A stretch of 62,934 nt of DNA, counting the filler, from Dicyema japonicum (taxonomy: Eukaryota > Animalia > Dicyemida), in the NCBI GenBank assembly GCA_011109175.1. It is 10 parts of 10 records of this genome, joined end to end, with 100 filler letters (N's around TTAATTAATTAA, not from the genome) between each part and the next. Parts side by side here need not be neighbours in the genome. Positions count along the whole stretch, not along the records: positions 34,530 to 38,456 come from RDEW01000324.1; 9 more parts are not named here. One strand, 5' to 3'. Made by a program: the position numbers and the translations under genes. Below the pieces are notes generated by a model that saw only the letters and a program-made list of their open reading frames with translations, had not been told where the DNA came from and searched no databases. Positions 1 through 62,934 of the stretch are shown here, in pieces (position 1 is the first letter of the stretch; each line of letters starts with the position of its first letter).

Positions 1-2129
1 ATGGACAGAAGGTTACATTTTTTAACTTTGAAAAAGTCAAATCAAATATCTTTGATTATCAGAATTTTATTTTTATGGTGGCAACCCTAAATTTCTAGCG
101 TGTTTAAAATATATTTTTTGTATTGGTTTCTTGCAGAGGTTTTGTGAAAGATAGTTCAGATTATGAAATTTTGAAAGACGTCTTGCAATTCTGTTTGAAT
201 TCTCACTTCCCCTAAAAGTTTTCACGTAAATGCAAATCGTCGTATGTACGCAAGTTCCGGAATTTGCTCACATACTCCTCGTAAACCCAATATGAAAAGC
301 AGAAAATTTATATTTATTACATGTTATTTCTAGACGAGTTATCCTTTACCGAATGGATCTTAACAGTCATCGACATATATAGCAGGTTGGTTTTTTAAAT
401 ATAAGTCTGCAAATTAAGTTTGTGAAAAAAGGACATTACCTCTCATGATCGCGAGTTAATGTTTTGAAAGAGCCACCGTGTTATTCTAAGTTGTTACGTA
501 GTTATTGTATGAAAGCAATAAGGCTGTCATGTGGCGATTACCGGTGCGGAAAGTATCGTCAAGGTGGGTACCGACGCTACCAGGAATAGAGATGTATGTG
601 AGTCCAGCATCTCCATACGTTTGAATGTTGCTTTTAGTTGTTCTTTTGTTGTGAGACGTTCAAAATGAGATAAAATAAATCATTGTGACCAGTTGACAAC
701 GATTTAAGGTTGAGAACGATCTGTAAAATCGATTTAACCGTTAAAGCCGTTTAACCATGTGACCGAAAGTAACGATTAATCAACTTTTAATATCTTACAA
801 ACTTTAAAATGTCAGTGAACCGTGTTCAATGAGCTTTGCTGTATGTTGAACTGATGTTGCTACGTCTCTGATGGAACTACGGCTACAAATTTTCACAACT
901 GTAACTATTTCTTGTGTAAGTATTTCTGCAAGTTTACATAACAGTAAGTTCTCTTAACTTACCTATGGTTCTTAAAGACTTTTGTGTAATATTAGAAGGT
1001 CTCGTCTCTGCATCTGCAGTAGCGAGATTCTGCAAGTTTACATAACAGTAAGTTCTCTTAACTTACCTATGGTTCTTAAAGACTTTTGTGTAATATTAGA
1101 AGGTCTCGTCTCTGCATCTGCAGTAGCGAGAACTGGATATATTCAATTTGTGGTAACTTATCTTCTTTCTGAGTATATCTGATTTTTTTCATTGATGGAC
1201 AATGAAAATTAAGGTTTTATCAGTAATTTAAAGCATTTCAGAGATCATCGTACTCTGGCGAACTAAGGAAATTGAAAAATGCTTTTCATCTCAATCACCT
1301 CGTAACTTCTGGAAAGGTAGTAAGAATTGGTAAAAGAGTCGTCAGTAAATTTAAAAACTACTTTATTTTTTTGATAATTTGTAAAAGACGCCCAATGGCT
1401 AGCTGATGAACAAAAAGAATCTCGCTTTTCCCTACTCAACTGGAGGGGTTCCACAAATGCGGATATAGACAGGATTCACTAAAGAGAATCTGCTTAAGTC
1501 ATTTTCGCGCTTAGGTTTCGCAGCGAGAACTGCTGAAGTTTTGAAAAGGAAAAGGTATTTGGCATTGGGGGTTGGTTAAAATTCCAGTAGATCTCAGTTG
1601 AGACTTCTGGAATTTTTGGCCCGAGTACACTGATTTTATCAGGTCAATCAGGCTGCTTGCAGGACAGCGGAAGAGTGAGCCTAGAATGAAACGATGACTC
1701 TTCCAGAACATTGAGCTCAGTATTCCTCCAGTCTCGTGGGAGTCCCAAGATCCAGACAAAAATAAAATGCACTTCTTTTCAAAATACTAGAGTGCCACCA
1801 TAATAACCACAAGAGATCTTCGTGTGCGCTGCTGACTATTTTAACGAATCTCGTTCGCCATCGTAGAGGGAATAGGCAAGCAGTCAAGGAGGCCGCTTTA
1901 TGAGTGTTTCTTTATTTTATTTTGTTTTAACAATTAATAAATATCTGTGAAAATTACTCAATAGTTTTTTTCAAAATTACTATAATTACTAGCAACTTAA
2001 TTCGGTTTGCTCACAGCCTACTAGTTACCATGGAGGGCTTTGTTTAGTTCATCAGCGATTTATACGCTCAAATATTTTTAACAAATTTTGAATTAATTCA
2101 TCCTTCCTACCCTTTGCCAACTAAATAAA

Positions 2130-3800
2130 ATTAAACTTTGTTTTTCCGGCCTATTAAGCCATATTAAGGACCTTACTTCTGTTATATGGGGAACACCCTA
2201 AACAATTCACTAAAGTCTCTTACTGACCATATTCATCGGAAGAGCTTTCAGATTCTGTCCTTGAACTCCTGTTTGCATCAAAATCAATTGCCTTGAGAAA
2301 AGTTTGTAGATGGGTTAAGATCCATTGCTATAGACAATGTACTTCAGACGCCTGACGTGAAGATTGCTGCCAGAGGAACTTGTAAATTTCTAAGCTTCAA
2401 ACTGATTTTTCTTGGCTCCCAGCAGTATCACAAGAAAGTTTCAACTTTCCTGCAAGAGAACTATGAATCTGTCTAACTATTGTCGTCCAACCTAACAACT
2501 CTTAATCAAACCTCAAAACTAATTACTGTTAAGAAACCAAAACCTGAATCAAAACTAATTACTGTTAAGAAACCAAAACCTGAACCAAAACTAATTAAGT
2601 GGGTTTGTATTCATCGTGTAGGGTCATTTTATGAGACACCACATGTCTCTACTTCGTTTGGACCCCAAAAATTACATCACATTTTCCATAAGTGATGTAA
2701 TAATTTTTCTATCTTTCTGACTTTCAGGTCGTAATCCTCTTCGATATTGGATTTTAAGTCCAGTCCATATGCCAATTTTATCGCAAATCTTCTGGACTTT
2801 TCCAATTTTTTGACAAAGACATCACTTTCTCTTGTTCTAAACCATCCTTGATAACCATATATCAAGAAAGGTTCAACACACGCCAAATACACAAAAGAAA
2901 AAGTTTCAGACTCCAAATGAAATCGAATTAAAGATTCCAACATTCCTGTAGCTTTCTTTCTTGGTGTTTTAATATGTTCCTTGAAAGATCCTTTTCGGTC
3001 TATCAACAATCCGAGATACTTCAATGTTTCAGAGATTTTTATATCCCCAGTATTCACACATTGATTAATATTTTTTCTTTTACTTGCAATTAAAGTGACT
3101 GTTGTTTTTTCCCTCGATAGAGTCAACCCATTGTTTTGGCACCACTTTCCAATCTTAGTAATATGGGATTCCACCCTTTTCCATGAAATTTGTTTATTCA
3201 TGCTTGAATCAAGCACAAGAATGTCATCAGCATAAATAATCGTTTGACTATTTACGCTCTCTGTTTTCGGCAAATCTCTCATTACGCAATTGAAGAGTAG
3301 TGGGCTGAGAATTGAACCCTATGGAACTCCTCTTCACAATTCAATTTTCTTTGAAATTAAATTTCCAACACGTATATATGACTTTCTTTTTGAAAGAAAG
3401 TTTTTTATCAATAATAACGCAGTTTTCCCAATTTCTGCTTTTGACATCGTATCAAGAAGTCCAAAGTGCCAAAAACTTTCAAACGCTTTTGTTATATCCA
3501 AACATGCTATTGTAAGAAATTCCTTTTTATTTCGTGAAATTTGGATTGCAGATCTTAGCTTTTTAAAGCAGTCTCCAGTCCCTTTTTTATGCTGAAATCC
3601 CAGTTGATTATCAGAGAGAAAATTGTTATCCTCAACATGCCTTGATAGAAGATTGAAAACAATTTTTTCCATAACTTTCGATATTGAGCAGACTAGGCTA
3701 CTTGGCCTATAACTATCTGCTTTTGACCTTGGCTTTCCTTTTTTCACAACCATTTTTCTCTGGGTCCAATAATCACACGGAGATCCCAATCCTGAATTTT
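2130..3800 (-). mobile_element. Degenerate non-LTR retrotransposon, RT region (I/jockey/L2-group)
   Basis: ORFs 3789-3334 and 3282-2677 carry RT motifs YRPSSL..ISKVMEKIV, QLGF, LDITKAF, GSILSP, YADD, LKYLGLLID; frameshifted. Confidence 0.85.
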
Positions 3801-3989
3801 TACGTAACGATAAAACAGTGCCTCCATAAAGCTCCTGGCATTGACTACACAGAGATGATGCTATTTAAAAAAATGCCTTCAGAAGGCCTTTCTAGTAATA
3901 TTTTGTCCCAGTTTTATACTTGAATACACCCCCATCTTTATAGAAAAAGTGCTTTGGTTGGTGGACACACCAAGAATATCGAAAAAAAG

Positions 3990-4070
3990 ATCCGCTATAT
4001 TATCATCCCATAAGTCTGACTATGGCTAAAATTATGGGACAGATAGTCTACAAAAAGCCCCATATTGTTA
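3990..4070 (+). mobile_element. Small LINE RT fragment
   Basis: Translates as HPISLTMAKIMGQIVYKK, matching the RPISL..KIME.IV RT motif. Confidence 0.5.
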
Positions 4071-4299
4071 AAATGAATGCCCTCTTTATTATCGTTGGTG
4101 ACTATCTTTTCTAAACTTTTATATAACCAGAGAGATTTCAAAAGTCACATGAATGTTGTTTTCTTTGATGAAAAGGACAAAAAGTTATTTTTCATAACTA
4201 TTATTTATGTGCCTAATAAAAAGTTAAATGCTAAAAAAGTCCTTATAATTGATTGACAATTTCTCTGTATAATTTCATGATGCTTACAGATCAAACTTT

Positions 4300-4980
4300 C
4301 AAAAAATAATTTTCACTGAGCGTATCTTTCGCTCTCATGTGAATTCTCAACTTTAAGTAACTTGTGAGACATGACTACGACTATAATTATCACAATATCA
4401 TTGTCATCCTCTTATTCATTGAATTTAAACCTTGTCATACTTAACCTGACTCTCGGTCATCAATGGAATGTCCAATAGAATTTCGAACTTCAGAGTAGTA
4501 ATAATAGAGTTGACAAAATCTGTCATTAATATTCATGACTTCTTGACGACATCACTATGCACTTTCTTGTGATCACTAATGCGACAGGTAGCATTTAATT
4601 AAATACTCACATTCTATTACAACACGTACCTCTTCAATAGATTCACGAACATTTAGCCTTCTTGAAATAATTGCAAAACGAATCTTTAACTCAAAGATCA
4701 AGTATCTGTCTTAAAGATAGCAGTAATAGCTCTTGTTTCCATTAACCAACCAATCAACCGATCCAATAATGTCAAGATTTATTTTCAATTTAAAAATCNA
4801 CGTACCTCTTCAATAGATTCACGAACATTTAGCCTTCTTGAAATAATTGCAAAACAAATCTTCAACTCAAAGATCAAGTATCTGTCTTAAAGATAGCAGT
4901 AATAGCTCTTGTTTCCATTAACCAACCAATCTACCGATCCAATAATGTCAAGATTTATTTTCAATTTAAAAATTTAGAAT
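4300..4980 (-). mobile_element. Highly decayed R4-like REL retroelement C-terminal fragment
   Basis: Broken translation (DWLVNGN, YCYL.DR, HSDVV, EILLDIPLMTE) aligns by eye with the better copy at 48450-49420. Confidence 0.5.
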
Positions 4981-5551
4981 CCTAGTACAATTCATTATTA
5001 ATTAACGCTGTTTATATTTAATTCACCATGACGACGTTTATATCATGCATTCTATCTAAGCGCACTGAGTCTTGATAACATTCACCGACGAAAGCAATCC
5101 AAAGCCTCTGTCGAAACCACCACCCCTCGATGGTTCATTTAAGTGTGTCAATAACTCTTTCTGTCGTTTCCCCTTAGGTTTCGTATGCGATGGGAGAAAA
5201 CGAAAACAGTCCAGAGTTTTGTTAATGTAAATATATCGTTTGAAGGAGTCCATATGTAAAAAAACATCTAAAGTAGAAAAATTTGGGAGATATTCATAAG
5301 AGCGAGCATCAGCTTCATGTTAATAAATTCATTCCTTGAATGATTCACAACTAATTCTAGTTTGTTCAGTGATGACAATACATTGATGGATATATTACTA
5401 GAAATAGAAAGTAGAAACATTTAAGGTTATATTTCACACGTGCAACCCTCAAAACGATTCTGTTAACAAGCTTCTTTCAACTCAGTTAACACTGAATATC
5501 ATAAGTAAGGATTTAGCCATAGTGATATCAGCAGTTTACTAATTTGATTGA

Positions 5552-5775
5552 TTAACCCCGGATACACCGAGAAAGAAGTTAAAGTAAACAACTAATTAAA
5601 TGTATCCAGTTTCCACTTCTACAGAGTCCATCCTGAATCAACATAAAGGGTAAAAGACGTCTATTCTTGCAGTAGTAGAAACTTCTCCAATAGAGTGGGG
5701 GAAAGCAAATGATCTTTTTTCGTGCCGGCCTGGACTGGGCGCCACCTAGACAATTGGATCACATGACGCCACTCT
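5552..5775 (-). repeat. Dispersed repeat family A copy
   Basis: Reverse-complement homologue of 61965-62194; shares TCGGTGTATCCGGGGTTAA end and GTGGCGTCATGTG head. Confidence 0.8.
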
Positions 5776-5899
5776 GAGAGCGTTATCTAACGTCACTGGT
5801 CCAATATTCTCACGACTACGAAATGATAGTACTGCTAAATACTGCAGAAGAATCTGATTGCAGCAATAAGTTTTCTTTTGCTTTTTATGAAAATAGTTG

Positions 5900-6240
5900 G
5901 GTTTCATTCTCCCTCATGAGCAGAAGAATCCTTATTCATAGTTACAGTCGTAGCTTCCATAAGTAAAGGGACTGACATTCTAGTGTGTGTATACGGCGTA
6001 AAAATACTTGTTCGAAAAAGGGGGATGAGTTTGTGGAGCATAGTCTCAGATTCCGCTAATTCGCACACAACATCGACATACTCTACCAATTTGCTGTTAG
6101 TAGGTCGCAATAGAGTCTTCAAATTTAAGGAGGTTTTTTCGAACAAGTGCAGTCACAACCTTCATATAATAGAGGCCTTTAATGAAGACTTGCTTCGAAT
6201 AAGAGACCACATCAGCCCGGGGGTTATGTAAATAAATAAT
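5900..6240 (+). mobile_element. LINE 3' end remnant
   Basis: Homologous to about 27030-27250 (minus); ends CCCGGGGGTTATG followed by TAAATAAATAAT tail. Confidence 0.5.
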
Positions 6241-6499
6241 TTTGAATCTGTCAAAACAGTCTAATGTTCCCTAGAATTGCCGAATTAATGAATAAATTGT
6301 TGATTTGTTTCGTGATTTTGTGTACAATTTTTCTGTTTGATTTACCAGCTTATAAAAGTAGCTTTAAATATTAATGTGAGTTAACAAGTGAATTATTACT
6401 CAGCAAAAATCCACTGATAGAATCTGTCTTCATTAAATCATTTCTCGTGGATAGGTTTGAATACATGACCCAATTTCTTACGTTTTCCTTCAGGAAAGA

Positions 6500-6900
6500 G
6501 GCTGTGATACTTCCCACGACACCAGACGTTTCAATTGCCACCGGTACAAAACGAAAGCGATCTCCAATTCCACATTTTTTTTAATTTTGATTGTCTCAGC
6601 AAGATCTGCTGCCGATCCAGCAGATTGCGCCGAAGTGAGTATCATCGAGTTTGAATAGAATTCACACAAAGCAGTCCATACTAGCGATTTTCCTTCAAAG
6701 AAAGAAAGATTGTTAGCCCATCCGGTCTTTTCCCGTCTCCGCACACTGAGGCTTTCCGGCAGTGTTGGAACACACATGATAATGTTGTTCATAGCAGCGT
6801 AGTGGGGTGCTCTGCCCGCACTCCTTTTGCACAAAAGCAGATGCAGCTTTTTGTCATCGACGATCCCTCCACATGGAATTGGTGTTCGACACATACATCA
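6500..6900 (-). mobile_element. CRE-clade retroelement zinc-knuckle/REL fragment
   Basis: CGG..D..LHLLLCKRSAGR..H, GKSLVW, SAGSAADLAE.IK.KK; same domain as 34200-34430. Confidence 0.75.
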
Positions 6901-7004
6901 ACTCCATTCACATTTGATGAATTGATTCATAAAAAATATTAAAAATATTAATAAATTAATTAATTGATTGTTGTATAATAATTGGCTGTGTGAACAGTTG
7001 ACTG

Positions 7005-7125
7005 TGATGTCGTGACTACGAAGATCCAGTCATTCGGCAGATACGTGTTTATGTGGGGTCGAAAGAGGAGCATCGGGCCAAGTTGAGATCTCTGATAGGG
7101 CGTTCTGGGATCACATGATTAGTTA
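7005..7125 (+). repeat. Dispersed repeat family B copy (GATTAGTTAG end)
   Basis: Aligns with 60650-60770 and with the reverse complement of about 53665-53770. Confidence 0.7.
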
Positions 7126-7539
7126 GCTTGATGCAACTGTGGTCTCTGATGTTATTATTATTTGCTGTATAAGTGTGTTCAGTATTGATTTTTGTAAATA
7201 TAAGGAAAATTTTATGCACATAATCGTGAAATAAAATGATTTGATATTAAAGTAAGGCTTGTGGCAATAAGAACATGTTGCTAGGTTAGAAGACATCGAA
7301 AATTTACTTTCACCAAATGATAACATTTTAGTAAATCAATTTAGTAAAAATTGAATTTTCTTAAGTTATTCTTAAAAATGAACAACTTTTTCAAAATTTA
7401 TAAAATAAGATGTAAAGTCAAGCCTACGTTTCATTAAGTTCTTGAATCCACCACATCACCGTGTAATTTAACATTTTAAGGTAAAAGGAAGTTATTAAAT
7501 TGGGACTTTAATTTAAGGGACTTTACTTTATTTGTAATG

Positions 7540-7685
7540 AAATCACGGTGGGAGAAGTAATGAATGCAATAGAGAGACTGAAGTGCAATCGCTCGTCAGG
7601 ACCAGATGTCATAAGTGCTGAGTTACTGAATTACGGCCCCAAAACTCTGGTGGAAATTGTGGCCAAAGTATTATACGAAATGTTT
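7540..7685 (+). mobile_element. RTE-like RT N-terminal fragment
   Basis: ITVGEVMNAIERLKCNRSSGPDVISAELLNYG motif. Confidence 0.7.
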
Positions 7686-9069
7686 GCAACGAAAATCTTC
7701 ATAAAGATAAACAAGGTCTCCAAGCTTACGAACAACTTGCTTGTACAGAGAAGCGCTTGTAGCGTCTTCTTCCTTCTTCATCTGATATCCTCCATGAAGG
7801 AACCTCCTCCATCGATGATTTTTCCCGAGGTAGCAGAGTGAATTTACTTTTGGAATACCAAGCGAGTAGGGCTGCTTAGGATGTCTTTTTAGACGATTAA
7901 CCCTCAAGTAGCTGGACTTCTCAGTAGAGAGTCTCATCCCTCTCTTGGAGCACCAATCTTGCACTTGGTCGATGAATGACTTGCTTCTTCCTTCCGATAG
8001 AGTTGACTTCCTCGACGTATCCGTAATCAGAATATCATCTGCGTATATTATCAGTTTGGTGTTCGCATCTGACGGAGTAGGGAAATCAGACAGAAACATA
8101 TTGAACAGAAGCGGCCTGTGGAACGCCCCTCTTCAATAGGATATCTTTTGTCATATATGCCCCAACACGTACTCGAGAAGAACGTCGTGTTAAGAAGTCT
8201 TTTATACATGTGAAGGGTTTCTTTTGGATGTTAGCATCCGCTAGCCTTGTTAAGAGGGCTTCATGCCACACGCTATCGAAGGCCTTGGACAAATCCAAAC
8301 ACACCAGGTTGACTTGCCTCTTGAATTCCAAACCTCTCAGTATCATCGAATGCATGTGATGGATCCAATCTGTGCAGGATTTTCTGGGTCAGAAGCCTCA
8401 TTGAAAAGCTCTCTTGCATGTGTTCGTTTAGTCTCTTTAAGATAATTCTCTCAGCAATCTTGGAGATAGAGCGGAATAGGCTGATTATAGTTGAGGGGGT
8501 CTTTCCCCGACTTTTCTGGTTTAAGTATCATCTTGACAATAGAGGTTTTCCAGCGTCTCGAAATATATCCATGATCAATGCTTGCGTTGATTTTCCTTGA
8601 ACATTCTCATGCTAATGTGGTGATGTCCAGGGGCGTTAGCTTTGCATGCCTTAATGGCAATCACGACGTCCTCTGTCGTTATCTTCATATCATATCTTTG
8701 AGATCGTCCGGAGAGTAAGTAAAAATTCTTTTAAAGCTCTCAACTCTTCCCTCGGAATCAGCTCCGTCGGGTTGACTCCCTGGATACGGTCTAGTTACTT
8801 CTTATAGATTTCTGGGACTTCTTCCATAGAATATGATCCACCTTCTGATTTGTTCAGAGAGATTTTCATATCATTCCTCTACTGGCCTGTTTTTCTTTTG
8901 TAGATCTTCCAGAAAGAACGGTCTTTTGTCTTAGTTTGCTTCCTTTGACTCTCCAACATTGTTCTATTGCCAGTCACGTTTCTTCTCCAATGGCTTTTTT
9001 GATTATCTTTAGTTGACCAGTCAATGTAATCCATCCAGTCTACACATCTTCTGAGTTCGTCTCTCAGTC
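7685..9069 (-). mobile_element. Degenerate LINE RT region
   Basis: LDLSKAFDSVWHEALL, RGVP, YADDILI, YLG motifs across ORFs 8355-8086 and 8099-7671; runs into the N gap. Confidence 0.85.
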
Positions 9070-9675
9070 NNNNNNNNNNNNNNNNNNNNNNNNNNNNNNN
9101 NNNNNNNNNNNNNNNNNNNNNNNNNNNNNNNNNNNNNNNNNNNNNNNNNNNNNNNNNNNNNNNNNNNNNNNNNNNNNNNNNNNNNNNNNNNNNNNNNNNN
9201 NNNNNNNNNNNNNNNNNNNNNNNNNNNNNNNNNNNNNNNNNNNNNNNNNNNNNNNNNNNNNNNNNNNNNNNNNNNNNNNNNNNNNNNNNNNNNNNNNNNN
9301 NNNNNNNNNNNNNNNNNNNNNNNNNNNNNNNNNNNNNNNNNNNNNNNNNNNNNNNNNNNNNNNNNNNNNNNNNNNNNNNNNNNNNNNNNNNNNNNNNNNN
9401 NNNNNNNNNNNNNNNNNNNNNNNNNNNNNNNNNNNNNNNNNNNNNNNNNNNNNNNNNNNNNNNNNNNNNNNNNNNNNNNNNNNNNNNNNNNNNNNNNNNN
9501 NNNNNNNNNNNNNNNNNNNNNNNNNNNNNNNNNNNNNNNNNNNNNNNNNNNNNNNNNNNNNNNNNNNNNNNNNNNNNNNNNNNNNNNNNNNNNNNNNNNN
9601 NNNNNNNNNNNNNNNNNNNNNNNNNNNNNNNNNNNNNNNNNNNNNNNNNNNNNNNNNNNNNNNNNNNNNNNNNNN

Positions 9676-9930
9676 AGTCGGAGTTCGTCTTGGATGTGAG
9701 GCAGCCGTTCACTCCGTCAGAAGATTCAGGAACAGCAGCATTCAAGACTTTAAAAGGCACAATATGGTAAAACTGGACATCAAGAACGCTTTTAACAGCT
9801 TAAGAAGAGACTGCATTCTGGAGGCCTGCAAGAAAAGATGTCCGTACATATTTGAACTGGTCAATTATTCATACGGAAGACCTTCATCACTATTGCACGG
9901 GGATTTTTCATAGTTCCATCGTCCTCAGGT
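9676..9930 (+). mobile_element. Near-identical internal fragment of the CRE element at 31760-34429
   Basis: DNA nearly identical to about 32995-33250 (GVRLGCEAAVH...KLDIKNAFNSL). Confidence 0.9.
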
Positions 9931-10075
9931 GTTATATTAATTGCAACAATCGATTTTGCGGTATAATGACCTTGAATTTATCATATTTTTTAACTTCTTA
10001 TCATTTTTCTTCTTCGCGACAAGCGATCTGATTCTGTCTAAAATGTCCTAAAAAATGTCCAATTATTTCCGTTTG

Positions 10076-10590
10076 CTAATAACTCTTATGATCTTGGAAG
10101 TTACACATTCTGATTTCAACATTTTCCCTGATTGGCCTGACAAGTTTGTTCTCTTCTTCAGTTATAATTTTTTCCAAGTGATAGTTTGATCGCCGCTCAC
10201 CTTGTTTTCTCAAGTCTAGAAAGGATCCTCTCCCTCGAGGGGTTGTAAAACCATCCCTCGCTTCCATAATAAGTTTTGGAAGAATCACATTACGAAAAAC
10301 AGCAATTATAATTATAAAAATTAGCACTTAAAATGATAAAATCTAGCGTTTAAAATTGTTAAATCTATAACTTAAAATAATAAAATATAACATATAAATT
10401 TTATTGTAATATAATAAAAAATAATGCTTGATAATGTCTGGATGGAAGTNCCGATCACCTTGTTTTTTCAAATCTAAAGAGGATCCTCTCCCTCGAGGGG
10501 TTGTAAAACCATCCCTCGCTTCCATAGATAAGTTTTGGAAGAATCACATTACGAAAAACAGCAATTATAATTATAAAAATTAGCACTTAA
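10076..10590 (-). mobile_element. LINE RT thumb fragment, duplicated across a single N; further copy at 15060-15340
   Basis: Alternative frame reads VFRNVILPKLIYGSEGWF..LEK, similar to LIYGYQGWF..LEK in the 2677-3282 element. Confidence 0.65.
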
Positions 10591-10599
10591 AATGATAAA

Positions 10600-11940
10600 A
10601 TCTAGCATTTAAAATTGTAAAATCTATAACTTAAAATAATAAAATATAACATATAAATTTTATTGTAATATAATAAAAAATAATGCTTGATATTGTCTGG
10701 ATGGAAGTTCCTATCCTTTTTTAAAATATTTTTTATCATTTTAATAGCTCTTTCAACAGATGCAGAAGATGCCTGACAGCGTGTAAGAGAAAAATAATCT
10801 TGTTGGCTAATTTTTGGTTCAGTCATTTCAATAATAGGTTTAAATCCATTTGCCTCCATTTTTTATTTATATAATTTTTGATATTTGCCTTGTTATTATC
10901 AAAATGTAGTCCTTGTATATCATAATATGCCCGATTGATTGAGTAGTCACAACACTCCGAAAGTTTAAGAAGATCTACTATTTGCGAATAATTTAATATG
11001 ATTTCCGTTAATTGAAACTTAATATTGTTGACATGATGTTTAGCATTTGATACTAAAAATCCATCTGACTAAAATGTGTTAACAATTTCAAAAATTATTT
11101 CAAAATTCATGAAATAATATTTTACTGCTTGAAACCAACTTCCCCATCTGCATAAATTAACCAAAAGAATACCTAATAATTACCACATCAGGTTGGTATC
11201 CAACATCCTTGAACAAATTACGACGTTTTTGGTTTTTTACTGTAGCAGCTTTAATGCTTGCAATTAAGCCATCTATTTCCGGATATGGACACTTTATACG
11301 TAAAATCGTGTAACATATGAGAAACACACGTCACATGATGCATGTTGTTATACATGACCATTAATGTTTTACCACCTATTTATTTAAATAAATTTATATC
11401 ACCAGAAATCATAAAAGGAGCGTCATCTGAAATTAGTAAATAAAAAGTGTCACGAATAATCTTCATTTTTCTAATGACGTCATCTATTAATTGGCAGAGG
11501 ATAGCAGCAGTGGCATGATTTGCCAGTGTTTTGCATTCAACCAAATAGGATTTTGTTGGAAAGCGAATGCTCCCAATTAGAATCATTACAAAACTTTTCC
11601 TTCGGATATCTGTTTCATCAATTATTATAAAAATCTTTTCGTTTCTAAAAAATAAATTTTAATACGTTAATAATTTTGTCAACTCATTTATCTTTTTTTC
11701 TGCTAGAAACTTGACCGAAGTTCTGCATGAAAATTCGGACGGAATGTTATTTTTAAATGTTTTAAACATTTTTTTGATCGAATCGTTTTTTAATTTGTAC
11801 AGCGGGATGTTTGCTTGTACAAAAGTTTCCGTGATTGTTTCATTAACCGAATCTACTTGGATTGATTCAGTTAATATTGTTTGAACTGAATTACATGAAT
11901 GACCTACAATTGTATTAACAAATTTATACGCATATTGTTC
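10600..11940 (-). mobile_element. hAT-superfamily transposase remnant (CGGBP1-like group)
   Basis: FVQANIPLYKL, LLISDDAPFM, HVTCVSHMLH, and C-terminal dimerisation motif SSASVERAIKMIKNILKKDRNF; stops and frameshifts. Confidence 0.75.
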
Positions 11941-11984
11941 AGATGTATTAAAGAAAAACGATGATCAGTTATCCATCTGCTGCA

Positions 11985-12256
11985 TCGGCATTCGATCTGT
12001 CTAAGAAAATCAAGATTAAAAAATATAGTAAAATTGTAGATCGTTTTCGTTTTGTACCTGTGGCAAGCGAATCGTCTGGTGCTGCAGGAAGAAGTACAGC
12101 CTCTTTTCTGAAGGAAATCAGGAGGAAATTGGCTTATCGTTAGAAAGACGAGCGGAGAGCTGTCTGGCTGAGGGAACGAATTGGGATTTCAGTTGTCCGC
12201 GGAAACGCTTACTCCGTAATGTCGACAGTCGCTCTTCCCCGTTATTATTATTAGCA
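11985..12256 (+). mobile_element. CRE-clade element 3' end with (TTA)n tail
   Basis: KKYSKI..RFRFVPVASESSG..G..T..FLKEI..ERIGISVVRGNA, followed by TTATTATTATTAG. Confidence 0.8.
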
Positions 12257-12299
12257 CTTTAACGAGATCCATTATATTTATAATCCGCATGTGCAGCCA

Positions 12300-13200
12300 A
12301 AAATATAAGAAAAAGAGTTAGTTTGTTCCAGGCTTTTCTGTTCTTAGCCAGATCCCTCAGTGTCTCCTAGCCGTCAGCAGATGACAATGATTTTTTTACG
12401 CCTTTCAGATCGTTGTGTAAAACGACCGGGAGGGTTGTTCTTGTCTTCAACTAAGTTTTTTACATGGGATAAGTAGTAATCTTCCATAGCGATATTCGGG
12501 GGGATGTCGGGTCCAATTTCAGGACGTGTCTAAAGAGTCTCCAACGAGAACTAATGATCTCGAGACTTATTGGTGTACAGTCACACATATTGTACAGTCC
12601 TTTCCGTGAGATCTTAGATTGCCAGGACATTCCAGCTATGTTTCTTAGATGATTCCCGTGAAACGAGTCTAGCCTCTCCAATTCCTCTTTTGAGGTGGCC
12701 CAGGTCCCAGAGTTGTATAGGGCGATTGGTTTGATGAAGGTGTCGTATAACATAATCCTTTGTTTTATGTTATTACCTTTCCGGTTTAGTCATAGGTTTT
12801 GTAGTCTATAATGCCGCGTTTGCCATTGTTTTTCTCAGAATGATATCTTCACTATCTCATAATAGGGAGCCAAGTTTCTTTGTGTGTCTCCATTTCTTTT
12901 CGAGTGAGTTATTCATTCGTCTTATTTTTGTCCGTTCTGTTTTTTTTCTGTTTACGGTGAGAAATTATTTCTCAATTATATCTTGTACTTTTTCTAGTAC
13001 ATGTTCTAAGAATTCTTTGTCTTCGGAGATTAGGATTTCGAAATCATCATAATAAATCATATCTATTTTACCTTGGAATAATGGTCTCAGTTTTCTCAGT
13101 ATATTATGAATAGTAGCAGAGAGAAGGAGTATCCTCAAAGACTGCTTCCGTTTGTTTCGAATTTTCTTGAGAAGATTTTTCTAACTCTCATAAGGAGCTC
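12300..13200 (-). mobile_element. RTE-clade LINE, RT C-terminal half
   Basis: YYDD, KKLGSLL, LYNSGTW, RWRLFRHVL, RTTLPVVLHND. Confidence 0.8.
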
Positions 13201-13789
13201 TGTGTTAGATTTATTTATTAATTTATTAACTTCGGATAAACAGAGAACGAAGTTAAAGTGAATTCCAGGACTGCTCCCTATTTCACCCAGTGTGACCAAC
13301 TCCACAGATTAACAAGATCTTACGTACGACAGCGGAAATATCTTCAACGTTCGGTTCGTGTCATAGTCATAAAAGTATTCCACGCTTCCAGTGAGAATGG
13401 CAGACTTGGAATTCGGAACCCTGTGGACCTTTTTTTCCCTTCATACTTATCATGCCTAGTGCCTGTAACTCTCATGTCGAGAAGATTCGACACTCTCTAC
13501 TTGTATTCTCTATCAACAAGGACGCCGGCCATGCTCATGATGCCTNGTGGACCTTTTTTCCCTTCATACCTATCATGTCTAGTGCCTGTAACTCTCATGT
13601 CGAGAATATTCGACACTCTCTACTTGTATTCTCTATCATCAAGGACGCCGGCCATGCTCATGATGTCTGGAGACTCACTTATCAGCTTTTTCTTAACTTC
13701 CACGTTCTCTCAGCTGGGCTTGGACGATGCTATATGCTGGAAATTTTCAAAAATTTGCTATTGTCATCTAGCCAAGATTTGCTAGTCTT

Positions 13790-14350
13790 TGTTGTCGGAA
13801 GCGTCTTCCTCTGAGTTCCACATCCGTTCCGATGCGGAAACCAGATCGACAGTTTTGCCTTACATTCTCTCTCCTGCAGGAAGAGTGAGGCAGAATTCTC
13901 AGACACATGACTTAAAGGTAGTCATTAAGAAATTTTGGTCGACGCTGTACACCCTTCCATGCTCGAACCAGTCGATCTTTGCGGGTGGAACGAGAAACGA
14001 CCAGATGGGATGACAATCTTCCCTTTTGAAGCTGGAAAACCTCTTGTCTTGGACGTCACCTGCACTGACACGTTCGTCTCTTGCAAACTACTCCAGAGTG
14101 CCTCTAGAGCCTGTTCTGCCGCTGAGAAAACCAGAAAGTTGAAACGTAAAATTACGTATGCGGTCATACCAAATGATTTTTGTCCCACTCGCCGTTGAGA
14201 CGAAGGGACGACCCTTTTCCCCTTTACGTCTGGAAGATCTTTGGTCCGGGACGCAACTTGTGTAGACACGTTCTCAAATAGGAATATTTTCAAATCGGTT
14301 CAGACACCAGGAGCTGCTGCTTCGACTGCGGAGAACCTAAAATCAAGAAA
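13790..14350 (+). mobile_element. CRE-clade zinc-knuckle/REL fragments (two abutting pieces)
   Basis: VPHP.RCG..ID..LH.LSCR, LEPV.L..KRPDGMTIFPF..GKPLVLDVTCTDT, second GRSLVRDATCVDT..GAAA..AE. Confidence 0.8.
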
Positions 14351-15689
14351 TATTCTTGCCTCGGGGATCGCTACCGATTTACTCTTGTTGCGGCCAAATA
14401 ATTGGGAGCAAATATTAAAACTATTAGAAATATTAAAACTATTAGAACTCAGAGGCAAAACAAGAAATGAATTTCAAAATCAATTTCCTTTCATACATGT
14501 TTACAAGAACACATAAAGAAGATTTATACTACCAAAATGCTCTAAGATAGTAAAATCATCCAATAAAACTACACCGATCTATATCTTAATAAAAAAGACA
14601 TCAGACTGAATGCTACAAGAGACCACTCAACTTTTTCTTGAGAAAACTAAGAAAACTGGATAACTTTTTTGGCTAAAGCATTTTAAAATTCCGATATTCC
14701 AGTTCACAAATTATGTTATGTTATCCGACCCTTGGAGATCTCATGAACAAGTTTCCTCCACTCTCCCCGATTTGTCGCAATTTGGTAATTGTTATATAAA
14801 AAACTGCTATATTATCTTGTTCCTTTAATTTATATTATTGAACTACAAAAAACATTTTTAAACAATTCAATTTAATTATCGATGAAAGTAAGATTATATT
14901 TTTTGTTAATTTCCATATAAATTGTCCTAAAATAATTCTTAGATTAGTTATTTTTGAGAATAATTTAAAACCCAGATAAATAATTTGTTATATTTTGTTG
15001 TAGTTGAACGTCAAAAATACAAAATAATTTAAAAATAGTAAAATTGTCTTATTTTTATTTTAAATTATCTTAATTGTACTATTTTGTTCTTAAAATGTCC
15101 CACTATAACAGCCCTACTAATAACCATTCTGCTGGTCTTGGAAGTTACACATCCTGATTTCAAAAACTTCACTAACTGGCCTAACAAGTTTGTTCTCTTC
15201 GCCAGACTTTCGTATATTTTTTTCCAAGTGATAGTTTGATCGCCTTGTTTTCTCAAGTCTAGCGAGGATCCTCTTCCTCTAGGAGCTGTAAAACTATCCC
15301 TCGCTTCCACAGATAAGTCTTGGAAAAATCACATTAAGAAAAACAAAAAGCAAGGTATCACCATCCAACTTTAAACTTCTAATGCAGAACAATGCTTNGG
15401 TAATCCACACATCGTACAATAAACGTCAACAGAGTTAAATTCACAATCAGAGTTCCTTATGATTACATCCATATTAGGAAAATGATAATTGATCAGTCAC
15501 ACTACTAGAGTTGAGTTTTTATATAAGAGGCATCGATCTTAAGAGAAAACAGAATCCCTAAATCTCCCATACTTCATGATTAATAGTATATTGAAAAACT
15601 TTCAGTTGTCGGGATTAATTGACATATTGTATATCAATGTTAAGCTCACGATTCAGTAGGGATTACTCCTATTCTCCTATTCGAAAGAT

Positions 15690-15990
15690 GAGAAAATCAA
15701 CAATAGATTATATCATCCATCGGTAGTTTTTGTAAATAATGTCTTCGAAAATAAGCAGAAGTTTTATTATTGAATAACAGTATTGAAAGTTTTCGAAAAG
15801 TCAACTCGACAATGTAAATCATTTTTCTGTGACTTTGGCATATAGCCATAAGCCATCGATGATTCCAAAAGATATCAGCGGTTATCTCTATTTTTCTAAA
15901 TCCTCTTTGACGATAAGTATCGATTAATAGCACTTGATATCCGACGCACCGTACAGTAAAGTTATCAGCAGTCATGTTAATAGAACTATG
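15690..15990 (-). mobile_element. RTE-like RT fragment
   Basis: QRGFRK..TADIFWNHRWLMAICQ, matching SGFRPGRST..HRWLTAICQ at about 35570-35650. Confidence 0.6.
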
Positions 15991-16249
15991 GACTCGTGAT
16001 TCTTAAGTGCCTTGTATTTTAAATTGGATTTTGGTGATCCTAACTTGAATAACCACAAAGCCATAAACATCTTTTCATATAAATTTAGCCCGTGTTGGAA
16101 AGTTAGAATGAATGCTAAGGTTTAATATGTTCAATGACGTTTTCTATGATTTTTGGATGCACAAAAAAAAGATATAGGTCTGTTCGAGTTCGTCTAATCC
16201 TTTGACCTTACGGGTTGACAAAAAATTATTGAACAATAAAATTATATTG

Positions 16250-17287
16250 AAGAATTGAGTGAGTGGAATCCCGAGTCATAGTTCAAATTATAGGTAGCAG
16301 TTTTTTATTAGTGATAGCGTTCATATTCACAGATTATAATGATAATTCTCACATATGAGGATACTGAGGTGCTTCAACTGCGACCTGGTTTTACAAATCG
16401 TTAGAAGATTCTGCTTTGGACTTTAGTTTTCCAAGAATATATGCAAGACACTCTATTACGTGGTCATTGGATTAGGCGACTCGTCATTCGGTGATAAATT
16501 TTGTTCAGTTTGAATTTCTTAAAGTGGAAAATTCGCTACACCTTTTCGGATTGAGGAGAATTTGTCATAGATATGAAACCATAGATATGAAAGATTTGGA
16601 TAAAGCTGACCGTTCTATTCATTCATGCATTAATTTTATTTCCAAATTGAATAATATTGGAGTTTGTGAAGTGCAGACCAAAGTTATCTGTAAATAATAA
16701 TGTTAGTACAAAAAAACAGGTGATGCTACCAAAGAAGGTGGTGAGGTCGTAGATATCGAGGATTTAGTCGGGGTAGTGAAACATAATGGTGACAAACCTA
16801 AGATGTTGACTCCCCAAATTAGTAAAAATCTTCAAAAGCAGGGTTATAAGCTTGTTGGGAGTCACAGTGGAGTCAAACTCTGTCGATGGACTAAGGTATC
16901 TGATTATTTTAAGTATTTAGGCAATGTTGAGGGGTCGTGGTGGGTGCTATAAACACTCATTTTACGTAATTGGAAGTCATCAGTGTATGGAGGCGACTCC
17001 CAGTCTGGCTTATGCTAACAAATGTCTTTTTTGCTGGCGGTTTTTGACTAAATCTATTCTAGACATCAAACTAATCCAACGGGGACAGAGTGGAAGTGTG
17101 AAATGAACGAACCTGAAGAAATTGTCAAACAGTTCGTCGACAACCACCGACAAATGATCAAATCTTACCGCAGTGTTCCAAGAGTTACTGCCGAAAGACT
17201 AAAGGAGGCCATGACAATTCGACACTGCGCTCTGTCGTCGGTTGGGGAACCTATAGTGTACCCCAAAATAAATAATATCGCTGATCT
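16250..17287 (+). pseudogene. TYW1: TYW1 tRNA-wybutosine synthase (flavodoxin plus radical SAM), probably decaying; cut off by gap
   Basis: Spliced (introns 16683-16706, 16896-16920, 17040-17062) gives KQGYKLVGSHSGVKLCRWTK-AMLRGRGGCYKH..TPSLAYANKCLFCWRH..CALSSVGEP; upstream flavodoxin pieces TWFYKSLEDSALDF, VIGLGDS have frameshifts. Confidence 0.85.
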
Positions 17288-17387
17288 NNNNNNNNNNNNN
17301 NNNNNNNNNNNNNNNNNNNNNNNNNNNNNNNTTAATTAATTAANNNNNNNNNNNNNNNNNNNNNNNNNNNNNNNNNNNNNNNNNNNN

Positions 17388-17700
17388 CTCCTTTAGGGAT
17401 TTTTACTGGAATTTCCTGGCTTTCCGGAGGTTTGAGATCTTTAAGAGAGTGTGGTCAGTATGTGGTAGTGTAAAGTTTGGCTGAGCTATTTATTCCCGCC
17501 TGAGGACCTCCTTTACAGTGCAAGAAAAGCACAGCCAACTCGACAGCGTCTCGGCGCAAGCTTTACTAATTTTTATGCAGTTCAAATGGACGAATAATTC
17601 ACATGGCCTGCAGTTAATTCCAAATTTCCTGAATTCGATTGTCCACATAAAAGACATACCTGAGTTGTCCTTACTGGCATTGTTCCTCGTACTTTGTCTT
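17388..17700 (-). mobile_element. 5' part of a second, diverged PHD-bearing CRE element
   Basis: CLLC..KFGINCRPC..FVHLNC..WLCFSC (17656-17520, one frameshift) and IPVKIPKG, collinear with 31883-32200. Confidence 0.75.
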
Positions 17701-18719
17701 CTTTTTGTTCTTTATTTTCCATCTGAGATTTTCGTTGATCACACCACAGAACACGTTTTTTCGAATTATTAATTATTATATATAAAAAAACATTAAAACA
17801 ATATTTTATGCTCTACGATTCAAGGAAGAATTCGAAATTCAGAATGATCGACTGTATTCCCTATCCAATAAAATTGTCGATTCATCAATGAAATTTAGTC
17901 AATATCCATCGACTTAATAAAGATGAAATATTGTGAAGGATCCAGAGGAAGTAAAGAAATGTTCTACGCAGAAAATAATAAAATTCCATAATTGAACAGG
18001 AAATTAAAAATATAACCTATTACGATTCAAACGGATATTTTGTAATGTTTTATTGAGAAATAATAAAGAAGTTGAAATTTTTAATAAAAAAACAGAAATT
18101 TCAAATACTAATATGAAAAACTATATTATTTGAGCTATATCAAATTTTTGTTTTAATAATGGTAGAGAAACCGGATACATTTCTTTCCAGTGTCGGACGA
18201 AGGTTGCTTCGAAGAGATGCGATTCCCAGAAAGGAATCTGGTTTAGACAGAGCCAGTGGGAACGCCATCTCAATCCAGGCCTCTTAACTAAAAATCTTTA
18301 GATGCGATTCCCAGAAAGGAATCTGGTTTAGACAGAGCCAGTGGGAACGCCATCTCAATCCAGGCCTCTTAACTAAAAATCTTTACTTGTTTTTTTTCAG
18401 ACAAATAATGTTACGTTTTTTTAAGAATTAAAATTTACTTTGAGGTTCATGAATCCTATTATTTAATTTATTAACCCCGGATACACCGATTATGATATTT
18501 CTAAATGCTATATTTTAAATTTTAATTGCTATAAAAATTTCAATACTAATAATAATCAACAATATGAGATTTATGACTAGGCTAACATATCCTTCTTATT
18601 TTACGAGGATCTTCACCAGTCACCTGACTTACACTTCGGACTGTGGGTTCCCCCATTCACTAGTGTCATTGGTTACCCAGTCTTCCAGACGCCTCGAAGC
18701 GTAAAGGATTTCCTCAATT

Positions 18720-19550
18720 AGTGTCTTGACTCCATGTTTGTACTCGACAATCATACTTTCTGATGTTTTATTTAACAAGCAGATTAAATATAAGCTTTTA
18801 TTGGCACATCAATCGACAAAGCTTTCAATTGATTTCTGTTGTGGAGATAATACTGCCCATGTCAAGCCACAGGATAAACATGTTCAATTCTCCAGCGAGC
18901 AAGTCATACATGTGTAGTTTTTTCACCTCTGTATGGTTGAATTCTTCTAGTGAGGTGATTCCAACTTGTATAATCACAATATCATTCTTCATTTTGTCAC
19001 ACGAAAATGTCTGGCTTATTGTATTGAACTTCAGTGTCAGTCATGATGGAAGTGTCAACTCGGATTTCCACCCTCTGCGTCGTAACAATTGATCGAACTG
19101 AGTGTGTTTTTAGAAGTTTAGAATTCTTGATGGCATACATTCAACATAAATGCAGATAAATGAATCTAACAACTTCGTTGTCTCCTCACATAGTCACTAT
19201 TCAACATTCTGCTACAACGTAAATGATCCATTGTTTTCTTAACCTTATTTTCATAACTACAAACCGAATCATTGGTATCAAAAAACAAGTTCCTGATCTG
19301 GAGCAAACAAAACATGCCATCCGATCTCAGACTATTATTTCAACTGGTTAACCACTCCGAAGATCCCGTCAGATCAACGTTTCCATTTTCGTAAATGTTA
19401 TTCAGGTAAATCGGCTTTTTTGCAATATAATCAATCACGACTTTATCCTTAATTGAGTTAGATCCATCTTGTACTTTATAGATAAAAAAGTCATATGCGT
19501 TTTCTTTGTTTTCAAGAAGCGTGGCTATTTACCGTTTAACCTCTCGGCTT
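18720..19550 (-). mobile_element. R4-like REL retroelement C-terminal remnant
   Basis: MDHL..CSRMLNSDYVRR.NEVVR, EIRVDTSIMTD..YNKPDIFV, IIQVGITS, YDLLAGEL. Confidence 0.8.
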
Positions 19551-19554
19551 TCTC

Positions 19555-19690
19555 ATCACCCTAACAGGCTCCAGAGGCACTTTGGAATATGTTGTAAGGT
19601 AGAAACTGGCGTTGCAAGTTACGTCACAGATAATAGGTTTCCCTACTTCAAAAGTGAAGATGGTTATTAAGATTATTTCCTCTTGGCTAC
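19555..19690 (-). mobile_element. CRE REL fragment
   Basis: IFTFEVGKPIICDVTC..FQSASGAC, homologous to 14010-14110. Confidence 0.55.
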
Positions 19691-19868
19691 AAAAATGAAT
19701 TGTAGGTAATGTTACATGTAGTATATCAAAAATAAGATTATTTAATCACAATAAATTTAAAATAATATAAACTTGTATTACGACATTTGATTTTATAAAA
19801 ATTGACGTAAAAAACGAATATATTCAGATTATAAAAATAAATTATTTTCGACAAATTCGACATAAAAT

Positions 19869-20586
19869 ATGGAACAATCAAGTAATCAAGATTTATTGAA
19901 TTTAGGGAAAAAAATGAAATTATGGGAATTTTTACTTTATCTTTTGAATGATCAAGAAAACTCTAATATTATTCGATGGATAAACAATGAATCGGAATTC
20001 AAATTTATAAATCCTGAAGAAGTGGCTCGACGTTGGGGAATGTACAAAAATAAACCAAGAATGAATTATCGAACGCTTTCTCGAGGATTGAGGAATTATT
20101 ATGGAGGAGCAAACATAATCCAAAAAGTAAAAGGACAAAATTTTGTCTACAAATATCTTAATTATCAAAATCAAGTAATTTACATAATAAACATAGATTA
20201 TCGAAAACCCAACAAGAAATAGACGAACATCAAATTTACCCTTTTCAATAGAAAATTTAATAAATATTCATCCTCCACGTTATGGTAGGATAAACCCAAC
20301 AGGGGTTAGACAAACATCAAATTTACCTTCTTCAATAGAAAATTTAATCGATGTTCATCCTCCACGTTATGGTAGGATAAACCCAACAGGGGATAGACAA
20401 ACATCAAATTTACCTTCTGTAATAGAAAATATTATTGATATTCATCCACCAAATGATAGTACGATGAACCCAACAGAAGATAGACCTTCAGTAGAAAATG
20501 TAATCGAAAATCAAAATAACGAATCAAATAAATCTCTGTCATTTTCTTTGGAGAACTTAATTGATATTAATAAACACAAACCATAG
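19869..20586 (+). CDS. ETS-domain transcription factor, about 231 aa, two exons (intron 20175-20196)
   Basis: LWEFLL.LL.D..IRW..EFK..PEEVARRWG..KNKP.MNY..LSRGLR.YY..II.KV.G..FVYK; a 22-nt GT-AG intron opens an uninterrupted 130-codon second exon ending at TAG 20584-20586. Confidence 0.9.
20206..20500 (+). repeat. Coding tandem repeat, 87-bp (29-aa) unit, about 3.5 copies
   Basis: Units begin AAC CCA ACA at 20206, 20293, 20380 and 20467; NPT..R.TSNLP.SIENLI..HPP..GRI. Confidence 0.9.
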
Positions 20587-23500
20587 TTTAAATTTATATA
20601 ATAATTTGTTTATTAACCAACTGTAAGCACTTGGGACAACNTAAATCTCTGTCCATTTCTTTGGAGAACTTAATTGATATTAATAAACACAAACCATAGT
20701 TTAAATTTATATAATAATTTGTTTATTAACCAACTGTAAGCACTTGGGACAACATGATCATATTTATTGCAGATAAAATAATATGCAGTGATTAAAATTT
20801 GAGTTTATTAGAATAATATATAAACATGTTTTATATATTAAAATTTAAACCTACATTTTATTTCATATCCATTCAGTAAATATGATCAATCAAATTCCAA
20901 TTGGCAGCTTTTATTTAAAATTTAATTGATATTCATCCTCCATAAAAAGACCAATCAAATTCCAATCTGCCGTTTTCGAAATTTGATTGATGTTCAACGG
21001 TTATATAAAATAAGGACCAATTAAATTTATTTTTTCACCAAAAAAATTTAATTGATTCATCACCCTGTTTGCACCTTCAGACGGAAGAAAATTGATACTC
21101 TTATTGTATTTACCATACACTCACTTTGAAAGTGTTCAACAGTTATATAAAATAAGGACCAATTAAATTTATTTTTTCACCAAAAAAATTTAATTGATTC
21201 ATCACCCTGTTTGCACCTTCAGACGGAAGAAAATTGATACTCTTATTGTATTTACCATACACTCACTTTGAAAGTGGTAATGTTTGCACTTTTTGCTTGC
21301 ATTGGAATTTGAATATTGACTAAGCTATATTTTCATAATTCCCGGAGAAAGCTTCTGAGTTTTGACTTTTCAGTTCTATTATGTGGTTTAGACAAAAACC
21401 CTTACAGTTTAGACCCTCTGTACTGTTTTCTGATTTTATTATTTTGTATTCCGAGAAGTTTTTCCATCTGTAGAATCTCTAATTTCAGTAATTTCACGTT
21501 TTCATCTCCTTAATCGAATTTTTCATTTGAGAGGAGAACATGTGTTGCAGTAAATTTCCCAATTCTTTTATGAACATTACTAAATATATACCAAATTTTA
21601 CGTTTCCAGTGAATCCTCAGGAATAGTGTCTATAAACCTAAGATAATATTATCTTGTGAAGGGACTATAGGACACTATTCTCAACAATGTTCTATCCATC
21701 TCTTCGAAAGAATAGATTGTGAAGCAATGAGGTTATTCATACAAATAAAACAAATATTTATGAAATTCCACTAATGTTCTNNNNNNNNNNNNNNNNNNNN
21801 NNNNNNNNNNNNNNNNNNNNNNNNTTAATTAATTAANNNNNNNNNNNNNNNNNNNNNNNNNNNNNNNNNNNNNNNNNNNNGTGAAGATTACATTATGAAA
21901 ACTATTCCTCCAAATAATGAAGTGACATCCGCGATTTTAAGACGTGCGACGAAAATGGAAGACTTCTCCAACCATCTCCTCCACCTATCTTCGGAAGCGG
22001 AAGCTTGTAATGGAGGGAGTATTGGAGGATGGATTTGATGTTCTCCCCTGGGTTCCTTCTTTAGATTAATTAGTTAACTTATTGTGTTGGACTTACAAAA
22101 TATTGTAGGCATGAGGTTAATAATAATAATAAACAAGAACCGATTTACAGCCATGTTCGTTTGGACGTTGGATAGGAAAGTCCCTTGATTGCTGCTGTGA
22201 TAGATAGGTTAAAGAAGGTATTGCTCATTAAGTATAATACTACGAGTCACAGCCAAGACACACAGCATAGATATCATATTATTATTATTATTAAAAAGCT
22301 GGAAGATAGGTTAAAGAAGGTATTGCTCATTAAGTATAATACTACGAGTCACAGCCAAAACACACAGCATAGATATCATATTATTATTATTATTAAAAAG
22401 CACTCCCAAGAAAACATAAATTAGTTAAGTTTACATTGTGCCGTCTATAGCATTGGCTTTTATCCTCTTCTTAATTTAACAGCTAACAGTTTCTTTATTG
22501 ATTGCTAATTTTATGAATCACCGATTTACACGATTTGTTGGAAGTAGTCGTTTATAGGGATTGCCTCTAAATTTAGCCTTATAGCATAATCATCGGGCAG
22601 TTACCAGTTAGCTTAGTGATTAGCGTGGCTTTGGTACATTATAACCTAGTTCTGAGAACACTTAGTGTCTTAATGATGGAACCTTTCGTTCTTGGGCTTA
22701 GGAGACATTGAATAAAAGGAAGCATTGGATGATCTTGTATATGACTACCTTGATGAAAAAAAGGGTCGTTAGTTTTAATTCCAGAATGTTTTCAATACAT
22801 TCGAATTCTGAACCTGATTGAGTCCAAATCTTCGAATGGATATGCAGACGGTCTCGTCTTGTTTTTTGTGGAAATCTGAACCAACCAACCATTTTAAGGA
22901 TAAAGACATTTTACTTAAGAAATCATAATATATTTTACCTTCTCTTTCTTCCCTTCTTATTTGTTGATTTCTTGAAAGGATTGTCCTTAGCTAACTAAGT
23001 GATCCTAAACGACAAATGGAAAATCTATACTGGAAAGGTGGTACATCCTGTACAGTTCTTTTCATTGAGTCAACACATATTTTGTGAGGTTTTTATAAAT
23101 CTGAGAAGGACTTTGTAAAAAAGGGCTGTTCTAGAATTGACCTCTTCATCCTTGACACTTCCTATGGATCGACTTTTTCTGATTTCTCCAATTCATATCG
23201 ATTCTTGTAAGTCAAAAAAATAAATGGAAATCTCATAAATCCTCAATTAAAGCTCAAGTACCTTTTTCTGTGGAATTTTCTTTACTGACGTTCTCTTAAA
23301 TAAATCACTGGCACATAAAAAACTTCGAATGGCTTTCAACAATTAGCTGCTTGTTGAAGAGATCATGCTCGGTTTGGAATAAATATAAGCAAACCTGAGG
23401 ACCATGGGTGAAATCGACGAATAATGAGTACTAGTAAAAGTACTCGCTGAAATCATTGACAATCTAAATGTCCCCGATAATGACAAACATAGAATTTCTG

Positions 23501-26500
23501 ATAACAACAACATTTTTTCGAAGCTTGGGTTACAACTTAGTTTATTAGCTGGAATAATTGATATTCTGTAGTTACCTAAAGAAAATAAATAAGTATTGAA
23601 TGCGCTCATGCCTGGGTCTGAGCCTATTTCAAATTGAATGAGCCATCTTTGAGAAGTTTACAAGAGAGCTATTTGTTAGTTATAAATTCTCTATTGTTCT
23701 ACTAGCAACATTATCCTCTGAACTCGTGATTTCTCAGACATTACATTATTTTTGTACAACAAGTTATTCGTTCAAAAAAACAATTTTTTTTAAATATTAT
23801 TCTATTTAAAAAATTAAATTTAAATAAATAAAACGTGTTTCTTTTGTGGTGTATTTTATTTGGTAGCGCTGATTTATAAATTTTTCTTCTAGACTTTATA
23901 AATCTCTTAATGTCTTGCGATGATTATTAAACCCTGAATGAGTTATGATTATATCTACTGGGCTATGAGCAAGATCCCTTGCAATGCATTTCGTTTAGAA
24001 TGGTAGTTTATTTACTTAACAAATCTTTATTAACCTCTAAAGTGTTATAAATTAGTACGCAGCTTTCGTGATTCCGCCCATTCTTTGATACGATTTGTAT
24101 GGGAATGACTTGATCAGCCATCACTTTGTGTTCCTTTTTTGCTGTCAATAATCCGATTCCATGTTGGAAGTAATGCGTTTTGCCGACTATATTCTCCTAG
24201 GATTCGGTTATGACAGGTTTGTAAATGAACTGTCTTCATAAGGTCAGTATTTTTATCTTTCAGTATTTAGGTTCCATAGTTATAATATCCATTTAATTTA
24301 TTTTTACCTTGTTAACTACTTTTTCTACTTGATCAAAAAATGATGAATATGGAGAATCACTTATACTAGAAATAGCTGAAATAGCATCTTAATCATCAAA
24401 CGTCTTCTCTGGGAGCGTCCAAACTGACTGGCATCTCAAGTTCAACTGCCCTGTAATATGACATACTCACTAAACCCGCTTTATGTGAGGTCATTTAAGA
24501 CTAACACTTGATAAACTGAGGGTTATGATAATTACAATATTCCTGAACTTTTGGGCAATCTCACTGACACGATCCACCAACGGACAAAAGGCGTTGGGAA
24601 CACAATTTTGAGACAGACATTGTTTAAGAGCAAAATCAGTTCAGAGATATAAATAAACAACATTTAGATCACTTTACAGAAAATACCTTTCAGCATCTAG
24701 CATGGAAACACTTTAATTGTCTTGTTACGTAATAAATTGATTTTGTTCCAAAAAATTATTGTGATACAAAGTCCAGAAAAGTAGGTATTCTTTTATGAAG
24801 TTAATTTTTATCTTTTTATCATATTTTTAATTTATGTTTTTAAAACATTCAATATATTTTCCTAGTGATTGAATTTGCTGGCGTTTTTTGTATTCTAATG
24901 AGCGATTGGCTGAATGACGGTGGCGCGTTCCATAGTTCATTCCTATCGTGGCCTCGAGAGGCATTGGTGGCTAGAACTCTTCAGAAATCCATCGTTCCGA
25001 ATTTTGAAGGATCTTTTTTGGTTAGCCTCGATCTTCATGACATTTGTCCGAGAGATGAATGAGGCAAATATCACATGCGTAAGAAATCATTGATCAATGT
25101 ATTGTTTGTATATAGTACTCAAAATAGATCAGTCAACAACTGATGTTTGATTCTAGTATTAACCCATAGAAATGCTTACATTTATTTATAGATAATATAA
25201 AGTCCCTTGACGAGAGGAATGCTGCTCATATCACTCTATGTGAGTGTTTTTTGCATGTTTTTGAGTTTTTTGATATTTTTCAAGAATGTCTCTTACTTTA
25301 AGATCTTCAATATATCCTAATATCACTCTATGTGAGTGTTTTTTGCATGTTTTTGAGTTTTTTGATATTTTTCAAGAATGTCTCTTACTTTAAGATCTTC
25401 AATATATTTTACATGTTCAAAAATCTTAATGATTTTATTTTTGCAATATTTCATAAAGTAATCGATTTGAATTTGTTTTAAGATTTAAAAGCTAAATTAT
25501 AATGTGAGTGAATAATTGATTAATTCTCTTTTCTATTTATTTTTGACTCTCGTGACCTTATGTCTATCTTTGTCCAGTTGCTTGTGTGGATAACACCCTT
25601 ATTTAAAGTTTTCTCATTAACTACACTTTAAGCTAAATAAAGAGCATCACGAACTCCTAGTTGAAATCCTTATAAGATCCCAGTACTCGATATGCTTTTC
25701 TCTACCAAATGTTTCTTATTTGAATCAATTCTCACGGTAAAAACAAAACCCATGATATTCCGTCATCCAAGAACTTAGTCCTATTTTTTTCAGTTATGTT
25801 GAGGTTGCTTTACTCCATTTTTATTTCAAATTGGTAATTTGTTTCGAACATACTCCGGAATATTGATTCTCAAAACTTTTCTCCTCGCCGGGACCTCCGG
25901 AGAACATCGAAGACCTGTAGAGAGGACGGTCAGTCTCCAAAAAGGTAGCAAGATGGAGGTTTTTAATCATTAATAATTTTCCTCACCAGCCAGCTGCTCC
26001 AGCCGTGGAAAATTTGCCGCCACGTGGTAAAATATTGAAATATTTTCTACCAAAAGGTTAGACTGGCTTTTTAATCTTAGGGTTGTCACGTGTATTTCTT
26101 TATGGCACAGACAAACATACTGGCTATGGAATTTCGCATACTTTCTTTATCCCAGTGACTGCCAGTTTGAATTTGAGTCAAGACCAGAAGCTCTTTTGCA
26201 GTCTCTTATGAGTTGAATGCGTTCTGGGCCTGTTGGAACTGATTTTGGTTTACGATTGTTTAGATTTCCTACGGACAAAGCGACATTTGGGTTNGTGTAT
26301 TTCTTTATGGCACAGACAAACATACTGGCTATGGAATTTCGCATACTTTCTTTATCCCAGTGACTGCCAGTTTGAATTTGAGTCAAGACCAGAAGCTCTT
26401 TTGCAGTCTCTTATGAATTGAATGCGTTTTGGGCCTGTTGGAACTGATTTTGGTTGACGATTGTTTAGATTTCCTACGGACAACGCGACATTTGGGTTGA

Positions 26501-27555
26501 TTTATATGAAAACATAGGTTATTCGATTTCCTTTAAAGTCTGTGTCACGTTNTGCGTTCTGGGCCTGTTGAAACTGATTTTGGTTAACGATTGTTTAGAT
26601 TTCCTACGGACAACGCGACATTTGGGTTGATTTATATGAAAACATAGGTTATTCGATTTCCTTTGAAGTCTGTGTCACGTTTACTTCCGCGCTGTTTAGA
26701 TTTTGGCGAGTCTTCCTACAATGTCAAATATGTGAAAGGGCAGTCAAGAGACCACGTTGGTGGGTTCTTGGTTTTGACATGTTATATTATCGTTAAAATG
26801 TGATTTTGGAGATTAATTCGACGATATGAGTCATAAAAGCCAAAAACTCTAATGCTTGATGAAAGTTAATATTGTCTACGGTCGGTTGATCGTGAAACGC
26901 CTTATGATTTCTGCCGAAAAGTTGATATGTACTTTATTCACATTAGACCGTTGTTCCAAAAAGAACCGAAAATTTTAATCGTTCTGCTCAGATACCAGTA
27001 ACAAGGCCTTTCTCACTTCTTGGATTAATGTACTACAGACTGTTAAATTTTTACTCCCATTCGAAGCAAATCTTCACCAAAGGCCTCCAGAGAGTAACCT
27101 TATACGTACACTTGTTCAGAGGACCGTTTTAAATTCGCGCTGGCTGTAGAGTATGCCTATGTTTTTTGAAGATATACGATATCGGAGACTATGTTCGACA
27201 GACTAAACTAAATCTATCAAACAACCATACTTATATTAAATCATCAGTTACTCCCCTACTCACGGATACTACTATCGTAGTTGTGGGTCTCGATTCCTCC
27301 GCGTCTGTGATGAAGATAGAAACCCAGTTCGCCTGTCTATATCAAAGGCAAAAAAACTGATTTGTACAAAAGTTNNNNNNNNNNNNNNNNNNNNNNNNNN
27401 NNNNNNNNNNNNNNNNNNTTAATTAATTAANNNNNNNNNNNNNNNNNNNNNNNNNNNNNNNNNNNNNNNNNNNNCAGTAACTAAAATATCCTAATATCTT
27501 TTTATATCAATGAGATTAAATAATAATTATTATTTAATTGGCTTGTGTTTAATCA

Positions 27556-29100
27556 TTAATATGTGAACTGCATTTGGTGACGGACACATGACTTCCAGTT
27601 CTTAAGAATTGATTGGTTCTCATGAGTAGAGACAAAGTTAGCCGTATAAGGAGCTTTCATTACACTGACAAACTCCTCATAACTTAACTTTTCATCTCCG
27701 TCCTCATCAAAAATCCCAAACAGCACATCAACTAAATTAGTAGAGATCTCATTTCCAGTCGCAATTTTAGCAGCTCTTATAAACTCATCTATTTTTCATA
27801 ATTAAAAAAATCCTCAAAAACCTTTAGTGATCGAAATTCCCGCTATAGTGTGCATCTGAATTGCCACGTCAAACTTCCTCATGTTCGATAAAAGTGTATG
27901 GAACTGTAAACTCATCTATTTTTCATAATTAAAAAAATCCTCAAAAACCTTTAGTGATCGAAATTCCCGCTATAGTGTGCATCTGAATTGCCACGTCAAA
28001 CTTCCTCATGTTCGATAAAAGTGTATGGAACTGAGTAAATTCAACATAAGTTATTTCGTTGTCGATATTATTATTCATTAATCTCCTCATAAATGGCTCA
28101 GGTGAAGCATTCGTGTGATTTCTGAGTAAAAGAGTTACGAATTCAATGGAAGAAATCGTATTTAGTCCTTTAGAGAATTCATTAAATTCAAGTCGTCTAA
28201 ATTCAGTTTGCAATCCTTGAGCGAACGTTTCCAATTCGTCCAACGTGAGATAATCAGTTTGTGAATAACCAAAAAGACGTGTCAAAATTGTAGTATTTTT
28301 TGTCCCCTCTTCATAAACCAAAACCTTTGATTAAAACATAAAATCAAACATCCATGAATTCATTTCTAGTAATAGTTTTGTCCTGATCTAAGTCGAACAT
28401 TCTGAACGTTACTTTAAGACCGAGTGGATCTAAATGTTATTATCATTTTTATTACTTGTAAGTAAAAATATCACAAAGGCATATTCAACAAATGCAATTA
28501 TGCCTATAAATAAATATAAATAACAAATGGACCATTATTTTCTAGTTTTGNAAATATCACAAAGGCATATTCAACAAATGCAATTATGCCTATAAATAAG
28601 TATAAATAACAAATGGACCATTATTTTCTAGTTTTGTGAGCAAATTTTCTTCAGAAAATCGTTTATTTGGCGTTTTTAACAACATTCTTTCTAATTGAAG
28701 TCTGTCTATTTGCTTCCGACCAAATTTAGCTATTAAATAATATTTGAAATAAAAACGTCGGGGCGATAAGTTAAGGATCGATTCGATGAGATCTCTGGGA
28801 GTCATATAAATTGTTCCCTCAAACTCCAATGAGGCAAAATCTTCAAATCTTTGTCGTGTAATACTTTTTTTCGCGTCAGAAATATTTTTTGTTTGAATTC
28901 GGGTAGGATACTATTGAATAACAGTACTTATTACTTTGGGGACGGTGGAATTATATTTATAGAGACCCCACAATGTAGTTCCTGATATTGCTGAAATTGT
29001 TAGTATTTTGACTTTCTTATTATTTTTTAAACTTTGGGTGGTAAATAAACGCCTCTTTGAATATTTCAACGTTTGAGAAATATTTAAAAATAGAGTTCTC
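27556..29100 (-). CDS. MICU2/MICU3-like mitochondrial calcium uptake EF-hand protein, multi-exon; 5' end uncertain
   Basis: Spliced product has FASLEFEGTIYMTPRD, EF hands FDLDQDKTITRNEF and FDEDGDEKLSYEEF, LQTE..LEF..FSKGL and C-terminal WKSC; internal duplications at about 27780-28033 and 28474-28630 look like assembly overlaps. Confidence 0.85.
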
Positions 29101-31399
29101 TAAGTAGTTTTTAATGAATCTTTAAACCACCATAAGAATACTATTTCATATAGTATTTATTAAATTATCACTTATATTTAAAATATATCTCAAATAAAAA
29201 TTCAAAATTTCAATTATACGTGGATTTATAATTGAAATCATTTTTGACAGTTTCTTATTATCCAATTTTATTGGTCGATATCTACTTGGTCTCTTAGTCT
29301 TGTTACTCGCTGAAAATTAATCTTCTTTTTTTAAAGGAGCCAACCATCATTTTTTCAATATCCATTTTGCCAAATCTAATGAAATGCGGTCGATTCGTTC
29401 CTTATCCACATATATATAGGCATATATATTACTCTCAATAAATAAGATAGTTACTTGCATCGTCTAATTGCTTTTCAGACATTTTAGTTCCATGTTTATG
29501 TTCAGCTGTCATACTTTTTAAATAGTCGGTGTTTTATAATCCACCACATTGAGTGGTCAAATGGTTTGATGTCTTTTATTATAATGGTTACATTAAATTC
29601 CCAAATTGCAAAAAAACAAAATTTTGTTTTATTGCAGGCAGTATAATCATAACTACACCTTTTTTACTTTGCTTTCAGAAATTTTCACATTGCTGTCAGA
29701 AATATATNNNNNNNNNNNNNNNNNNNNNNNNNNNNNNNNNNNNNNNNNNNNTTAATTAATTAANNNNNNNNNNNNNNNNNNNNNNNNNNNNNNNNNNNNN
29801 NNNNNNNAAATAAAATAATCTGGGTACATGAAGCTTCAGAAACTAAAAAATCATGGAATATACCAAGGATCTGGTTCCCAAACCAAAAGGAGCAGGACCC
29901 ACGCACATGAAAATTAATAAATTGTCGCTAAGGAATGGGATTTAAAAAAAATCTATTTTCACGTGGTTCAACAAATAACAAAATTTAAATTATAAAATTA
30001 AAAATGATTGTAAAATAGTATAAAAAATTTTAATTAATAAGGTCGAGTCTGCCTTTTAGTGAGCATAACTTGTTGTACAAGAAGTCTTTTGACCGAGCTG
30101 AATCGTCGCCAACTTGTTCCCTCTTAATAAATGACCACGTGTCTGCCACAAATATTAATCCATTTGACAGCAGGCGAAGCACTTGAAAATTACAGAAATA
30201 ACTACATCTGAGGAGGACTGTTGAGTCTCGTACATAATTCCTCATGCAAAGAAATGGTCGATTCGTCAGAGAGTCGCTTCAGGTTCCCTTGATCAACTCG
30301 TAGTCATCAATTTGCAACACTTTCTAAAAATATGAACTAATGGGTTACGTTTAAAAGGGTTTTATCCTTGCTGATTAGTCCATCATTTAACATCACACTT
30401 AATGAACAAACTCCGTCAACTCTTTCTTCAAATGTTGAGGCTTTTCTCTTTTTTGGTTTCACAACATCCATTGACGCATGTTGATAGCTATCTATTTAAA
30501 TTTAAATTTTATTTATTTATTAAAATTATTTTAAAAAATATAATTAAAATATATAAAACAAGGGTCAGGAAACTATCGCTCACAAACCAAATTTGGATCT
30601 TTTATAGTTGCATATTATAATAGTACGTCCGAGGATTAGTAACTGTCCCATGTTATTTCAGTTCGAGTGATTTGGGCTCTAAACACAGAGTAGTCAAAAA
30701 AAAACAAATGATTAACACCCACTTGGATATATCGGTATTTTCGCTGAATGTCAAGTATTCTTATCATGATCCACAAAGTTTCGCACTGGATGGGATTCGA
30801 ATACAAATTTTGTGCATCCGACACTTTTCTTGTTCAGGAATTCAAATTTATGATGTCTCATGATTGAGATAAGTAAGACAAATTCTTTCACCATCATGAA
30901 GAAAAGTAGAAGAGGTTACGTCACCACCTCAACTTTAGGACTAATAATCCTAATTAGAACTTAACTAACCATAATCGTGGCATAACAATAGTTGTGTGAT
31001 TTTCATAGCAAAGTGACTTATTGAAATAACATAAAATCATGCCTCTACTGGAATTTCAAGTTATATATTTTCCCTCAGTAGTTATATTTGAACATTTGTT
31101 AATAATTCTCAGTAGAAAGTTCTCTGGTGATCACTGGAAGGTACTCGAACAGTTTCCCTGTTCGTCACAACATTGTTTTTGGTGGTAAACGTAACAGCTC
31201 CCTTTTTTCATCAATTAACAGCTTTTTGTTGATTGTAATCACTGTTAGGAAACAACCTGTAGCAGCTTCCCTGGTGATCACTATTAAGAAGGTACTCTAA
31301 CTGTAATAACAAAAATTCATAAGGGAAACCTTCCAATAACCCTTTCTATAAAATCCTTCTCAGATTCCTTAAAAATCTCAAAATATGAGATTACTTAAA

Positions 31400-31700
31400 A
31401 ATGATGTACAGGATAACCGCCTTGGCATGATCGACTTCCCAATGGTTTAATTATTTTTTTAATTATTTTTAAACGTTCTCCCTTTATATTTTAAAAAAGC
31501 GACTTAACTAAAATTATTAATATGGAATGTAAAAAATCTCCTGAAGATTATTCGTTCCTTATATATAGTCAGCCATCCACGGAATTTGTCGAAAGATGTT
31601 TTTCGCAATTCAAGAGTTTTTTTGAGGACAAACAAAAACTTTTGTACACGAAATCTTGAAAATTACGTAATGTTATTTTCAATAAATAGTCTTTAAAAAA
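31400..31700 (+). mobile_element. hAT dimerisation-domain remnant
   Basis: STEFVERCFSQFKSFFEDKQK..NLENYVML, matching the S..VER.FS..K motif. Confidence 0.55.
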
Positions 31701-31759
31701 CAACATTTGTCATTTATTGTTTCGTATCTATATTTTTTCAAGTTTAAAAAAAAAAAAAA

Positions 31760-34429
31760 ACGTGTTGTCGTTGTGTGTTGTGTTGTTGTTTTTCGCCTAT
31801 TGAGATATTCTCCTTTTTTGATTTTTCGCCTATTGAGATTATTCCCCTATTCTTGATTTTCGCCTATTGTTGATTCAGTGGAATGTTACTCGAAAAGTCA
31901 TCGTCTAATTGCTCTGCCTGCAACATGAGCAATTTGAGAAAGTTTGGAATTTCTTGTTCTGCCTGTGGAGTCTTCTTTCACCTCGGGTGTTTGAAGCTCT
32001 CTCAGGCCTCTATCCGTGCTCTTGGGGTATGGCACTGCCGCTCGTGCCTTGGAATTGGTTCGGGGTTTCCTAATGGTCACGCGAGTGCATGTACCTCCGG
32101 GGAAGACCTTTCCCATTTGGATCCAGATTCGCTGCTCAAAATTATCAATGAACGCCGGTCATCGAGGAGTATCCCGGTGAAGATCCCTAAAGCAGCCCGC
32201 CCCCTAGCTGCCGAAGCCTTAACCAAAGCAATCGACGATGCACTCCGCTCCGACTCTATAAACGACTGGATACGTTTGTTTAATTTTGCTCCTTTCGCTC
32301 TTGGCTCTTAGAGATCGCAATGGGAAGAGTCTCTCTCGATTGAGATGAAGAACAACATCCGCGCATTTATGGATGGAACTCACTTTACGGACCTCACGTC
32401 CTTCTGCATCCGTTCAACTGAGACTCGGAGTTCAACTCGGGAAACGGAGATTCTTCGCCTAAGAAGGACCGTACGATCGAAGTTGCTTGAAGGAGGAACC
32501 CGATCCGTATTGAAGGCCCTCTCACTCTCAGATGGACCACGCAATCCAACCATTGATACTTACAAGACTCTATTGGGGAAACATCCACCCTCTCAGAATG
32601 ACCTACGCCATTGCTTGCCCCCATCAGAAGTGATCCCTTTGACCACGTCGCCTGAGGATGTCATCACGGCGTTATGGAACTTTGCACCAAGTAGCTGTGG
32701 AGGTCTCGATGGCTTAAGGCCCGGCCATCTTAAAGACCCTATTTCACCGACTATTGGAGACCAAGCAAGTCGTCTTTCATACTCACTTTCTCTTATGAAC
32801 AGGATATTATCTGGACATCTGCCTGATTTGATACGTCATATCTTGTTTTCGGCTAGTCTGATTGCCGTCTACAAGAAGGGAGGTGGAATCCGCCCGATCG
32901 CGGTCGGATTCACTTTCAGAAGACTAGCGGCCAAGATTGCTTCCAGATTTTCTACGTCAATCTTGTCAAAATCCTTACTTCCCAGTCAAGTTGGAGTCGG
33001 AGTTCGTCTTGGATGTGAGGCAGCCGTTCACTTCGTCAGAAGATTCAGGAACAGCAGCATTCAAGACTTTAAAAGGCACATTATGGTAAAACTGGACATC
33101 AAGAACGCTTTTAACAGCTTAAGAAGAGACTGCATTCTGGAGGCCTGCAAGGAAAGATGTCCGTACATATTTGAACTGGTCAATTATTCATACGGAAAAC
33201 CTTCATCACTATTGCACGGGGATTTCATAGTTCCATCGTCCTCAGGTGTTCAACAGGGCGACCCCCTCGGACCACTGCTGTTCTCCCTCGGCATTGAGAG
33301 GATCACGAAGCTCTCTAGATGCCCACTCAACATCTGGTACCTCGATGACGCTGTCTTAGGAGGTCCCCCGGAAACGGTCTTCCAGGACTTAGAAGTACTC
33401 ACCCCCGCTGTCCGAGGTGGGTCTTCAGTTGAATATAACGAAATGTGAAATAACAAACTGTGGTCTTGCTGACGATGACTTCTCTTCAATTGTTCAAAAA
33501 TTTTACTCCTTGTTTCCCGGTGGGATTTCGACCCCTGAAAATGAATTGATTTTTCTTGGATCCCCGATCACTAGTAATGCGATGAAGCATGTCCTCCTTG
33601 ACAAAAAACGACTCCTATGCGATTCGCTGGAAAGATTACAGCTGCTGGACTTGCACACAGCACTATTCCTATTGAAAAGAAGTCTCAACATCCAGAGAAT
33701 CTCCTATCTACTAAGGACAGCTCCATATTATTCTCAACTGGAGCTGCTCGAGAATTTTGATTTGTCTCTCCTCAGCTCGACGGAGCAAATATTTAATGTC
33801 CGATTCGACGATGATACATGGATGCAGGCTACACTCCCAGTTAGATTCGGGGGTCTTGGAATCCGTCGAACTTTGGACGTCTCACTTCCCGCTCATTTAT
33901 CATCACTCACGGCCTGCGAACCTTTGGTCAGGAGGATTCTACACTCCCCACCCGAATTCTCAACTGACCAAGAGATAATCCACGCACGAGAAGCCTGGAA
34001 TGCCACCAACCTCCCCCTGCCTCCTTCCCAAGATCGCCAGCGAAACCTGGACAACTTATTATGCTGGAAATCATTTGGACTCCTACTGAATCTGCCAATC
34101 AGCACCGACGCGCTTGTTTGCTTTCGGGGGCTTCCCCTGAGAGCGGAGCTTGGCTAAACGCCATCCCCAATGGAGCTTTGGGCACTTTTCTGGATGATGA
34201 ATGCGTTAGAACTGGTATCTCTCTGCGGCTGGGACTAAAAGTATGTGTACCTCACCCGTGCCGATGTGGCATCCTGATAGACTGCTATGGCCTGCACCCT
34301 CTCGCCTGCAGGAGGAGCGCTGGCAGATCCCCAAGGCACAAGGCTCTGAATGAAATTGTCAGGCGAGCTATGGATGCTGCTGGATACTCGGCCATTCTTG
34401 AACCGGTCGGGTTATGCAGAAGTGACGGG
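31760..34429 (+). mobile_element. CRE-clade non-LTR retrotransposon: PHD finger - RT - zinc knuckle - REL; near full length, 3' end lost in gap
   Basis: ORF from 31883 (one in-frame TAG at 32309, frameshifts near 33420 and 34140): PHD C4HC3, GGIRPIAVG, LGCEAAVH, KLDIKNAFNS, QQGDPLGP, WYLDD, LPVRFGGLG, CRCG..H..C..RH..LN, EP.GL.RSDG. Confidence 0.9.
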
Positions 34430-35499
34430 NNNNNNNNNNNNNNNNNNNNNNNNNNNNNNNNNNNNNNNNNNNNTTAATTAATTAANNNNNNNNNNNNNNN
34501 NNNNNNNNNNNNNNNNNNNNNNNNNNNNNTGAAGTTGATGTTTTGTTCGTCTGTTCCTCCTCTCTTTTCCAAGAAGGACCAAGTTCTTCCATTTATTTGG
34601 AATAAGTGATTGTTTATGGACAGATTGGAAATAACAGTAATTGCGTAAATAACCATATTACCGATATGCTTCAATATAATTGGAGAAACACCATCAGAGT
34701 CACANCTTCACCCAGAAAGATTGGTTCCTGAGGACAATCTCAGACGGTTTAATTGAAAACGCAATTCCCCAAGCTTTAAATAGCCGCGTGGCGGCATGTG
34801 GTGTTTCGTGGCTAATTGGTTGAAGTTGATGTTTTGTTCGTCTGTTCCTCCTCTCTTTTCCAAGAAGGACCAAGTTCTTCCATTTATTTGGAATAAGTGA
34901 TTGTTTATGGACAGATTGGAAATAACAGTAATTGCGTAAATAACCATATTACCGATATGCTTCAATATAATTGGAGAAACACCATCAGAGTCACACGGAC
35001 GAAAAGGCATGCATAATAGTGTTCCTGATAATTTCCGGCGAAAATAAACCAGAACACGAGGTGGGGTTAGGTCTACGCGTCATAGGAACTTCAGTCTTTG
35101 TGAGTGACCGTGAGTGAGGTCACCTCCTCATGAGTGAGTTTCTTTCCTTTACAAATCGAGTGGTATCTGAATCAATTGCCTGGTTTATGGACTTTGAGGT
35201 TGTTCGAGACACGAACCGCCTATCAGCAAATAATAAAAAAATCAGTTAAGGAATTCACAACCACGTCAATAGAAGTATAAAAAAACTTGAGTGAAATTCT
35301 ATAAAGTTACAATCTACTAACAACTATAAATTATATCATATGATTATAATCACTAGTAAACTCTTCAGAAACACTAAGAAATTGTAGAATTCTTGGGAGA
35401 GTGTATTGATAGATCAGGTAAAATTATCGTTACGTCATGTTGTGTTTGGTACAGAGATTCAAAATCACGTTTTCCGAAGGAATTGAAAATAATATTTCC

Positions 35500-37540
35500 T
35501 CGAGGGTCAAAGATTGGAAGTAAAATCACTGTGTATGTTTGGGGTTTAAGTCAGAATATACATTGTTTTTCTGTACTTCTGACATATTGCCGTAAGCCAC
35601 CGATGACTCCATGTTGATCTTCCTGGTCTGAATCCGCTTTGACTTATGACAAGTATTGGTCAACTGAATTTGATATTCAATGTTGTAATCGACAATGTTT
35701 TTCGCAAAGTGGTCAAAAGCACGATCGGCCTGAGATTTTCAATTGGACCTGCAGGTTTCCAGATTTTTGTAAAGGAAGTAGAACTCCCATCGCGATATCA
35801 ATTGAGCAATGAGTCCTTAATATCTTGTTAATTATGAAAGTTCTTTTCTGCTAGCTGGGTTGGTGCGTATATTAACAACTCCCTACAAATATTGTCATAG
35901 CCAGCTGCTCTGTTGTTATTCAGGCGAAGGACTGCTTTGCGAATCTCGGAATCTGTGAACACATTATTAAGTGAACGAGGCTGTCCTTAGAATTGTGTGA
36001 GAGGAATAGTATCCTCCCGATTGAACTGCTTGCTAAAGTGTTGGGGTGTAAGTCCAATACCAAGTGAGCGAACTCATATTAAATTTTTAGATTGGTTTTA
36101 GCTGACCCGCGCTTGAGTAAACGCACAACCATAAACATTAAGTCCAATACCAAGTGAGCGAACTCATATTAAATTTTTAGATTGGTTTTAGCTTACCCGC
36201 GCTTGAGTAAACGCACAGCCATAAACATTTTTTCACCTGAATGTAATCTTTCCACTTCCAATACTCGTTGGTCCAAAAAGTCAGACCATGATCGGAGCAC
36301 ATTCTTCTTAATTTCGTGTTGGATTGTATTCCGCAATTTTTTTAATTCGGATTTTCGTTCAGGATCACAAGTTTCAATTTGAAGTCTTATATCTCGTTGA
36401 CGGATAGACAATTCATTGACTCTCGAGTTATATGCTTTTTTTGATCTTCCTTTCATAGTATTTTCGCGAATCCCAACTGTTTCNNNNNNNNNNNNNNNNN
36501 NNNNNNNNNNNNNNNNNNNNNNNNNNNNNNNNNNNNNNNNNNNNNNNNNNNNNNNNNNNNNNNNNNNNNNNNNNNNNNNNNNNNNNNNNNNNNNNNNNNN
36601 NNNNNNNNNNNNNNNNNNNNNNNNNNNNNNNNNNNNNNNNNNNNNNNNNNNNNNNNNNNNNNNNNNNNNNNNNNNNNNNNNNNNNNNNNNNNNNNNNNNN
36701 NNNNNNNNNNNNNNNNNNNNNNNNNNNNNNNNNNNNNNNNNNNNNNNNNNNNNNNNNNNNNNNNNNNNNNNNNNNNNNNNNNNNNNNNNNNNNTAATAAT
36801 CTCTTGTGCGACTGCTTGCACAAAATATAATCTATTTGATTGAATATTTTTTTTCTCTCCATTTTTGGTTGTTCTACAACCTACCCAGGTGGTCTTGTGT
36901 CGGGCGGCGTGCTGAAATGCCGTGTTGCACAAAAACAAATCGTAGGTATTACAAAAATCGATCATAAAATTTCCAGATGAATTTCGATATCTCATTCCGT
37001 GATTACCAATGCAACGTTCACCTCTGCGTTTAATTCCTTCCTTTGAATTCCAGTCTCCCGCAATAAAAATTAGCGTGGACGAGCAGAGTTGAGAGTATAC
37101 TTCCGATAAACTCATATAAAAATTATCAAAATCATCCATAGAAGTTGATAATTTTCCTGTGTGGTGGGCATACACATTTATGAAAGTCATAATCGATCTC
37201 TTATTACGTGATCCGATATTAAGTTGGATAATAGCAATTCGGTCTGTTACCCTCCATATTTTTTTTCCACAAGTGAGATGTGTATAGCAAAGCCCATCCC
37301 ATAATGACGGGAGTCGGATGGTAGTAGTATTAACCGGTAATTGTCATAGCATACATCTCGTTCCACTGTCACCTTCGTCTCTTGCAGACATGCCACACCG
37401 ATTTTGTATCTTTCTAGATCCGTACATAGAATGTTCTGTTTGATGAATTCCTCTGACATTGAAAGATGTAATGGAAAAAAGCGTAGAGTGGATTGATCGA
37501 AAATACGATAAGGCATTACAATGAGAGTGGTGTCAACCAA
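35500..37540 (-). mobile_element. RTE-clade LINE with APE endonuclease and RT start, degenerate, interrupted by gap
   Basis: CLQETK, INVYA, AGDWNS, NT.F.H..TTW, NQIDYIL, then RAAGYDNI..ELL, LRPIVLLTTLRK, QSGFRPGRST. Confidence 0.85.
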
Positions 37541-37654
37541 CTCAACTTAAATTAAAAGCTCTTTTAAAAATTTTTAAAAACAGAAATAATTATTTAATTT
37601 TTGTTGAATAACCAAAATGAAATAAAATAAAAGTAATGAAATACAAAATTAATT

Positions 37655-38357
37655 ATGGAATCCATAAAATGTTTGGTTGTTGGAGACAGGTAAATTAATA
37701 AAAAATAATTTAGTGCAGTCGGGAAAACAAGTCTCCTTCTTACGTATACAAAAACTTCCGTCAATACTTCATCCATTCCCAAATTGCATCCATCACTATT
37801 TATTTGTAGATTCGAAAACTACTCTCTCCAAATAATGACAAAAAAGGACAAAGCTACGTTCCCCGTTCAATTGGATTTGTGGGACACAGCAGCAGATGAC
37901 AATTACGACCGCCTCAGACCTATATCGTACGCCCAGACTGTTTTATAGTATAAAATATTCCTAGGACGTGTTCTTAGTGTGCTTTTCTGTGGTCATCCCC
38001 CAGTCTTTTCGGAACATTGAATCGAAGGTACCTTTGACGGAAAATGGTAGTGGCTTCCGGAAATCAACTTATACTGCCCCGAAGCGATATTTTTGATTGT
38101 GGGGACACAAAGCGATCTCCGAGACGACAAGGAAAAGATCCAAGAACTTGAGACATTGAACATGTCTCCTATAAAGTACAACGAAGGACAAGAACTGAAC
38201 AAACGAACAGGTTTGTAAAAATCCCATGATTGGAGGTGGAGTAAAGTACATTGAATGTTCATCCCTCACCACCTCTAATATTAAGGAGGTCTTTGAATAT
38301 TCCATCAAATCTGCTTTATCCCGAAAACTCAAAAAGAAGATCTGCAATGTGATATGA
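37655..38357 (+). CDS. Atypical Rac-family (Rho) small GTPase, six exons, CAAX end CNVI
   Basis: Introns 37690-37713, 37786-37809 (GC-AG), 37940-37964, 38028-38050, 38211-38235; spliced ORF intact: IKCLVVGDSAVGKT..FENY..WDTAADDNYDRLRPISY..VGTQSDLRDD..YIECSS..KKKICNVI. Confidence 0.92.
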
Positions 38358-39391
38358 CGTCATAAATTAATTAAAATGCGTTTCCTGGTGAGGCGTTGTT
38401 TTCTAAGAAAATTTATAATTATTTGTGTCTTCCCTTTCTAACACATTATTGTGCTTNNNNNNNNNNNNNNNNNNNNNNNNNNNNNNNNNNNNNNNNNNNN
38501 TTAATTAATTAANNNNNNNNNNNNNNNNNNNNNNNNNNNNNNNNNNNNNNNNNNNNGGTCATTGATAAAACTTCAAGTATACAATTTCCAAATTGACTTT
38601 AATGGTATATCCACTTATTTTAAACTAAATTTAATTTAAGTTAGCCGTATTCAGCCGATTCCGGCCATTGGCGATTCTGTTGATCAAATTCCCCTGTCCG
38701 TAACGAGCTCTCAATCTCGAGAAAATCATTTCCGGCTATTTTAACGACTTGCGAAGTTCAACATAAGGTAGTTAATTTAAAACTAACCAATTCACTTGTT
38801 ATCCGCTAAGGATTAACCTCCTCCTTTAACCTACACCACTCCTTTATTCTCTCCAACTCAGTTGAGACTCTTTTTTAACTTTCCACATTATCTAATGACT
38901 TGCTTCAATTATGAGGATGCATGTTGCTAATCATCTTCGAATAAAGAATCTCGAATAGGGATGTTAGTCGTCGTCTGTGGAAATCGTTTAGGTTTTCAGT
39001 GATTAGTACGAGTTCTTCATTGTGCAATAAAGGGACGTCACCACCTCAACGCAAAGACCGTCACCACCCTAACCGATCTACAAAATTAGTTAATTTATTT
39101 TATTGAACCAGAAAACCACCGTCATAGCCAAAAAAACAAGAATTCAGGTGATCCCAGCCTCCCTCAGCAGTTCTCGCAATTTAATTTTATAATTTCTAAT
39201 TGAAATTTTCATTTCCTTTAATCTAGAAATATAATTACATTGTACAAATGATTATAAATTTGGCTACATTTCAAAATTAATTTGTTTATTTCATGAAACA
39301 AAAAAAATAATAAATTGTATTTAGTTTGGCAAAAAAATAATTTTTTTGCATTCCACTCTATCGTTTAAAATCCAAAAAATCCAAATGAATG

Positions 39392-42157
39392 CTAATGAAA
39401 ATATGTTAATAACTTGATAGTATGCGACATCGAATGATATTTCATTACGAGGGTTGGGTAAATGTTCAAATTGCAGCCTTTTTTATCATTAATGAAACTG
39501 ATGCTGCACACTAAAGTAAAGTTAAGATTATCATAAACAAATACATGAATATGTGATAAGATCGCTAAAATACAATAATATTTAAACAGCTTTTCATAAA
39601 CTGTTTCATTCATGTTATCCGATGGCGTTATATTGAATGGTAACAAAACACTTTTGAAAATACAAAATGACGACATTTGAATGAAGTTTAAAACAGCTAT
39701 CAAAATTAGAATAGTACTAATGTAAACTTGCCACTGTGTAATAATCTCCACGCAATAAGAAAGCCGAGGCGCTCCAATGTATTTCAGTAAGTGAATGGTT
39801 GTTTCCAATCAAGTAATGGAACATCAAGTTAAGGAAATACCAAAATGATAAATAAAAAAAGTCGTTGTTTAACTCCCAAAAAGTATTGTGAGTAGTGCAA
39901 TTCTGAGGTTTGTTGGCTATATGAGAAAAATAAACATATAGTATCAGAAAGTAAATTATAAATGCCAGCATGTGTAATATATTATTAGAATATATACACA
40001 AAAGTACTATAATAAAAGCAAAAGATTTGTAGTGGGCACTTTTCTCCTGATTAAATAATTTATTTGGTGTGACATAAGAATAAACAAAACCAAAGCTGCT
40101 GATAATGTTGAAAAATAAAATAGAAATGAAAAGAAACGTTGTCTTATAAAGCTCAGTTGGAGATATTCTTTAAAATAGTACAAGTACGTGGCATAAAAAA
40201 TAATCATGAAAAAAACTGCAGATGAAAAAAAGAATTTTAATAGTTTGTTAGATGTCTCCAACATTATGATGGAGTAATATCCGATAGATAAAAAAATTAA
40301 CATTGTTGTATATACCATAATTGTTTGATTCGTATTCAATACGGAAAGTTCCCTTGAGAAAAGATTACCATTAACTGACCATGTGGTAAATCGATAACAA
40401 GCAGCGAAAAGTATAAGAAATACTATAATCATGAGCGGAAACATTAAGGAATACAAATTATCGAGATTTTTATTGCACAAGACGACTAAGATGATTGAAA
40501 TTATAGCCAAACACATTGAGCTAAAAGCGTTGATTTCGACAAAAAATAGAAAAGAAAAGATTACACATCCCCATATAATTGATACAATTAAACCAAGATT
40601 AATTTTGAACTGCTTAATAACAGAAATGGTGAGCAGTACAAATATACAAATGCTTGACGGAACAAAAAAGGACGAAGGAAGATAAAATTGAAAATAAACT
40701 AAAGTACCGATTAATAAACATCGAAGCGTAGAAGGAACAAAATTTCTATCGATAATACAAATTATCGGATAAATAAGATATAACGAATAAATAAAACATT
40801 GAATTGCTATTTGAATATCACAGCTTCTCCATTTCTTGTAAATTGATTTTTTAGTTTCATCCATAAAACGATAATATAAATTGGATGCTTCTGAATAATT
40901 TTTTGATAAATATTGAAATTCTGCTTCGTTTATATACTGTGCTATTATTTCTTTTGTCTGCAGAGACTGATAAAATCTCAAAATTTGTAAAGCATTATTT
41001 CTGATAATATCGATATTCTAAAAATATGTTAATCGTATATAGGCACTACTTTTTCTGGGTTTGTAAGTTCATTAATTACTGAACCAAGATTCTGAAAAGG
41101 GATTGGAACACCAAGTAAAGCTGCCAATGTTGGAGTAAAACTATCCTGTTCAATTTGATTCAATTCAGTCTATGATTATTTAATACATTATTACTGTTGG
41201 ATAGAGATTGCCTGACAGGTTTTTTTTACTGTAAACAAATAAAGCAGTATTTTCTTCTCCTTCCCCATCTCCATGAGACCCATTAGGAACTGATCCATGA
41301 TCGCCAAACACGAATAAAATTGTCTCATTGTCAATGACAGTTTTAATTTTGCTAAAAATAGATTGAAAAATATTATACCCAATACATTTATTATAAAACT
41401 GAAGACGGTCTCTTATCGAAGGATGATTTAGACCTACGAGGTGATAAAGATGGTCCATTCCAAGGAAATGAGCGACATAAACGTCACCTTCATTATTTTC
41501 AATCATGGTGGGTAATTTGTCGTCTATGAGATTGTCGATAGTATAAATATCGTCAAGATCGTTGTCGTTAGTGTGTATTTTTACAGAGAAATGATTATTA
41601 TACATATTTACAAGAGATGCACCACCGACGTAGACAATTTTTTTGTGATTAATATTTAGTTGGTTGAATATATTATCTTGTACAAAACCGGAGTCTAACC
41701 AATTATGCCAAAACCCTGCAAAAATTGAAACAAACGATAAATAGTCATTGATGGAAACGGAGCCTCAAATGAATATAGACGCGTATTATATGGTTCATCT
41801 ATTTGCATTTTATATAGATTTGTAAGCTGATTAAGATATGTTGCTTTCCTAGTACTGTTTGTTAATACAGAGTCGAGACGTAGTCCATCAATTATTATAA
41901 TGACTGCTTTTGAAAATTTAGCCTTAAGATCTGATTTTTTGCTTATTCCATATAAGTTTCCTCTTCTTTGAGTATTTGCAGTCTGGCATTGAATTATATT
42001 CAGATAGTTCATATAAATAAAAATTGCTAGCAATATCCACCTTATTAGTATATTGATAACACTCTTCATTCGAGTTTAAACAGGCATAGCGGGAAAATGG
42101 GATATTTAAACCGCAGTTCAATAACGAAATTATGCGGTTTAAAATAGCCAAATACAA
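39392..42157 (-). CDS. PIGO: GPI ethanolamine-phosphate transferase, PIGO-like, multi-exon; ends approximate
   Basis: IIIDGLRLD, PSMT..RL nucleophile region, HFLGMDH..H, FVFGDHG..GSHG, PTLAALLGVPIPFQNLG, NNALQI, then a long multi-pass hydrophobic region; PIGO versus PIGG not rigorously resolved. Confidence 0.8.
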
Positions 42158-42789
42158 TCCTTATTGACAGATTTCTATTAATTTTACTGCTTCACTTTTT
42201 CGTTTTAAGTAATTTAATGACTTTTTCACTATACCGACCTCCTCTCTATACCAGACAATTCTGTCGGTCCCGAGAGAAATCGGTTTAGAGGGGTTTGACT
42301 GTATTGAATAATCAGTTTCCAACTAATTTGTGAATTTGAAAATAAATATAAACGTCACCAGAAAAAATTAACTAATTTAACTAAAGATGATTGTATGGTC
42401 TTTTTCCTGGCTTGAAAAACTGGATTTTTAGTCTTTAAGAAGATTATTGGATTCCAGTTTATGATGATTAAACTTGATGCTTTCTGAATATCGGATACCA
42501 TAAAAATCACCTGTAAAACTTGTTTCGATGAGGTTGGATTTTCTCAATGAAAGTGAATGTTATTATGTGGGATGGGCGGGTAAATACTCCTGGCCAACCA
42601 GTTACATTTTATCTTGAAAAATCTTAATTTTACCTTGAACAAATCGTAATCCAGTAAACCCTCTTAAATTTGCCAATTCTGAAATTTGCTATTTCCCAAA
42701 TTTGCCGCAAAATTTGACAGGAACCAAAAATGGCAAATTTGAGAGAGTTCACTGATGTATTGTATTGAAAACAAAGAAAGTATCTTTGT

Positions 42790-43200
42790 GGAGTCAATCA
42801 AAACTGCCCAGGCGAGTTAGTTATTGAAGAGGATCGATTCAAATTCCCGAACGATCAGAATATAGATGTAGGATCTTGAAGCGGTTGGCTTTGGAAAGGA
42901 AATATTTCCCCAGATGTGAGGCAGTATATTTCTTAATACAAAATATGAATTTGTTCTTTTCAACCGAGGGAGCATTGTGTAGCCATTGTATGAAAAGCAC
43001 CAAAACCGTTGGTCTCTTGGCAACCCAGTGTGGGAAAACTTCGGCCACATACTACGGATGGATTCCTCTTTCCCGCTAATGACATCATGGAAACATACTT
43101 TCAATGCTCTGGGCCTTTTCGAGGGAGGCCACGGACGACACTACCACTGGTCATAAATAATGACAAAGCATGCCGGATTGTTACTAGAAGAATGCAGACG
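42790..43200 (+). mobile_element. RTE-clade LINE C-terminal remnant
   Basis: FGHILRMD..PANDIMETYF..FRGRPRTTLPLVINND. Confidence 0.7.
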
Positions 43201-45961
43201 ATCTAGACAGCCTCCGAAAAATCGCAATCTCAAGAAGAGCGTGGAGGTGTCTAACAGACAAAATCGTCAGTCCATTGCGTGACTTTCTAATTGTTGCGGA
43301 TGTGCTATTAATAATAATAATCGAGTCTATTAGATAAAAGCAAACATTTTTATTTAATAGATAGAATGTGCCAAAGGAGATGTATGAACGGTATTCATGC
43401 ATGACTAAAAAAATAATTATTTTTAACAAATACTTAGATATCTTCGCCTTTCTGCTGCATTAGCAGCCCAACTGGGAGAATTAATATTGCGAAGAATCAT
43501 GGAATGGGGCGTCGCATCCCATGATATTTTAGTTTATTGTTTAAATTTTCAGTAATTTTTTTTTAAAAAGATTAAAAATTGGGCAAAATTAAGAAAGTTT
43601 ACTGTATTTAGAAGCTAGAAATCCTCCGATCGTTGATGATTGCAGTTTATTTGTTTTAATTGATCGCAGAATCCCCGACCTCCTTAGGCAGACTGAAGAC
43701 ATTCTTTCAAGGCTCGCTAATCCTCTTCCAGGTTTTTTTTCTACATAAATAGAGCCTTTCTTTTTTGCCGGCTATCGTTGATATCAAACATGGTGTTTAT
43801 TTCAAGACTGAAACGCTGCTTTAAATTTCAAGATAATTTATTCTCAGAACTTTCGAAACGGTACGTAGAAATTAATGATCATTAATTGATTATATTTTTG
43901 ATAGTAAAAAATTGTTTCTATAGAAACAGATCATTTTTTGCAGTAATTTTAATAAACAACGTAAAATTGCGAATAAACATTTCAATTGAGAACATGAAAT
44001 CCTTTAAATGGGTATAATTATGTGTATTTATTTAAATTTTAGATTGACGAAAACAGACTAGATAAAGAGTGTTTTCTCATTAGAAGAGCTTTTAAAAGCT
44101 CGAGTCGAACATTATGAATACGGAAAATCTCAAATTTGCTCAAATCTACTACAAATCTTGACAAACCCAATGAAAAAAAAGGTTTCGTTTGAAAACCATA
44201 AAACGAAGTATTCGTATTTTGATATTATTTTAGATTTATCACCACCAGTTTCGTGATCGCCAATCGGAAAAATCAATAAAACTTTTTCTTTAAAACTTTT
44301 GGATAAACTGACAAACAAATTGTGTATTTTAACAGACTTTGTCAAAAATACTGATCAAAGTATTTGTTTGGGAAATTAACTTATTAACAGTTGCCAAAAA
44401 TGCAACAAAATCGTTAGCTTTTAGTGATGTTCAGTCTGATATCAAACGGACACGTTTGGACAGTTACATATCTCGCTCCAAATNNNNNNNNNNNNNNNNN
44501 NNNNNNNNNNNNNNNNNNNNNNNNNNNTTAATTAATTAANNNNNNNNNNNNNNNNNNNNNNNNNNNNNNNNNNNNNNNNNNNNAGGATATTCAGAGGGTA
44601 AAGATTTTGACGAGGTTTGTGGAACTTTTTTGTTTTATAGTATTTTGCTTGTCTCCGCTGGCAAAAGGATTTCAAGTGAAGCCTTTTGAAACTACCAAGC
44701 AAGTCTCGTGAAATCGTGGGTTTGCATGGAGATCTGTGCCCAACAAGTTTTTGCATATTTATAAAACATTTTTTATTATTTTCTATATTACGGCAGATGG
44801 AATGAATGAACTGTGTGAGTTGGGTAATTAAATATATTTCGTTGTTTATTGAGAATTCTCATCTAACCGGAATATTGTTGGTGATGCGTTTATTCATACA
44901 TTTTCCACTAAAAATATATTACGTCAAGTAACTACTCAAAAAGTCATGTTTTAATCACTAATTTTTCTGTTATTTTCAAATAACCAGCATCCACGTTGAA
45001 GTCAAAACAATAATAACATCTCACTAGATGGTACTTGTGTTGTTGACCCCTTGCACTTAATTGAGTGCTGTTGACAAGTTTCATAATTGGGACGTTGCCA
45101 ATCAACTGCCCTGGACGAATCCTAATGACGAGTTTTTTTCGTATTTTTTTTGAATGTCAGGTTTCTCAGGTCTAATTCCTCTTATTTTTGGACTGATTTG
45201 ATATCAAATGTCCTAGACCTTTTTGCAGTGGATTCGAAATATTCCTCTACAGAGATATTGCTGATGCCATTAAGTTTATATTTTTGGCATAACGAAACAA
45301 TTTTCAAGCGTGTCTTGGTAATTTCATGACTCAAAAAATCTTCTGGGCAACACGTTCGACTTGACAATCGGGGCCATCTCAGAACTAAGATACCTTCTTG
45401 TGGAAAACTTCAGATCTTTTAGGACGGCGTTTATGATTCCAATGCCCACAATTGAATGTAAGTTTCCACTAGGAGTCATACCGTCGGAAAAGTAATAGAA
45501 TGGGGCGGACGAAACCCGCAAAGTTCCTTGTTTTAATAAGTGCCGTGTCTCCGGATAAAAAACCAAGCATCTCTGTCATTCAACCTTTAAATGGTCCATG
45601 CGTTTAATCTCCATAATTTCAGTTGCAGAAGTGTTCATAGTGACACCACCTTCCAAAAAGTTCGGAACCAAATTTAATGAGTGAATCCACACGAAACCGG
45701 CTGGCTTTTGCGAAAGGTTCCATTGCAATCCTTCGAGGTAATTGTGAGTTATCGGTTCGTAACTGTGTCTTCAATGCTTTGTTAGTTTTGCTTGCCTATA
45801 TCAATTGCTTCTCGTATTTAATAAAAAATTGGAAAAAATATTTAACAGTCAACGTATCTATTTTTCTTAATTATCTGATTTGTATTATTAAATTTTTGAT
45901 TTTTGAATGTTTTTAATAAAATTACATTTGTTTAAATTTGGTGTATCAGTGATTTCTCACC

Positions 45962-48352
<2,391 letters not shown>

Positions 48353-48449
48353 CAGTTCAAATAAGCCAATTATTGTGTTATTTACTTTCTACGTAAAAGA
48401 GGGATATATTTGTGTCCATCCAGATGGTAGGCGATCCGGAGTGATGTAT

Positions 48450-49420
48450 ATCGAGATCCACAGTTCAGTCCGTAGCAACGAGATGTCGTATTCGCTCATA
48501 ATAAACCGACGGACCTTGAAGGACTTGGGCATTGGGAGTAGTCCTACGAGGGTCCCGAGTCGATGTAGGACACAATGGCATTTGAATCTGTACTTTGCCT
48601 TTTAAATTGATGGACAAACAGAAGGGTTATTCTCATATTTGCAGGATAGGAATTTTTTCAATCGTCAACGGAGACAGTGTAACCACTGTAAAAGTAAGGC
48701 AATAACCGTTGACTATTTAGTCACGAAATGTGGGAGTATGCTTTACCGTGATTACACATGGAGGCATAACGAGGTGGTAAGGTCCTTTTATCTTATGCTC
48801 TGCAACAAGTATGATTTGAGGCGGTCCATAAAGTTGCGAACCCATCGAGTTCAATCGATATATGAGAACTCGAAGGTGTGCATTAAGGTGGATACCCCAA
48901 TACGCACCTTGATTCTTTTCCAGCACAACAAACCCGACATTGTGGTCCACGATAAGATCACCATAGAGATTGTTATTGTGGAGGTAGGTATTGCGTGCCT
49001 AAATCGTTTAGCAGACAGTGGAAGTGGAGAAAAGGAGGAAGTACGACCTCCTTGCAAACGAGTTAGGACTGATGCACCAGTCTAAAGTCCATGTCATTCC
49101 GTGTGTGATGACATGGGATGGACTGGTCACCAAATACCACAAGGGGTACTTAAAACAGTTGGGTGTAGATAAGTCTCTACAGGCTTATATGCAGTCAACT
49201 GTTCTTAAGAGGACTCTGGAGAGTATCTCGTTTGATGCTCGCCGATTCCAGTCCTTTCCTGACATTTAGTCAGCGAGAGGCGCTGGACTGCACCTTCTCG
49301 AAGGTTTAAAGAGGCAGAGAAGAGAAGGAAGAGGGAGAGGTGAGTGGAGTGCATCCTCTGTTCACTTCGAAGGCTCTGGACTTAGTTAGGACATTAATTA
49401 GTTAATTATTTTCTTTTTTN
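48450..49420 (+). mobile_element. R4-like REL retroelement 3' part with 3'UTR
   Basis: LQDRN, C..C..TVDYL..C..DYT.RHNEVVR, HNKPDIVV..EVGI, EKRRKYDLLANELG, VMTWDGLVTKYH; ends in TTAGTTAG/TTAATTAG-rich tail. Confidence 0.85.
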
Positions 49421-50022
49421 NNNNNNNNNNNNNNNNNNNNNNNNNNNNNNNNNNNNNNNNNNNNNNNNNNNNNNNNNNNNNNNNNNNNNNNNNNNNNNNN
49501 NNNNNNNNNNNNNNNNNNNNNNNNNNNNNNNNNNNNNNNNNNNNNNNNNNNNNNNNNNNNNNNNNNNNNNNNNNNNNNNNNNNNNNNNNNNNNNNNNNNN
49601 NNNNNNNNNNNNNNNNNNNNNNNNNNNNNNNNNNNNNNNNNNNNNNNNNNNNNNNNNNNNNNNNNNNNNNNNNNNNNNNNNNNNNNNNNNNNNNNNNNNN
49701 NNNNNNNNNNNNNNNNNNNNNNNNNNNNNNNNNNNNNNNNNNNNNNNNNNNNNNNNNNNNNNNNNNNNNNNNNNNNNNNNNNNNNNNNNNNNNNNNNNNN
49801 NNNNNNNNNNNNNNNNNNNNNNNNNNNNNNNNNNNNNNNNNNNNNNNNNNNNNNNNNNNNNNNNNNNNNNNNNNNNNNNNNNNNNNNNNNNNNNNNNNNN
49901 NNNNNNNNNNNNNNNNNNNNNNNNNNNNNNNNNNNNNNNNNNNNNNNNNNNNNNNAAAAATAAAAGTTAAGAAAACCGCGTTTATTAAGAAAAAAAATCG
50001 ATATCGATCAAAGTAAAAGCAA

Positions 50023-50075
50023 AAGACAATTCGTGAAAATGACAATTTTTGTGTCAAAGTCAGTCAACAGGCCTT
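50023..50075 (-). promoter_or_regulatory. Candidate SECIS element in the 3'UTR of the selenoprotein gene
   Basis: RNA AAGGC-cugu-UGAC-ugacuuugaca-caaaaau-ugucauuuuca-CGAA-uu-GUCUU: helix I, tandem GA core, 11-bp imperfect helix II, A-rich apical loop; folded by eye. Confidence 0.5.
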
Positions 50076-50093
50076 TATACTAATACGATGGGG

Positions 50094-50389
50094 CTAATTA
50101 TTGCATATTCCCCGAATGGCCTCAACAATCTATTTATGATTAAAGGAATTCTGGTACCACGTTGAGTTCAGGAAATTTACCGCATGCTAGTTTGGAGTGT
50201 ATCAGATCGCCGTCTATCAATACCTCAAAAGAGCTTCGTTCTCCTTTTGAAACATCAATCTGGAGATCAGGAAATACTCCTCTGAGTTGATCGGCCAATT
50301 TGTTGGCCTTAGATTTGTACCCTCAGGAGGTACTAAATCCATAAAAGATATTAAACTCAGCAATAGAATATAGAAAGCTGATGAGTCAT
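50094..50389 (-). CDS. Selenoprotein W2 / MIEN1-like Rdx-family protein with in-frame UGA (Sec), three exons
   Basis: Exons 50389-50361, 50332-50158, 50129-50094 give MTHQLSIFYCTSUGYKSKANKLADQLRGVFPDLQIDVSKGERSSFEVLIDGDLIHSKLACGKFPELNVIVEAIRGICNN; TGA at 50325-50323. Confidence 0.85.
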
Positions 50390-50681
50390 TAACACAGAAA
50401 AATAACGTGATATTATTTTATTCATAATTGTTCAAAAAAATATGTGAAACCAAAATTAAAATTAATAGATAATTTAATAAGATCATTTTTTTATTTTAAA
50501 CCTTAAAATATCAACAAAGTAAGTTCAACAATTATAATTAACTTGATTCAACATTATAATTCCAAGGAACCTGTTCTTATGAAACTACTAAACCGTAAAT
50601 ATAATTTTAAATATTAATTTAATTGTAAAAATTTTGAAATTAAATACACTTCAATACTTTGGCTAGGTTATACCTTTCAAA

Positions 50682-53079
<2,398 letters not shown>

Positions 53080-53659
53080 CATTTATTGACGATTTATATT
53101 GTCTAAACTTCTTTATTCTTTTTTTGAATTCGGTATTGAAAGGGTAGTGATAAAGGGGTAATTTCCCTTTTGTATTTCATTAAGTAGCCATTTGTGAGTT
53201 GTTTAATCAGCGAGATTTATAGGCCGCAAAACTACCTGTGACGTTATTAATGGCCCATAATATCATGCTGAAAAAAGTATAATTTATAAAAATAGATCTT
53301 TATGAGTAAATTTATTCCTTCCAGGTTTTTACAAAAAGCCTCTGATCAGCTGACGTCTTTTGATAAGCGACTAAGCAAATATGGACTTTTAATTCTAATG
53401 TCCGAGATATCGTAAGGTACTCTCATGGGCATGCTTTCATAAAAAATAACTTTTTAATAACTTGNNNNNNNNNNNNNNNNNNNNNNNNNNNNNNNNNNNN
53501 NNNNNNNNTTAATTAATTAANNNNNNNNNNNNNNNNNNNNNNNNNNNNNNNNNNNNNNNNNNNNGATAAGTCTTTATAATAGTAATTCGCTAAATAATCA
53601 ATTATAAAAAATATAATTCCAAAATATTTCCCATTAAAAACCTATAATAATAACACCAG

Positions 53660-54060
53660 AGAGCATGGTTACACAAACTAACTAATCATGTTATCCCAGC
53701 GCGCTCTAGCAGGAACTAATCATGGCCTCATGCTCTTACATCGACTCCACACGAGAACGCATCGGCCAAATGATTTGATCTTCGCAGTCAAATGAGGCGT
53801 TCCATTTATTTGTATCATGGCTTTAAGAGGCATTAATAACTGGATTCTCCAGAAAAGAGTCGGAAGAAATATGTTCCGCTTTCTTATTGCCGAATCTGAT
53901 AGACGGCGCGCTATCATGGTTGGAGAACGGTGACAACAAGACTTTTCATTAATAATTTTTGTAATAATTGAAATTTGAATTTTATTAAAAACTGTGTGGT
54001 TATTCATTTTCAGGGTTGCGAGAGAGATTAGATCAAATTGCTCGAGCGCTATCGTTGATA
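53660..54060 (-). repeat. Dispersed repeat family B, longest copy
   Basis: 3' part aligns with 60575-60775 and 7005-7125; ends GATTAGTTAGTTTGTGTAACC. Confidence 0.65.
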
Positions 54061-56589
54061 TCCAGTGCGTGTAGAACCAGTAATTAGAGCATCCAAAAAA
54101 TTGAAATATGAAAATTGTTATTTTTTGTTTATTTAGAATATTAATTTTTTTAAATAATAAATTAAATTTTGTACAACGTGAGACATTTTTAACTTAATTC
54201 CTTGGATCTATGATTGCGAATTATCGCGTGGCGCAATGTGGTGCTACGTGGGTAGTTGTATTTTCCTTCCTTCCGATGGCGTCATTCAAGAAGATCCAAC
54301 AATTCTTCCCCGTGGACAACGTCTTTACCTGGTGAAAAGTTCTGGAATGCTGGAACGAGTCAGGATCGATGAGTTAGTTAGTTTGGTTACCCTTGGCTTT
54401 AGAAATAATTTTAATTTAATTTTTCTAATACAAGGCGAGAAATATTACACTGACTTAATGCTAAATGATGGTGGAATGAAAGCCATGCTATTTGACAACC
54501 ACAATGTATAACCTAATATTTATCTAGATAAAAATAATGAGTCTCTTGTATTCCCAAATTTTTTTTTTCACAGCGGATGATATCATCTTCTGAGCTACTT
54601 CCATTCATTACTGCCCTACTATTTATCCAGCCAATTGAGCTCAATAATAAAACTCTAGTATCCAAGATTTTCCACCTACTTTATATGTAAGCACTCAATA
54701 TTGCTACCCACGTGTCAATTATTTTTACTTTACTCTTACCACGTCGTCTTTGTTGATCTTTACTTGGTACCAAGTTTGTTCATTTTTGTCTCGTATTAAT
54801 TACTATTTTTAACTATGTGTCAATTACTTAATTAGGTAGAATTTAAAATATATTCATCTCTGCACTAAAATCGCATTATTTATTCTTTTTACTGTCTTTA
54901 TTTGATTGCAGCTGTCACTATCTTATCACCGACGTGCCATTTTTATCGTTTTCCTATTGATTGAGACAGTTATCAAATGTTTATTTATCCTTCTCTTTTT
55001 TTCTATATTTATTGTGCTGCTTCTCCTTCTTTATAATTTTGTATGTGAGCTTCTAATCACTAATTACAATTAATTACACGTTTTGTCATAAATTTTAAAT
55101 GAGCTCTTATCTTTTTTATTATGTTCCTCCAATATCTATTTAGTCAGTTATTATCCATAACCTNCTTAATCTATTGCAGCTGTCACTATCTTACCACCGA
55201 CGTGCCATTTTTATCGTTTTCCTATTGATTGAGACAGTTATCAAATGTTTATTTATCCTTCTCTCCTTTTGCTATATTTATTGTGCTGCTTCTCCTTTTT
55301 TATAATTTTGTATGTGAGCTTCTAGTCACTAATTACAATTAATTACACGTTTTGTCATAAATTTTAAATGAGCTCTTATTTTTTTATTATTTTCCTCCAA
55401 TATCTATTTAGTCAGTTATTAACCATAACCTCACTGACTTGTCGGGTGCCTGTTGTCCCCAGGTATCCACCAATTAGTGCTGGATCCTTCCACAGGACAA
55501 TGATGTTTATCAGAGGTACTGACCGGATATCTACTTATTATTTGTTTTTATTTATTTACTTATTATTTTATAGCTATAAATTTATTTACTATGATGATAA
55601 GCATTTAAATAAAGAATAATCACGTGTCATCCTTTGTTTCCCTACTCTCGTTATTTTTTGTAGTTGGTCTTTTTTTACTATAAAAATAGCGTATTGTAAT
55701 AAAAAGTTTACTTTTCCGTATTTGTTGACTTATTCTGTTGGTAATTAGTGGTACTTTTACGTATTTATTGTTATAAGTAACCACGTGTTATCCTAAGGAT
55801 CCTTTACCTACATATATTGTGATGTTGTGTGCTGAAAACTGTAGTGCTGACCATGTTTATAGAGGTAACTTATTTCTATTCTTATTTGACTACTTTGAAT
55901 TTATTACTCTCTGATTATAACTAGAGACACAATTATATTACCATTTGTTATTTTTCTATTTTATTCATGTTTTATATGTTACATCACGTTTGATTATATT
56001 TACTGAATGCACGTGGTTGAGACTAATATTGATTTTGTGGTTTTACTTGCATTTTTAATCATTTTATTTTTTCGTGAATTATCTATGGTTTTATTTGTTG
56101 CCATTATCATTGGCTGGTTTAATTTGGTTTGTAACGTCATATGTAGCCTTTATTGGTTTATGTATATCGTTATGTTTTGTACTTTTTTACGCATGTATTG
56201 GTGATACTCTGCGTTTTATACTCATCCTTAATATTCCTNTACATCACGTTTGATTTATAGGTTACATCAATACATGTGGTTGAGACTAATGTTGATTTTG
56301 GGGTTTTACTTGCATTTTTAATCATTTTATTTTCTCGTGAATTATCTATGGTTTTATTTGTTGCCATTATCATTGGCTGGTTTAATTTGGTTTGTAACGT
56401 CATGTGTAGCCTTTATTGGTTTATGTATATCGTTATGTTTTGTACTTTTTTACGCTTGTGTAGGTGATACTCTGCGTTTTATACTCATCCTTAATATTCC
56501 TTCCTTTATAAGGAACGTGAAATATATTTTTCATTATTATTGTACAATTTACTACTGGCAAATTATTCTGTCCTATAAAGCAGCTTTCA

Positions 56590-57100
56590 AGGAATTAAAA
56601 TATATTGATGAAAATTGAAGGAAAAAAGGAAATTGGGATCCTTACTTGGTGATAGTGAGGACATGATGTATAGAGGAGTTCTAGCCACTTCCATGTATAA
56701 GAAAATACAGAAGATATGGAGACGACGAAAACTAATAAAAACAAATCTAATAATAAGACTATACAACTCATATATAAAGCTGGTGCTTATGTACAACTCG
56801 GGTACATGGGGGGTCACAGAGCTAGACCTCAAGAAAATGGATATTTTTCATCGAAAACAATTACAGAATTTACTCGTCCTAGGTTGGCCCAAGAAGATTT
56901 CAAATAAGATCTTATACTCTGTGGCACAATCAAGGCCAATAAGCATCCACATTATTGAATCATGATGAAGACTTTTTGGGCACGTGCTTATAATGAACAT
57001 AAACGCCCCTGCAAATATAATGGACAATTAATTTAACAATGAGAACAAACCATCGTTCAGAGGAAGACGCGTCACTCTAGCAGTGGCTCTAAACAATTTA
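56590..57100 (+). mobile_element. RTE-clade LINE C-terminal remnant
   Basis: KLGSLLGDSED, LMYNSGTWG, FHRKQL..WPKKISN..LY, RLFGHVL, FRGR. Confidence 0.8.
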
Positions 57101-57229
57101 TAATATTGGACAATAAACGCCCCTGCAAATATAATAATGGCTCTGATAAATTGATAAAGATGACAAGTAAAACTTGACCGTAGAACAGCTAGTACATTCA
57201 AAAATTGTATTTTATTCTGCATAAGCCGA

Positions 57230-58960
57230 AGAAGGTCGTCTTATCCATTCGGCGTCTGAATGTCATCTGTAAATAAGTTAAATAAGAATGGTGATAGTGG
57301 CGAACTCTGGAGTTGTCCATTTGGGAATAAATGAGAAACAGAACAAATGCTTCCAATGCACACTCTTCCTCTCTTTCTGCTAGGAAGTTAGTCAGCCAGC
57401 GTTCGAAGTTTTCAGGAATATCTTATTGGTAGATTTTCCATGTTAGATTTTTCTCGGCAGAGTCATAAGCTTTGCGGATGTCCAGTGAGCATAGCACAGT
57501 TTTCTGGTGTATTGGCTTATACAGAAATACAAAGCGAATAAAGTTAGTCAGGAAGCTGAGGAGCTTGTTTTGGCCAATTTTTTTAAAATCATGCTGCAGC
57601 GGTTTATCGGAAGTTTTTTCAATTATTTTTGCGAGGACGATTCTTTCCAGAATTTTTGACATCAGGCACAAGAAAGACATAAGCCTGAAGTAAGCTGAGT
57701 CTTCTTTCGGTTTTCCGGGCTTCAATACTGGGTGGATGTTTGCAAATTTCTACATCGTTAGGATTTAGTTATAGTTGATCCGACCAGTTTTAGATTTTGA
57801 TGTGTTACTTTTGTTAACTTAGGGATGATATTACCTCCTTTTCAATGAAATGAGTTAATTGATCCCTTTTCGGTTTGGGTGAGATTTTCGCGTAGTATTA
57901 TATTAAGGCGTTTAGGTTTTTTTGGCTGAATTAGTCATTTCCGGGTGTACTCTCATCTACCTAGTCTTCCGGACTACTGATGTTGTCCGATAACGATTTA
58001 ATGACGTAAGGACCATTTTCCATTTTGTTCTCTGTATTTTGAATTCTTTGGGTTTTATTTCTTCGTTCAGCACTTTTAGAGGGATCCTTGCTTTTTTGAG
58101 ACGGGTCCTTTCCTTGACGAGAGCCTTTTTTCCGTACTCACTCGTGTAAAACGACATATCTTTTAGGGACAGCCATAGATCTCGTTTTCAGAACGTAAGC
58201 AACCGCCATATCAAGGGACGTAAAGTTTTCCAGCTGTATATTAGCCATATGTTGATCCTTAACCGATCGGAATAATTGCCAATTTACAAGATTGTACATA
58301 TATGTAGGTTTCTTATTTCCCTGGTAATTTTTTCTTTTGATTTTTAGCAGAATAGGGATATGACCACTTCGAGTGTCGTAGATGACTGATCAACTAATTG
58401 TCGTTGAAAGCTGTGGTGAACATAGTGTGATATCTGGAGGGTGAATATAGTGTGATTGTCAGAATTCCTTTGAAATAATCTTGTGTTTTTGATGGGTCAT
58501 ACGACAACAGCAAATTTTCTCTTGTGTCTGCAGACTGATCTAACAGACAGAGAGGGTGTTTGGCATTCAACTTCGTTCCAACTCTCCAGTGCTAATAAGT
58601 CCGGCATAGTGTAATGTTTCGGACATGAGCCCGGAGGAGGAATATACATGTTTACAAAATATAGTCTTCCTTTTGTTGTGCCAACAGATATTCCGATTAT
58701 CCCCGTGGTTTTATCATTTCCCAAGAGTTTCTTCACTTCGAGTATATGTTCCTCATACATTAGGCCTTTTTTATTAATGTAAGCAGTCCACCTCTACGTT
58801 TTTTGGTGCACGTGTTATGTTGTATCCAGGAAAAAAGGGTATCTTTTGCTGATAGCTTCGATTCTTGGATGAGCATGATGTCAACTTTGAGTTTAACAAT
58901 CAGAGTTCTAAGTTCAATAATTTTGCCTTTAATTCCGTTCACATATAGTTGTATAACAGA
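57230..58960 (-). mobile_element. Degenerate I/jockey-type LINE with APE endonuclease and RT start
   Basis: NGIKGK, LIQESKL, RGGLLTLIK, VNMYIPP, then KPGKP..FRLMSFLC..KILERIVL, LDIRKAYDS. Confidence 0.8.
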
Positions 58961-60574
58961 GATCCGGTCCTTTAACAGTGTGGATCACGAATCCGACAAA
59001 GTGATGCCAGACCAGTAATCCGTCGATCAGGGGCGACATGTACTCCCGGTGGAAGAAAGCCAATGGTTCTTTTTCGAGATGCGTTAAAAACATTAAGAGC
59101 GCCTCCAGAATTGTTGTATCCGTGAACCACATGACGCCACGCTAAAAATTTAAAGTTCAGATTACTTTTTTAATTNNNNNNNNNNNNNNNNNNNNNNNNN
59201 NNNNNNNNNNNNNNNNNNNTTAATTAATTAANNNNNNNNNNNNNNNNNNNNNNNNNNNNNNNNNNNNNNNNNNNNTAAACTCCCTTGGATTAATTAGTTG
59301 TGACTGTCTGTGCTGGGTTTACCAAAGATTGTAAGCCTGGGGTTGATAAATTAGAAGGAAATAAGACTCTGATCGATGATATAAAAGTATTCAAGGCAGT
59401 TGACTGTTATTTTTTCGAGATTTACTTATGAAATGAGACAAAACTTTACACAAACAGACAAAAGTTCATTAACATGGCTTGATTAAATAACAACGAATTT
59501 TGCTGCTTATTCTTATATAAAACAAAATAACCTTTGATCACCCACCATCCAGTCTTCTGCAATTATTATGTTATTATAAAAGCAACTTTTATTTTTGGTA
59601 GAACGGATAGTTAAGAGCACCGCACAAAAAGAACCCTGAGTATTCATATCTTTACGGGTAACGCGTGAGTGCATTTAACTAATTTACTTTTTAAAAATTA
59701 TTTAAGTGGAGCCAAAGTTAGTGTGGTGCTAAGCGGCTACTTGAATTGAAGATTTCTTGTTTCTTATGTTCCTTCTCTTCCCCTTTAGCTCCACGGAGCT
59801 TTAATTTTTAGCGACGTCATGTGGTTCAACATCTCTCATGGCGTCAGATATAATCTTAAATTATATCCAAAAAGGACCATTAGTCACCATACAGAGGAGT
59901 TTCCCCTGGACGGCACTTCCTTCAAGTCCGAGTATGCGAAGACTGCTGGCCGGGATCACCTTATTTTTTTCATTCTGGCAAAGACGTTTTTTTTCTGGTT
60001 CAATAATTTAAATAAATTTGTTAACCAAGTCTACATTTATTACAAATATTCTTTCTGAAACCGAATGCCGTGTCATTGTAATGTTGGTACTTATTTAGAT
60101 GCAGGACCCCACTTCCATGCATCAATTTATTTTAATTTTCCACGTTGGAATGAAGAGATGGATCCTTTTGAATGCCGGCCAGGCATTGGGCGCCTCCTGA
60201 GTACGACGCCATTAGAAGGAAAAGAGAGAAATAGGGTAGCCAAATGGCACACGCAGATATGAGCTACTAAAGGCACCAAACAAGAGATTGATAGCATACA
60301 ATCACAGCAAGTCAGGACAGCGATCTCAATTTAGCTAAATGTTCTTCCGTTAAACCCACACAATACAGGTCACGATGTAAGAAACACCATCTCAAATAGA
60401 TTAACTGTTAAGTACGTGACACCCAGTGGCTTTTCTAGTTGATCTTCGTTGCTATCATGAAATCTTAATACGTCAATTACATTAATAGAGACCATTTGAC
60501 TAATTATTTAAACATCTTTTAATAATGATTTTGATTTTTAATATAAAAAATTTTTAATTAAAAAAAACTAAGTC

Positions 60575-60775
60575 CATTCTGGAGAGTTCCGGCCACCATT
60601 GTCACTTGAAGCCTTGATACGAATGAACCATGGAACGCGCCGTCGTGACTGCGAAGGTCCAGTCACTCGACCGATACGTGCTTGTGTGGGGTCGAGGGAG
60701 GAGCATCGAGCCAAAATGAGTTCCCTGCTAGTGCTTGCTGAGATCACGTGATTAGTTAGTGTGTAACCGTGGTCT
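60575..60775 (+). repeat. Dispersed repeat family B copy
   Basis: Homologous to 7005-7125, about 24915-24990 (minus) and 53660-53830 (minus). Confidence 0.7.
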
Positions 60776-60784
60776 TTGGTGTTA

Positions 60785-61270
60785 TTATTATTATTTGACG
60801 TTATTGACTAACCCCGGCCTTGGTAACTTGTAGGAAACAGCAAATGCCGTTCGCTCCCATAGATCGGACATGTCCCGATTTGTATAGGGCCGACGTAGTA
60901 TTTTATTATCACCGAGTCTATGGATGGTTTTTGTAGAAACAAAATCGTGTATCTGTTTCAGACGACCCCACTCAATGGGGCTGGAATTGATGGATGATAG
61001 CATTCGAGACAGGTCAGTGGTTGTCAATAATTTTTCTTTTGTTTTGGGGTTTGCATAGAGAGTGACAGGGATGATCTGGACTGTAGGCTTGAGAGAGGAA
61101 CTGCAGAGTTCTAACTTCAAAATGGTCTCCAATAAGAAGGAGTTCGATTCCCAATGTAGATGATCAATAAGGGTTGATAGAAATATCCAGTAATCGTTCT
61201 GAGCGCCATGTTTTTGAATTTTTTGTAGTTTGTCGATAGAAGTGAGGAAGAAGTTGACCAACAAGGACTT
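60785..61270 (-). mobile_element. LINE 3' terminal fragment with (TAA)n tail
   Basis: ORF ends ..SDLWERTAFAV..; terminus CCGGGGTTAGTCAATAACGTCAAATAATAATAA. Confidence 0.55.
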
Positions 61271-61879
61271 GCATAGTTAATTTTGGTTCTAATTAGTTTT
61301 TTATATATGATGGTTGGAGTCTCTTTTCATACGCAAAAAGAATGTCCTGACACATCTTTCAGTATGTTGAATTGTATTGTTTCAAATAAATTGTTTTGAG
61401 ATTAAAAAACTAAATTATTTAAGAATTAATTAAATTATTATTTAACGCATTCATTAATTTTTTTTCAATTTTCATATTATTAAATGGTGGAAGGTTCCAC
61501 GCATCTACGATGCTAAAAAGGCTTGACGAGTGACTCAGCCATCAGTGGACTCTCACTACGGAACTGGATTGTCAAAAAAGGACCCACACACAAGAAAAAG
61601 AAGTGAAGATCATTCCTTGGTTCTACGATTAGTTAAAATTAACTGTTCTTTACTTAAATAAAGTGTGTGTCCTGCCTATGCGGAGCTAATACTACGGCTC
61701 CGTGAAAAAAGCTGTTATTATTATTAAATATCACCAGATTCATTATGAACAGTGTTTTTGTGACGCAATGTACTTGATGTTCAAGATCGTTGTCCTTAAA
61801 GTTTTTTTTCAGGTCAAATGTCGGTGAAGATAATCTTGAGAATATCGCGCCTCTTTATACAATAAATTTCTGTGATGTT

Positions 61880-62194
61880 AGCCACGTGGCGCCATGTGGT
61901 GCTTCGTGGTTAATTGGTTGAAGTTTCTGTTTGTTTGTCTGTTTTTCCTCTCTCTTCTTATTAGAGTGGCGTTATGTGATCCATCTGTCTAGGTGGCGCC
62001 CAGATGCCAGGCCGGCACAGAAAAGGATCATATGCTTTCCACTGGAGGGTTTCCACAACTGCAAGTATGGACGTCTTTTACTCTTTATTTTGATTCCGGA
62101 TGGACTCTGTTTCTGTAGAAGTGGAAACTGGATACACTTAATTAGTTGTTTAACTTCTTTCTCGGTGTATCCGGGGTTAATAAATTAAATAAAT
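61880..62194 (+). repeat. Dispersed repeat family A, most complete copy (about 315 bp, SINE-like)
   Basis: Head CACGTGGCGCCATGTGG (also at about 34787, 54228, 59810 and 59145 minus); tail TCGGTGTATCCGGGGTTAATAAATTAAATAAAT. Confidence 0.75.
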
Positions 62195-62934
62195 ATTATA
62201 AAATTCACATGATGTGCAAATGCCAACAGTGGGTCTAATGTGATTCCAAGAATGGAGGGATATCTTCTTTATTGGAATGTGGTCTCCATTCAGAGTCAAT
62301 TTGGATATGATCGACATATACTTTCTATATGAGGCGATAATTTTAGATATGCAATCAGTTCTTAGATAACAAAAAATTCATAATTTTATACTTCTTTTGT
62401 ATTCTTTGTGTTGCTTACCCTGGATTCCGTCCGATTTATTGTAGGGATGATATAGTCATAGCCATAAGACAAAGGAGAATGTTTGCAAAATTTGAAGTGG
62501 AAAGATCTTTGAGAAAAAAATTGAATAATGTAGGGATATTGGAGATCCTTGAAGTATCGAAACTTTAACTTTAGATTTCCTATAGTCACTTGTCCTCTCC
62601 GGCAACTGACAAAGCGAGCCAATTTTGGATAGATAGAAATGGGAAAAATAATTTGATAAAATAGATTCGATAGAATTCGTAAAAAATTAATAAAAACACT
62701 TAATTATTATTTTAAATAATTTTTTAATTTTAATTAAATCCAATTTAAATTGGTAAAAGTTTATCTAATTACTGTGCTGAATGCTCTGAGGACAAGTTAT
62801 ACAGTCTTGCATCCTCCTGGTGACTTTAATGAGTTGACAAACATTAGGAGCCGGCATTCGATGATATAGCATGGGGAAATTATATATAAGTTTATGGAAA
62901 GCGAATACCGAACAGAAGATATCTGTACACAGGG

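Follow-up and report, generated by a model that had tools for sequence, protein, structure and literature searches.

Rho-family proteins that can no longer hydrolyze GTP are best known in vertebrates, where RhoH and Rnd are thought to be constitutively “on” and controlled by their expression. RhoH carries the P-loop GDSAVGKT, which is also that of the protein described here; in both RhoH and Rnd, T35 and the glycine of DxxG are present, and the active, effector-binding form is taken up. A residue other than glycine at position 12 accounts for the GTPase deficiency of RhoH and Rnd, and GAPs have no effect on RhoH (PMC13236570). In RhoU/V, a tyrosine stands at the equivalent of F28, and nucleotide exchange is fast, as in F28 mutants of Rac1 and Cdc42 (PMC13236570). 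The pseudoGTPases, among them the p190RhoGAP domains, CENP-M and Rnd, have the G-domain fold but have lost catalytic motifs and work by partner binding, not by cycling (PMC5593906, PMC10211241). Finally, the laboratory changes Y32F, T35S and G60A in H-Ras each push Ras-GTP into state 1, an open, effector-incompetent form in which GTP is bound, the contact of Thr35 with the γ-phosphate is lost, effectors bind poorly and GTPase activity is drastically reduced (PMC4867591).

The window is a stretch of 62,934 nucleotides from Dicyema japonicum (assembly GCA_011109175.1), made of 10 parts joined with filler letters. The piece that we examined (34530–38456, from RDEW01000324.1) carries a Rac-like gene on the plus strand at 37655–38357, whose six exons join into 582 nt, that is, 193 codons and a TGA, with no internal stop on translation. 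Exon 1 (37655–37689, 35 nt) encodes M1 to D11 plus two bases of codon 12 (AG, completed by T to a Ser codon, G12S), and its N terminus, MESIKCLVVGD, aligns with MQAIKCVVVGD of Rac. Exon 2 (37714–37785, 72 nt) supplies the rest of the P-loop, SAVGKT, and a remodeled switch I, KTSVNTSSIPK (F28V, Y32S, T35K). Exon 3 (37810–37939, 130 nt) encodes FENYS, a 4-residue hairpin insertion (37850–37861), W56, DTAAD (37883–37897; G60A, Q61D) and the conserved NYDRLRPISYAQT; exon 4 (37965–38027, 63 nt) encodes DVFLVCFSVVIPQSFRNIESK and has Cdc42 as its top match; and exon 5 (38051–38210, 160 nt) contains the G4 motif TQSD (38105–38116) and the Rho insert region DKEKIQELETLNM. Exon 6 (38236–38357, 122 nt) closes the frame with the G5 motif SSL (38259–38267), the polybasic RKLKKK and CAAX box CNVI (38322–38354) and the stop codon (38355–38357). 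All of these features lie on the plus strand.

The introns between them, also on the plus strand, are very short: intron 1 (37690–37713) and intron 2 (37786–37809) are 24 nt each and in phase 2, intron 3 (37940–37964) is 25 nt and in phase 0, intron 4 (38028–38050) is 23 nt and in phase 0, and intron 5 (38211–38235) is 25 nt and in phase 1. Animal introns of less than 30 bp have been reported only in myxobolid myxozoans and D. japonicum, and in both groups the splice signals are cut down to about GTa...AG (PMC13644364). Introns 1, 3, 4 and 5 have GT..AG ends; intron 2 is GC..AG, with the non-canonical donor GCATCC. An earlier reading of the DNA from its sequence alone (the sequence-only reading) had described an uninterrupted spliced reading frame, and the frame is indeed open over its 193 codons, but one of its five junctions departs from the canonical form. 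Two other GT donors for intron 2, at 37743 and 37760, were considered and rejected, as both break the frame. Retention of intron 2 would also leave the frame open, adding eight residues (HPSLFICR) after residue 36, within switch I, which the alignment to PDB chains passes over; spliced and intron-2-retaining messages alike are predicted to encode a full-length protein. A stop-free, in-frame intron 2 is expected by chance about one time in five on a rough estimate, which is not significant alone.

Intron positions bear directly on the descent of the gene. Among the best 150 of the 583 proteins recovered in our large protein search, many arise from gene callers having read through Rac exons into introns; with these fragments aligned to Patella Rac1, we counted the points at which Rac similarity starts and ends within them. 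The breakpoints peak at residues 13 (14 fragments), 37 (36), 75 (28), 96 (26) and 150 (3), and the peaks coincide with all five introns of the Rac-like gene, introns 1 and 2 with the starts of similarity at residues 13 and 37 and introns 3, 4 and 5 with the ends at 75, 96 and 150, in a comparison that covers Rac genes only. The exon lengths agree as well: those of human RAC1, 35, 72, 118, 63 and 160 nt, are matched throughout except for the 12-nt insertion in exon 3. Because its five introns lie at Rac positions, the gene descends from an animal-type Rac-like gene, and an origin as a retrocopy is ruled out. More generally, such read-through fragments in a protein library mark eukaryotic exon limits, and the tally recovered the Rac introns without recourse to annotation.

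Sequence comparison leads to the same branch of the family. Database searches were run exon by exon, and the joined translation was used for local alignment, counts and a tree against fetched proteins. The Pfam Ras family (PF00071) matches the exon 2–3 piece at 31.4 bits, against a cut-off of 21.6, and in a local phmmer comparison with Patella Rac1, the joined model reaches 207 bits. Rho-family chains are the top structure matches for every exon piece, with Rac and Cdc42 as the closest solved relatives throughout. For the exon 2–3 piece, Rac scores 43.5 bits, Cdc42 35, RhoG 34.9 and RhoA 34.4; for exon 4, Rac scores 21.2 and Cdc42 23.6; for exon 5, Rac 40.9, TC10 37.1 and Cdc42 36.2; and for exon 6, a Rho1 22.2, Cdc42 21.7 and Rac 20.1. 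Exon 5 aligns ungapped with Rac2 residues 97–147, including the Rho insert (DKEKIQELETLNM against DKDTIEKLKEKKL), which the protein thus possesses. The sequence-only reading had taken the gene to be intact, interrupted by introns and derived from Rac, and the per-exon matches and the Pfam assignment agree with its place in the Rac/Cdc42 clade; by descent, the protein is a Rho-family member of that branch, yet not a canonical switch.

Its further preference for Rac over Cdc42 held up in part. The summed per-exon scores (~126 bits for Rac versus ~117 for Cdc42), W56 and the five Rac intron positions favor Rac, but exons 4 and 6 score higher with Cdc42, the stretch DVFLVCFSVV in exon 4 is identical in Cdc42, and the G4 motif is of Cdc42 type. 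Human Cdc42 has TQID at G4, and Rac has T/CKxD (bioRxiv 10.1101/2019.12.24.888222); the K116Q change of the protein is not to be read as a lesion, because TQxD is the normal state of Cdc42. A maximum likelihood tree places the model in a polytomy, with a terminal branch of 3.03 changes per site, where the median is 0.1; its references are Racs, since the word search with the Rac-like protein (P0038) returned only Racs, and Cdc42, RhoA, RhoH and Rnd lie outside it. Support for Rac over Cdc42 is thus modest. With respect to the vertebrate atypical proteins, the best 60 structure matches listed per exon include no Rnd chain, the top ones being all Rac or Cdc42, and show no sign of orthology to RhoH or Rnd. 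Because the best matches are to Rac and not to RhoH or Rnd, the atypical state appears to have arisen independently of theirs.

We read the states of individual motifs from alignments to Rac2, Rac1 and a set of 86 full-length Racs that spans sponges, bilaterians, fungi and amoebae. The alignment runs without gaps through residue 48, beyond the residue 40 that had been claimed, and is then interrupted by the 4-residue insertion, which falls in the β2–β3 hairpin. All six replacements that the sequence-only reading had listed, G12S, F28V, Y32S, T35K, G60A and Q61D, are real, the last two converting DTAGQ to DTAAD, and the features that it had called intact (GKT, the T-x-x-D motif of G4 as TQSD, the polybasic tail and the CAAX box) are all present. 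Its summary that almost every catalytic or switch residue is replaced captures these changes but misses that divergence is global and extends beyond catalytic residues; E62D, D63N, H103L, H104Y and A159S are further changes. Retained are G10, K16, T17, W56, D57, Y64–P69, T115, D118, S158, the Rho insert, RKLKKK and CNVI. The protein therefore has the nucleotide motifs of the Rho family at G1 (GDSAVGKT), G4 (TQSD) and G5 (SSL), but lacks Thr35 of G2 (T35K) and the DxxG of G3 (DTAA for DTAG). The positions altered are 100% conserved in the 86 Racs, and those of the fetched proteins of the Rho family that bear a WDT motif include no real substitution at position 60 and five with a residue other than Gln at 61.

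The likenesses to described systems are correspondingly mixed. With canonical Rac1 and Rac2 the protein shares W56, the YDRLRP switch II helix, the Rho insert, the polybasic-CAAX tail and the five intron positions, and with Cdc42 it shares TQxD and DVFLVCFSVV. It differs from canonical Racs in G12S, Y32S, T35K, G60A and Q61D, in the near-total replacement of switch I, in the hairpin insertion, in its 48% identity and in a branch ~30 times longer. With the vertebrate RhoH and Rnd1–3 it has in common a membrane anchor and also a non-glycine residue at 12 and an altered G3/switch II, the two features that deprive RhoH of normal GTPase activity and of its response to GAPs (PMC13236570). A residue other than Gly at 12 and other than Gln at 61, with the nucleotide motifs kept, characterizes the GTPase-deficient atypical Rho proteins (PMC13236570), and the protein has S12 and D61. 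Unlike RhoH and Rnd, it has lost T35 and the DxxG glycine, and Y32 as well. These are the positions altered in the H-Ras mutants Y32F, T35S and G60A, but whereas those are single laboratory changes, the Rac-like protein carries all three naturally, together with the changes at G12 and Q61, and with less conservative residues (Ser, Lys and Ala). At the level of sequence it also qualifies as a pseudoGTPase, as G12, T35, G60 and Q61 are replaced and the core substitutions are conservative. In contrast to the pseudoGTPases named above, it is a free-standing, CAAX-bearing protein that keeps G1, G4 and G5 and, judging from these motifs, probably binds nucleotide.

The reading that we favor, with confidence only slightly better than even, is that the gene is a lineage-specific, strongly diverged paralogue of the Rac/Cdc42 branch that acts as a non-switching pseudo-GTPase, in an animal with ultra-short introns. 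The G-domain fold appears to be retained, and the motifs for phosphate and guanine binding (GDSAVGKT, D57, TQSD, SSL), the Rho insert and the polybasic-CAAX anchor are present. Lost, by alignment, are G12 and Q61, which serve hydrolysis and GAP action, and T35 and G60, the two sensors of the γ-phosphate, along with Y32. A protein of this kind is probably related to a molecular switch but does not itself switch, and several properties would follow. First, it would be prenylated and seated at the membrane through its polybasic-CAAX tail. Second, it would still bind guanine nucleotide through G1, G4 and G5, probably loosely and with fast exchange owing to F28V; this prediction is drawn from motifs, and F28V, A159S and T35K could abolish binding. 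Third, GTP hydrolysis would be impossible; the sequence-only reading had likewise held that the hydrolysis residues are gone and the nucleotide motifs and membrane anchor kept, and the alignments support it. Fourth, the closed, effector-binding state 2 would be out of reach, and the protein would not signal through CRIB-type effectors.

The fourth property separates the protein from RhoH and Rnd. Because Y32, T35 and G60 are lost together, and each of the corresponding H-Ras changes favors state 1, the analogy predicts a hydrolysis-dead protein that is barred from the effector-binding state, rather than one that is constitutively active. The sequence-only reading had offered a constitutively loaded or decoy Rho protein; the decoy fits better, but constitutive loading or activity fits poorly with the loss of these three residues. 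What such a protein might do instead is suggested by what it keeps. GEFs and GDI bind Rac at the switch II helix and W56, and because both are well kept, sequestration of regulators is a reasonable proposal: the protein may use its conserved switch II helix and the surface of its core to bind or sequester GEFs, and possibly GDI, or may serve as a scaffold. The fuller version, in which selection keeps a permanent state-1 Rac in a simplified parasite, either as a GEF/GDI sink or as a nucleotide-loaded, non-switching scaffold, is one that we put forward tentatively and hold to be doubtful. Such a state-1 mode would be one that has not been described for free-standing Rho proteins.

How far the gene has been under selection can be judged from the pattern of its divergence. 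Its product is identical to Patella Rac1 at 93 of 193 positions (48%), and of the 120 positions that are invariant among the 86 Racs (conserved in at least 95%), 47 are changed. The changes are concentrated in the switches: residues 25–48 have lost 17 of their 24 invariant positions, and residues 25–48 and 60–63 together 21 of 28, against 26 of 92 elsewhere (Fisher, odds ratio 7.6, p = 1.5e-5). The character of the replacements differs as well. Outside the switches, their mean BLOSUM62 score is +0.35, compared with −0.67 ± 0.29 when codons are changed at random by one base, and none of 2000 simulations reaches +0.35; inside the switches, the mean is −0.14, indistinguishable from the single-mutation null (P = 0.15). 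Switch I thus seems to have been either freed from constraint or rebuilt, and part of the switch loss could reflect relaxed constraint on a branch ~30 times longer than those of other Racs.

Near-random replacement in switch I is also what would be seen if a duplicated Rac/Cdc42 gene had gone out of use and the locus were a young or slowly decaying pseudogene, its frame still open by chance. We consider this alternative unlikely, although it survives better than the others. Several further observations are in its favor: intron 2 has a splice donor mutated to GC, repeats are common around the gene, where the remnant of a decayed retroelement lies 115 nt upstream, and the exon 2–3 search of 1.84 billion representative proteins turned up no expressed or annotated copy. 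The weak GC donor, and likewise the retroelement remnant 115 nt away in a repeat-rich, gapped piece, count against the reading that we favor. The third observation carries little weight, since the representative library is clustered at 50% identity, the protein is 48–50% identical to Racs, and a full-length copy could sit within a Rac cluster; a missing transcript-derived copy says little about expression.

Against decay stands, above all, the frame itself, which is open for 193 codons without a frameshift in six exons despite ~52% amino acid divergence. When neutral substitution was simulated, without indels, to 39–55% amino acid divergence, the frame stayed open in 0.3% and 0% of 600 runs. 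The conservative core replacements, the canonical splice sites of four of the five introns and the retention of the CAAX box, P-loop, G4 and switch II helix are also hard to reconcile with long disuse, as is the composition of the exons (41% GC, GC3 48%), which is unlike that of the introns (28%). A pseudogene would fit solely as the very recent death of a divergent gene that had long been functional. The sequence-only reading had held that the gene is still under selection, and the open frame and conservative core do argue for selection at the protein level; but the argument is indirect. These data indirectly suggest that fold and core were kept by selection through most of the divergence, with which a recent gene death is also compatible.

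The intron positions and retained motifs also speak for a second alternative, that this is the parasite's own Rac/Cdc42 orthologue, evolving fast and still working as a regulated switch by means of compensating changes, with no separate canonical copy in the genome. All five introns are placed as in Rac genes, Rac and Cdc42 are the best matches of every exon, and W56, the switch II helix, the Rho insert and the CAAX box are in place. Moreover, reduced gene sets and very fast sequence evolution are known in dicyemids and myxozoans (PMC6736024, PMC13644364). The difficulty lies with the residues that a switch needs. G12, T35, G60 and Q61 are invariant in 86 of 86 Racs, from sponges to fungi and amoebae, and no switching small GTPase is known to lack T35 and G60 together, which counts against this alternative. 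Single changes in H-Ras at Y32, T35 or G60 already cripple the switch (PMC4867591), and the terminal branch is 3.0 against the median of 0.1. On this evidence we consider a regulated orthologue improbable, somewhat more so than a pseudogene.

That the gene model or the sequence is an artefact, whether of mis-assembly, of errors in sequencing or of a frame open by chance, is very improbable, since, although the piece contains an N gap and a perfect 175-nt duplicate and one splice donor is non-canonical, each exon on its own aligns with Rho-family proteins, with order and frame as expected, the exon lengths (35, 72, 130, 63 and 160 nt) and intron positions all agree with Rac genes, ~100 amino acid differences are too many for read errors, and a random 193-codon frame of the same composition would be open with a probability of 1.4e-6.

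The favored reading, a non-switching paralogue, would make this single gene in a fast-evolving parasite genome a more extreme form of the atypical or pseudo Rho GTPase. If GTP sensing has truly been lost independently here, the Rac scaffold can serve a job that involves neither hydrolysis nor switching, and the gene would be a natural experiment on the uses of the state-1 conformation. Should it prove an unexpressed relic, it would be no more than an oddity in a genome that evolves fast. The locus also illustrates cleanly how ancient intron positions can be kept while the introns themselves shrink, here to 23–25 nt.

Relatives that share the unusual features were sought in several collections. 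The phmmer search with the exon 2–3 piece against the 1.84 billion representatives gave 583 hits, with no self hit and none closer than ordinary Racs, and DTAAD is absent from these hits; the best, at 54.6 bits, is a duplicated plant-type fragment, and ordinary Racs score ~43 bits at 52–54% identity. A word search with the 75-amino acid exon 2–3 piece, which has only proteins of 41–131 amino acids within reach, found no match; a scan of JGI metagenomes found nothing beyond G-domains at 33–36% identity; and an exact look-up of two open reading frames of the window found none on record. Odd Rho-family proteins do occur in public data. Several Rac-like proteins have a residue other than Gln at 61 (R, P, E, N or M), and among P0005 (786 amino acids), P0088, P0007, P0051, P0104 and P0159 there is one with three tandem Rho domains, which carry GDTEVGKS/DTAGK, GDSKAGKT and DTAGLEDNYRHRR. 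Because such proteins exist, atypical Rho proteins are not rare beyond vertebrates.

The surroundings of the gene are rich in repeats. GC content is 37.1% in the piece; in the D. japonicum genome it is 36.7%, repeats, including numerous copies of LINE ORF2, account for 49%, and gaps for 4.1% (PMC6736024), and in the myxozoan Henneguya salminicola GC content is 29% (PMC13644364). Taken with the ultra-short introns, these values would point to a dicyemid or to a myxobolid other than Henneguya. A ciliate source, suggested by the 25-nt introns and the TGA stop, was set aside in view of the retroelement, the GC content of 37% and the animal pattern of Rac introns. Antisense and flanking open reading frames in the piece match no Pfam family, and no part of the piece resembles human sequence. 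At the left edge of the piece, two 175-nt copies (34530–34704 and 34821–34995) are 100% identical and 291 nt apart, with a single N beside them at 34706, and could be either a tandem duplication or an assembly artefact. On the minus strand, a decayed non-LTR retroelement lies at 36795–37540 and continues to ~35828, its endonuclease-like open reading frames broken by stops and by an N gap (36485–36793); a 90-nt unit duplicated head-to-tail at 98% identity (36049–36228) lies inside this remnant. The 5′ end of the element faces the start codon of the Rac-like gene head-to-head, with 115 nt between them that by eye are very AT-rich. The assignment is weakly supported (Pfam Exo_endo_phos_2, E = 0.005); the open reading frame has no PDB match and is 44% identical to an anonymous ENA metagenome protein. 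A retroelement-like protein (P0270) is borne by two eukaryote-like ENA contigs, L001 (13171–14796) and L002 (3361–4986), both of which also carry a NACHT-domain gene and the first an integrase (rve) fragment.
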